Positions 1 through 64,000 of a DNA stretch of 64,000 nucleotides are shown here, piece after piece. Under the pieces are notes generated by a model. It did no database searches, was not told the origin of the DNA, and saw only the letters and a program-made list of their open reading frames with translations. The position numbers and the translations under genes are program-made. This DNA comes from Rebecca billardiae RCC1528. Lineage: Eukaryota; Protista; Haptophyta. The stretch lies in NCBI GenBank assembly GCA_965240325.2, contig OZ251246.1, positions 744,001 through 808,000 on the forward strand, in the 5' to 3' direction. Each line of letters opens with the position of its first letter. Position 1 is the first letter of the stretch.

Positions 1-137
1 CGACGACTTAATTGATAATTAGGCGGCATCTAAACACGACAGAAACTGAGTAGTGAATAAACATGATGATGACGATGCTGATTCATGTCGGCTACAGGGG
101 GCGGTTCAATGTGATATATATACTATTTTTGTAGTTA

Positions 138-250
<113 letters not shown>

Positions 251-435
251 TCTCTATTGATGGATTAGGGGTGGAATTCCCATTTCTGGCGCACTTCCGC
301 ACTGGGGAGGCGAATAAAAAGCGTCATTAAATACGCGAATAAGGAATAGACTATCAATAATGGGAATAAAGCGCACGCATCAGTGCGAAGAATGTTTTCC
401 GGGTGTATCAGCGTAGGTCAGTTATTATGCGAAGC

Positions 436-439
<4 letters not shown>

Positions 440-494
<55 letters not shown>
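440..494. repeat. (GA)n microsatellite
   Basis: Uninterrupted GA run. Confidence 0.97.
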
Positions 495-497
<3 letters not shown>

Positions 498-519
498 ACG
501 TCGTTAATATATATATATA
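495..519 (+). mobile_element. Extreme 3' remnant of CRE-type LINE with (TA)n tail
   Basis: ACCACGTCGTTAATATATA is identical to the 3' end of the LINE at about 53465-53483. Confidence 0.5.
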
Positions 520-531
520 CATAATATATAT

Positions 532-3164
532 CACAGTGCCGGAAAACTGCTCAGGGTGACGTTTTAAGTTGTCCGCACCACTAGTCGAATCATCGGACAA
601 TTCTGAAGCGGTGCGCCTAAATTCGGCGCACCATAGGCGCGTCGAATCGTGGCACAGACCTTGGTAGCAGGCCACACCTGAGCGCGCTGCGCGCGCCGAC
701 GCGCGCTCGGCGCGGGCAAAAAATCATGCGCCGTTGGCATTACGCAGCCCCGCGCAGCGCTGTGCTCGAGCTCGGCGGCGGCGAAAGCGGGCGGGCGCAC
801 ACGGCGGTGCGCGTGCGCGCTGCTCCGAGCGCAGCTGCGGCCACCCCGGCGGCATACCGCCGGTCGAGGGCACGAAAACCGATTTTTCGGGAAAATGCAG
901 AGCAGCGGCGCCCGAGCGCGCCCGAGCTCGTCGCAGCACAGTCTCCTGGTGGCTGCGCCCCGTGAAGCCACGCCACGCGGGGCGCTGGCGTGCGCGTGGC
1001 CTGCGCCCACCGTGCGCTGCCCGATCATGGCCGTCGACCGCTCCGAGCGCCTCACCACGCGTGCTCGAGCCCACCGATACTGACGCCCGAGCACGGTGCC
1101 GGCAGCGCTCGCAGGTGGGCGTCGGAGAAAACACGCCGGCCGAACGAGCTTGAAGCGTCCGCCGCGATGCCAACGGCAGCGGACGACGTGCGCGCCACCT
1201 CGGCGCCAGTCGCCCAGCCCTTGCGCGGCGGTGCGGGCTCGCTCGTTCGCCGCCATCAGCTGCGCGCGCGCAGCCCGATCACTGCCCGCTGGTTCTGTTG
1301 TCGAGCAGCTGCGGCCTGCCACGCGCACTGCCGGACATTGAGCCACAGCGCGAGCACGCGCCTCGTCTGGCACGCGCGAGCACTCAGCATCGTGCGTGGC
1401 CACCATGACGCGCCCATCTGCGCCAGCAGCGATGAGCACGCCGCCGTTCAGCTCGCATCGGGCTCGCTCGCGACGCAGCAACGCGCGGCCGTAGCGGCAG
1501 CAGCGGCGCCGTCGAGCACGCGCAGCAAACAAATATGCAGCGCGGGCGAGTCGACGGTCTGGAAAATGCGCGATCACGCCACAGCAGGCTGGCAGAGCCC
1601 GCCCGAGCTGCAGCATGCCGTAGGTGCTGCCCCAAGCTCTCGACTGCCCGTAAGCGGCGGCATGTGCGGCGGCGCCGGCGGCGGCCATGCTGCCACGCCG
1701 TTGCGCGCCGCGGGGCGCCGTCGGCACCTCCGTGGTGAAGCGCACAGAGCTCGAGCCCACGGGGGCTGGCGACCGTCAAACCGACACCCCATGACGCGGG
1801 GCTGCGTGCGCCAGCTGCGCGCACTCCGTGGGCCCACCTAGCCCGCTCGAGCAGCTCGCCTTGGGTGCGCGCAGCGGCTCGAGCACACTGGTATGGGACG
1901 CCTGCCTGCGGTGCCGCCGAGCACATGCGGCCGACGGTCACTCAGCACGGGCGACTCGACGGCGGCGAGCAGGCGCGACGGCCTCGCCGCGCCGCGGAAA
2001 AGCCTGCCCGGGCTGCAGCACGCCGTAGGAGCAGCCCAGCGCCCTCCTCCGCCCTCCAGCTTCGGCGCGCGCAGCAGGCCCGGCGGCGGCCATGCTGGCG
2101 TGCCCAAGCATGAAGATGGGCGCGGCCGGCCGCGCCGTCGCAAAGCGCGCAGAACTCGAGCTCGGGGGGGCGGACGGCCGCCAAACTGGCGCGGCAGGAC
2201 GTGGCACTGCGTGCGCCAGCTGCGCGCACCCGCTGCGCCCGCGTGGCCCGTGCGAGCGCCGCGCCTCGAGCACACGCAGCTGCTCGACACAGCCACGGCA
2301 GTGTGGCTTGTGCGCGTGCACGTGATCAGTCTCAGCTCTGAGGCGCGCGCTCAGGAGGGCTGCGGCCGGGCCGAGCGCGATCTGCGCGGACGGTACAGCC
2401 TGGCGGCTCATGCCAGCCAGCCCAAAGCCCGCTCCGCCATCCGCGTCATGGCGCTCCAGCCTCTCGCGTGCTGCGCTGCAGCCGCGCTCGGCAAAGACGT
2501 CGCCCAGCCCGCCTTGCACGCGGCTGAGCAGTGGCAGCCAGGCGAAGCGTCGTCGCGGGCGAGGCTGCGCTGGGTGATGCGGCTCGGGTCGGTGGGCAAG
2601 TCGCACCCCGCCGTCGGTCGCCTCCACGCCTCAGGCTCGCTCGAGGTCAAAGACAACTGCGCGGCGCGGCGTTTGCGCGGGCGGGCCGCGGGCGTGGCGG
2701 GGTGTACGCGTGCAATGTCACAGCCTCCCACACAATTTCAGGAGGGTGAGACGCACCGCCAGCGGCACCCGCACACAATCCCACCCTGCGCGAGCCACCT
2801 GCCGTGTCGACTGAAGCATCAGGCTCGGGCGCAACCGCGGGCGGCGCATGCAAGAAGCTCGCGAAACGCACCGCGCGCGCCGTGAGGGCGAAAGGAGAGC
2901 ACCCGTCAGGGCGGCGAGGAACTTGCCCAGCGCCACGCGGAAGACGACCCCAGCCCGCGTCGACGCATAGTCGGGCCCGCGAGCAGCCTCGTCGGTCTTC
3001 GCCGAGTAGATCGCGCCGCGAGCCGAGGCACCGCTCGTTTGAGGCTCCGTCCGCCGCGAAGTCGCGGCTTCCACCCGAGTTCCACTGTCCGGCCGAGACC
3101 GGATTCGCTGACTCGAGCTGCGGACCGTCCGAAGCGTCACGGAAAATTCCAATCCTGCACTGTG
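532..3164. mobile_element. Non-autonomous TIR DNA transposon with CACAGTG termini (Transib/CMC-like)
   Basis: Left end CACAGTGCCGGA-N12-GTGACG; right end (reverse complement) CACAGTGCAGGA-N12-GTGACG, in register. Both flanks are TA-rich. No transposase recognised. Confidence 0.65.
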
Positions 3165-3377
3165 ATAGATATATAGCTAGTGTATATATATAGCTATAGT
3201 TATTCCGATAGAGTTTCTTTTATATTCCCGGGCAGTCGTAGTAACATCAAGGCGGGCGGGCCTAGGGCTAGTCTAGAGATAGAGTGCCTAGTGGCCTACT
3301 GCGGGCTAACGAGTACGGAGAATAACGGCTACGGCCCGCCATATATATATATATTAATATATATATATCGTTATATA

Positions 3378-3434
<57 letters not shown>

Positions 3435-3462
3435 GTACTACTACTACTACTACTACTACTAC
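3378..3462. repeat. (TAC)n microsatellite
   Basis: Trinucleotide run with one interruption. Confidence 0.95.
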
Positions 3463-3605
3463 TAATAATAATAAAGTATAATCAGTGCATACGCCAGCAG
3501 ATAGTAACGGCGGCGGCGACGCGACGACGGCAGCAAGCATATATATATATAGAGAGAGAGAGATATAGATATAGATATCCCACCCGATCGCTGATGCTCG
3601 CATTG

Positions 3606-5524
3606 TCAACCCTCGTCCTCGTCGTCCTCCTCCTCCCCTGGTGCCAGGACCCCTTCGTATGGGTCTGTAGCCAGCCACGGGTGGCGCAGGCACTGCTCAG
3701 CCGTTGGCCTCGCCTCCGGGTCCAGCGTCAGGGTTGAGCCGACGAAGCTGAGGAAGAGCTGCGCTCCGAAATGTCACGAGCGTGGGCGGGCGAGTGCGTG
3801 GTCAGCGGCGCAGGACCGCGCGCGCGCGGCCAAGGCGCTCGGCGCGCGCACGCACCTCGTCGTCCACGTGCAGCCGGTGCCGCAGCGACGTCATCTTCGG
3901 GTGCAGGCAGGTGTGCATGTGCCCGCGCCCACCCGGCGCTTTGACTCGCTCGTACAGCATGCAGTCGGGCGTGAAGTGCTTGGCGGAGTGCCGGCCGCGC
4001 GCCAGCATGGACGGCGGGAACGGGCCGAGCACGCCGACCATCCGACAGAGCATCGACGTCACCGAGTCGTTCTGGAAGAGCACGTAGCTGCGAAGGCGCG
4101 TGCGAAGGCGCGTGCGAAGGGCGATCGGGCGGGCCGTCCAGTCAGCCCGGGCCGGCGGCGCGGCGGCCCGCAGCCGGCGTCCTCACGAGGCGCGCGCACG
4201 CGCGCGCGCCGCGGGCGGCCGCCGCGTCGGCGTCGGCGCGCGCTCGCTCACCCGGTCCAGAGCCCGGCGAGGATGCAGCCCAGGCTCCAGATGTCGATTC
4301 TCTGGTCGTACGGGCAGCCGAGGATGACCTCGGGCGCGCGGTACGAGCGCGACTGCACGTACGACGAGAGGTGGTCCGTCGTGAAGCACGAGGAGCCGAA
4401 GTCGATCACCTTCACCTCGCAGCGCGAGTAGGACTTGATGAGAATGTTCTCAGGCTTGAGGTCGCAGTGGATCAGCCCGAGCGAGTGGATGTACGCGAGC
4501 GCCTGCAGCACCTGCGTCGCGATCGAGCGGAGCCGGCGCAGCGTGAAGTAGCGCGCGTTCGACGACTCGCGGTTGAACTTGGACGCCTCGTACAGGTTGT
4601 CGCGCAGCAGCTCGCACACGATGAACAGGTGCTCCTGCGGGGGACGAGGGGGCGGGCGCCGCGCGAGCCCGCGGGGCGGACGGTGGGGCGGGCGGGCGGG
4701 GTGGGTGGGCGGCGCGCGCGTGCGTGGTTGGTTCTGGTTGGCTCCGGGGTCGAGGAGGGGCGGGCTGGGAGCGGGCGGCTGAGCACGCGCCCCGGCGCCA
4801 GGCCGCGCGCCTCGGCCCAGCCCAGCGCGCGCACGCGCGCGCGCCGGCGCCCAGCGAGCGTGCCGGGCCGGCGTCAGCCGCGCGCCGAGCGCGGCGCCCG
4901 GCGCGCCGCGTGCGCGCGCGGCGCGCGCCGCCCACGCCGCGCGGCGCGCGCGCGCGCGCCTTGTGGTAGAAGAAGTCGAAGAGGCGCAGCACCGGCTGCG
5001 TGTGCCCCGGGTCGTGCGTGTTGATGTACTGCAGCAGCTTGATCTCGTCGAGCGACTGGTCGAAGAAGTCCTTGTTGTTCTTGATGATCTTGATGCAGAC
5101 CATCCTGTCCTCCTCCATGTCATAGCACTGGATCGCGCGAGAGAACGCGGCCGAGCCTAGGTACTCGATGACCTGGTACCGCGCGGCGATGACGGAGTTG
5201 ATCCGCACGGGGAACTCCTTCTCCTCCTCGAAGCCCGTCTTGTCCTTGGTGTAGATCACGCGCAGCGGGAAGGAGGCGAGGCGGGGCCTGTCGCGCGCCT
5301 GCTGCTGCAACGGGTCGATGGAAGTCTCGATGCCGACGTCCACGTCGTCGTCGTCGTCCTCCTCCTCGTCGTCGTCGTCGTCCAGGCCCTCCTCGCCGCC
5401 CTCCTCCTCGTCGTCGTCGTCATACTCCTCGTCCAGCTCCTCCTCGCCCTCCTCCTCCTCGTCGTCGTCATCGAGCACGCGGGAGCGCTCGTCGCCGCCG
5501 TGCGAGCGCGAGCGCGATCGCGAG

Positions 5525-5559
<35 letters not shown>

Positions 5560-5845
5560 CCGCTCTGCCGCGGAGCGCGAGTCGTCGTCGGCACCGCTCG
5601 TGCCGCCGTCGCTGCGCGCGCGCCGTCGCGCGCCGTCGGCCGCGCCGTCGTGCGCGCGCTCGCGCGGCGGGCCACCATTCGGCAGGCCGCCGCCGCCGCC
5701 GCCGCCGCCGGATCGTGCACCGGCTCTGCTGAAGCCGCCTAGAAGCGGCCTCGCGTGCGCGTGAGGCGTGCCCGCGGCGGGCATGCGCGGCGCGTGGTCC
5801 GAGTGGTGCGCGGGCGGCGAGGCGTCGGCCGTGCTCACGTGCCGC

Positions 5846-5876
<31 letters not shown>

Positions 5877-6325
5877 TGTCCGGCCCCGCCTCAGCCGCTG
5901 CCGGCGCAGCCGCGGCGCCGGCCGCGGCCGCGGCGCCAGCCGCGCCGCTCCGCTGCTTGGCGCGCGCTGCCGCGGCGGCGCCGCCCAGGGGGTCGGCTGC
6001 GAGGCGAGCGATGAGCGTCTCCTCGTCGAGCTCCTCCTCCTCGGCCTCGCCGTTCTCGCCGAGCTCCTCCTTCGCGTCCACCATCCCGTCGGCCAGCGCG
6101 CCGTGGCCTGCCGCGCCGCGCGCCGCGCCGCCGCCACCGCCAGCGCCAGCGCCGCCCGCCGCCTTCTCCACCTCGGGCGCCGGCTGCGTCGCGGTGGCGG
6201 AGGCGGCGCTGTCGCAGCCGCGCGCGTCGGCGGAGGTGTCGCGCGCGCCTCCCGTCGACGCGGCGTACGCAGCCGTCGCCGCCGCCAGCGCGCGCTCCTC
6301 CTCGAGCAGCCCGTCGTCGTCGGCC

Positions 6326-6383
<58 letters not shown>

Positions 6384-7281
6384 TGCCAAGGCTGCCGTGC
6401 GGCCGCGGCGCGGCGTGCGCGTCGGCGTGGGCGTCGTCGTCGAGGTGCTCGAGCGAGAAGGGCTCGAGCGCGCGGCCGAACGCGCGCGCCTCCTCGATGT
6501 GCTGCGCCGCGTCGAGCAGCCCCTCGTCGTCGTCTGCGTGCACCCGCACGTACCCCAGGTCGTCGTCGTCCAGCCATTCTTCCGGCACGGCCTCGTCCGC
6601 GCGAGGCTGGTACCACTCGGGCACGGGGATGGGCGGGAGGAGGTGCGGCGGCGCGGGCGCGGGCGGGAGCGCGCGCGTCGGCGGGGGCAGCACCGCGCTC
6701 GCCAGCCCCAGCTCGTCCGCGGCTGCCCTCGCGGCCGCGGCCGCGGCCGCGCCGCCGGGCGGCGGCGCGGTCGAAGAGGACTCGGCCTCGCCGCCAGTGC
6801 CGTGCGCCGGCGGCAGCGCGACGTCGGGCGGGAGCGAGACCTCGAGCGCGTGCGGCGCGCCCGCGGGCGCGGCGTCGCTCGCCTGCCGCACGGCCGGCTG
6901 CGAGCGTGCCGAGCGCTTCGCCCGCTCTGCATCCACCCACGTGGGTAGGGGTGAGCCCGCAGCCGCGAGTGGCCCGCCGCCCGCGCTCGGCGGCGGCGTC
7001 TCGGCCTGCGCCACGCGCTCGACGATCAGGGCTGCGCGCGACGGAGGCGGCGCGTGTGGTCGCGCGGGCAAGCGCCAGCACCTCAGCCGGCGCCGCACGC
7101 GCGAGCTCGCGCGCCGCGCGAGCGCCGGGCGCGCCGGCGCGCGTCTCGCGCGCGCACCCTCGAGCTCGGATGGCTCAGCCGGATCGGCGGCGCGGTCGGC
7201 GAGCGCGCTGCGCAGGGCGTCCTCGGACAGGCCGGGCGCCCGCTTGCGCAGGTGCGCGATGATCAGCTCATCCAGGTCCAT
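3606..7281 (-). CDS. DYRKP: DYRK-family protein kinase, DYRKP/ppk15-like (5 exons)
   Basis: Motifs TGFEEEKEF, YLGSAAFSRAIQC, KIIKNNKDFFDQSLDEI, HCDLKPEN, DFGSS, SSYVQSRSYRAPE, HPW. Introns 7032-7157, 4635-4959 (GC-AG), 4088-4251 and 3759-3855 keep the frame. Long acidic, low-complexity N-terminus. Confidence 0.92.
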
Positions 7282-7518
7282 CGACGCGCCGCGCGCGCGC
7301 GAGCGCTCGCCAAGCGTGCCCAAGCTTAGGGCGGTCCGACCAGCGGCACGCAGGGCCCGCCCAGCGCGGAGGCGGGTGGGACTTTTGGCTGGCGAGGCGA
7401 GTCCGGCGGCGGCGTTTGGACTCAAACGCGGGGTCCGGCTTGGCGGGCGCGAGGCTGGCGCGGCGGTCCAAGCCCGCTGACACGTCAGCGCTCTCGCACC
7501 GCCGCCGTCTCGACCGCC
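7282..7518. promoter_or_regulatory. Putative bidirectional promoter (kinase / calreticulin)
   Basis: 237 bp between divergent ATGs; contains the near-palindrome CGCTGAC-AC-GTCAGCG at 7475-7490. Confidence 0.5.
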
Positions 7519-9598
7519 ATGCGCGGCACCGCGCGCGCATGCCTCGCCGTCGCGCTCGCCGCCGCGAGCTGCCATGCAGAGGTACGCACCGCGCGCCTCC
7601 TCCGCAGCTCGTCCGACCGGCCGCGGCGCACTCTGACGGCCGTGACGCCGTGCGCGCGCGCGCGCGCGCGCGCCGCATCAGACTTTCTTCGTGGACAAGT
7701 TTGACGACCTGTCCAAGTGGACGCCCTCCAAGGCGAAGGAGGAGATGGGCGCATTCGGCCACGGTGCGGGCAAGTGGTCCGGCGACGAGAAGGTGCAGAC
7801 GGGCATGACCACGCCCGACGACATGAAGTTCTACGCCGCGTCCGCGAAGCTCAGCAAGCCCACGACCACGCGCGGCAAGGAGCTGGTCGTGCAGTTCAGC
7901 GTGAAGCACGAGGAGCACAAGTACGCCTTCTGCGGCGGCGGGTACATCAAGCTGCTGCCCAAGTCGCTCGACCAGGAGAAGTTCTCGGGCGACTCGCCGT
8001 ACTTTGTCATGGTGTGCGCGCGCGCGCGCAGCCGCTGCGCCACACGGCGCGCGCGCCGTGCGCATGCACTCGGCTGGGCTCGCTGCGCGCGGCTGGGCTG
8101 GCGCTCGCGAGCGCGTGCGCTCGTGTCGTGCGGCACCGGCCAGCCGCGCGCACACCCCGGCGCTGCTCCAGCCTCGTCGCCCAGCCGGGCCGCGCGCGAG
8201 CTGCGGCCGCGCCCGGGCGGCCATGCTGATGCGCTGCCTGCTGCCTGCGGCCCCGCCGTGCGCGTCCGGCCGCACCGCGCGGCGCGCGTCGAGGCAGTTC
8301 GGGCCGGACATGTGCGGGTACGACACCTCGCTGATCCACCTCATCTTCAGCTACAAGGGCGACAACCTGCTCAAGACCGACAAGATTGACCTCGAGTGCG
8401 CGCCGCGCCGCGCCACATCGCGCCGCGCCGGCTGCGCTGAGCACGGCGGCGCGCGAGTGCCGTGGCCGCGCAGCAGCGCGCAGCGCGGCCCCGCGCCGGC
8501 CGCTGGCGCCGGTGCCGCCCGTCGCAGCCTGCGCTCACCCGCGCCCGACCCCGCCCGCCGCCGCCGCCGCGCGGCGCGCGCAGCTACGCCGAGAAGAACG
8601 AGTTCACACACCTGTACACACTGCACCTCTTCCCGAATGACACTTACGCCGTGTACTTCGATATGGAACCCAAAGCGAACGGCTCGCTGCTCGAGCAGTG
8701 GCCGTACCCGCAGCCGACGATGGAGGACCCGGAGGACACGAAGCCGGAGGACTGGGTGGACGAGCGCAAGATCGACGACCCCGACGACAAGAAGCCCGAC
8801 GGCTACGACGACATCCCGAAGGAGATCGCCGACCCCGAGGCGACAAAGCCGGACGACTGGGACGACGAGGACGATGGCGAGTGGGAGGCGCCGCGCATGC
8901 CCAACCCCGAGTACAAGGGCGCGTGGTCGCCCAAGCGGATCGACAACCCGGCCTACAAGGTGCGCGCGCGCGCGCGCGCGCGGAGAGGCGGGGTGCGGGC
9001 TCGGGCGGCTCGCAGCCGCGCCCGCCGATCCCGGGCGTCCGGCCGTGCCGCGCCGCGGCGTGAGGGCGAGCGCACGCGCGCGCGCGCATGCAGCTGCGCG
9101 CGGCGCGTGCGTGCGTCCGTGGCGCGCGGGGAGAGGGCTCGGCCCGCGCGCGCCTGGACACGCTGCCCGCGCGCGGCGCGCCGTGCGACCCCCGCTCACC
9201 CGCGCCCCGCCCCTTCCCGCCCGCCCCCGCCCCCGCAGGGCGAGTGGAAGCCCAGAGAGATCCCCAACCCCAAGTACGAGGCGGGGGTGCAGCTGGGCGC
9301 GTTCGACGACATCGGCGCGGTGGGCTTTGAGCTGTGGATTGTGAACAACGGCACGGTGTTCGACAACGTGGTCGTGACCGACTCGCTCGCTGAGGCGTTC
9401 AAGCTCGCCGAGGAGACGTGGAAGCCCTTCGTCGAGAAGGAGAAGGAGGCGAAGGAGGCGTGGGACAAGGAGCACCCGTCAACCGACGAGTACGCGGGCG
9501 GCGAGGAGGACGAGGACTACGAGGGCGAGGAGGAGGAGGATGCCTTCGGCGGGATGGAGGAGGGCGAGGGCGAGGGCGACGGCAAGGACGAGCTGTAA
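7519..9598 (+). CDS. CALR: Calreticulin (5 exons)
   Basis: Signal peptide, VVQFSVKHE, CGGGYIKL, MFGPDMCG, P-domain repeats (KPEDW, KPDDWD, GEWEAP, IDNPAYKGEW), acidic tail and C-terminal KDEL. Introns 7582-7681, 8012-8297, 8396-8583, 8960-9238. Confidence 0.97.
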
Positions 9599-9871
9599 GC
9601 CGGCGGTGGGCACCGCCGCACGGCCCGCCGCTTTATTGCTGCTCGCGCGTCGTAGTTGTATGGCGTCACGCATAGATGATAATGAGTCGTCCGCGTGGAT
9701 CACTCAGATCACACGAGTGCCCGTGACTGCGGCAGTTAAGTCGTCAGCATCGGGCGGGACACTGATGAACAATTAAGTGATGATCGATCGGGCTGCATCA
9801 CGGATCCTGTGACATGCTCCGAGTCATCATCCGACCAATAAGTAGATTCTTCGCAATCGCGCGCTCACGGC

Positions 9872-11647
9872 TCAGGCTGCGTCATCCTGGCACGCGCGCT
9901 GCCGCTTATTGGACACGCGCTCGTCGGCCCAGTCGACGGCCAGCATTTCAATCAGCTCCCACGCCTCGACCGGGTCGTCGCGCTTGAACGCGGCCCAGCG
10001 CTCCTGCTTCATGATCACCTTGATCTCCTCCTTTGCCAGCGCGCGCACGCCCTCCACCAGCCGAGCGCACCCTCCGGCCGCCTTGGCGTGCCGCAGCATG
10101 TCGAGGCAGTTGTCCACGTCCAGAGCAGCCAGCAGCGCGTCCTCGCACCGGCGTGCCACGCCCGCCAGCACGTTGGCCTCGGCGTGCGCGGCAGGCGCAT
10201 TCTCCGAGCCCGCAGCCGAAGGCGGCGTTGGCGGCTGCAGCTTGCTCGCCAGCCGCAGCAGCTCGAGCAGCACCGACGGCTCGGCCGGCAGCGGCGCCTC
10301 GCCAGCCGAGTGCAGCTGGCGCAGCAGCGCCTCGTGCGCCGCGCCGGAGAAGTCCGGGTCGGCCCGGACCTCGCGCTGGCCGCCCTCCGCCAGCCCGCCG
10401 CCCAGCTGCGCCTCGTAGTACTCGGAGTGCCGCGCGAGCAGCAGCCGGCTCGCGCCGAGCTCGGTGCCGTCCGCGCACCGCAGCACCACGTCGTGCTGCC
10501 GCGTGGGCTCGCCCACCGCATCGGCCAGAGCGCTCAGCTTGGCATGCAGCCGCGCGTGCGCACCGCGCAGCTCGGCCTCGCTGTGGGCGAGCTGTGCGTG
10601 CGACTCGCCTGCTGAGATGAGCAGAAGGCGGGGCACGTCCTCGCCGCCGCAGCTCAGCATGCACTCGAGCAATGTCTCCGCCTCTGACACCGCATTGCGC
10701 CCCACCTTCTCCTTAGAGCTGTGCCGAATGCGCATCAGCGCGCCGACAAGGCCAGGCGTGCTCGCAATGGATGCGCGATGCTCGGCGCTATAGTCGAAGA
10801 TGTGCAGCAGCGCTGCAGCAGCACTGGACAGTGCGTCGGACCGCTCACGCACATGGCCAGAGCCCTCCCACGTGGCCAGCAGCAGCTGCACCATGCCCGC
10901 GCAGAGGCCCCCGCCCATCAATGCCGTGTGGGACGCCGTGCTGTGAGCGAGTGAGCCTATGGCAATCGCTGCCCCGAGCTGCGCGCGCGCGTTGTCAGCC
11001 CCCAGTACCGACACGAGCGGCGGGATGGCATCGGCCAGAGCGCTCTCGTCACGCAGGCGGGGCGTGCTGGCGAAGTAGCCGATGGCATGTGCTGCATCCC
11101 CTTGCACCAGCCCGCTTGCAGAGCGGAGCAGCGGGATGATATGTGAGATGCTGACGCCCGCCTCTTCGATCTCATCTGCTTGATCAGTCCAGGCAATGTA
11201 CCCGAGCAGATGTGCTGCCCGGGCTTGCACGCACTCCTCGGCCGAGCCCAGCAGCGATACCAGCCGCCGGATGGCGTCACAGGCGATGAGCGCATGGAAC
11301 ACAATAGCATGGAACACAATAGCATCGGGATCAAGCAGAGCGAAGATGGCCGTCAACGCAGCCAGCTGAACGTCAGCAGTGCGCTCAGGCGCGAGGAGCT
11401 GCACCAGCGCCGGCCAAGCCTGCGATTCGACGATCGCCTCCGACACGTTTGCCTCGTCGCCATCGTGCTCGTCCCGATCGATGCAGAACGGGACGAGCGC
11501 CGCGATCCTCGCCTCGGTGCCCGGAGGCTGGGCGCGCAGCGCGCTGAGGAGCGCCTCCACCGCCTCGAGGCCGACCGGCTTGTAAGGGAGCTTCGACGCG
11601 CGCGCGTTTGCCTCGGTGAGCAGCGCCTCCGCAGCGCTTGGACGCAT
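9872..11647 (-). CDS. Armadillo-repeat + BTB/POZ protein, copy A (intronless)
   Basis: ARM-like repeats (AIRRLVSLL...AAHLLGYIA, AIPPLVSVL) followed by BTB (HDVVLRC...LLARHSEYYEAQL...RCEDALL...LDVDNC). Confidence 0.8.
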   Translation of the reverse strand: MRPSAAEALLTEANARASKLPYKPVGLEAVEALLSALRAQPPGTEARIAALVPFCIDRDEHDGDEANVSEAIVESQAWPALVQLLAPERTADVQLAALTAIFALLDPDAIVFHAIVFHALIACDAIRRLVSLLGSAEECVQARAAHLLGYIAWTDQADEIEEAGVSISHIIPLLRSASGLVQGDAAHAIGYFASTPRLRDESALADAIPPLVSVLGADNARAQLGAAIAIGSLAHSTASHTALMGGGLCAGMVQLLLATWEGSGHVRERSDALSSAAAALLHIFDYSAEHRASIASTPGLVGALMRIRHSSKEKVGRNAVSEAETLLECMLSCGGEDVPRLLLISAGESHAQLAHSEAELRGAHARLHAKLSALADAVGEPTRQHDVVLRCADGTELGASRLLLARHSEYYEAQLGGGLAEGGQREVRADPDFSGAAHEALLRQLHSAGEAPLPAEPSVLLELLRLASKLQPPTPPSAAGSENAPAAHAEANVLAGVARRCEDALLAALDVDNCLDMLRHAKAAGGCARLVEGVRALAKEEIKVIMKQERWAAFKRDDPVEAWELIEMLAVDWADERVSNKRQRACQDDAA

Positions 11648-12323
11648 CGAGCTCAGACGAGCGTGCGGCTTTGCTAGCGGATGAGGAATGTGGGCGCACC
11701 GACGATCGTCACGGAGGACGCGGCAAATGTATGCAGCGATGCTCGCCCGCGCGCCGCGGTCTCGACTTCGGGACACGTGCGTGGACAAGCGCGCAGACAA
11801 GCCTGTGATGCGTCGTCACCGTGCGGCATCGGGTGAGTTCCGCCGCTCCGGACAGTCGCGACCGGACTGGTCGCCGAGCGCGCGCTCCCACCGCGTTCGA
11901 CGTCACTTCGGTAGTATTATTATTAGTAAGCTAGCAGACTAAGTACTAGCTACGACGGTTGCCAGGCAGGTTCAAGTTATGATTCAAGTACCGCCAGGTC
12001 CAGAGTGACTCCTGGTACTACGAGCGTGTCCATCACGAAATCCGATCGGCGCGGGAGATCGACTCGACGACTCGGCACTCAGCATCGACTCGTCATCACC
12101 CGATGATCACGTTAGTCGTTACCCGATGGCGATGTGACTCGCATGAGACTCGCGCGGTCCGCCGCGCCGGTCACGCTCACAGCAGTGTCGGCATCAGTCG
12201 ACAGCGTCACTCACAGCAGCCAGCACTCGGGGCCGCGAGCGGCAGGCATCCACCCGCGCTGGCACCGCGGCCACGCTCTCGGCGCCGCGGCCTCCGACTG
12301 CCCTCAGGCAGTCGGCCCCGCGC

Positions 12324-15233
12324 TCAGACGAACGCCCAGATCTCCACCTTGAGCACCTCGAACTCGGGCTCTGCCGCGAGGCACTGGTTGGAGCCGAACG
12401 TGTCTGAGGGGCCGCTGCTGCCGCGCTCGAACGCGTCGTCGAGGCGGAGGGCGAAGTGCGGGCCCGAGCCGAAGGCGAGGCTGGTCGGCTCGGCGAGCAG
12501 GAAGAAGGAGTTGGCGCGCGACCAGCGGTGCACGCGGAACTCCGGGTGCACCTGGAAGACGCACGACTCGCCCGTGCCGTGGTAGTGTCCATCCAGGCTC
12601 GGCTCGACGGACGAGAACGCGCCGAACACGAAGCCCGACGCGTCGCGCACGAGCAGGATGAAGGGCCCGCAGCCGCGCGCGCGGTCGTACGCCGTGTGCA
12701 GCGAGCAGCCATGCTGCTCGGTCGAGTAGAGCAGCATCCAGTCCTTGATCCCCAGCCGGCGCGGCAGCACCTCGCGGCAGAGCCGGCGCAGACTTGGTCC
12801 GAGCACGAGGGCGGGCGGGTCGCACGTCGAGTCGAAGAGGCGCGGCGTCCAGCGCTCAGAGACGGCGCGGACGATCTGCGGCAGGGAGAGCCCGGCGAGC
12901 GAGGACGCGCTGAAGCCGCCGCCGGCGCAGCAGCCGTCGCCCACGTGCTGCGGCGGGCGGAGCGCCGCGCTCACGTGCCCCAGCACTGGCTCCTCCGGCA
13001 GAAGTCCCTCTGTGTCCTCCGTCACACGGAGCGGGTCCAGCCCGCGCGGGTCGCAGCCGGCGAGCTCGAAGGAGGAGGAGGAGCCGACGCGCGCGGCGGG
13101 CGGGCGCGCCTTGCGCGGCGGCGTGGCCGAGCGGCGCTGCGGCGTGCCGCCGCGCGCGGGCTGCTGCTGCGCGGACGGCGGCGTCGCGCCGCCCGCGCCC
13201 GCGCACGCCCGCCCCCATGGGTTGGGTGAATTCCGACCACCGCCGCCGCCGCCGCGCCTGGCCATCAGCTGGCCTTCGCCGCAGCCGGCGGCGGCGGCGG
13301 TGGCGCTGCCGCCGCCGCCACCGCCCGCGGGGGCGCCGCCGCCGCCGCCGCCACCGCCATCGCCCTCGGCGCCGCCGCCGTCGCCGCCCGCGCCCACGTG
13401 CGCCGCGCCGCCGCCGCCGCCGCCGCCGCCGCTCCCGCCGCCACTCGCCGCACCGCCCTCCTCGTCCGCGGCCGCGCGCCTCGCAGCCTCCTGCTCGTGC
13501 GCCGCCCACGAGTTCTTCTTGCGCGCCCTGCGCGTGTGCAGGTTGCGGCGCGCGGTGCCCTCCAGCAGGCGCAGCAGCCGCATCAGCCATCGCAGCGTGT
13601 GCCGCGCGCGCGCAGTCGTGCGCCGGCGCTGCGAAGCGGCGGGCGACGGCGGCGCGGCCACCGCGCCGCCCGGCCCCGGCGCGAGGAGAGGAGCAGAGTC
13701 CGCCGCCTCCGGGTCGCGGAACAAGAGCTCGGAGGCGTGCTCTCGCGCGCTCGCGAGCGCGGGCCGCAGCCCGCCGGCCGTCACGTACGAGCGCCGCGCG
13801 ACCACGGCGAGTGTGAGGCCGCACAGGCAGAGCTCACACGTCCACAGCAGCGCGCGCCAGCCGTTCGCGCCGCCGCTCTGCAGCCGACTGTTCATCAGGT
13901 GCGCACCCAGACGGTCGCCCGCGAGCGCCGAGTTGCCGAACAGGGCGAGCGAGCCGGGGGCGATGACGAGCTTGCCCGCGCCGACGTCCGAGCCCGGCCT
14001 GCGCGAGGCGGGGAGCGGGGTCTCCGCCGCGGAGGCGAGGGCGGCGGCGTGAGACGCAGCAGCCCCTGCGACGCGCGCGCCCAGGGCCCAGGCAGCCGCG
14101 GCGGCGCCGCCGCCCTGCTCCGCGCCTGCGGGCGGAGCGCCGCCGCCGTCGCCGTCGCCGCCATCCGGCGCGCCCCGCGGGTCGCCCGAGCCGCCCGCGC
14201 GCGCGGAGGGCTCGGCGCCGCCCGGCCCGTCCGCCGCCTCGCCGAAGCCCGACATGTCCGCCTCGCCCTCGGTCGGGCCCGCCGCCTGTTGACCGTCGCT
14301 CGCGCCCGCCGCCTCCGGCCCGGCCTCGGTCAGGCCCGCAGCCTCCGGCGCGGAGAATGGCGCGCCCACGGCGGGCGGCGCGTCGGCCGCGCCGCCGCCG
14401 TCCGCCGCGCCCGCGGTGGGGCGCTCGCCCGCCTCGCCGCCGGGCTGCTCGCCGCCCTCCGCGCCCGGACCGAGCAGCTCTTTGCGCTGCGGCCGGCCCT
14501 GAGTGTCCGGTGCCGACGCGCCGCCGGCACCGGGCAGCTCGGCTGCGGCGCGCGCGCGCTCCTGTGGCGCCAGGACGGGAGCGCTGCGGGCCGCCCGCTC
14601 GTCCGCCTCCGCGGGTGGGGTGGCCGACACCGGCAGCGCGGTTGGTACGGCGGGCTCGGCCGCGCCAACGCCGCCGAAGCCGTCGCTGCCGTCGCGCTGC
14701 GCTGGCGCACGGCTGGGCGCGGAGTCTGCGCCGCTCACACCGCCGCCGCCGCCGCCGAAGCCGTCGCTGAAGCCGCCGTCCCGCGGCGTTGGCGCGTCCG
14801 TCGGGAGGGCGTCGAGCCGCGCCGGCGCAGCGAACGGATCCACGCGCTCGGTCGCGTCCGCCGCGGCCACGCCGGCGCCGCCCAGCGGTGTGCGCGCCGC
14901 CGCCACCCCGCTGCCGGCGGCACCCAGGGCAGTCGCGGCGTCGTGCGTCGCGGGAGACTGAGCGAGGGCTGCGTACGTCGATTCTGGCGCGCTGGACGCC
15001 AGCCCAGACAGCTCGGGCGCTGCGCTCCTCCCCGCGCCCGACAGCGCGCCCACGATCGATTGGCTGCCGTCGGGAGCCGCGCCGCCGAGCGCGCGAGCCA
15101 TCGCGACGTGATGCGCGCCGACTGGCTCGGCGGCGCGCACGGGCTCGAACGGCGCTGGCGCGCCGTCGTTCGCGCGCATGGCGCGCGGGAGCAGCGCGAC
15201 CGCCGCGAGCACCACCGGCAGGCCTCGGCGCAT
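12324..15233 (-). CDS. TLDc (OXR1/NCOA7-like) domain protein with signal peptide and one TM segment
   Basis: C-terminal TLDc motifs WMLLYSTEQHGCSL, VFGAF, GTGESCVF, LAFGSG, LRLDDAF...S.TFG. Hydrophobic N-terminus MRRGLPVVLAAVALL; TM segment near 13798-13860. The start is inferred. Confidence 0.8.
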   Translation of the reverse strand: MRRGLPVVLAAVALLPRAMRANDGAPAPFEPVRAAEPVGAHHVAMARALGGAAPDGSQSIVGALSGAGRSAAPELSGLASSAPESTYAALAQSPATHDAATALGAAGSGVAAARTPLGGAGVAAADATERVDPFAAPARLDALPTDAPTPRDGGFSDGFGGGGGGVSGADSAPSRAPAQRDGSDGFGGVGAAEPAVPTALPVSATPPAEADERAARSAPVLAPQERARAAAELPGAGGASAPDTQGRPQRKELLGPGAEGGEQPGGEAGERPTAGAADGGGAADAPPAVGAPFSAPEAAGLTEAGPEAAGASDGQQAAGPTEGEADMSGFGEAADGPGGAEPSARAGGSGDPRGAPDGGDGDGGGAPPAGAEQGGGAAAAAWALGARVAGAAASHAAALASAAETPLPASRRPGSDVGAGKLVIAPGSLALFGNSALAGDRLGAHLMNSRLQSGGANGWRALLWTCELCLCGLTLAVVARRSYVTAGGLRPALASAREHASELLFRDPEAADSAPLLAPGPGGAVAAPPSPAASQRRRTTARARHTLRWLMRLLRLLEGTARRNLHTRRARKKNSWAAHEQEAARRAAADEEGGAASGGGSGGGGGGGGAAHVGAGGDGGGAEGDGGGGGGGGAPAGGGGGGSATAAAAGCGEGQLMARRGGGGGGRNSPNPWGRACAGAGGATPPSAQQQPARGGTPQRRSATPPRKARPPAARVGSSSSFELAGCDPRGLDPLRVTEDTEGLLPEEPVLGHVSAALRPPQHVGDGCCAGGGFSASSLAGLSLPQIVRAVSERWTPRLFDSTCDPPALVLGPSLRRLCREVLPRRLGIKDWMLLYSTEQHGCSLHTAYDRARGCGPFILLVRDASGFVFGAFSSVEPSLDGHYHGTGESCVFQVHPEFRVHRWSRANSFFLLAEPTSLAFGSGPHFALRLDDAFERGSSGPSDTFGSNQCLAAEPEFEVLKVEIWAFV

Positions 15234-15410
15234 GCCGACGGCCTCGCCCGGAGCCGCGTGCGGCGCGCGGATCCCAACCCGTCCTTGGTCCTCAGCGCCT
15301 CGCCCGCTTTGCACGCCCACTGATGACGATGGCGGCCCGAGCTCGTCGGAAGTCTTTTGGCGGACGGAGGAACTGAGCACCCGCCGCACCGTCACGCACG
15401 CGGCGGCGGG

Positions 15411-18150
15411 ATGGAGGCGCTGGCGAACGCGGCCGAGTCGGCGGGGCTGCTGGGCGCGGCGCACCGCGCGAAGGCGCTGCTCAGCACCGCGGCCGCGCGC
15501 TTCACGCCAGAGCCTGCCGCCGCCGCCGCCGAGGCCCACGCCGCCATTGCTGTGCAGCGCGCCGCGCGCGCGTGGCTGCGCCGCAAGGCGCGCGAGCGAG
15601 GCGCGCGCGCGCGCGCGGCGGAGGAGTCGGCGGCGCTGTCGCTGCTCCGCTCGGAGCGCACGTACGTGCGCACCCTCGCCGCGCTGCAGCAGACCTACCT
15701 CCTGCCGCTCGACGGCGTCCTCTCGCCCCCGCTGCACCGGGCGCTCTTTTCGCGCGTCGGCGGCGTCGTGCGCGCGCACAGCGCGCTCGTGGCGGCGCTC
15801 GAGGAGATCGAGGTGGCGCACGTGCTCGACGCGAGCCCCGAGGCGCAGTCACTCGCGCTGCTCGGCGCGCTCGACGCCGGCGTCGACCTCGGCGCGTACG
15901 AGCGCTACGCCCACCACTTTGGCGCGCGCGCGCTCGGGGCGCTCTGCTGTGCTCTCGAGAGCGAGCCTCAGCTGAGCGCGGCGGTGCGCGAGTGCGCGGC
16001 GGGAGACGACGGGGCGTCGGCGCCCGCGCTCGCGCAGCTCCTCGCCGCGCCGCTCGAGCGCCCGGCCACGCTCGCGCGGTACGTTGAGCGCGTGCGCGCG
16101 GCTGCGGCGATGCGCGCGTCGCCTTGGGCACCCGACGCGGCGGCGCGTCAGCCGGGCGCGGCGGTGCAGGCGGTGGTCGCGCGCGGCGCGGCGCTCGGGG
16201 CGCGGCTGCGCGGCGCCGCCGACCGCATCGCCGCCGCGCTCGCGTACTACGAGCGCTGCGCCGCCGTGAACGCCGCCGCCATGCGCTTTCGCGCCGACCC
16301 GTCGGCCGGCTGGCTGCTCCGGTCGAGCGAGTGGGCGCTGGAGGCCGGACCGCCGTGGCTGGCCGGGCCCGCCGCCGCCGCGCTGGCGCAGGGCGGCGAG
16401 GGCGGGCGGCTCGGCGGCGCGGGCGCGTCGGCGCGCGAGGCGGAGCCGCCCGCGCGCGCCGCCGCCGCCGCGACCTCGGCCGCCGCGGCCGCGCCCGCCG
16501 CCGGCGCGGCCGCCGCGCCGCGCGCCGCGCCGCGCGATGGCGAGCGCGCGCCGCCTGCGCTGGCAGTAGTGGCGCTCCGGCCGCACGCGAGCGCGGAGGA
16601 GCGCGCGCAGGCGGACGCGCCCGGCGGCGCGGAGCCCGACGCGGGCCAGCCCGCGCGCGCCGAGCCGCGCGCGCACCCGCCGCCGCCGCCGCCGATGCTG
16701 ACTCGGCTCGGCGCGGCGCGCGCGCGCGAGCGCGCGCTGTGCGCGCACGGCTGGGTGGCGGCTCGGTCCAAGCTGAGCCGGCACCGCCGTTACTTCCTGC
16801 TCTTCTCCGACGTGCTGCTGACGGCGGAGGAGGACAGGGGCGCGGCGCGCGCGCAGCAGCGCGCGGCGGCGGCGGCGCACGCCGGCGCTGACGCCGACGG
16901 CTGGGCCGCTGTCTGGGCGTCAGCGTCGGCGGCGCTCGCGGGCGTTGGCGGCGGCGGCGGCGGCGGCGGCGGCGCTGGTCTGCTCAAGCTTCGAAAAACG
17001 TTCGATGTCGCTGAGCTCTCGTTGCGCGTGCCCCCGCCCAGCGGCGGCGGCGGCGAGGCCCCGGATCCTGCTCTGCACCCGCCGCAGCCGCAGCCGCAGC
17101 AGCACGTGCTCGAGCTGCTGGGCACAGTCACGGCTCTGCCACCAGGGCAGCTGCTGCTCCGGGGCGGCGCCGAGAGCGGGGCGGCCTGCGGCGAGGCGGG
17201 CGCGGCGGGCGGGCCCACGGGCGAGGACGAGCCAACGCAGCCGCACGGCTCGTCCGCCACCGCGCCGCCGCAGCCGCCGCAGGGCGAGGAGAGTGCCCCC
17301 GAGAAGACCGTTACGAAGACGGTTACGCTCTTCTTCCCGACAGCCGCCGAGCGCGGACAGTGGGCGCGCGCGCTGACGGACGCCATCCTGGCGCGGGTCG
17401 GCGGGCCCGAGGCGAGGGCGGTGCGCGAGGCGGTGCGCCGGCTGAGCGCGCACGGCGCCGAGCGCGCGGATCAGCCCGGCGCGCCTATCCACCCGCCCGC
17501 CGCCGCCGCCCTGCCGCCGGCGGAAGCAGCGGAGGCCGCTCAGTCAGAGCCCGCCTCGGCCGCGTGGCCTCCGGCAGTGCCGCCGCCACTGCCCACCGCC
17601 CGCGAGCTGTGCGTCGGGTACGGCGTGGAGCACGGGCTGGTGCACGGCACCGCGCACGCGGCCGCGCGCGCGGGCGACTGCGCCGCGCTGCTCCGGCTGG
17701 CGAGTGCGATGGCGGGCGGCGCGGCGGGCGGCGGCCACCGCTCAGCCGAGCCCACCCCACCCGCCTCCCCGGCAGGCGGGCGCGCGCGGTACGGCGCGCT
17801 GCGCGCATCGGCTGACAGCGCGTCCGCGAGCCTCGGTGCGTGCGCGGATGGCGGCCTGGCCGAGCCGCCGCGCGCCGGCGGCGCGCAGCAGCCCGCTGCG
17901 GGCGCGGCGCCTTTCAGCCTCCCGTGGCAGCGCGCGCGGCACGCGGGCGCGTCCGCGTCTGAGGGCAGAGGCGCGTGCGACGGCAGCGGTGCGCGGCGCT
18001 CGCGCGCGCACTCGCTCAAGCTGCCGCTTGGCCTTGGCGCCCTCGGCGGCGGCGGCGGCGGCGGAGGCAGAAGCGCGCCGAGCCCGAGCGCACTCCGTCG
18101 GTGCGGGAGCGGCACTGAGAGCGTCGCGTCGACGGACGCGAGCGGCGGCA

Positions 18151-18239
<89 letters not shown>

Positions 18240-21200
18240 CCAGGCGACGGCCCAGGCGGCGGCCCAGGCGGCGGCGTGGCTTCGCCGATCACCCCGCCCG
18301 CCCGCACCGGCGCCGGCTCGGCGCTCGCCCTGCGCCACGCCGCGCAGCTCGCGCACGAGGCCGCGGCCACCGCCGAGTGCGCCCCCAGCACGCCCGTCGA
18401 GAGCCTTCTGGGCTCGCGCGTGCTAATGGCCGCGGACTCGCCACCGCGCCGGCGCGGCGCTGCGCAGCGTCGCGGCGCGGCCACGACGGCGGATGATGAG
18501 ATGCTGCCGGCCGAGGCGGGCGTCACGCTGGCTGTCCCGCCGACCGGCTCGCAGCCTCGGCCCGGGGGAGGCCCGCGTGGGCACGAGCGCTCGCCCGCCG
18601 ACGCGCTTGGCGGTGCCGGCGCGGCGGCGGCGGCGGCAGGCCAGGCGGCGGCGGCGGAGCTAGCCCACGCGGCGGCGGCTTCCGACCGCTCGGCGGCGCG
18701 GGCAGCGCACCTCGGCGCGCCCGACGACGACGACGCCGGGGCGGAGGGGCTGTGGCGGCCGCCGAGCGCCGACGGCGCCGCCGGTGCGCCGAGCGCGCTC
18801 GCGGCCGGCCTCGACTTCGCCCGTGCCACGCCGCTGCACGTGGCTGCGTGGGCAGGCGAGCTCGGCGCCGTGCAGCTGCTGCTGCAGCCGCCACTCGAAG
18901 CGGACGTGCACGCGGCTGACGCGCTCGGCCTCGGCCCTCTGCACCTCGCCGCGGCGGCGGGGCACGCCGACGTCGTCAGCACGCTCCTGGCCGCGCGCGC
19001 CGACGCGCGCGGCCGCGTGCGCGCGGCCGCGCTACCCCGGCTGCACCCGCCGTCGATGCCGCCGTCGGCGCGCGCGACGGCCGCGGGGCCGGCGGCGGCG
19101 CGCGGCGGCGGGCGCGGCGGCCTCGCGCCCGTCTCCCCGCTGGCGCTGGCCGTGGAGGGCGGGCACGTGGACGTGGCGCGGCTGCTGCTGCGCGCGGGCG
19201 CGGCGCCGGACGCACCTCTGCACCGTGAGGACGAGCGCACGCCGCTGCTGATGGCGGCGCGCGCGGCCGACGCGGAGGCCGTGGACGCTCTGTTGCACGC
19301 GGGCGCGCGCGCGGGCGGCGGGCGGGGCTGGGGCCGCCCAAGCCCAAGAGAGGCGCGCTCGCCCTTGGGCGGGCGCGCGGGCGAGGAGACGGCGCTGCAC
19401 GCGCTGCTGCGCGGCGCCGCGGACGGCTCGGCGCCTCTGCCGGAGGCGCGCGCGTGCGCGCAGCTGCTGCTGGAGCAAGGCGCGTGCGCCAACGCGCCCG
19501 ACATCAACGGTGCGTGGGCGCGCGGGCGCCGCGGCGCGCGGCGCTGTGCTGAGCTGGGCGCCGAGGGCACCGGGCGGCGTGGCTCGCGCGCGGCGCGGGC
19601 TGCCGGCCGGCGCGCGACAGCGCGCGCGCGCGCGCGGCGGTTGGGCCGTTACGCGGCCGTTACGCGCGGGCACGGCGGAGGCGGTTGGGCCGGCCCCGGG
19701 CCCTTCGGGCGCGCGCCCACGGGCTGCGCGCGCAGCCCCCTGCGCCCCGGCGCCGCCGCCGCCTCCGCCGTGCCCGCGCGTGACGGCCGTGCGTGCCTGC
19801 CAGCGCGCTGTCACGGCGCTGTAACGGCCGCGTAACCGCCGGTGGCCTCCCGTGCGCGCGCGCAGGCCTGAGCCCTCTGCATCTGCTCGCGGCCGCGCTC
19901 TATGACAGCAGCCTCGACCAATCAGAGCTCGAGGACCTGGCCGCGCTGGCGCACACGCTCTGCCGGTGCGTGCGCGCGCGCGTGCGTGCGCAGCGGAGCG
20001 GGCTCCCCGCGAGCCGCCCAGCAGCGCGCGCGCGCGCCGGCGCACGCACCGGCCGGCACGCGCGGCTCACGCGCGCGGCCGCTGTGGGGCTTGCGCGGCG
20101 GCGCGCGCGCAGCTACGGCGCGCGCACCCTGATCCAGTCGCACGTGCAGCCAGTCACGCGAGTGCTGCTCGCGCACGCGCGCGTGGCGGCGGCGGCGGCG
20201 GCGGCAGAGGTGCGAAGTGCGCCCGGGCCCTCTCTCCCCTGCCGCGGCGCGCGGCGCGCGGCGCGCGGCCCGGCGCGCGGCGCGGCGCGTGGCGCGGTGG
20301 CGCCTGGCGTGGCGCCTGCTGCCGCCTGCTCACAACGCCGCGCCCCGCGCCGCGCTCGCCTCGCCCCCTGCCGGCCCTGCGTGCGCTCGTGTGCCGGCGA
20401 ATCCCTCTTGTACTCCTTCCCTTGAAACCATGTTCTCTTTGAAATATATGATATATATGATGATTGCGCGCGTCTTTTTTTTGGTGCAGGCCGCGTTTGC
20501 GCAGGCGGCGCACGTGCCGCGGCTGGCCAGCCCGACGCTGCTGCCGCCGGCGGTGGCGGCGCTGACGCGGCTGGGCTGGCAGCCGGACAGCGAGGCGCGC
20601 GCGTGCGCCGCGTGCGCCGCGCCCTTCACCGACGCCGTCCGCCGGCACCACTGCCGGCTCAGCGGCCGCGTGGTCTGCGCGCGCTGCTCAACCAAGCGCG
20701 CCGCCCTTGGCTGGGTGGAGGGGGGGCGACCGTGCAGGGTGGCGGACCACTGCTACGCGGCGCTGTGCGCCGCCGAGGCTGCGTTCGGGGGCGCGCCCGA
20801 CGCGCGGCGGGCGCAGGGCGCGGCAGCGGGCGCGGCGCAGCCAGCCGCGCAGCCATCGGCCGCCGCCGAGCCCGCCGCCGCCGCGGCCGCAGGGCCCTCC
20901 TCCCACCGGCCCCCGCTGGCCGGCGCCGGGCCGGTCGGCGCGACCGCCGCGCGGCAGCCGCCGCCGCAGCACGCCGCCGCCGCGGCCTCCGCGGGCTCGG
21001 CCGCCGCGGACGCGAAGAGCGGGCTGCAGGAGCGCGGCCGGCAGCTCGAGCACCTCGCCGACCGCACCGCCGCCATGCACAGCGAGGCGGAGGCGCTGTA
21101 CCACTACGCTCGGAGGGTTCGACTCGAGAGCGAGGCGCGCGCCGGCGGCGCGGCCGGCGCGGCCAAGCAGGCGGGCGCGCGGCGGGGCGGGGCTGGGGGC

Positions 21201-21269
21201 CGGCCGGGTGGCGACGGGAGCGCCGCCGGCAGCGACGGCAGCAGCGCCGGCCGTTGGCCTTTCGGCTGA
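15411..21269 (+). CDS. IQ - RhoGEF(DH) - PH - ankyrin - FYVE - R-SNARE multidomain protein (4 exons)
   Basis: IQ: IAVQRAARAWLRRK. DH: LLRSERTYVRTL...LLAAPLER. PH: RYFLLFSDVLL. ANK: TPLHVAA, GPLHLAAAAGH. FYVE: WQPD..CAAC..RRHHCR. Tomosyn-like LQERGRQLEHLADRTAAM. Introns about 19510-19865, 19966-20112, 20210-20489. Confidence 0.85.
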
Positions 21270-21518
21270 GCGCCTCACTTTGGCCGCCGCTGCTGGCCGC
21301 CGCCAGTGAGTGACTGCGGCCAGACACATAAGTGGATCGTTCCGGCTGTAGCGGCCCGTCCGGTCCGGGGGCGTTCGAGGCGGAGTTCCGACGACAGTAT
21401 TTGCGCGCGCTGCCGCGCTCGACCGCTCGTCCTCACAACCTGAACACCGCAGTGGCGCCGCGCACGGTGCGCCCGCCGTCCGCAGCCGCTAGCAAAGCCG
21501 CACGCTCGTCTGAGCTCG

Positions 21519-23348
21519 ATGCATCCAAGCGCTGCGGAGGCGCTGCTCACCGAGGCCAAAGCTCGCGCGTCGAAGCTCGATCACAAGCGGCTTGACCTTG
21601 AGAAGGTGGAGACCCTCCTCAGCGCGCTGCGCGCCCAGCCTCCAAACACCAAGGCGATCGTCGCGGCGCTCGTCCCGTTCTGCGTCGATTGCGACGACGA
21701 CGTAGACCTTGCCACGGAGGCGATCGTCCGATCGGAGGCTTTGTCGGCGCTGGTGCAGCTCCTCGCGCCTGCGCGCACCGCTGAGGTTCAGCTGGCTGCC
21801 CTGACAGCCATCTTTGCTCTGAACCTCAGCGTTGGTGGTCGTGTGTCTCGAGCGCTCATCGACTGTGACCTCATCCGGCCGCTGGTATCGCTGCTGGGCT
21901 CGGCCGAGGAGTGCGTGCAAGTCCGGGCAGCACTTCTGCTCGGGTACATTGCCTGGGCTGCTCCAGCACATCAGATCACAGAGGCGGGCTTCAGCATGCC
22001 ACAGATCATCCCGCTGCTGCGCTCTGCAAGCGGGATTGTGCAAGGGGATGCAGCACGTGCCATCGGCGCCTTCGCCAGGCCGCCCGCCCTGTGGCTGCTG
22101 GGCGAGAGCGCTCTGGCCGATGCCATCCCGCCGCTCGTGTCGGTGCTGGGGTCTGGCGACGCCCGCGCGCAGCTCGGGGCAGCGATGGCCATACGCTCAC
22201 TCGCTGACTCCACGGCGCGCCACACGGCATTGATGGGCGGGGGCCTCTGCGCGCGCATGGTGCAGCTGCTGCTGGCCACGTGGGAGGGCTCTGGCCATGC
22301 GCGTGAGCGGTCCGACGCATTGTCCCATGCTGCTGGAGCGCTGCAGTACATCTTCGAGAAGAGCGCCGAGCATCGCGTGGCCATTGCGAGCACGCCTGGC
22401 CTTGTCGGCGCGCTGATGCGCATTCGGCACAGCTCTGAGGAGAAGGTGGGGCGCGATGCTGTATCGAAGGTGGAGATATTGCTCGAGTTCATGCTGCGTT
22501 ACGGCGACGAAGGCATGCACCGCCTTCTGCTCATCTCAGCAGGCGAGTCGCACGCACAGCTCGCCCACAGCGAGGCCGGGCTGCGCGGTGCGCATGCGCG
22601 GCTGCATGCCAAGCTGAGCGCTCTGGCCGATGCGGTGGGCGAGCCCACGCGGCAGCACGACGTGGTGCTGCGGTGCGCGGACGGCACCGAGCTCGGCGCG
22701 AGCGGGCTGCTACTCGCGCGGCACTCCGAGTACTACGAGGCGCAGCTGCGCGGCGGGCTGGCGGAGGGCAGCCAGCGCGAGGTCCGGGCCGACCCGGACT
22801 TCTCCGGCGCGGCGCACGAGGCGCTGCTGCGCCAGCTGCACTCGGCGGGCGAGGTGCCGCTGCCGGCCGAGCCGTCGGTGCTGCTCGAGCTGCTGCGACT
22901 GGCGAGCAAGCTGCAGCCGCCAACGCCACCAGCGGCTGCGGTCATGGAGGACGCGCCTGCCGCGCACGCCGAGGCCAACGTGCTGACAGGTGTGGCGCGT
23001 CGGTGCGAGGACGCGCTGCTGGCTGCTCTGGACGTGGACAACTGCCTCGACCTGCTGCGGCACGCCAAGGCGGCGGGCGGGTGCGCTCGGCTGGTGGAGG
23101 GCGTGCGCGCGCTGGCAAAGGAGGAAATCAAGGTGATCGTGAAGCAGGAGCGCTGGGCGGCGTACGTCCGCGACGACCCGGTCGAGGCGTGTGCACTGAT
23201 GCAGGCGCTTGCCGTCGATTTGGCCGTCGATTTGGCTGACGAGCGCGCGTCCAAGCGGCTGCGCGTGCAGGATGATGACTCCGTGACGATGACTCCTTTG
23301 ATGTCCAGTCTGCCGTCTACTGACGTGGGTGCGTCCGCCCAAGACTAA
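21519..23348 (+). CDS. Armadillo-repeat + BTB/POZ protein, copy B (intronless)
   Basis: Inverted paralog of 9872-11647; the BTB half is nearly identical. Confidence 0.8.
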   Translation: MHPSAAEALLTEAKARASKLDHKRLDLEKVETLLSALRAQPPNTKAIVAALVPFCVDCDDDVDLATEAIVRSEALSALVQLLAPARTAEVQLAALTAIFALNLSVGGRVSRALIDCDLIRPLVSLLGSAEECVQVRAALLLGYIAWAAPAHQITEAGFSMPQIIPLLRSASGIVQGDAARAIGAFARPPALWLLGESALADAIPPLVSVLGSGDARAQLGAAMAIRSLADSTARHTALMGGGLCARMVQLLLATWEGSGHARERSDALSHAAGALQYIFEKSAEHRVAIASTPGLVGALMRIRHSSEEKVGRDAVSKVEILLEFMLRYGDEGMHRLLLISAGESHAQLAHSEAGLRGAHARLHAKLSALADAVGEPTRQHDVVLRCADGTELGASGLLLARHSEYYEAQLRGGLAEGSQREVRADPDFSGAAHEALLRQLHSAGEVPLPAEPSVLLELLRLASKLQPPTPPAAAVMEDAPAAHAEANVLTGVARRCEDALLAALDVDNCLDLLRHAKAAGGCARLVEGVRALAKEEIKVIVKQERWAAYVRDDPVEACALMQALAVDLAVDLADERASKRLRVQDDDSVTMTPLMSSLPSTDVGASAQD

Positions 23349-23592
23349 GCTCGTCAGATGCGGATTGGCTCTGGCTCCGGTTGACCCCTGAGGCCGGTGA
23401 GGCTGATGGTGAGGTTGACATTCGAAGTGATAGCTGAGCTGGACGAGTGCCTCTCTCCTCTCAGGGTGAGTCTGGATCCGATGGATGACCGTTGGACCAG
23501 GGGCGTGATAAGGAATAACAAACGACGATGACCGTTGGTCACCGGACGCCAATACATACGCCATCTCAAATTCGAGAGCTACCCTCGTCGAC

Positions 23593-25722
23593 ATGTCGCA
23601 GGTCCTCGCGCACTCCAACACCAACGCGCCGCCGCCGTCCGCGAAGGCGAAGGCGTCGCGGCCGGCGTGGACGCCCTCGCTCACCGCCGCCTCGAAGAAG
23701 CCCTTCAACGTGGTGCCCTCCGGCGCCGACGCCGAGCGCACCGAGCACGACGGCGCGCGCGCCGCGCAGCTCGCGCTCGCTGAGGCGGACGAGCTGTGCG
23801 ACGTGTCGCTCGTGGCGGCCGAGGGCGGCGGGTGCCTGCGCGCGCACGGCGTCATCCTCGCAGGGGCGTCCGCCAAGTTCAAGGACCTCGTCCTCGCGGC
23901 GACCGCCCCGGAGGGCAGCGGTGCCGTGCGGCTGGACGCGTGCACCGAGGTGACGGCGCGCGCTCTGCGCAGCTGGGTCTACGTGGGCCACTGCACGACG
24001 TTTGGCGAGCAAGGGCTGGTGGAGCTGGTGCGCGTGGGCCACGCCCTCGGCCTGCGCGCGCTCGTCGACGCGTGTGCCGCCGCGCTGTGCTCGCGCCTCA
24101 GCGCCGAGAACGCGGCCGACCTCTTCCGCTTCGGCCGCGCGCTCGGCTGCCGCGCGCTCGAGATGCACGCGCTCGGCACGCTCTGCGACGAGTTCGCGCG
24201 CGCCAGCCGCGCGCCCGGCTTTGTCGAGCTGCCCGCGGCGGATCTCGACGCGCTGCTCGCGAGCGAGGCGCTTGCTCCCGACGAGGCGCTCGTCGCTCGC
24301 GCGCTCGACCGCTGGCTCGGCGCGCGCGCCAGCGCCGGCGCGGGCGCCGATGGCGCGCATCTGACGCAGGCAGACGCGACGGCGGTTGAGCAGCTCGTGG
24401 GCAGGCTGCGCTGCGGCGCGCTGGACGGCGGGGAGGCACGCTGGGACGCGCTTGCATCGGAGCTGCCGCACCTCGCGGCGCACGCCTCGTGGCGGGTGGC
24501 GCTCACCGCCGCGCGCCCGGCGCGCTCAGGCCTCGTCCCAGCGCTCGCGGGGGCCGGCACCCTTGGCGCGGCGCTGCGCTCGCAGTTCGGGCGGGGGTCG
24601 GGCTTCGCGTGCTGGACCGAGCCGTGGTCCGACACCTTCGACGGCGGCAGTGCCTCCGTCGAGGCGGTCGCCGCGTCGGCCGAGGCGCTCTACCTCCTCA
24701 CCGACGAGGGCGACGTGTTCTCGATCCCGCACGCGACAGGCGTGCCGACCGCACTCACGAGCGCGCGGGGCGCGGGCGCGCAGCGCAAGCGGAGCGATGC
24801 CGCGATCGTGTGCGCGCGCGGCCGGCTCGTGGTCGCGGGCGGCTGCGTGCCGGGCACGTACGAGGCCGGCACGGCGGTGAGCCTGTACGACGAGGGCACA
24901 GGCGCGTGGACGCCGCTGCCGAAGCTGCCAGGCCTCGGCTCAACCGTCAAGAGCGAAGGCCTCTGCCTCGCAGCCTCGGAGGACGGTGCTCTCGTGTACG
25001 CGCACGTGCATGAGGGCTTCGGCGGTGACGGCGACAGCGACGACGACGACGACGACGACGACGACGCCATCGGAGGCTCGGGCTCGAAGGCCGACGAGGG
25101 CGCTGCCGCCATCCGGCCGGGCACGCGGCTGATCGTCCTCGAGCTCGACGAGCCCGAGCCCGCGTGGCGCGCCGCGCCCGGCAGTGCCGAGCTGCCCCCG
25201 TGCGCGCCCACGCGGCGCTCTCACGCGCTGCCGCCGCCTGTGCAGCTCGCGTGCGCGCACGGCCGGCTGTATGCGCTGCTCGCAGCGGCGGGCGGCAGCC
25301 GGCTCTCGTGGTACGACGCAGACAGCGAGGGGTGGATCGACGCCGCGCCGCTCGCGTGCGCTCGAGAGTCGCCGCTCCTGCTCGCGCTCGACGGCACCCT
25401 CGTCGTGCTCGGGGGCTTGCAGCCGCGCGCCGAGGCCGCCGACCGCCCCGTGGACGCGCGGGCCATCCACTTGCGCCGCGCACGGGAGGCGGTCAGCGCA
25501 GCCGAGCGGTACGACTGCGCCGCCGACCGTTGGACGTGGGCGTCTGAGCTCAACGGGCTCGAGCGCAAGGGCGCCGACGGCGTGGAGAGTCTGCGCTGCG
25601 TGTGCGGCGCGTGGACGCTCCACCCCAAGTGGGCCAAGACGGCTGCCGCCGCCACGGCTGCCAGCACCAAGGGCGGCGGCGGCGGCGGCGGCAAGGCGGC
25701 CAAGAAGCGGCGCCGCGCGTGA
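23593..25722 (+). CDS. BTB-BACK-Kelch protein (putative CUL3 adaptor)
   Basis: BTB: LCDVSLV..LRAHGVILAGASAKF. BACK: FVELPAADLDALL. Kelch-like LVVAGG, LYDEGTGAW, LVVLGG, AERYDCAADRW. Basic C-terminus KKRRR. Confidence 0.85.
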   Translation: MSQVLAHSNTNAPPPSAKAKASRPAWTPSLTAASKKPFNVVPSGADAERTEHDGARAAQLALAEADELCDVSLVAAEGGGCLRAHGVILAGASAKFKDLVLAATAPEGSGAVRLDACTEVTARALRSWVYVGHCTTFGEQGLVELVRVGHALGLRALVDACAAALCSRLSAENAADLFRFGRALGCRALEMHALGTLCDEFARASRAPGFVELPAADLDALLASEALAPDEALVARALDRWLGARASAGAGADGAHLTQADATAVEQLVGRLRCGALDGGEARWDALASELPHLAAHASWRVALTAARPARSGLVPALAGAGTLGAALRSQFGRGSGFACWTEPWSDTFDGGSASVEAVAASAEALYLLTDEGDVFSIPHATGVPTALTSARGAGAQRKRSDAAIVCARGRLVVAGGCVPGTYEAGTAVSLYDEGTGAWTPLPKLPGLGSTVKSEGLCLAASEDGALVYAHVHEGFGGDGDSDDDDDDDDDAIGGSGSKADEGAAAIRPGTRLIVLELDEPEPAWRAAPGSAELPPCAPTRRSHALPPPVQLACAHGRLYALLAAAGGSRLSWYDADSEGWIDAAPLACARESPLLLALDGTLVVLGGLQPRAEAADRPVDARAIHLRRAREAVSAAERYDCAADRWTWASELNGLERKGADGVESLRCVCGAWTLHPKWAKTAAAATAASTKGGGGGGGKAAKKRRRA

Positions 25723-25942
25723 CGCGCGCGGCGCGTCCAGGGCGTGCCGCCCGCCGCCCGCCGCGCGCTCCGTACCGCCGGGCGCGTGCAGGCCGCGTGG
25801 TGGGTGCCGACCTCCGTGATCGGAGCCGAGCGCCGAAGGCCTGCCAGCTCGTCGGCGGCGCGGGAAAGTGCCGGCGACACCGGCTCACAGCGAGCCGCTC
25901 GCATGCGGCTTGGAGTGAACCGTCTCCCTGGGGGTCGGGCAA

Positions 25943-26000
25943 GTGCTCGACGTGCAGGGCAAGCTCGGCGACGAGGCGGAGCCGCTGCTCAGGTGCGCCC
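25943..26000 (+). pseudogene. Short TPR (kinesin-light-chain-type) fragment
   Basis: Translates to QGKLGDEAEPLLR, resembling the QGKLDEAEPL TPR consensus; no surrounding ORF. Confidence 0.3.
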
Positions 26001-26399
26001 GACCGGGGCGCTCGCGATTGAGCAGCTGGTCACCGCGCGAATTCCCGGGCACGCTCATCGACCTCCTTCATCCTCAGTTCGAATATCGCTATAGCTCGCT
26101 CGCTCGCTCGCGCGCGCGCGCGCTCTCTCTCTCGATCTCGTCGCTCTTTCTGACTCTCTCTCTCTCTCTCGCTCTGCGTGATGACACTGTATGTGTGTGT
26201 CTCCCCGTCTAGGTCTCTCTCTCTCCTTATAATCTCGCTCGGACGCTGAGTACAGTCATACAGTGTACCGTAAGCGGTCCGGTCCGCGCGCGCTCTAGCT
26301 CTACTCCGAAGGCTCTGTCTCTTATATATTTAATTAATTTAATACGCCCTGCGGCACGCTTGTTCTATAACTAGCTTATTAAGCTTTTCGAATATTGTC

Positions 26400-26430
<31 letters not shown>

Positions 26431-26814
26431 ATACTACTCAGTCTCAGTGACGACCGAGACGAATCCGAATAATAATAGTCTGCTGCGTAAATATTTGTAT
26501 CTCTCTCTCTCTCTCTCTCTGCTGGCCTCTCTCTTCGCGTAAGTATGTAGCTATATCTACTCATCTGCTGATTCTGATTCAGCTGATTCTGAGTTCTGAT
26601 GATCGCGAATTCGATGACGACTACGATGACTAGTCATCTCGTCGGCGGTCTAATCGTCGCGGTCCGACTTATCCGTAGCTAGCTAAAACTGCATCGATGC
26701 ATCAAAATCAAGCGCGCGTGCGCATGATGATGATCAGCATATGATGTAGTCTGATATGGCCGAATATGTATATAACTATAGAGAGCTAGTCAGAGCAGAG
26801 AGACAGAGAGTCAG

Positions 26815-26863
26815 ACACACACACACACACACACACGTCACACACACACACACACACACATGC

Positions 26864-26931
<68 letters not shown>

Positions 26932-26953
26932 ACTGAGAGACTCAGAGAGAGCC

Positions 26954-26985
<32 letters not shown>
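26815..26985. repeat. Compound (CA)n/(GA)n microsatellite
   Basis: Seen directly. Confidence 0.95.
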
Positions 26986-26987
<2 letters not shown>

Positions 26988-27481
26988 GACGACGACGACG
27001 ACTCGGGAACGGGGAAGCACTGACTCGGTCACTCTCCTCTCCGCCACACTGAGCGACTCTCGAGTCTGAGCGCCGCTCAACGCACACGTGACACGGGCTC
27101 ATGAAGTAATACTGGGACTTGACTATCTGCTGCGGATGGCTCGCCTAGAAACTGATGAGCGACAACTAGCGATTGGCTGGTTCGCTATACGCACACGGCT
27201 CAGTCCCACTCAGAAATCGAGACTACGTCCTCGGCTGCGGCGGCCGGCGGCCGGGCCCAGCCGCGCTGCTCGGGCGGTGTGCGGTGCGGCGCGTGCCTAG
27301 CCTGGACTCCAAGTCACGGCATCATCATCGATTCAGCGCGTGTCTCACCACTGGCAGCACGCCGGCATCATGCGACATAATGCGTGCCAGATTTGCTCCA
27401 ATTGGAGCAAATAATAAAAGTTCCCAATGTTTTTATATTTCTCCGAGCGGCCTAGCCGGCCGGGCCTAAAGGGCTGCCCTG

Positions 27482-27519
27482 CGCCCTCCGCGCGTGCGCG
27501 GCCGGGCGGACCTAACTAG
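27482..27519 (+). mobile_element. Helitron-like 3' terminus
   Basis: GC hairpin CGCCC-t-CCGCGC-gt-GCGCGG-cc-GGGCG, then 11 nt ending in CTAG followed by T. The 5' TC end was not confidently located. Confidence 0.45.
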
Positions 27520-28153
27520 TAGCCCGTAGGAACTTCTGAGGCTCCGTAGGCGCTCGGGCTACCGAACGGCTAAGAAACCGAGACTAGCCGTGGGATCTCT
27601 GGCTGATTCTTTCTTATGTATTGCCGCCCAGCGATCATTGTCTCATGTCTGTAGCGCCCTCGTCACTACATGTAATCAGTATGAGTACCCACATGGCACT
27701 GGCTGAGGCTGTCCTGCTCAAGCTGCGCTGCATGCTAGCCGATATGTAGGCCTCGTTCTCTCTCTCTCTGTCTCTCTCATCTTACTCCCTAGCTAAAGTT
27801 AGGTCTCTACTACAGTCTTAGTTTCTCTCCCTCGTCATCCCTTCGTCTCTCAGACTGTGCTTTCTCTGTCAATCATCAGCGATGTTTCGTCTGGCTTTCA
27901 GTTTCTACAGCGCTGTCAGTCCGTGTCAGACGCCATCATGCTCCGCCTCACGGTATTGAGTGAGTGAATGTACTGTACCAGGACTAGTGAGTGATGAAGT
28001 ATTAAGTAACACATCAGTCTGATCTGATCTACTCATCTCAGGACCACTGCCGTCCACTGCGGGCACTGGACGACCCCACTGGACTGGGGACAGTCTCCCT
28101 TCCTCCCCTCTTGCTCGGACCGACAACTGTCGGTGGTGGCACGTGCAACCACG

Positions 28154-28642
28154 ATGGCTGCGCGCTCGACGTTGCTCGCGCGGATCGGCGGCGACGACGC
28201 GCTCAAGGCGGCCGTGGAGGGCTTCTACGAGCGGCTCGTGCACGACGCCGCGCTCGCACACTTCTTCGAGGGCACCGACCTCAAGTTCCTCAAGCGCCAC
28301 CAGGTGAATTTCATGCGGATCGCGTTCACCGGCATCCCGCCGGGGATGGACGTGCCAAAGCTGATCAAGGACAAGCACACGCAGCTCTTCGCACGCGGGC
28401 TGGATGAGACGCACTTCGACCTCGTCGCGGGGCACCTCGTCGCGCAGCTGCAGAGCATGGGCGTCGCCGCGCCGCTCGTCGAGGAAGTCGTCGAGGTGGT
28501 CGGCCCGTTGCGATCAGTGTTTGAGCAGGGCGCGCTCGAGCAGCGGATCGCCAAGAGGCAGCAATGGATGGCGTACGCCGGCTACGCCACGGCAGGGCTG
28601 GCACTCGCCGCGCTCGTGGCCGTGCGCCGCACCGCTCCGTAG
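28154..28642 (+). CDS. Group I truncated hemoglobin (2/2 globin) with C-terminal membrane anchor
   Basis: LLARIGG..AL..AVEGFYERL..D..LAHFF..TD..L..HQ..F, proximal His (KDKH), HFDLV..HL..L..MGV, then hydrophobic WMAYAGYATAGLALAALVAV-RR. Confidence 0.9.
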   Translation: MAARSTLLARIGGDDALKAAVEGFYERLVHDAALAHFFEGTDLKFLKRHQVNFMRIAFTGIPPGMDVPKLIKDKHTQLFARGLDETHFDLVAGHLVAQLQSMGVAAPLVEEVVEVVGPLRSVFEQGALEQRIAKRQQWMAYAGYATAGLALAALVAVRRTAP

Positions 28643-29321
28643 GCCTGGCGACCACCAGCACCATGCGCAGGTCGCGTCACCAAGCCGCCGAGAGGCTGCG
28701 CGCTGAGTTGCCGGTCAGCAGAGCATGCGGCCGCTGGCTGGGAGCCGGGAGGCTCTGACCACGCTGGCAGCCATCGTCATTGATGGCTGGCACCAGGAGT
28801 GCGGTCGACAGGCTGTCGGTCTGCGCTTCACGAGTGCGTGTGGCAGCCGTGCGCAGTGCTACGCAACACGATTCGCGTGCCGTCGTGTCCGCGGGCGTGA
28901 TGATGCAGCTGGGACCGCTGGCAGCACCACTCACCAGCGCGGCAGTGGCGCGGTGCCCACGCCTTCCGCCCTCCCCGCTTCCGGTCCCTCCGGCGGGTCA
29001 GCGCACTCGGTATTCGGCGCACTGTCGTCCGCCGCCCGTCGTAGTCATGCATCTGATCGGGACCCGGTCATCACTGTCTGTTGCCAGCAGCGGCCCGCGG
29101 TGCCATCCGATCCGTGCCGGCGTGTGACTCGCCCGGGTGGCGCGGGTGTGCGTGTCGATCAGCCATCACTCGTCACTCATCAGGCCGCACGGGCTGCGCA
29201 GCTGAGTGAGCGGCTGCGCAGTCCGCAGCAGCCGTGCCCCGGCGCCCGCCCGGCCGGCCGCGGACTTAATAATTCAGCTAGTGTCACTGACACCAGCTGT
29301 TATTCGGTCATCATATCATAT

Positions 29322-29365
29322 ATATTTAACGACGTGGCAGCATCGGACAAGCGTCAGGCTCAAGA
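29322..29365 (-). mobile_element. Short 3' remnant of CRE-type LINE
   Basis: Reverse complement CTGACGCTTGTCCGATGCTGCCACGTCGTTAAATATA aligns with about 53445-53483 (CTGACGCCTGCCCGTTGCATACCACGTCGTTAATATA). Confidence 0.6.
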
Positions 29366-29375
29366 GTGCAACATA

Positions 29376-31378
29376 TGATTGAACTTTTTTCAGGAATGCG
29401 CACCAGAAAAAGCCTTAACAACCCGCGCGGCCCAAGATGGGGTCGGCGGCCACGACGGCGGTTATGCGCCCTTGCGCGCCTTGGAGCGGCTCGTGCGCGC
29501 CAGGAAGTGGGCCAAACCATGCTCGCGACATGCTCGTTCGTCGACGCTGATTGTTGGCCGATTGCATGCCAGCCCACGCCGACGTCTGAGTGCGCCTCGC
29601 CGCGCACGGTACAGCTTGACGGTACACGGCACGATTCGGCCGCGAGCAGCCTCGTGCGCGCGACCGACCCAGAGGTGGTCGTCGAGAGTAGCACGAGCGG
29701 CGGCACACAAGCGGGCCTGGTCGTTGCCGAATATCTGACGCACCAATCGACCTCGCCCAGCGCCATCTGCTCGTTTGTGCACGTGTTGGAAAGGATGAGC
29801 AGCTGCGTGCAAACGCCAAGCGCGCAGATGAGGCGTGGGCGAGCGAAGGGGCGGCGAGGGCCGGCGCGTGCGCGCGCGTAAATTCGAGCCTCCCCATACG
29901 CATCGAAACACACCGCGCTCGCTCGTCGAGCTGCGCACGGGTATCGGTGCGCGCGCGCCAACGCGGCGCGCCGTGCTCGCGCCCGGCAGCTGCAAACCTG
30001 CTCGCGCGCGCACGCGTGCGTGATGGACCGAGGAGGTCGCGCGAGCATGCGCGATGTGTCTGGATGGAGCGTGTAGGAGGTGTAGGCTGCGCTCCGCACG
30101 CGCTCCACCACCGTGCACCGCGCTGCCCCTCGCCCACGCGGTCGCCGCCGAGCCCAGATTCAAACGCGTGCGAGCGCTCGAGCGCACCTCCGAGCAGCAG
30201 TCGCAGCTATCGTGTCGAAGGCGTGGCGAGAGGCAGATGTGCATGGCAAGTAGCGCCATGGTGGTGCCCATCACGCGCACACACTCGCGCACGCTCGCTA
30301 CACCACCTCGTCGCGCCCACGTGCAGCGCGCGGGGCGCGCTTCGCGCCCGGAGCAGCTGCCGAGCGGCTGCTGCGCGCGGCGCGCGCGGCGAGTAGGGCT
30401 CAGCCAATGGTCCGAGGGCGAGCCTGCCGAGCGTCGTGCGTGGCGCGCACGGACCTAGTACAATGCCGCGTACCACTCGCTGCCACCATAGGGCCCGTAC
30501 CGGCGAGCTGTGGCCGCCGCAGATACCAAAATGCAGCCCAACGGTCAGCGCGCGACAGCCGACGAGCGCGCGGCGCGCGCGTCCACCACCGTGATGAGCA
30601 CGGACGAGCGCGCGCGCCCGTGTCGTAGCTCAGATGAGGTCCCCCGATCGCACGCACCACCGCGCTGCCACGCCTTCGACCATCTTGTGTCACCATGTGG
30701 CCGCTCGCCGCTCGCGCCGAGCGGCTGGCGGCGCAGCTGCACGACCGGCAAACAGTCAGCGCGCAGCAAGGGTGGAGTCCGGCGAGGGTCGGCCGGACTG
30801 TCCGGCGCCACCAAGGTGGACCACGCGGTGGTCACCGGCGCGCTCGTCACCACGCTCGAGGCCATGGAGGCCGCCCACGAGCAGAAATGCTCACTGCATC
30901 TGCTTGTGCACTGCCTTTGCAGTGCTCCTTTGCGCGCGCACGCAGCGGCGAAGAGCGAAAGCGTTTAGCGCGACATAGTCCGGGGCTCAAGGGTACCATC
31001 ATCAGAGAATGGAATGCGCGCAAAGGTCGCGCTAAATAAATTTCGTGTCGCCCGTGCCGCGCGCGCGCGAGCACGGTCAAAGCCGCGGGGTGCAACATCT
31101 GCTGCAGATCGGCTCGTGCTCGACGAGGGCGGCGAGGAGACGGGTGCGCGCTCGCGAGCGAGCGTACCTGAGAGTGATATCGGCATCCGATCAGGAAGAG
31201 CGGGTCGATCTGCCCGCAGCTCGTCGCACGATCGCGAGAGCGCACGTGCGGTCGACGAGGAAGAAGGCCCGCATCGTGGCGTTTCCGCCAGTGGCGGGCC
31301 GGCTCGAGATTTGACGGCGAAACTCCAGCGGGTTGTTAAGGCTTTTTCTGGTGCGCATTCCTGAAAAAAGTTCAATCA
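29376..31378. mobile_element. Non-autonomous TIR element, 51-bp perfect TIRs, TA (or ATAT) TSD
   Basis: TGATTGAACTTTTTTCAGGAATGCGCACCAGAAAAAGCCTTAACAACCCGC at 29376-29426 and its exact reverse complement at 31328-31378; TA on both sides. Confidence 0.9.
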
Positions 31379-31999
31379 TATATATATAATATATTCGTCG
31401 CTTACAGTTTAAACTAAGTAAGAATAAGAGCCACGCACACAGGTCACAGCGCTCAGGCAGGCCGGCCGATTGATCACACAACAGCAGCAGCAGCGCGCGA
31501 TATATATATATATATATATATGACCGCGTTCCGCGGTCCTTTTCCGTAGAACGAACGTAGTTCGGGGCCCGCGGTGGCGGTGCACCCTCCGTCGCAGTCG
31601 TCTATTGACAGACCAGCCAGTTGCATGCCCGTACAACTAGACTCCAGCGGCGCGCCGCTGCGCCCCGGCGCCGGCGCCGCGGGCGCGGGCCCATCGCAGC
31701 CGCCGGCGCGGCGCCCGGATTGTGTACAGGCGGATGCGACGAGGCGTGATCGACGAATGAGCGCGACTCCACGTGCACGCCAGGCCACGTGGAGCTGACA
31801 GCCAGGGAACACTGTGCGGGGCCGCGGATTCGTTCGGGCCGCTGCTGCTGACCGCGCTGTCTGTCGTCACACCGCGCCGCGGCAGCGCCAGGAGTAGTCA
31901 GTAGATGATTTGCACTGGTCCGAGTAGGGTTCGACCAGCGCCTGCGCGACGGCCGACAGGCGGGCGCGAGGCGTGATCGACGCATGAGCGCAACTCTAT

Positions 32000-32615
32000 C
32001 TACGCGGAGCTGACAGCCAGAGGGAGCACTGTGTGTGCCGAGGTGCGAGGGCACCGGTGATCGTTATTTCGCGCGCCGCGCGTGCACTGCACGGGGTCAC
32101 GGGGTGACACACCTCGGTCGGGCTCGGCACGCGTCGCAGAGGCACGGCCAGCTCTGGGGACGTCGCGCACCACCGTCGCCCGCGCCGCAGCTCGTCCTCC
32201 TAGGTCCGCCCGTCCAGCGCTGCAGACAGACTGGCGCCGGCGCGGGCCGAGAGTGAGTGCCGCAAAGCGGCTGCCAGCTGTTGGGCCGGGTGAGGAGGAG
32301 GGAGGGAGCTGGCCTGCGGGGCGCGTGGTGAAGTCGGTGATCAGTCGCGTCGCGCTCCCCCTGGCGATTGCGCCCTCGTCCTCCAGCACGGTGCGGACCT
32401 TGCGAACGAAGTTGTAGATCGACCATTTGGGCACGTTGTACTTCACGGCCGCAGAGGGCACGTCCTGCTCGTGCCTCACGACTGAGATGGCAGCAGCGAT
32501 GCTCTGGAGCGTGCTCTTAGCCACCTTCTTCACTGCCCCGGATTCGAGCAGCACGTTCAATACGCGGCGAGCGCGGTCCTCGTCGGCGTCGCCAGCTGAC
32601 GTGCTCGGCATCATG
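32000..32615 (-). CDS. Pipsqueak-type HTH (HTH_psq) ORF fragment inside the Helentron-like element
   Basis: LQSIAAAISVVRHEQDVPSAAVKYNVPKWSIYNFVRK matches the psq/pogo HTH pattern (A+..V......AA..Y.VP..T+); the C-terminal part looks non-coding. Confidence 0.55.
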
Positions 32616-32769
32616 TCCACGTGAGCGCAAAAGTGGCCTCGAGCCTGCTCCTGGCTCGCCAGAGGGCAAAAGGCCAATAGCTACTCCCAATTCCCGAAGG
32701 CTGATGATGAATACGCACACGTGCGCCTGATGAATATCGATGATATTCTGCTCGACCCCGCCTAGCAGT

Positions 32770-32939
32770 CCATGAACCATATACATTATAATGTATGAAA
32801 ACGAAGCGGTGCAAATGATGTTCTCCAGTATAGTGGATACGACCCCGACGAAGCGATTTTATGCCTGCGTGAACCATACATATGAATACGAAGCGCGGTG
32901 CAAATGTTCTCCAGTAGTGAATACGACCCCGACGAAGCC
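32770..32939. repeat. Degenerate tandem duplication (about 70-95 bp unit)
   Basis: TGAACCATA...ACGAAGCG..GTGCAAATG..TTCTCCAGTA..GATACGACCCCGACGAAGC occurs twice. Confidence 0.8.
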
Positions 32940-33360
32940 AATATATATCGGTTGGTTACTTCGCTGATCCCGTAAGGACGTGCAAAAATAGCCTCAAAGA
33001 AGCTGACGCTTGTATTGGACTTGTAACCGTCCTACTTCACACAGAAGTGAACTCTCACGCCCGGCCGTCCACGATTGATTAGGGGAATGTCGTGGACGCG
33101 GTTTTTTTCTCCGTGATGCATCTGTAGAGAGGGTCTCAAAATTCGAAACTCGGTCTCCGCCAGCCCTAAAAATCGGCCCCCGCGTCCCTTTTTCTTGATC
33201 AAAGATCTTTTTGAAACGTGGTTCCGGCCCGCTGGTGCGGGCTCCACGCTGCGCGCTCCGCCCTGCACCGCGGGCCATTATTACACTCGGCGGGCGCGCA
33301 TCGTCACTGTCAGCAGTCCGAGAGGATGCGGCAGCCGCACCGCACCCGCATTGGCTGCGG

Positions 33361-34467
33361 TTACGCCGGTGCAGCGTTGATCGACCAGTCGTAGCGGAAG
33401 TAGCGCAGGGCGGCCGGCTGCTGCTGCCCGTCGGCATCGTCGGCAGGGCTGCGCCCCGACAAAGCCCCGGTGGGGTCCCCTGGGCCGGACCGCATGGCAG
33501 AGTCGCTGCCGCCAACCAGCGCGGCCAATGCGCCGGCCGGGAGCAGCTCGCTGTGCGCGGCGAGGAAGCGGCGCACGCCCTCCGAGCCCTCGCCGAAGCG
33601 CGCAAAGTCTGTCTCGAACCACAGGAAGACACGAGATAGCCGCACGTGCAACGGCCCGGCGGGCGGCACGCGTGCGGCCGAGTCGGCGGGCGGCGACCAG
33701 GGGCCACCTCCTTCGACTTCGAGCCGGAGACCCTTCGTCGGGTTGGCTAGCCACTCGCGGAGCTGCGAGGCGACCTGCGCCTCGAGCCGCGCCGCGGCGT
33801 ACGCCTCGCGCCGCAGGTTGGGGCACGAGGCCGACGCGCACACGAGGCACGCATGCACGCCCGGCTCGTCCCAGACGGCCCTGAGCCGGCCGTTCTCGAT
33901 CTCGTTCAGCGAGATATTCCGCCCGCCGACGACGCCGTCGGTCAGGTCGAGCGCGCTCGTGCGCCCGCGCCCGAGCTCGTGCAGCGTGGCCGGCGCGCGC
34001 GCGCCGGCAGACGCCCGCACGTGCGACACGACGAGCGAGGCGCTGAGCGCGTTGTACGCATTGAGCCAAAAGGCGAGCTGCTCGCGCGGCGCGAGCGCAT
34101 CGACGTCCGCGGCGGCGAGCGCGTCGAGGTAGGCGGGGAAGCGCGGGTCGGCGCCGAGCGCGGCGTAGTCGATCACGTTCACGCCCTCGACCGAGCCTAC
34201 CGTCGCGCCGGCGCGCACGTGCGCCTTGAGGCACGCGTCCCAATCTGCGTGGTCAAACGAGACGGCGGCGGCGTCGGTCTGCGGCAGCTGGTCGAGGCGG
34301 CGTCTGCCGCGCACGTGGTGTACCGATGGGATGATGAGGCTCGATATACGCTGCTCCAGGCGGTACAGGAGCGGGCGGTGCGCATCGAGCGCCACTATGC
34401 GCGCGACGCCGAGCGCGCATACCACAGTGAGTGCGGCGCCGGTCCGCCATGCTGGACAGCACATCAT
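33361..34467 (-). CDS. DUF547 domain protein with N-terminal signal/anchor
   Basis: HADWDACL, IDYAAL, EQLAFWLNAYN, SLNEIEN..LR, VHACLVCASASCPNL, LSRVFLWF..DF, YDWSIN. Confidence 0.9.
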   Translation of the reverse strand: MMCCPAWRTGAALTVVCALGVARIVALDAHRPLLYRLEQRISSLIIPSVHHVRGRRRLDQLPQTDAAAVSFDHADWDACLKAHVRAGATVGSVEGVNVIDYAALGADPRFPAYLDALAAADVDALAPREQLAFWLNAYNALSASLVVSHVRASAGARAPATLHELGRGRTSALDLTDGVVGGRNISLNEIENGRLRAVWDEPGVHACLVCASASCPNLRREAYAAARLEAQVASQLREWLANPTKGLRLEVEGGGPWSPPADSAARVPPAGPLHVRLSRVFLWFETDFARFGEGSEGVRRFLAAHSELLPAGALAALVGGSDSAMRSGPGDPTGALSGRSPADDADGQQQPAALRYFRYDWSINAAPA

Positions 34468-34789
34468 GCAGTGATTAGTGATTCCTTTGATGCAGACGAT
34501 GCTGACGATCGCGATGACAATTTGACAATTTGTTTTGCGCGCGCACTTTTTTTAATAATCGCGCAGTTTTAGCTGCGCTGTACCATAATTAGTGTTGCAC
34601 GTGAGTGACGTCGTGTCTGACACGCGCGCCCGCGGCACGCTGCACGCACGCGCTTGCTCCGACGGTCCAGCCTGCCCAGCGGGCCAGTCACAGGGCAGCC
34701 TGCCAGCCGCAGGTGGCATCGTGAATCCGGGACCTAGTCCCTACTCCCTGATGCCGCCATGCCCATGGCCGAGCCGCGAGAGAACTAGG

Positions 34790-34964
<175 letters not shown>

Positions 34965-35000
34965 CCTAAGGCGCAGGCATGCAGACTGCTACTCGTCGAT

Positions 35001-38000
35001 CACCTCAAAGATGTGCGGGTGCCGTTTCTGGACGCTTCTAGCCTTGATCTCCTGAACATTTGTAGGGGAGATGAGTTTAGTCAGTCGACTGACTAAACTT
35101 TTTCTTCAATCAAGGCTCCTCACGACTAGGCGCCGTCTTGCACGAAATCCCTATCCTCTCGTCTGGCGGTCTTGCATCAAATCCTGGACTCGCGAGGGCA
35201 AGGGGTGGGCCCTCTACCTACGGCCGCCAAACCGGTAATACGCGTTCTGAGCCCGGTCTGGTTGCGGGCGGCCCGGGGCCGCCGCGCCCCGGCTGCCGGG
35301 GCGGCGACTCGGGGAGGCGAGCGTTGGCGCGCGCCCGCCGTGGCCGCGGCGGCAGCGGGGTCGTTGGGCCATCCCAGGGGTATCCGAGCCTCTCGACAAG
35401 GGGCCGTGGCTGCGCCTCGCGTGGGCTGTACTGCACGCGGGCAGCCGACACGAATGCGATGCGCCATCCAAGCGCGAGCCCGAGAGCTTTCGCGACACGG
35501 GTGCTGCGCGAGCACGTCTGAAGGAGCGGGCAAGGTCTCGAGAGGAAGCAGGGAGACCACAGAAGTGCTAGCTCGCAACGACAGTCAGGGAGCGCGAGCC
35601 GCCCCGCTGCGCTGCCTGAGCCGGTCGCCCCACGGGCACGGCCACGGGCCACGCGTGGCGGGCAAACGTGACTGCCGCGCGGCAAGGCTTGGTGAGTGTG
35701 TACATGCTTCAAGTGGCTGGTCGCTGGTAGAGCTGCTGCATCCCAATCGCGAGCAGCCAGTAACAGCGACTCGGCCGCGCCGCCGCGGCCGTGCTCCGCA
35801 GTTCTGGTGCCCGCTCGGAACTGACGGTCACGGTTGCGCACCCGCGGGCGGCGAGACCAGTCAGTGGGCCGGCTCTGCCGCCGTCCCTGAGCGTGACCCG
35901 CAGTGGCGTCGCCGGGCTTGCAGGGGGGTCTAAGCCGGCCGCCCGCCCGAACCGGAGCCTGGCACGACCGTATCCGGCCCGCGCCGCCGCGCGCTGCCAC
36001 AGTGGCCGGTGGCGGTGGCACGCGTCGGGCCCGCGCAGCCCGCGCGGCCCGCGCCGCCGCGCGGCCCGCGAGCGCGGGCCTCATCCGACGAATAATAAGA
36101 CTGACGAGTATCACGAACGAATATGGCGCCAATGCGGGATAGTGCGACTGGAGTGCTGAGCCGTGACTGACTACGTCATGCCTACCAGCCGTACGTACAT
36201 CCCCGCCCACTATTCGGATGGTAGCCCGCGGTCGGCGGCGGCGGGCCGCCGATGATTGTCCCGCCGGTCGCTGTGACATCCTTCCACTTACGCCAGGTGA
36301 AGCGCAGGCCGATGACCGACTGGAAGTCGGTGAACAGGACGAGCTGGTGCGGGCTCTCGGCGAGCGTCGTGGCGGGAGAGAAGATCTCGGCGTAGTTGTC
36401 CGACGCGTTGCCGTTCAGCGGAGCGATCGAGAAGAAGGGCCAGCCGGGGGCGAGCGGCAAGCTCGCGTGAGATGCGAGCTCGAGCTCGTACCGGCCGCGC
36501 AGCCAGCGGCCCAGGCGGTCCTCGGCGAAGAGGTCGATGACGGCAGCATCGTACGCGGTGGCATCGACCTGGACCGATGCGCGCTCGGCTGCGTGCAAGC
36601 CTCGGCAGTGCGCGACGACGCGCGTGAGCAGCCGATCGAAGATCGCCGCCTGCTGCTGCTGGCGGACGCGAATGTGCATCGGCTCCCGCCACAGGAACTC
36701 ACGGTACCGCGCGACGAGGTTGTGCACAGCCTCCGCCGGCGGGCGGTACAGCTTCGCGCCGTGCTCGATGGCGACGATGGTGACGTGGCGATACACCTTA
36801 CTGCCGGCGAGGCAGCCCGCGACACGGCGCTCGGACTCGACGCACGCCGCATTGCCGCAACCAGATCGGCGTCCGCGGCGATGCCAATCTCATCGCGCCC
36901 TGCGCGGCGCGCGCGGGCACGCGCGCAGGACGCGCGTCAACACGGGCGGCGGGGGGGAGCGGGCACGGCGCGCGCGCAGCGGGATCCGATCGTACCGAGA
37001 TCGAGCACGTGCTCGTCCGCCTCCCCGAGCAAGCACGGCCGCAGCGGGTAGCCGCGCTGCTGCCCGTCCTCCGCAGCCCCTGTCGTCGTCGGCAGCACGA
37101 TGCCGCCGTCCGGCTGCTTCCAGGCCTTCAGGCCGACACCGAACTCGAATGGCATGCGGGCGGTCGGGAGCTGCGCGATGACCTCCTCGGGTGGCTCGGT
37201 CAGATTCATGTTCGCCACATGCAGCACGTTGCGCTTGGCCTTGAACGGCTGCGGCTCGGACTCGCCCTGCCTGGCATCACAGACGACGGGGCGGACGACG
37301 ACACGCGGTGTTGGCGCGCCGCGGGTATGCGCGCGCAGGGAGGGATCGCGGGCGGGGCGGCGCACCTCGGGCGCTTGAACGCGGTCCATGCATTCACGAA
37401 GAAGTCCAGTGCGCCCCCGCGCGCGAGGAACTCCGCAAGGTTCTTCCACACCATCACCTTGCCATGCACCGTCTCGACCTCGATCTCCTCCTCCTTCCAG
37501 TTGCCGACGTGCTCGTAGACCTCCGCAGGGTGGTAGTCTGCGGTGCGCGTCTTGCCAGGCAAGTCCTCCACGAAGTAGAACCACTTTACCATGAGGGTCA
37601 CTGACCCCGCGACGACTTCTTGACGACGCGGCGCACCTGCGCGAGCCCGGCGCGCTCCGAAGGCCTGCCGTTCTTCTGCAGCCACTGCACGACGACATGG
37701 TCTCCGATTCCGATATTGATGCCGCGCCAGATGACGCCGACATTCCGCAATCGTCCTCCCCGCGTGGCGGCGGTGACGAGCTCCGGCGCGGTGGCCGGCG
37801 GGAGCTCCCCGCTCCGTCCATGACTTCGACAAACCGCGAGGGGCCGTTCGACCGGCGCTCAGCCGGAACGGAGCGACTCAACCAGGCTCGGCGGTTGCTC
37901 AAAAACCTATTCATGCCCTCCACCGCCCCTGGTGCAGGCCGGGCGTTGATTCATGATTGGCTGTCGGTTGCTATTGCAGTTTTAAGAAAATCTCGTGGAA

Positions 38001-38036
38001 CGTGGCCGGAAAAGGCACCCGCACATCTTTGAGGTG
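35001..38036. mobile_element. CAC-terminal TIR DNA transposon carrying a chromatin-domain cargo gene
   Basis: Perfect 23-bp TIR CACCTCAAAGATGTGCGGGTGCC (35001-35023 / 38014-38036), extending to about 31 bp with 2 mismatches. No clean TSD (GAT|...|ACT). Confidence 0.85.
36182..37821 (-). CDS. BAH-domain protein with possible divergent SET-like C-terminal region (spliced; two 1-nt frameshifts)
   Basis: Reconstructed GINIGIGDHVVVQW...LAQVRRV...VTLMVKWFYFVEDL...EVY...IEVETVHGKVMV...DFFVN follows the BAH pattern. Intron 37271-37365 keeps the frame; further introns near 36900-36995 and 36801-36847. Single G losses near 37808 and 37601. Confidence 0.6.
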
Positions 38037-38328
38037 ACTATGCCGAGTGATGAAGATATCGTCTATATAGCAGATATATATATAATATAGATCTCTCTCT
38101 CTCTCTCTCTCTAGTCGTCTCTACTAATAATACTTACTCAGCATACTAGTACTAAATACTAGCAGCCTACTACTACTCCGAGTCCGTACTCGCTAAGTCG
38201 GCAGGACGTCTCCGACTGCTGACGGCCGATACTTACTACGACTCAGCAGCCAAGTAAGACGTATCATGGATCGTCAGATTATTGGCTGCGGCCCCGTCTG
38301 CGGGCTGCAGGCTGCGAGTGCGGCGTGC

Positions 38329-40521
38329 TCAACGTCCGAGACCGAGGAGGTTGCTCAGCTGGTAGAGGAAGGGCTGCAGCTCTGGCACCGCCGACTGCGC
38401 CATGGACAACGCCTCCTTCACCGCCCCTGTCCCCTTTTGCAGCTGCTCCGGTGCGAGGCTGGGCAGGTTGAGCTTGGGCACGGCGGGCGCGAGAGGCTGG
38501 TCGCCAGGCGCTTCAGGTGGACCCCACGTTTCTTGCCGCCCGCCGCCCTGCGCCCACGCGGCCGCCATGCCGTCGCGCGCCGGGAAGCGCGCCTGCGTCA
38601 TGCACGCGCGGTACGCCGAGCCGTTCCCGTAGCCGAACAGCTCCTCCAGCCCCCAGTCCAGCCGGAGCAAGAGCAACTTGAACGCTCCTCGCGTCATCAT
38701 CGGCGCGATTTTGCATGGGTCGGTCGTCGCCGTGCGGAGCCGAGAGGCTTTCCACATGCTCAAGACCGTGCCCTTGTCCGGCGTGCCCTGCGGCGAGATG
38801 CTGGCGAGCGGGAAGCGCGCGGCGCCGCGCTGCACGCAGAGGCCGAGCACGCGCGCGAGCATGCACGGCACCCGGTGCCGCAGCGTCACCGTGTCCTCGT
38901 GCCGAAGCACCAGCACAGGCCCAGCGCCGCGCGCCGCGCCGCGCCTGCTCACCGTGTGCACGAGCTGCTCTCGCCGCGTGGTCTCGTCGGCGGGCTCGAG
39001 CTCGAAGGCGTCGCGCAGGAGCTTGAGCTTGGCGGCGCGGAGCGCGATCACATTGCTGAATGCGTGCACCGCGCACACGCTCTGCAGCGGCACCGAGAGC
39101 TCGTGCATGGCGTCGTCCGCCGCCGCCCGCCAGTCGGCGCCCGACGTTTGATTCCTCACGTACCCAAGTCTGATGCAGCGCTCCGCCGCCCCCGGCACTT
39201 TCCACGAGCGCCACTCGGCCTTGACGAACTCGAGGAAGGGGCGCGAGATCAGCCAGCGCGCGTGGTGCGGCTCGCGGTGCATCGCGAGCAGCCACTGGAG
39301 CGGCTCGCGCACCATCAGGATCACCGGCGCACCACCCGCGTGCAGCGCGCGCAGGTTTGCCGAAACCTCCGCGAGAACGCGCGGCCCGTCTGAGGCCCAC
39401 ATGTGCTTGTGCACCAGCTGCGTCGCGGGCGCGGCCGCGCCAAAGTTGAGGGCGACGACGGCGGCCAGCCCGTTCGTGCCGCTGTGCCGCTCGCCGAGCA
39501 GGTGGTACCCCTGCGCGCCCGCCAAGCTGCGGCACGTGCCCGGCTGGCCGGGCTGGCCGGCATCGGTGCCGTTACCGTCCGCGCGGCTCGGTTCGCGCGG
39601 CAGCGGCCGCAGCGGTGCCGGGCAGAGCACCTCCCACCGCTCCGGGTTGCGCAGCTTGCGGAGGGCGCTGGACTCGAGCAGCCGCCAGCGCGCCGCCCAG
39701 CGCTCCTTCTCCTCGCCCGCCCGCTCCACCCGCCTCAGCACCAGCCCGGCGTGATATTTGTCAGTCCGGTGCAGCAGCTGCGGAATCCGACGCTCGCCGA
39801 GCAATTCTGCGAGAAGGAGCTCGAAGCTCTGCGCCGCGTCGGCGGAGGCGCGGCGCAGCGCGTCGAGCCGCGCGGAGAGGGCGTCGGCGCTCTTCGCCGC
39901 CACGAGCGGGATGCGCCAGCCCGCGGACCCGTCCACCACGTCGATGCGCGTGCCGTGCACGTCTGCGGCCGCGCCGCCAAGCCGGCTGCACCCGCGCGGG
40001 TTAAAGATGTCACGCGGCTCGAGGCGGAAGCCGGACGCCGCCTCCGAGCGCCACGGCCCGGCGGTGCGCTCGAGCGAGTGCGCCATCCCCGGCGGGTACA
40101 AGACGTCGTCGTCCACCGTCACGATGTGCGTGCGCATCACGACGGCGCGCGTGTTCTGCTCGAGCGGGAGCAGCCCAAGTTTCCGCGCAACTTCCGAGAG
40201 CCGGCGCTCGTACAGGTAGCGCACGGTGGGCACGAGCTTGGTGGCGGGGCCGTAGTCCCGCCCGCACCGGTTCACCGTGGCTAGCGCCTGCACGGCGCGC
40301 GGCAGCTCCGCGTCATCCGGGTAGCGTTGGCCGGTGCGCTCGTGCACGTCCGGAAGGTTGAGAAGAATCTCATCGAACGGGCGGCTCTGCTGGCTGGGGC
40401 CGAGGGAGGCGAGGGTCGGGATGATCGACAGGAGGCGGCCGGGCGAGGTCGTCAGGCTCGCGACGAGGTAGATCGCGCCGCGCGCGAGCTTGCTCGCCGC
40501 CTTGGGCGCGGTGGCGTTCAT
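38329..40521 (-). CDS. GT-A glycosyltransferase - sulfotransferase fusion protein
   Basis: N-half: VASLTTSPGRL, ILLNLP, DYGPATKL, IVTVDDDVLYP (DxD). C-half: LLGERHSGTN (5'-PSB loop), HKH, VREPLQWL (3'-PB), LRHED. Confidence 0.75.
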   Translation of the reverse strand: MNATAPKAASKLARGAIYLVASLTTSPGRLLSIIPTLASLGPSQQSRPFDEILLNLPDVHERTGQRYPDDAELPRAVQALATVNRCGRDYGPATKLVPTVRYLYERRLSEVARKLGLLPLEQNTRAVVMRTHIVTVDDDVLYPPGMAHSLERTAGPWRSEAASGFRLEPRDIFNPRGCSRLGGAAADVHGTRIDVVDGSAGWRIPLVAAKSADALSARLDALRRASADAAQSFELLLAELLGERRIPQLLHRTDKYHAGLVLRRVERAGEEKERWAARWRLLESSALRKLRNPERWEVLCPAPLRPLPREPSRADGNGTDAGQPGQPGTCRSLAGAQGYHLLGERHSGTNGLAAVVALNFGAAAPATQLVHKHMWASDGPRVLAEVSANLRALHAGGAPVILMVREPLQWLLAMHREPHHARWLISRPFLEFVKAEWRSWKVPGAAERCIRLGYVRNQTSGADWRAAADDAMHELSVPLQSVCAVHAFSNVIALRAAKLKLLRDAFELEPADETTRREQLVHTVSRRGAARGAGPVLVLRHEDTVTLRHRVPCMLARVLGLCVQRGAARFPLASISPQGTPDKGTVLSMWKASRLRTATTDPCKIAPMMTRGAFKLLLLRLDWGLEELFGYGNGSAYRACMTQARFPARDGMAAAWAQGGGRQETWGPPEAPGDQPLAPAVPKLNLPSLAPEQLQKGTGAVKEALSMAQSAVPELQPFLYQLSNLLGLGR

Positions 40522-40635
40522 CGCCACCCCACGCACCCCGACACCCCCGCGCCCCAGCTGCGAGTGGGTGCCGCTAGTATTACCATAACTAGCAGTAGTA
40601 TCAATGATCCCAACTTTCGTTTGGCATCCGCCATG

Positions 40636-41644
40636 AAGCCCATTTCACGTAACCAACCTCCAATAGCTGGCGGGAGTCTGAACTACAAACAATCTTGTGA
40701 AAGCCGAGGAGGCGAAGGGGGAAGGGCCGCCTGCGCATGGGGCCGTGAGCCCGCGTGCCGGCCGCTTGGTGGCCCCCGCCGCCGAGGTCGTCTCCGCGTC
40801 ACACATCGACGTGCGTCAGTTTGATGTGTCTCATCGGGCGTGTGTGAATACTTGCAGGGGCGCTGCATTCCTTGAAGGCTCGGTATCGCACCCCTCCGAG
40901 TGTGCACGCTCGTCAAGCCGTGACCGTGCGAGATGCTCGGCGTGTGGGCTTACACGCCGACAATGTAGGCGAGATGAGCGGTGCCGAGGGCCAAGAGATG
41001 GGTGATTCCACGCGGGAGTAGTCTCGTGCGAGGCGGCCGGCCCCTCGCGCATCGGCTCGGGGCGCGCCTGAAGCACTGGGCACTCTCATTCACACCCTTG
41101 TCTCCACCATCCCAAGCTTACCTTAAATATCTCAGAACGGCGTGTTTCTGTGATTTTGGCGAGTGTGTGGTGATCGCGGAGGCGACGGACAGGCTCACCA
41201 TGGCAGCTTCAGGCGCGCCCCGAGCCGATGCGCGAGGGGCCGGCCGCCTCGCATGAGACTACCCCCGCGTGGAATCACCCATCTCTTGGCCCTCAGCACC
41301 GCTCATCTCGCCTACATTGTCGGCGTGTAAGCCCACACGCCGAGCATCTCGCACGGTCACGGCTTGACGAGCGTGCACACTCGGAGGGGTGCGATACCGA
41401 GCCTTCAAGGAATGCAGCGCCCCTGCAAGTATTCACACACGCCCGATGAGACACATCAAACTGACGCACGTCGATGTGTGACGCGGAGACGACCTCGGCG
41501 GCGGGGGCCACCAAGCGGCCGGCACGCGGGCTCACGGCCCCATGCGCAGGCGGCCCTTCCCCCTTCGCCTCCTCGGCTTTCACAAGATTGTTTGTAGTTC
41601 AGACTCCCGCCAGCTATTGGAGGTTGGTTACGTGAAATGGGCTT
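40636..41644. mobile_element. Foldback/MITE-like element: 439-bp inverted arms, 131-bp spacer
   Basis: 40636-41074 is the reverse complement of 41206-41644; only about 3 substitutions seen. Confidence 0.9.
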
Positions 41645-41729
41645 ATCCAGTTTCGCTCGAGAGCTGGCCGCTTGCCCACCGTTCCGAAACACCTCCCTTG
41701 CCGAAACCGTCGTCATCCGGTCGACATCC

Positions 41730-44723
41730 ATGGCTGCCGTGCTCGCGCTCGGCCGACGTCACGCACCCTATGCGCACCGCTCGGAGTGGGTGGCGCTGCG
41801 GCCGGTGGATGTGCGCGCCGTGATACGGATGGAGCAGGAGGCGAGCACGTGGGTGCAGGCCGCCTGGCGCGGGCACGCCGTCCGCGCCGCGCTTCGAAAG
41901 CCACGGCGCGGCGGCATCAACGGCGCGCTCGCTTCGCCGCGGCCGGCGCCGCCCGCCCTGCGCACGCCGTCGCCGACGCCAAGGGTGCGGCGCGTGCTCG
42001 GCGGGAGAAACACCGAGGTGCCCACTGACGCCACCCTCAGCCGCGCCCTCCGCCTCGCCGCCGCCGCGCATGCCGCGGCGGCCAAGGGAAGGCCAGCGCC
42101 TGGGCGCGGCGCGGGCTCCGCAGCCGCCGCAGCCGCAACCGTGCGCGCGGTGCGCGGCGCGGCGCGACGGAGTGCTCGCGAGTGGGCCGGCGTGGCGGGT
42201 GAAGGCACGCACAGCGTCAGGCGCCGAGCGCTGGCGCGCTGGCGCGCTGCAGCCGCGCGAGACGGCGCGCACGCGGCCGCTGCGCGCGCGCCGCTGCGCG
42301 CGCGCCGCGCGTTGCGTGCCTTCGCCTCCGCCGCGGCCGCTGCGCGCGCGGCGAGCGGCCAGCTCGACGCAGCGGAGCGCGCGATGCTCAGCCGTGCCAT
42401 TCGAGCCCTCGTGCGCCTCGCCGCGCGCCGCGCAGCCGCGCTGGCGCTCGGCGCCGTCCGTGCTACACTTCCACTCGCGCGCTGGCGGGCGCGCGCGCGC
42501 GCGGCGCCGACTGCACGGTACGCCGGCGGTGCGGTGCGGCGGCGTGCGCTCGCGCGCGCGCTGGCGGAGGCCTCCGCGCGCTCGACCCGCGCGCACGTGG
42601 CGGCCGAGCGCCTCGACGCCGCCCGTGCACTGTGGGCGCGCACAGGCGCGCGGCGCGTGCTGCGCGCCGCACGCGCGGCCGCGGCGCCGCGCGCCGCGCG
42701 CCGCGCGCGCCTCCGGCGCATCGCCCTCGCGGCGTGGTGGCTGCTGTGCGCGCGGGCGGCGTCGGCGCGGGCGCAGCGGCGGATCGCGCGGCGCGCGGCG
42801 CTGGCGCGCGCGCGCGCGCGCTGGCTCGGCGCGTGGCGCGCGCGCATCCGCCGCCGCGCCGCGCGCGCGCGCAGCGGGCACGCTGCGGCCGCGGCCGAGC
42901 TCGCCGCAACAGCGGAGGTGCGGTGGCGCCGCAAGGCGGCCGCGGGTGGCCTCGTCGCGCTGCGGCGCAGTGCGGCGGCGGCGGCGGGCGCGGCGCCGGT
43001 GCGCGTGCGCGTGCGCACGCGCGACGCCATGGCGCGCGCGCACGCCCGTGCGCGCGCCACGGGGCACGCCCTGCGCGTGCTGACTGGCCGCTATCGAGCG
43101 GCCGCCGCGCGCGCCGCGGCCGCGGCCGCTGCGGCGGCGCTGGCAGCGGCGCGCGCAGCGGCCGCGGACGGCGTGGCGAGCGCGGCGACGGGCGAGGGCG
43201 CGTACGTGGCGCAGCTGCGCTGGCGCTTCGGCCGCTGGCGTGCGCGCCTCGCCGCCGCGCCCTCGCGCGCCCTCGCGCACGTGCGCCGCGCTCAGCGCGC
43301 GCGCGCAGCCGCGGCCGCGCTGTCTCGAATCGCAGGCGCCGCGGCGCGCGCGCACGCGCGCGCGGCGCGCGCCGAGCGCGCGCGCGACGCGTGGCGACGC
43401 GCGGCGCTGCGTGAGACGGCGGGCGGCGCGGCGGCCGTGCGCGTGCACAGCGCAGAGCACGCGCTCGCCCTCGCCGCGCGCTCGCTGCGCGCGCTCGACT
43501 CCGCGCTCCGGCGCCTTGCAAGCGCTCGTGCCGCGCGCCGCGCCGCGCGCGCGGCCGCGGCCGCGATCGCCGCGCGGCGCGCGAGCGCCGCACTGCTCGC
43601 GGCGCACGTGCACGCCGCGAAGTTCGCACGCGCGCGCGTGGCGGCGGCCGTGCACGCGCGGCACGCCGGCGCGCGCGCGCTCCGCGCGCTGAGCGCCGCG
43701 GCGCTCCTGGCGCGCGCCTCCGCCGCGCAAGCCGCCGCGGCGCGCGCGCGCCGCGCCGCGGGCGGCAGTGGTGGTGCTTTGCTCGCGTGGCGGCGGCACG
43801 CGCGGCGGGGCGTGGCGGCGGGCAGCGGCGCAGCGGGGCAGGCGGTGCGTGCGCGGGCGAGTGCTCTGGCCGCATGGGCCGGGGCCGCGCACGCGTCCCG
43901 CCGCGCCGCCGCGCGCGCCGCCATCGCCCACGCGGGTGCGGCGCGCGCGCGCGCGGCGCGCGGCGCGCGGCGGTGGCGGCGCGCCGCGGTGCAACTTGCG
44001 CGGGCGGCCGCGGCGGAGGCGGTTGCGGCGCGGCACGCGCGGCTCGGCGTGTTGCGCGCGTGGGCGGCTGCACCGCCGCGCGCGCCATCGCCCACGCCCG
44101 CGCACCTTCGGCACGCCGCCCTCGCGCCCCGCTGGCGCGCGTGGTCCCGCGAGGCGCGCGGCGCGCGGCGCCGCGCCGCCGCGCGCGCGGCCGCGCGCCA
44201 CGGCACGGCCGCGGCCGCGTGGCGGCGCGCTTGGGGGCTGTGGCGGGGCCACGCGCTGGCGCGCGTGCTCGGCGAGGGCGCGGGGCAGGCGGCGCGCGGC
44301 GCGCATCGCGCACGCGCGCTCCGCGCCGCGTGCGCGGCGTGGCGCAGGCTGGCCGTCTCGGCGACGGCTGCGGCTGCGGCCGCCGCCGCAGCCCCTGAAG
44401 CAGACATGCCTGCGGCCGCGCCGCAAGCGGCCGCGCCGCAAGCGGCCGCGCCGCCTGCCGCCGCGACGCCCGCGGCCGTGCCGCCGCCGTCGTCGCAGCC
44501 ATGGCACGCTGCTGCGGCGGCGGCTGCCGAGGGTGTGCCCGCCACCGCCGCGAGCGCGCCGCCGGCAAGCTCTGCTCTGCGGTACTGGCGCGCGCGGGAG
44601 GTCGACGCAGCCGCCGTGCGCGCTCGCTCGCCCCGCCCACCCGCCGCGCGCGCCGCGCCCGCAAGCGCCATTGGGCGCGTGCCCTTGCCCGAGGCGCGGA
44701 GCGCGGCGCGCGGCGGCGCGGCA

Positions 44724-44756
<33 letters not shown>

Positions 44757-45695
44757 AGCGGCGGCGGCGCTGGGCCTCTGCGTGTCGTGCGTGGCGGCGG
44801 CATCCGTCCCGTCAGCAGCCGCGCTGCCGACGGCGGACCCCACGGCCGCGCCGTCGCGCGGGCGTGGCACACCCTGCGCACGCACGCAGGCGCGGCGCGC
44901 GCGCGCACACATGTCGCGGCGCGCGTGCTCGACCGCCGCCGCGCGCGCGCGCTGCGGCTGTGGGCGGCGGCGGCCTTTGCAGCCCGTGTGGGCAGGGCAG
45001 CGCTCGGCGCCGCGGCCGTGGCATGGCGCGCGCACGCCCGCGCGGCAGCGGCGCGCGCGGCAGCGGCGGCGGCCGTGGTCGCTGCCGCTCGCGCGCGCGG
45101 CTGGGCGCGCACGCGCAGCGCGTGCGCGAGCGCGCGCGTGCGCAGGAGGCCGCGGCACGTGCAGCCAGGCGGGGGCGCGAGTGCCCTGGGCGCCGCCGCT
45201 GCACGCTCGGCGCTCGCGCGCTGGGCAAAGGCAGCAGCGCTTGAGCTCGCACTGGCCGTGCCCCCGCCTGCGCCAAGCCCCACGCACGCCCCCCCAGCGG
45301 CCTCGCCGTCACGCGCCGCCGCCGCCGCCGCCGCCGTGGCAGCCCGCCCGTGGAGCCGTGCTGAAGCGGCGGTGCGCACGGCCGCGGATGGCAGCAGTGC
45401 AACGCCGCGGCGCGCCGCGGGGTCGCAGCCCAAGCCGCGGCAGTCGCCCGTGCGCGCGCCGCGCGCGACACGCGAGCAAGGGCCGGCAGAGCGACCCCTG
45501 GTCCGAGCGCGCGTGACAGCCGCGTCCCGCCGCGTGCTGCTGCGCGCAGCGGCGCGCCAGACGGCGACGGCGCGCTGCGCGGACGCACTGGGCGTGTGGC
45601 GGGCTCTGGCACAGCGCGCGGCACTGCGCGAGCTCCGCGCGCTCGGAGCGCGCGTTCGCAGTGGTGCTGGCAGCATGACGACGAAGCATCATTGA
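41730..45695 (+). CDS. Large Ala/Arg-rich protein with IQ motif and Sfi1-like Trp repeats
   Basis: N-terminal IQ-like TWVQAAWRGHAVR; recurring (A/L)xxW(R/A) units (ALARWR, LGAWR, FGRWR, LLAWR, LGVWR). The start is uncertain. Confidence 0.55.
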
Positions 45696-46272
45696 CAAAT
45701 ATATTGCACATCATCACATGCAGCTCAGGCAGGCGCGATTGACGCCCGCCAGTAGTAGGCCGCCCCAGGCTGAAATTGAAAACGTTCAAATTATATATAT
45801 ATATATATATATAATATATATTAAAATTGTCTGAAGTTCAGTTATCAGCGCATACTTAGTTAGTTAGTACGATTCCATGGTCGAAGCGAGGCTTCCCATC
45901 GAGCCGCTATCGAGCGTCGCCTTGCAAGACGACAGCGTCCGTCTTAGTTAGCAGAGCCCACGCGTGAGTGGCGTGCCGTCCCTCATGCGGCCCGACGGTG
46001 GCGAGGCGGCCGCCGTGCGGCCGTGCGCGACACAGCGAGTGCGAGTCCGCATGCCGACGGTCACGGAACAAACCAGACAAATGGCGGTGTAGGCCGCCAG
46101 GCAGAGGGCGAGCTGCCCAAGAAAAAAGAGGCGGGTGGACTGCAGTGGGCAGGACGAGCGAGACCACAGAGTGCCGCAGACAATGCCAGGCGCCCCCGGA
46201 ACGCAGCGAGCTCAGGCGCATCTCGCGCACTGAGAGGCTCGTGCGGCCGCGAGCGCCGTGGTGGGCGCAGCC

Positions 46273-46551
46273 TCAGTCGTCGTCGTCGTCGAGGAGGTCG
46301 GTGCGAAAGGCGTGGCTGTACAAGCACTCCATCGTGCAGAAGCGCTCGCGGTCTAGGCTCTCGGAGAGCTGGCCGAGGATCTTGACGCCGGCGTGCTTTG
46401 CAACCGAGTGCACGAGCACGCTCTTCAAGCTGCCGCCGCAGTTGAGGCACGCGGTGGCGTCGGCGAAGGCGGATGGATCGGCGCGGTCGTGCGGGGCGTA
46501 CTGCCGCCGCCCCGGGATCGGGACCGCAGGCTGCTTCGGCGGCTTGCACAT
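46273..46551 (-). CDS. Small treble-clef Zn-finger protein (CxxC...FCxxxC)
   Basis: CLNCG ... RFCTMECLY, acidic tail and host-like codon use; divergent from the ENT gene. Confidence 0.5.
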   Translation of the reverse strand: MCKPPKQPAVPIPGRRQYAPHDRADPSAFADATACLNCGGSLKSVLVHSVAKHAGVKILGQLSESLDRERFCTMECLYSHAFRTDLLDDDDD

Positions 46552-46807
46552 CGCGAGGGTATTCGGCGGCTCCGCGTGGCGCGGCTATCTCAGCATGCTG
46601 CTGCCATGAACTCGTCTCTGGACTGGCAAGGCGCGTGCCAAGTCCTGCGCTCGCTGACTCGGCCGCTCGCCCAAGCCCTGGCCGTGTCTGGAATTCAGTT
46701 CCGGCGCACAAAAAAGCCGGAACGAGCTCTTTCCGATCAGCAGTGCGCATCAACTCGGCTGGCCAGACGTTGGCACGTGCAACCCCGGCCGCGGGCGCCG
46801 GGCCAGC

Positions 46808-48070
46808 ATGGCCGCCGCCGACGTCCCGCCCGCGTACCTCACGTGCCTCGGTGTCTCGAACGTCGCGCCGTGGCTGGCTTACATCTCGGCGATCGACTAC
46901 CTGGACACTACCCTCCCGGCCGCTCGCCTCGGCTTCACCCTGCCCGTCGCCAACCTCTCCGCGCTCCTCCTCGTCACACTCGTGCTTGTCGTCTGCTCGG
47001 TGCAGCCGCCGCACGGAGCGCTCGTGCCGGTACTCGGCGTGCAGGCGGTGTGCGTCGCGGCCGTGCCGCTCCTAGACGCCGTGCTGCCACCAGCCGTGGC
47101 CGCGGCAGCCATCGTCCTCTCTGTGTGTATCTGCGCCGCCACGTCCGCCGTCTCGCAGGCGGTCGTCTACTCGCTCGCGGCCGCGCTCGGCAGCACGCGC
47201 CGCGGCTGGCCGTACCCGGCAGCGGTGGAGCTGGGCAAGGGGCTCGCCGGCTTCGTCATTATTTTCGTGCGCATCGGCACCAAGCTCGCCGTCTCGCCCG
47301 CCGAAGCCGACTTCGCGCCCGCCGAGCGCCGCTCGGCACTCGTCTTCTTTGCTTGCGCGTGCGGCGCGCAGCTGGGCGCATGCGCGGCCGCGCGCGCGCT
47401 GCTCGCTCGGCTGCCGCGCGACGGCGGCGTGGAGGGCGGCGACGGAGGCGCGCGCGGCGGCGCCGGCTCGCCGCTCCTCCAGCCGCCCAAGCCCGCTCCG
47501 CCGCCGCCCGCAGAACTCGGCGTCGTGCCCTCGCGCATGCGCACGACCGCACTCGCCGTCTCGGACCTCGGCGCCGCGCTTGTGCTCATCTTTGCAGTCT
47601 GCCTCGCCTGCTTCCCCGGAGTCGCGAGCGCGTTCCCGCCGCGCGCGGCGGCGCTGAAGGGGTGGATGGCGGTGGCGCTCGTGCTGTGCTTCAACGCGGG
47701 CGACCTCGTCGGCAAGGCGCTCCCGGCGTGCGTCGAGCTCTTCGACCGGCGCTCGCTGTGGCTGGGCGTGTGCGCTCACTCGCTGTTTGTGCCGCTGTGC
47801 TGCGCGCGCGCGCGCCCGCCCGCGGCGCTCCCGGCGTGGGCGGCGTCGGACGCGGCGGCGTTCGTGCTGATCGGCGCGCTTGGGCTGAGCACGGGCTACC
47901 TCTCCACCGCCGCCGTCGTCCTGCTGCCGCGCGCCGCGCCCGGCGGCACCCAAGCCGCGCGAGAGCTGGCCGGACAGGTAGGAGTCCTGTTCCTCGTGCT
48001 CGGGCTCTGCCTTGGCGCGCTCGGCGGCCTCGGCCTCTCGCGCGCGCTCGGCCTCGGGCCCGCCGGGTGA
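46808..48070 (+). CDS. Equilibrative nucleoside transporter (SLC29/ENT)
   Basis: LGVSNVAPW..I.AIDY, about 11 hydrophobic segments, FPG, FNAGDLVGK, GLSTGY, ELAG...L.LGL.LG. Confidence 0.9.
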   Translation: MAAADVPPAYLTCLGVSNVAPWLAYISAIDYLDTTLPAARLGFTLPVANLSALLLVTLVLVVCSVQPPHGALVPVLGVQAVCVAAVPLLDAVLPPAVAAAAIVLSVCICAATSAVSQAVVYSLAAALGSTRRGWPYPAAVELGKGLAGFVIIFVRIGTKLAVSPAEADFAPAERRSALVFFACACGAQLGACAAARALLARLPRDGGVEGGDGGARGGAGSPLLQPPKPAPPPPAELGVVPSRMRTTALAVSDLGAALVLIFAVCLACFPGVASAFPPRAAALKGWMAVALVLCFNAGDLVGKALPACVELFDRRSLWLGVCAHSLFVPLCCARARPPAALPAWAASDAAAFVLIGALGLSTGYLSTAAVVLLPRAAPGGTQAARELAGQVGVLFLVLGLCLGALGGLGLSRALGLGPAG

Positions 48071-48866
48071 GCCCAGCGACTGCAGTGAATGACGCGCACT
48101 ACGCGGATGTGAATGGTGACATCTGACACCGTTGAATTGGGCTGGCCGACAGCCCGGTAGCCGTAGCCTAGCGCGTGGACGACTCGGGCGCGGTCGTCCG
48201 GCCAGGCTGGCACCGCGTCACGGACACTCGTGCCGCGCGGCGCAGCCGCAGTCGTCGCCGATGCGCCCGGCCGGCCTGCTGACCGGCCGCACCGGGCGTG
48301 AGCCGCCCGCCCGGCGGCCCCGGGGACCTCGGAAAACAAGCAGCGACTACCCGTCTGCAGTGGACGAGGTCGCCACTCGGGAGCGCGTGGGCCCGTGCAT
48401 CAGTGCGAGGATTGTCGTCCTGTGTGAGCGTCGTGGTGCTTCCGCCGTCCTGTGTGGAGCGTGCACGGACGAGCGTGTCATCCTGCAGTCGCGTGGGCGG
48501 CGAATGCGCCTATGCGGCGATCCCTGAGGAGTGAGTTCCAGAGTGGTAGAGAGCCACCGGACCAATTCTATGATTTAAAGACACAGGCACGAGGGCGCAG
48601 CTCTCCTGATTCGTCTGTCGAAGTACTGAATGGAGTTCAATGGAGGATGTCGGAGCGCGTTGGCCGCGGGTGAGGGAGTCGTCGTATCCGATGCTGAGCA
48701 CATGGTCACTGAGGTAGTAGGCGCCCGGGGATGCCGCTGTTTTGCAGTCGTCGTCGGCCTTGGTCATCATGTAGTTGCCCGCCTCGTCGACCGAGGCTGT
48801 TCAAGTTGATGCCGTAGTGCAGGTAGTGGGTGTGGTCGCCCGGGCCGGTGTGCGCGGCCTAGTGGC

Positions 48867-49003
48867 CTTGCCGAGTTGAGGGAGTAGTCGCCCTTGCCGT
48901 TGAGGAAGTCGTCGTCCTTGCCGTTGAGGAAGTCGTCGCCCTGGCCGCAGAGGAAGTCGTCGCCCTTGCCGTTGAGGATGTCGTCGCCCTGGCCGCTGAG
49001 GAT
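48867..49003 (-). repeat. 24-nt coding tandem repeat (GDDFLNGK x5), probably in a gene relic
   Basis: Units GGCGACGAC(A/T)TCCTC(AA/TG)CGGC(A/C)AG; the reading frame breaks immediately downstream. Confidence 0.75.
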
Positions 49004-49404
49004 CAGGATGCCTGCCCTGCCCGGCTGGGCGCACCTGGCGCGCCAGCGCCGCGCGCTGCTCTAGGCCAGCGACAACGGCGCGGCAGCAGCCAGAGCTCTG
49101 AAAGCTACAATCTATTACATTTTCGTCGTCTTGTAATGAACAATGAAAACTTATCCTCATCAGGAAATGATGATGGATGATGATGAATACTCGAGTTCGG
49201 TGTTCGGTTTTGTTGTTACATTATCATACAGTAGGAGCCAGGAGGGATCGCGATCATGTATCATAGCGCATGCCTCACGTAACGTATGTTATGCGTCGAT
49301 CGAATTTCATAATAGTCTTCGTCATCATCATCCACGGAACGATACTGGAGATACGTGCTCGTTATTGGGTATCGAGTTCGATCTGCGTGGGCCAACAGCT
49401 GGCG

Positions 49405-50565
49405 ATGCTCACGCTCATCAACCTCATCCTCCTCGGCAGGATGCACAAGCCGGACCACTTCTGCCCCGACGTGGTCGGGCCGGTAGGGCGGGGCGTCATC
49501 GGCCTGCCGAGGCGTCCAGGAACCGCCGAGCCCTCGCGCTTCGTGCTGCGTCACATCTCTAAGTGCGGTGGCACGGTCGCCGGAGGCCTTGTCAAAATCG
49601 CGCTCAACGAGACGCGCTACGTGTTCGTCAGTGACCGGCATGCGATGCACCGCGACGTCGGGAAGCGGGCGGGGCGGCACTTCAGCGCCGTCCTCACGCG
49701 CAACCCGTGCGCGCTCTACCTCTCGCTCGTCGGTTTCGACCACCTCAAGCCGTGGCGCACCATGGTCGCAGAAAACAAGCAAAGCCCGCAAAGGCCGCCC
49801 GACGACGCGGCGGATTTCGCGGCGTGGAGGAAGTACATGGCGAGCTGGATCGCCGGCGCGCGGTACGGCCCGGGCGTGGGGTACGCGTCGCACGACCACT
49901 GGACTGCCGTGATCGCGCCCGAGTGCAAGCGCACCAGCAGCGCACAGGACTCGGCTTGGCCATGCGCCAACTGCACGCGACGGCGAGCCGCCGCAGAGCT
50001 GCGGGCTGCTGACCCGGCGGCGTTCGCGCACTGCTGGGTTGCGAACGAGCGGCTGGGCGAGGACCTGCGTGAGTGCCTGCGTGCGTACGAGGCGCACGCC
50101 AACGCGAGCCTCTTGCCCGCCGAGTGGGCAGCGCTCGAGCGCGGGCTGGCCGAGCCTTCCAGCCTGCTGCCGCCGAGCAAGCAACTGGGGACCCGGGCCA
50201 AACGCCACCCGGACTGCCAGAGCGTCTTCACGCGGGGCGGTGCGCTTGAGGAGCTTGTGTTCGAGCTCGACGGCGCGCTGTTCCGCTCGCTCGGGTACGA
50301 GTCGTGCTGCACGCCGCGCAACCTCACGGCCGCGGCGCTGCATGGCCAAGCGGCTGCCATGCGGCTGTGGCCAGCCGGGCCATGGGGGCATGAGCGGCCG
50401 ACTGGGCGGCCGAGGCCTCGCGCTGTGCGCCCCGCGCAGCTACCGCCGCGCCAGGCCGTGCGGCGGGACAGGCCGCGTGCGGCCCCAGCCCCGCTTCGCA
50501 AGCCGACGGCCGGCATGAAGAAGGACATCAAGCCAAAGGGGAAGGTGGAACATCGCGCGCTCTAA
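49405..50565 (+). CDS. Sulfotransferase (Sulfotransfer_2-like), copy A
   Basis: LRHISKCGGT (5'-PSB), VLTRNPCALYLS (3'-PB), ANERLGEDL; short hydrophobic N-terminus. The start may lie further upstream (ORF open from 49270). Confidence 0.75.
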   Translation: MLTLINLILLGRMHKPDHFCPDVVGPVGRGVIGLPRRPGTAEPSRFVLRHISKCGGTVAGGLVKIALNETRYVFVSDRHAMHRDVGKRAGRHFSAVLTRNPCALYLSLVGFDHLKPWRTMVAENKQSPQRPPDDAADFAAWRKYMASWIAGARYGPGVGYASHDHWTAVIAPECKRTSSAQDSAWPCANCTRRRAAAELRAADPAAFAHCWVANERLGEDLRECLRAYEAHANASLLPAEWAALERGLAEPSSLLPPSKQLGTRAKRHPDCQSVFTRGGALEELVFELDGALFRSLGYESCCTPRNLTAAALHGQAAAMRLWPAGPWGHERPTGRPRPRAVRPAQLPPRQAVRRDRPRAAPAPLRKPTAGMKKDIKPKGKVEHRAL

Positions 50566-50944
50566 CCGTGTCCGTTACCGTGTGACGACGCCGTCATTGA
50601 CGATATATCGTCTTTTTATAGCAGTAGTACTAGCTAGTAGCCACAGCGGCAGCCAGCAGGCCCAGCCTCTCTAGGCTCTCCGATGATGCTGGCAACCGGC
50701 GTAGTCTCTTCGGAGGCAACGGCGCCCGGATGGCGACCGTTTGCTCCGATTGCTCATGCTGGCACAACATACTGATAATGACGATACGTTAACTCGGTCG
50801 GTGATACTGATACTGTTCATCGACGATCGTTCGTCCGCGATATATATACTCATTCGCGAGCGCCTAATCGTAAGAGTCCGCGGACTTGATATGCTGCGGT
50901 GGTAGTGACTGACGAAGTCTGACGAATGCACGCATGTAACTCGG

Positions 50945-50945
<1 letters not shown>

Positions 50946-51003
<58 letters not shown>

Positions 51004-51032
51004 TATAATATATATATATTATATATATATAC
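50946..51032. repeat. (TA)n-rich tract
   Basis: Seen directly. Confidence 0.95.
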
Positions 51033-51036
51033 GGAA

Positions 51037-51093
51037 TAATGGCGCGCGGTGCTGCAGGGCGGAGCGCGCAGCGTGGAGCCCGCAGTGCGGGCC
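51037..51093 (+). mobile_element. Solo end of the Helentron-like family found at 31521-33280
   Basis: TAATGGCGCGCGGTG..CAGGGCGGAGCGCGCAGCGTGGAGCCCGCA..GCGGGCC matches the reverse complement of 33226-33280; adjacent to (TA)n. Confidence 0.65.
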
Positions 51094-51462
51094 CTAAGTC
51101 ACCAGTATTAACATTACCTATTAATATGCTTTAATTAATAAGCTGCTATGCGTAGCACTCGGCGCCGGTGTGCCTGTGCAGCTGTAGCCGCCGTTCTCGC
51201 TGAATGTGTCAGTCACTGTTGACTGTGCGCCGACGGCGACGGCGACGGTCACGGAGTCGGACACGGTGCGACTCGGCGAGTGGACTCACTGCCACTGGTG
51301 AGTGGTGACCGACTGACCGTGACGCCCGCACCGTGAGGGCTCTGTCGTCGCCGCATGGCGCCCGGCGGGTGTGAGTAGGCACCCGCAGCAGTCCATCTCG
51401 CTGGACTGACACCATGAGTACTGGCCGGCGCCCGGCATCCGGTGGAACCATGCCGCTGCAGC

Positions 51463-52509
51463 ATGGCGGCAGGCCTGCCGATGCTCGCGCTCACGCTGCT
51501 CGGTCGCAGAGGCAAGCCGGACCACGTCTGCCCCGACGTGGTCGGGCCGGTCGGGCGGGGCGTCATCGGCCTGCCGATGCGTCCAGAACCCGCCGAGCCC
51601 TCGCGCTTCGTGCTGCGCCACATCTCTAAGTGCGGTGGCACGGTCGCCACCGCGCTCGTCGGAAGTGCCCTCAACAAGTCGCGCTACGCGATCATCAGCG
51701 ACCGGCAGGCGATGCACCGCGACGTCGGGAAGCGGGCGGGGCGGCACTTCAGCGCCGTCCTCACGCGCAACCCGTGCGCGCTCTACCTCTCGCACGTCGG
51801 TTTCGACCATGTCAAGCCGTGGCGCACCATGGTCGCACAATCCAGACAAGCGCCGCCCACGCCGCCGGACGACATGGCGGATTTTGTGGCGTGGAGGAAG
51901 TACATGGCGAGCTGGATCGCCGGCGCGCGGTACGGCCCGGGCGTGGGGTACGCGTCGCACGACCACTGGACTGCCGTGATCGCGCCCGAGTGCAAGCGCA
52001 CCAGCAGCGCACAGGACTCGGCTTGGCCGTGCGCCAACTGCACGCGACGGCGAGCCGCCGCAGAGCTGCGGGCTGCTGACCCGGCGGCGTTCGCGCACTG
52101 CTGGGTTGCGAACGAGCGGCTGGGCGAGGACCTGCGTGAGTGCCTGCGTGCGTACGAGGCGCACGCCAACGCGAGCCTCTTGCCCGCCGAGTGGGCAGCG
52201 CTCGAGCGCGGGCTGGCCGAGCCTTCCAGCCTGCTGCCGCCGAGCAAGCAGCTGTGGACCCGGGCCAAACGCCACCCGGACTGCCAGAGCGTCTTCACGC
52301 GGGGCGGTGCGCTGGAGCAGCTTGTGTTCAAGCTCGACGGCGCGCTGTTCCGCGCGCTCGGGTACGAGTCGTGCTGCACGCCGCGCAACCTCACGGCCGC
52401 GGCGCTGCATGGCCAAGCGGCTGCCATGCGGCCGTGGCCAGCCGGGCCATGGCGGCATGGCCGCATGAGCGGCTCGGTGGTTGGAGCGCTCAGTCGAGGC
52501 CGCGCATAG
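51463..52509 (+). CDS. Sulfotransferase (Sulfotransfer_2-like), copy B
   Basis: Tandem paralog of 49405-50565 with the same motifs; different C-terminus. Confidence 0.75.
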   Translation: MAAGLPMLALTLLGRRGKPDHVCPDVVGPVGRGVIGLPMRPEPAEPSRFVLRHISKCGGTVATALVGSALNKSRYAIISDRQAMHRDVGKRAGRHFSAVLTRNPCALYLSHVGFDHVKPWRTMVAQSRQAPPTPPDDMADFVAWRKYMASWIAGARYGPGVGYASHDHWTAVIAPECKRTSSAQDSAWPCANCTRRRAAAELRAADPAAFAHCWVANERLGEDLRECLRAYEAHANASLLPAEWAALERGLAEPSSLLPPSKQLWTRAKRHPDCQSVFTRGGALEQLVFKLDGALFRALGYESCCTPRNLTAAALHGQAAAMRPWPAGPWRHGRMSGSVVGALSRGRA

Positions 52510-52690
52510 CCGTCGCACGGGTGTCGCCATTCCATCAAGCCGCGCGGCCCCAGCCGCGCATTGGTGGTGGAAGCCGACGACGGCGTGGGCCGCGGCGCCC
52601 GCGGCCGACCAAAAATATTCGATCGTCATAATGGCGTCAATCACGCCTTAACCAAGTGTGCACGTTAAAACATAGTAAACTGTATATATA

Positions 52691-53487
52691 GTCCACCGCC
52701 CAGGCGCAGGCGGTGCTCGGCACGGACCGCAAGCGCGTGCCGGTGGTGGACCTGAGTGCCGAGGTGCACGGCAACTGTACCCTGTTCGAGGTCAAGACCA
52801 TCTCGCTGAGCCAGTCGCGCTACAGGGTGAGCGACGGCCGCAACGGTGCGGTGCGCCACCGCGCGGAACTCGTCCCGCGCGAGCGGCGCAAGCAGCTGCA
52901 GCTCCTCGACCGCGAGGTCTACGGCACGCTTGAGGGCCAGGTGGGCCCATACGAGGCGCGGCTCGACACCTTCCCCGCGATCGTCCCGATTGTCGTGGGG
53001 GCGTTCGGCGAGTGGAGCGCGGAGGTGGACCTCACCCTCAAGAAGATCGCCAAGATGGGGCGGGACACGTGGCGCGCGCGCCTCAGCGCGCCCTCGCGCC
53101 CCGCCGCCGAGCGCGCGCTGCTCGGCACCATGCGGCGCGAGCTGGGCATGCGCTGCCTGCGTGGCCAGGCCAAGATGCTCATCGCCCGCGCGCGCATGGC
53201 GCACGTGCGCCCGGGGGCACGCGCCCGCGGGGGCGCTGCATACGACGACTACTTCGAGACGACGGCTGACGACGCGTGGCACCGCGACCACCGCGGTGGC
53301 GCGTGCGCGTCGACGCCAGACGGTGCGTCGAGCTTCCGCTCGGCGATGGAGTGATGGGCGACTATGAGGGGGGGGACGACGGCGAGGAGCGCTGATCCTG
53401 GTGTTTGTCTCTGCTGCTCGATCTGCTGCTACAGCTTGCTGACTCTGACGCCTGCCCGTTGCATACCACGTCGTTAATATATAATAT
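52691..53487 (+). mobile_element. 5'-truncated CRE-clade non-LTR retrotransposon (RLE endonuclease C-terminus, 3' UTR, TA tail)
   Basis: ORF 52713-53354 has PVVD...FEVK (PD-(D/E)xK), IVPIVVGAFGEW and LGMRCLRGQA, typical of CRE-type RLE ends; TA runs on both sides. Confidence 0.75.
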
Positions 53488-56400
53488 GGGAAAAGTACCG
53501 TTGGTGGCACTTCGCCGAAAAATTGGTACCGTTGGTGGCGGGTACCGTTGGTGGCACTCCAGCCCAAATTTGGGCCCGTTGGTGGCAGTCGGCCGTGCGG
53601 CCGAAAACTTTCGCGCCTTCGCCGCGGGCGAGAAGGCCGGCGAGCAGGCCGGCACGCTGCGTTGGACGTGCGCGGCTCGCGCGCACGCGCGAGTGCAGGC
53701 CGTGTGTCAGTGGGCGCAGACTCAGCACGGCCGTGCGCGCCATGTCGCGTGCCGCCGCCGTGCATGGCGCTCGCACAGCGCCACCATCGCGCCGTCACAT
53801 GCGAAAGCACGGGCGGCGGCGCGGCGCGGTGGTGGCGCGCGCCGGGTTGCGCGCACCGCCCCGTGGCAGTGTACGCGGTGGGTGGCGACGCGCGTGGCCC
53901 TTGCGAGGCGCGCAGCCGCGCGCTCCGTGAACGCGCCGCAATTGCGCGCGCGCACGGCCGTGCTGCGGCGCTGCGGCCCCACAGGGCTGTGCGCATTGCG
54001 TAATGGTGGCGGTGATGCGCGGCTCGGCGGGCGACAGCGCGCGTGGCCGCGCGGGGCGCGCAGCCGTTGGACGCGCCACGTGGACGCGCCACCGTCGCGC
54101 GGCGCGCGCGCGGCCGCGCCGCGGCGCGTGCTCGCAATGGTGGGCCGGCCACGCACGCGCGTGTGCGTGCGTCGCGCATCAGCGCCAGAGCGCGCCGCCG
54201 GCGCGCGCAGGGCTGCGCGCACCACGTCAAGTGGTGCCCGCATGGCGGTGGTGATGCGCGGCGCGGCGGGAGACAGCGCGCGTGGCCCGTGTGAGGCGCG
54301 CAGCTGCACGTCCCGCAGAAGCGCCGCCATTGTGTGGGGCGCGCGCGGCCGCGCCGCGGTGCGCACTCCGCCCAACGCGGTGCGCGCAGCCCGGCCCGCA
54401 CTGGCGCCGCGGCGCGGCCGTGCGCGCGCCGTGCGATGGCGATGCGCACGCGCAATGGCGGTGCTCCCGCTGGGCGCGCGGCTGCGCGTGGCTGCGAGCC
54501 GCGCGCGGGCCACGCGCGCTGTCGCCCGCCGCACCGCGCATCACCACCGCCACGCGGGCACCACTTGACGCGGTGCGCGCACCCCTGTGCGCGCCGGCGC
54601 GAGCGCACCACAATTGCATGCGGTTAGTGCGGGCCGGGCTGCGCGCACCGCGCTGGGCGGTTCCCGTCTCTTGGACGTAGTGCGCGGTGACAGCGCGCGT
54701 GGCCCCGCGGGGTGCGCAGCTGCGCGCCTCGCTGACGCGCTGCTATTGGCTGCGCGCGGCCGCAACGTAGTGGCGCCGGCTCGCGCTGATGGCCTGCGCA
54801 CACCACGCGGTGTGCCGGCGCCTGTGCCGACGCCTCCGCCACCGGTGCCGCTGCGCTCCGCGCAGCTGCTGCCACCATCAGCTCGATCCACCACATCCGC
54901 CACCGCCACCGCCGTCGTTGCAGCCGCCCCCGCCGCCCCCGCCTCCGCCGCCTCGCTGCGAGCCGCAGCTGCTGCCACCCTGACTCACCTGAGCTCCACC
55001 ACCGCCGCAGCCGGTGCCCCGGTGCCGCCGCAGCCACCCGCCGCGCAGCGGCTGCCACTTTCAGCCTCAGCCACCGCCTTAGCCGGTGCAGCCGCCGCCG
55101 CCACCGCCGGCGTCACCCCCGCCCCCGTCCCCGCCGAGCGGCGCCGAGCGGCTGCTGCTGCCATCCTGAGCGCCGCCACCGCCGCCAATGGTGCCGCAGG
55201 TGCCGCCGTCGCCACGCGCAGCGCGGCGGCTGCCACCCTCAGCCACCACCTCAGCCGGTGCCGACGCCACCGCCACTACCGCCGCGCCGCTGCAGTCAGT
55301 GCCGCTGCCGCCGCGTGCCGCGAGGCAGCCCCCGTCCTCAACCTCCGTCACAGCAGCAGCAGCCACTTCAGCTGTGCCGCCGCCGCCGCCGCCGTTGCAC
55401 GCAGCACTGCTGCCACCACAACTGCAGCTTGCAGCACCTGCTGATGGCTGCTCTGCAGGTCCAGCTGGCACGCCTGCAGGCCGTTCAGCAGCAAATCGCT
55501 TAGACTCCGGGTCGCTGCTGTCCAGGTTCTTCATCAGGCTGCTGGTGCTGTTGCCCACTGATGAGTCGTGGCGGATGGTGATATACACCAGAGGCGGCCC
55601 ATTTTGACCACATGCTCACCGCTGCTGGTGCGCAATCGCCATCGTCTGAGTACAGTGCCCTCATCAACAATTGATTAACCTTATATTGTGTTTGACTGTT
55701 TATATAATACCATCAGCTCTATCACTGCTTGAGGCCCACTGCTGCATGCTATCTGTCACTGCGCGTATAGCCCTTACAGACCAGGTGGGTATATGAGCTG
55801 CATGGGCGGGTGATGTGTGGGCTGAGTCAGTCAGTAGAGAAATTGAGTGCTCAGGTAGTGCACAACCTGCTGACAGTGGGCAGGTGCTGTGAGGGGGCGC
55901 TGTACCACCACGATGGTAGGCAGGGATGGAAATAATCCACCCGGGCCCTGGCGCTGCAGCTGCATGGCCTTTGATACTGCCTAGCAGCCAGCCTAGCACT
56001 ACAGGCTACAGCCTTATAGGGCCTGAGCAGTGCTACTTCAGTGCACAGGCCACGTCTCTGCAGGGGTTGGTGGGGCGGAATGGCCCGGCCACAGTGCACT
56101 AGATGGCAGATGCACCTAGCCTGCCAGTGGCCCACCTGCTGATTGTTGTGTATGCCCTGTCGCACAGCACATAAGGCTCAGACGAAAATCAGCGGCGCAC
56201 TGTGCTACTGTACACTCTGGGCTGAAAGAGGTGTGGGAGCCAACGGTCACGTCCGAGCTGGCCGGCTTCACATGCTGCCCAGAGGAGTCCTCCAATAGTC
56301 ATCAACCCGGCTGACGTCATGATGCGTGGGTGGCTGGGTGCAGCTCGACCGAATGGAGAGTGCCTTAGCAGCAGGTGTCCGTCATGCAAGCCTAGGCAGC

Positions 56401-57681
56401 CAGGAGTAGGTGTAGTGATGTGCAGGTGTGCTCTCCAGAGGGTAATCAATTGTTGAGAGGACTGTAGGTGCTCTTGCGGTAGCACATTGCGGGGATGGAA
56501 GGCAGCAAACGTGCGTTCATCAGCGGTGGGAAATGCAGTCAGCAGCTGCTGCCCCACATATGCTGCTCCAAATGGGCTCTCTGGCTCAGCGCAGCTGAGC
56601 GCCAGGCTCCACCACTCCATGCTGCCAGCTGCACTGCACTGCAGTCCGAGCCAACATGAGGCTTGCACAGCTGGTCGTCGTTCCTGTGGCCCACTCAAAA
56701 GTGGTCCCGCTTGAGACGCTTGCTCAGCTCTGCAGGAAGTGCACCACCCCTCACAAAAACTGCGTGCACCCACGCCCGCAGCTGAGCCCACACCTTCAGG
56801 GCTGACTTGGCCTTGGCTGATGGCACAAGCACACAGTGCTGCTTCTGCACTTGATTGAATGCCCTTGCAGCCTCCTGTTGCACAACATCGACGCCATCTG
56901 CTCTTCAGGCGAGCTCCACTGAAGTCAACGAGTCCACAGCAGAGTAGCCAACAGCCTTGAAGTGGGGCCCGCCTGCCTGCGTCCTCACAAACCATAGTGC
57001 CACCTCAGACTCACCAGCTGCACCAAATGAGAATGCATGCATGGCTTGTCTACATTTCCCTGCCTCAGTCCCATGCGATTGCGGCGCGTCCACTGGGCGC
57101 ACGGCTGCGCGCCCCGCGCGGGCCACGCGCGCTGTCGCCCGCCGAGCCGCGCATCACCGCCACCATTACGCAATGCGCACAGCCCTGTGGGGCCGCAGCG
57201 CCGCAGCACGGCCGTGCGCGCGCGCAATTGCGGCGCGTTCACGGAGCGCGCGGCTGCGCGCCTCGCAAGGGCCACGCGCGTCGCCACCCACCGCGTACAC
57301 TGCCACGGGGCGGTGCGCGCAACCCGGCGCGCGCCACCACCGCGCCGCGCCGCCGCCCGTGCTTTCGCATGTGACGGCGCGATGGTGGCGCTGTGCGAGC
57401 GCCATGCACGGCGGCGGCACGCGACATGGCGCGCACGGCCGTGCTGAGTCTGCGCCCACTGACACACGGCCTGCACTCGCGCGTGCGCGCGAGCCGCGCA
57501 CGTCCAACGCAGCGTGCCGGCCTGCTCGCCGGCCTTCTCGCCCGCGGCGAAGGCGCGAAAGTTTTCGGCCGCACGGCCGACTGCCACCAACGGGCCCAAA
57601 TTTGGGCTGGAGTGCCACCAACGGTACCCGCCACCAACGGTACCAATTTTTCGGCGAAGTGCCACCAACGGTACTTTTCCC
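53488..57681. mobile_element. Mutator-like (Pack-MULE-like) element, about 580-bp TIRs, 8-bp TSD TATAATAT
   Basis: TIRs 53488-54067 and 57101-57681 start GGGAAAAGTACC and each holds 4x CCGTTGGTGGC; TATAATAT at 53480-53487 and 57682-57689. Confidence 0.9.
56540..57042 (-). pseudogene. CpG-decayed cargo ORF inside the MULE-like element
   Basis: ORF pieces 56905-57126 and 56695-56883 share one frame and each ends in a TGA (plausibly from CGA); the region is strongly CpG-depleted. Confidence 0.45.
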
Positions 57682-57805
57682 TATAATATCATCACCGCCG
57701 TGAAAACCGAAAAGGTAAAGGGAAGCTAAACTGAAAACGCCGCATGAAAGCGGCCGCGCGGCGCCCGCGCTGCGCACGCCCTGCGCTCAAGTTTGAACGG
57801 CCAGG

Positions 57806-64000: not shown

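What the first reader, a model, noticed from the sequence alone, without database searches (positions are those of the whole stretch)
35001..38036. TIR transposon carrying a BAH (plus possible SET-like) chromatin gene instead of a transposase
Seen: perfect 23-bp CAC...GTG TIRs enclose one spliced minus-strand gene (about 37821 to 36182) that the ORF track splits into pieces. Restoring one G at about 37808 and one at about 37601 and removing intron 37271-37365 gives MDGAGELP...GINIGIGDHVVVQW...LAQVRRV...VKWFYFVEDL...EVY...IEVETVHGKVMV...DFFVN. Established: this order matches BAH domains (GD.V.V / IA.I / V.WFY / ELF / I.V..I.GK..V / FFC), which read methylated histones in ORC1, CMT3 and EBS/SHL. 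Inference: downstream FGVGLKAWKQPDGGIVL and IAPLNGNASDN...QLVLFT...GLRFTW resemble the N- and C-halves of a SET domain around an insert; a non-NHS motif has precedent in ATXR5/6-type SETs. A mobile BAH(-SET) module could be a transposon-encoded chromatin reader/writer or anti-silencing factor, analogous to VANC proteins of VANDAL elements. This is the best candidate for an undescribed system in the window.
Basis: partly seen in the sequence, partly recalled or inferred. Interest (0 to 1): 0.85.

Follow-up and report, generated by a model that had tools for sequence, protein, structure and literature searches.

The report
Algal transposon carrying a double-BAH gene
A 3-kb mobile DNA element of a GC-rich haptophyte-like alga carries, in place of a transposase, a now broken gene for a protein with two chromatin-binding BAH domains and an unknown tail, so the element may bring its own chromatin factor; the proposed SET enzyme part is not there.

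Summary
Perfect 23-bp inverted repeats at 35001-35023 and 38014-38036 bound a 3036-bp element with one minus-strand gene.

- **Mobile.** A second copy (98.8% identical) starts exactly at the repeat end. Another contig leaves the window sequence exactly at 38036.
- **Seen before.** First readers noted seven more copies of about 3.04-3.08 kb on other pieces of this genome. I could not check them.
- **BAH confirmed.** A profile of the N-terminal domain family hits only BAH structures (SHL, E 1e-5). The AlphaFold model of a homologue matches only BAH folds.
- **New: a second BAH.** The middle region is a divergent second BAH (Z 5-7.2 to 19 chains, 18 of them BAH-containing).
- **SET rejected.** There is no SET hit by Pfam, PDB profile or fold. 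The confidently modelled C-terminal domain of about 150 aa matches no known fold.
- **No transposase.** The other 1.16 kb shows no coding signal.
- **This copy is dead.** Two 1-nt frame breaks are shared with the second copy. I also found an 8-nt insertion and a second intron (36900-36995).
- **Relatives.** Ten rare, unnamed homologues occur in other marine protist samples. They keep both introns, and at least one is spliced.

Best reading: a non-autonomous CAC...GTG transposon carrying its own chromatin-reader gene. Its function is inferred, not shown.

The parts
35001..35023 (+). Left terminal inverted repeat: 23 bp perfect, imperfect to 35031
38014..38036 (-). Right terminal inverted repeat: 23 bp perfect, imperfect from 38006. 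This is the outer boundary of the element.
   Evidence: A contig of run X1 diverges exactly at 38036. The second copy, L001, starts exactly here.
35024..36181 (.). Non-coding GC-rich arm downstream of the gene. It holds a 26-bp palindrome at 35074-35099, a 34-nt tandem repeat at 35117-35184 and a (GGCCCGCGC)n repeat at 36028-36070.
   Evidence: No period-3 GC signal. No Pfam hit on its ORFs. No Rfam family. Repeats.
37366..37821 (-). Exon 1, from the putative ATG at 37821. It encodes BAH domain 1 (about 37740-37380). It is broken by 1-nt frame changes in G4 runs at 37807-37810 and 37605-37608.
   Evidence: The piece 37367-37601 against the homologue profile gives E 8e-9. The piece 37601-37810 is weak but collinear, E 2.4e-3. 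BAH assignment for the family.
37271..37365 (-). Intron 1: 95 nt, GT-AG, phase 2
   Evidence: L003 has a retained intron at the same position and phase.
36996..37270 (-). Exon 2: a linker and the first part of BAH domain 2, which starts at about 37140 (FGVGLKAW...)
   Evidence: BLASTP to P0012, E 3e-10. Residues 44-137 of the P0003 model match BAH folds at Z 5-7.2. GC3 signal.
36900..36995 (-). Intron 2: 96 nt, GT-AG, phase 1
   Evidence: The homologous intron is shown by L003 (spliced) against L012 (89-nt GT...AG retained).
36182..36899 (-). Exon 3 with stop codon. It holds the end of BAH domain 2 (to about 36735) and the family-specific C-terminal domain (GW.FF, AEIV, LFTDF..GLRF.RRKW, GP.PP..GY.P). 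It is broken by an 8-nt insertion at about 36850-36857 that copy L001 lacks.
   Evidence: No known fold for the C-terminal domain.
37822..38013 (-). 5' untranslated and presumed promoter region between the right TIR and the ATG
   Evidence: Position only. Copy L001 has a 7-nt deletion here.

Best explanation
**What it is.** This is one defective copy of a roughly 3.04-kb cut-and-paste (TIR) DNA transposon family of a GC-rich, haptophyte-like alga. Its ends read CAC...GTG.

**How it moves.** The element encodes no recognisable transposase, so an enzyme made elsewhere in the genome must move it (inferred).

**Its gene.** The single gene has three exons and is read inward from the right end. When intact it would encode about 480 aa:
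- BAH1, closest to the EBS/SHL/BAHCC1/TNRC18 histone-mark readers.
- BAH2, a divergent second BAH.
- A roughly 150-aa alpha/beta domain of unknown fold, with a basic RRKW motif and a proline-rich tail.

**Likely role (inferred).** The protein binds nucleosomes or histone tails for the benefit of the element family. I favour a VANC-like role, blunting or decoying host silencing on the copies. Tethering the transposition complex to a chromatin state is the second choice.

**This copy.** It cannot make the protein. It carries two 1-nt frame breaks and an 8-nt insertion. A second copy at another locus shares the two 1-nt breaks, so the element was still copied after its gene broke.
For: Shown:
- Perfect TIRs, far beyond chance.
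- A second copy, L001, is 98.8% identical and begins exactly at the TIR end. It carries the same two G4 frame breaks but not the 8-nt insertion.
- A contig of run X1 carries L001's diagnostic changes and leaves the window sequence exactly at 38036, running into a different flank.
- Only one coding region shows by period-3 GC, and no Pfam hit falls elsewhere.
- BAH1: Pfam BAH E 1.8e-5 on a homologue, below the curated cut-off. All 14 PDB hits of the family profile are BAH proteins, best SHL at E 1.1e-5. The top 50 Foldseek hits of the model are all BAH structures.
- BAH2: the 19 top rows by VIA-align have Z 4.6-7.2 (16 at Z 5 or more). Eighteen are BAH-containing chains and one is ROS1. The next row falls to Z below 3. 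The best Atlas row is also a BAH family.
- Ten homologues at 30-42% identity among 1.84 billion representatives, all unnamed.
- Both introns are conserved in place and phase, and L003 against L012 shows splicing.
- Near-identical decaying copies exist in another organism.

Leads, not tested: seven more copies of the same size noted by first readers on other pieces of this genome.
Against: - No target-site duplication is visible at this copy.
- No transposase partner with these TIRs was identified.
- No TIRs could be found around the homologues elsewhere. Their contigs are short, and L010 (4.2 kb) shows none. So I have shown TE carriage only in this genome.
- No RNA data exist for this organism.
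- One of the three aromatic cage positions of SHL-type readers is Gly throughout the family, so methyl-lysine reading is not assured.
- The first half of BAH1 in the window is only weakly supported on its own.
- The shared G4 runs could be a systematic homopolymer error if both data sets are long-read. The contigs of run X1, whose sequencing platform is not on record, agree at 37807-37810 only.
Confidence: 0.7

Rival explanations
1. The BAH protein is a targeting subunit. It works with a transposase encoded elsewhere and tethers the transposition complex to a particular chromatin state. Chromodomains of chromoviral integrases work this way.
For: TE capture of chromatin readers (Chromo, PHD) for targeting is documented (preprint 10.1101/2021.11.30.470311). 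Both the BAH1 and BAH2 folds are supported. This copy and the other CAC-ended element in the window both sit in AT-rich islands of a GC-rich genome.
Against: Known targeting readers are fused to the integrase or transposase, or encoded beside it. Here the element has no transposase. The second copy's flank is GC-rich, so I see no common target.
Confidence: 0.25
2. The element is autonomous. The unknown C-terminal domain would be a new kind of transposase or recombinase, guided by the two BAH domains.
For: All the copies noted so far are about 3.04-3.08 kb and carry only this gene (these are notes I did not check). The C-terminal domain is confidently modelled yet matches no known fold. In the haptophyte Tisochrysis lutea, small single-ORF elements carry transposases that Pfam cannot see (PMC10138859).
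Against: Only one acidic residue is invariant (D of TDF), with E of AEIV nearly so, and there is no DDE or PD-(D/E)xK pattern. There is no RNase H-like, nuclease or recombinase fold match above Z 2.7. Two copies at different loci share the same frame breaks, so copying did not need the copy's own protein.
Confidence: 0.08
3. The gene of this copy is really intact. The two G4 'frame breaks' would be homopolymer errors of the assembly.
For: Both breaks lie in runs of four G, where one more G restores the frame. First readers called some other copies intact.
Against: An independent contig, L001, from another copy has the same two runs. A contig of run X1 agrees at 37807-37810. The 8-nt insertion at 36850-36857 is not a homopolymer error and breaks the frame anyway.
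Confidence: 0.1
4. This is an ordinary host gene family spread by segmental duplication, and the inverted repeats are incidental.
For: The homologues in other organisms could not be shown to lie inside TIR elements. The introns are conserved as in host genes.
Against: Similarity between the copies ends exactly at the outer base of the TIR. The TIR is perfect over 23 bp, with 0 expected by chance. The copies noted elsewhere have the same length.
Confidence: 0.03

Closest known systems
EBS/SHL, BAHCC1 and TNRC18-type BAH histone-mark readers
   Same: BAH1 of the family gives its best sequence-profile and fold matches to these (SHL E 1.1e-5, EBS Foldseek 9e-5). The W-x-Y part of the aromatic cage is kept in the window (KWFYF).
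   Different: The third cage aromatic is Gly in the whole family. There is no PHD finger. The protein is carried by a transposon and has a second BAH and an unknown C-terminal domain.
Tandem BAH1-BAH2 modules of DNMT1/MET1/DIM-2 and Polybromo
   Same: Two BAH folds lie in one chain. BAH2 aligns with DNMT1 BAH2 (Z 7.1), MET1, DIM-2 and PBRM1.
   Different: No C5-methyltransferase domain, bromodomain or other catalytic domain follows. The C-terminal domain matches nothing.
VANC anti-silencing proteins of VANDAL (Mutator-like) transposons of Arabidopsis
   Same: Both are transposon-encoded accessory proteins that are not transposases and are thought to act on the element's own chromatin state. 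This is a functional analogy from my own knowledge.
   Different: I detected no sequence or fold relation. VANDAL elements also encode their transposase, and this element does not. I tested no function here.
Chromodomain-bearing retrotransposons (chromoviruses) and other TE-reader fusions
   Same: A mobile element has recruited a chromatin-reader domain (preprint 10.1101/2021.11.30.470311).
   Different: Here a stand-alone double-BAH protein is the only product of a TIR element.
CACTA-Mirage-Chapaev/Transib group and their non-autonomous, gene-carrying derivatives
   Same: The ends read CAC...GTG, the element is bounded by TIRs and has no transposase. A RAG1/Transib/Chapaev-like element with CACAG ends is noted in the same genome (s1-363241, not tested).
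   Different: I saw no 2-5 bp target-site duplication at this copy. The TIR sequence differs from the CACAGTG-ended element in this window. The cargo is a whole gene with conserved introns and homologues in other species, not a captured fragment.

Membership tests
BAH domain (PF01426) | Significant match to the curated Pfam model | tested here: inconclusive
   The window ORFs give no hit at E<=1. Homologue L006:249-638 scores 25.1 bits, E 1.8e-5, below the 30.8-bit cut-off. L004 gives E 0.019.
BAH domain (PF01426) | A family profile matches solved BAH domains and nothing else | tested here: met
   All 14 PDB hits of the profile are BAH proteins, best SHL at E 1.1e-5. The window piece 37367-37601 joins the homologue profile at E 8e-9.
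BAH domain (PF01426) | BAH fold | tested here: met
   The model of homologue BAH1 (pLDDT 72.7) has only BAH structures among its top 50 Foldseek hits. Middle region: 19 top rows at Z 4.6-7.2, 18 of them BAH-containing and one ROS1, then a drop to Z below 3. Both models are of homologues, not of the broken window copy.
Methyl-lysine-reading BAH subclass (EBS/SHL/BAHCC1) | Three-residue aromatic cage | tested here: inconclusive
   W and Y of the W-x-Y motif are present in the window (KWFYF). The position of the third aromatic in SHL is Gly in all family members (alignment).
SET-domain lysine methyltransferase | Match to SET by sequence profile | tested here: not met
   No Pfam hit at E<=1 on the window pieces or on nine homologues. 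The family profile gives 0 PDB hits at E<=10.
SET-domain lysine methyltransferase | SET fold and conserved NHS / ELxF(Y)DY-type motifs | tested here: not met
   No SET chain appears among the Foldseek, VIA-align or Atlas rows shown. The 'NGNAS' stretch is not conserved. The proposed N-SET half lies in BAH2.
TIR (cut-and-paste) DNA transposon | Terminal inverted repeats at the limits of the repeated unit | tested here: met
   The 23-bp repeat is perfect. Copy L001 starts at the TIR end, and an X1 contig diverges at 38036.
TIR (cut-and-paste) DNA transposon | Several copies at different loci | tested here: met
   I showed a second locus. Seven more copies come from first-reader notes that I did not verify.
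TIR (cut-and-paste) DNA transposon | Target-site duplication | tested here: not met
   The flanks ...TCGTCGAT and ACTATGCC... share no direct repeat of 1-10 bp. With only one complete copy available, this is weak evidence.
TIR (cut-and-paste) DNA transposon | Encoded transposase (autonomy) | tested here: not met
   There is only one gene. It has no DDE, RNase H or nuclease fold or motif. The element therefore counts as non-autonomous.
CACTA-Mirage-Chapaev/Transib group | CAC... termini with a 2-5 bp TSD and a cognate transposase | tested here: inconclusive
   The CAC...GTG ends are present and no TSD is seen. A partner with the same TIRs cannot be searched for with these tools.
VANC-like anti-silencing factor | Loss of silencing marks on the element's own family when the protein is expressed | not testable with these tools
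   This is a functional property, and I detected no homology.

The most novel reading that the evidence does not exclude
A long-lived family of TIR elements in marine protists whose only product is a double-BAH chromatin protein. One possibility is a transposon-borne factor that manipulates host silencing or chooses insertion chromatin, in a split system with the transposase encoded elsewhere. The less likely possibility is that its unknown C-terminal domain is a new kind of DNA-transposition enzyme.
Probability: 0.25. Interest if true: 0.8.

Novelty: new variant of a known kind. Interest (0 to 1): 0.6.

Why it matters
Transposons are known to borrow chromatin readers, but usually as Chromo or PHD domains fused to their integrase or transposase. 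Here a DNA transposon family carries, as its only gene, a stand-alone double-BAH protein with an unknown domain. The gene keeps its introns, and rare relatives occur in other marine protists.

If the protein acts on the element's own chromatin, it would be a second, independent case of the VANC-type strategy. That would be in a lineage (haptophyte-like algae) whose silencing pathways are barely known.

The C-terminal domain is also a confidently modelled fold with no known relative.

Tried and rejected
- **Pfam** on the raw window ORFs and on the ORFs of the non-coding arm gave nothing.
- **Single pieces against PDB** gave only an artefactual polyubiquitin hit and noise.
- **ESM Atlas by features.** Nothing usable for the C-terminal exon. 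For P0003 138-310, only scores below 0.9, including AHJR-like and influenza PA-X nucleases. I rejected the nuclease idea because no PD-(D/E)xK pattern is conserved and no nuclease fold matches.
- **The search for homologous proteins** with the middle exon and with alignment A1 found nothing new.
- **A degenerate motif scan** found two metagenome contigs and none in viral contigs.
- **TIR searches around homologues** (L010 and the ends of all contigs) were negative.
- **Subterminal repeats.** The two ends share none beyond the TIR.
- **Rfam** gave nothing.
- **Corrected reading of exon 3.** I first placed the exon 3 start at the GTG at 36796 and took L001's 8-nt gap for intron sequence. The comparison of L003 with L012 and the L001 translation corrected this.
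- **A circular comparison.** One search compared a window piece with an alignment that contained it. I discarded it and repeated the test without the window rows.
- **Literature.** Four searches found no BAH-carrying TIR element.
Full report
**1. The observation**

The sequence CACCTCAAAGATGTGCGGGTGCC occurs in the window only at 35001-35023 (+) and 38014-38036 (-). None is expected by chance. The repeat continues imperfectly to 31 bp. I saw no target-site duplication in the flanks.

A period-3 GC profile gives GC3 of 0.84-0.92 over 36200-36800, 36950-37270, 37370-37600 and 37600-37775. The phase jumps at about 37600 with no gap.

The 1.16 kb from 35001 to 36180 has no coding signal. It also has no Pfam hit and no Rfam family. 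So the element holds one gene and no transposase.

**2. It is mobile and multi-copy**

Logan contig L001, from another run, is 98.8% identical to 38036-36051 and starts exactly at the outer base of the right TIR.

A contig of run X1 carries L001's diagnostic 7-nt deletion and two substitutions. It leaves the window sequence exactly at 38036 and runs into a different flank. That shows a second locus, with the TIR end as the boundary.

First readers noted seven further TIR-plus-BAH elements of 3036-3081 letters on other pieces of the same genome: s1-350608, s1-365466, s1-358039, s1-360811, s1-372026, s1-346459 and s1-360759. I could not check these. They are leads, but they agree with my result.

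**3. The host**

The neighbouring gene at 33364-34467 (-) is a DUF547 gene. Its best named relative is from the haptophyte Diacronema lutheri, at 45% identity. This fits another agent's description of the genome as a very GC-rich haptophyte-type alga.

The element lies about 530 bp upstream of that gene, next to an (AT)86 microsatellite.

**4. Relatives of the protein**

An exhaustive HMMER search with the C-terminal exon found ten relatives among 1.84 billion representatives. They are 30-42% identical, with E from 1e-33 to 1e-4. All come from short Logan, JGI or ENA contigs. None has a functional name and none has a Pfam family.

I fetched their contigs. In several of them (L002, L003, L004, L006, L007, L012; one search adds L010) a BAH-like ORF and a middle ORF lie upstream of the C-terminal ORF. 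Frame changes fall at the same two places as in the window.

L003 and L012, from one sample, are identical except for an 89-nt GT...AG segment. These are the spliced and unspliced forms of one transcript. The homologue is therefore expressed, and intron 2 is real.

Both introns have the same position and phase in L003 and in the window.

L010 and L011 are 98.4% identical. They differ by 7 non-synonymous changes (one a stop), 5 synonymous changes, and 13-nt and 3-nt indels in exon 3. That is the look of decaying repeated copies.

I found no TIRs around any homologue. The contigs are short, and L010 (4.2 kb) shows none.

**5. Gene model in the window**

| Part | Coordinates | Note |
|---|---|---|
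| Exon 1 | 37821-37366 | |
| Intron 1 | 37365-37271 | 95 nt, phase 2 |
| Exon 2 | 37270-36996 | |
| Intron 2 | 36995-36900 | 96 nt, phase 1 |
| Exon 3 | 36899-36182 | includes the stop codon |

An intact version would encode about 480 aa.

The window copy has three lesions:
- A 1-nt loss in a G4 run at 37807-37810.
- A 1-nt loss in a G4 run at 37605-37608.
- An 8-nt insertion at about 36850-36857.

The homologues are continuous across the 37605 site. L001 shares both G4 runs but lacks the 8-nt insertion, and its exon 3 reads through and aligns with P0012 at E 1e-37.

Two copies at different loci share the two breaks. So the element was copied after its gene was already broken, which means it was moved in trans.

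Three caveats apply:
- The 37807 break rests only on the position of the ATG.
- The first half of BAH1 in the window is weakly supported on its own.
- A systematic homopolymer error is not fully excluded.

**6. What the protein is**

*BAH1.* Pfam BAH scores below its cut-off on homologues: 25.1 bits, E 1.8e-5. A profile of the N-terminal family hits 14 PDB sequences, all of them BAH proteins. These are SHL (1.1e-5), EBS, Rsc1, AIPP3, TNRC18, BAHCC1, RSC2, ORC1b, PBRM1 and ASI1. The AlphaFold model of the L006 domain (pLDDT 72.7) has only BAH structures among its top 50 Foldseek hits.

*BAH2.* In the model of P0003 (pLDDT 71.8), residues 44-137 align with MTA1, DNMT1 BAH2, ORC1b, TNRC18, EBS, Sir3, MET1, DIM-2, PBRM1, ASH1L and others at Z 5-7.2. 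Those 19 rows (18 BAH-containing chains and ROS1) are followed by a drop to Z below 3. Weak Foldseek rows and the best Atlas row agree. The window's exon 2 matches this region of P0012 at E 3e-10.

*C-terminal domain.* About 150 aa are modelled at pLDDT 84-96. They match nothing: 0 PDB profile hits, no fold above Z 2.7 and nothing in the Atlas. Its conserved motifs are GW.FF, AEIV, LFTDF....GLRF.RRKW and GP.PP..GY.P. D of TDF is the only invariant acidic residue.

*SET.* I reject it. The proposed N-half is the start of BAH2. The proposed NHS-like stretch is not conserved. No SET hit appears in any search.

**7. How it most likely works**

Shown:
- It is a TIR-bounded multi-copy element.
- I found no transposase in it.
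- It carries a double-BAH gene.
- This copy is dead.

Inferred:
- A transposase encoded elsewhere moves it. A RAG1/Transib/Chapaev-like element with CACAG ends is noted in this genome (s1-363241, untested).
- The protein binds chromatin for the benefit of the family.
- I favour anti-silencing or decoy action on repressive marks (about 45% within this reading) over insertion targeting (about 30%).
- The cage of BAH1 keeps W-x-Y, but Gly replaces the third aromatic, so the ligand is open.

**8. What is known**

The literature I could search describes TE capture of Chromo and PHD readers, fused to TE enzymes. Four searches found no BAH-carrying TIR element.

I class this as a new variant of a known kind: a non-autonomous TIR transposon, or a transposon-borne chromatin factor.

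**9. Steps I left out**

All searches and folds used window pieces or unaltered homologues, by reference.

Noticed in passing
window 34791-34962: A perfect (AT)86 microsatellite lies 38 bp from the left TIR. The right flank (38037-38260) is also AT-rich, with a (CT)n run. So the element sits in an AT-rich island of a 65-80% GC genome.
   Followed up: partly
window 33364-34467 (-): A DUF547 gene (Pfam E 4e-21). Its best named relative is Diacronema lutheri at 45% identity, which places the host among haptophyte-like algae.
   Followed up: yes
window 532-3164: Another element with CACAGTG ends (first-reader note s1-358179), also flanked by (TA)-rich DNA. Its left end reads CACAGTGCCGGAAAA. The reverse complement of GCCGGAAAA lies just inside the right TIR of the BAH element. 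This may be chance or a shared binding motif.
   Followed up: partly
window 35074-35099 and 35117-35184: A perfect 26-bp palindrome and a 34-nt tandem repeat (1.9 copies) lie in the left subterminal region of the element. The right end has no counterpart.
   Followed up: partly
L003 vs L012 (JGI sample 3300016936): The two contigs are identical except for an 89-nt GT...AG segment, so they are spliced and intron-retaining transcripts of one homologue. Both keep intron 1, which carries an in-frame stop.
   Followed up: yes
L010 and L011 (JGI Ga0181565, Ga0181576): Near-identical (98.4%) copies of a distant family member. One has a nonsense codon and the other a 13-nt frameshifting indel.
   Followed up: yes
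window 41637-45695: Very long ORFs on both strands (1352 and 1214 aa) in a region of 78-85% GC, with no Pfam hit. They are probably by-products of the extreme GC content.
   Followed up: partly
alignment A1, C-terminal tail: A conserved proline-rich tail, GP.PP..GY.P, ends the protein in most family members. It may be a docking motif.
   Followed up: no
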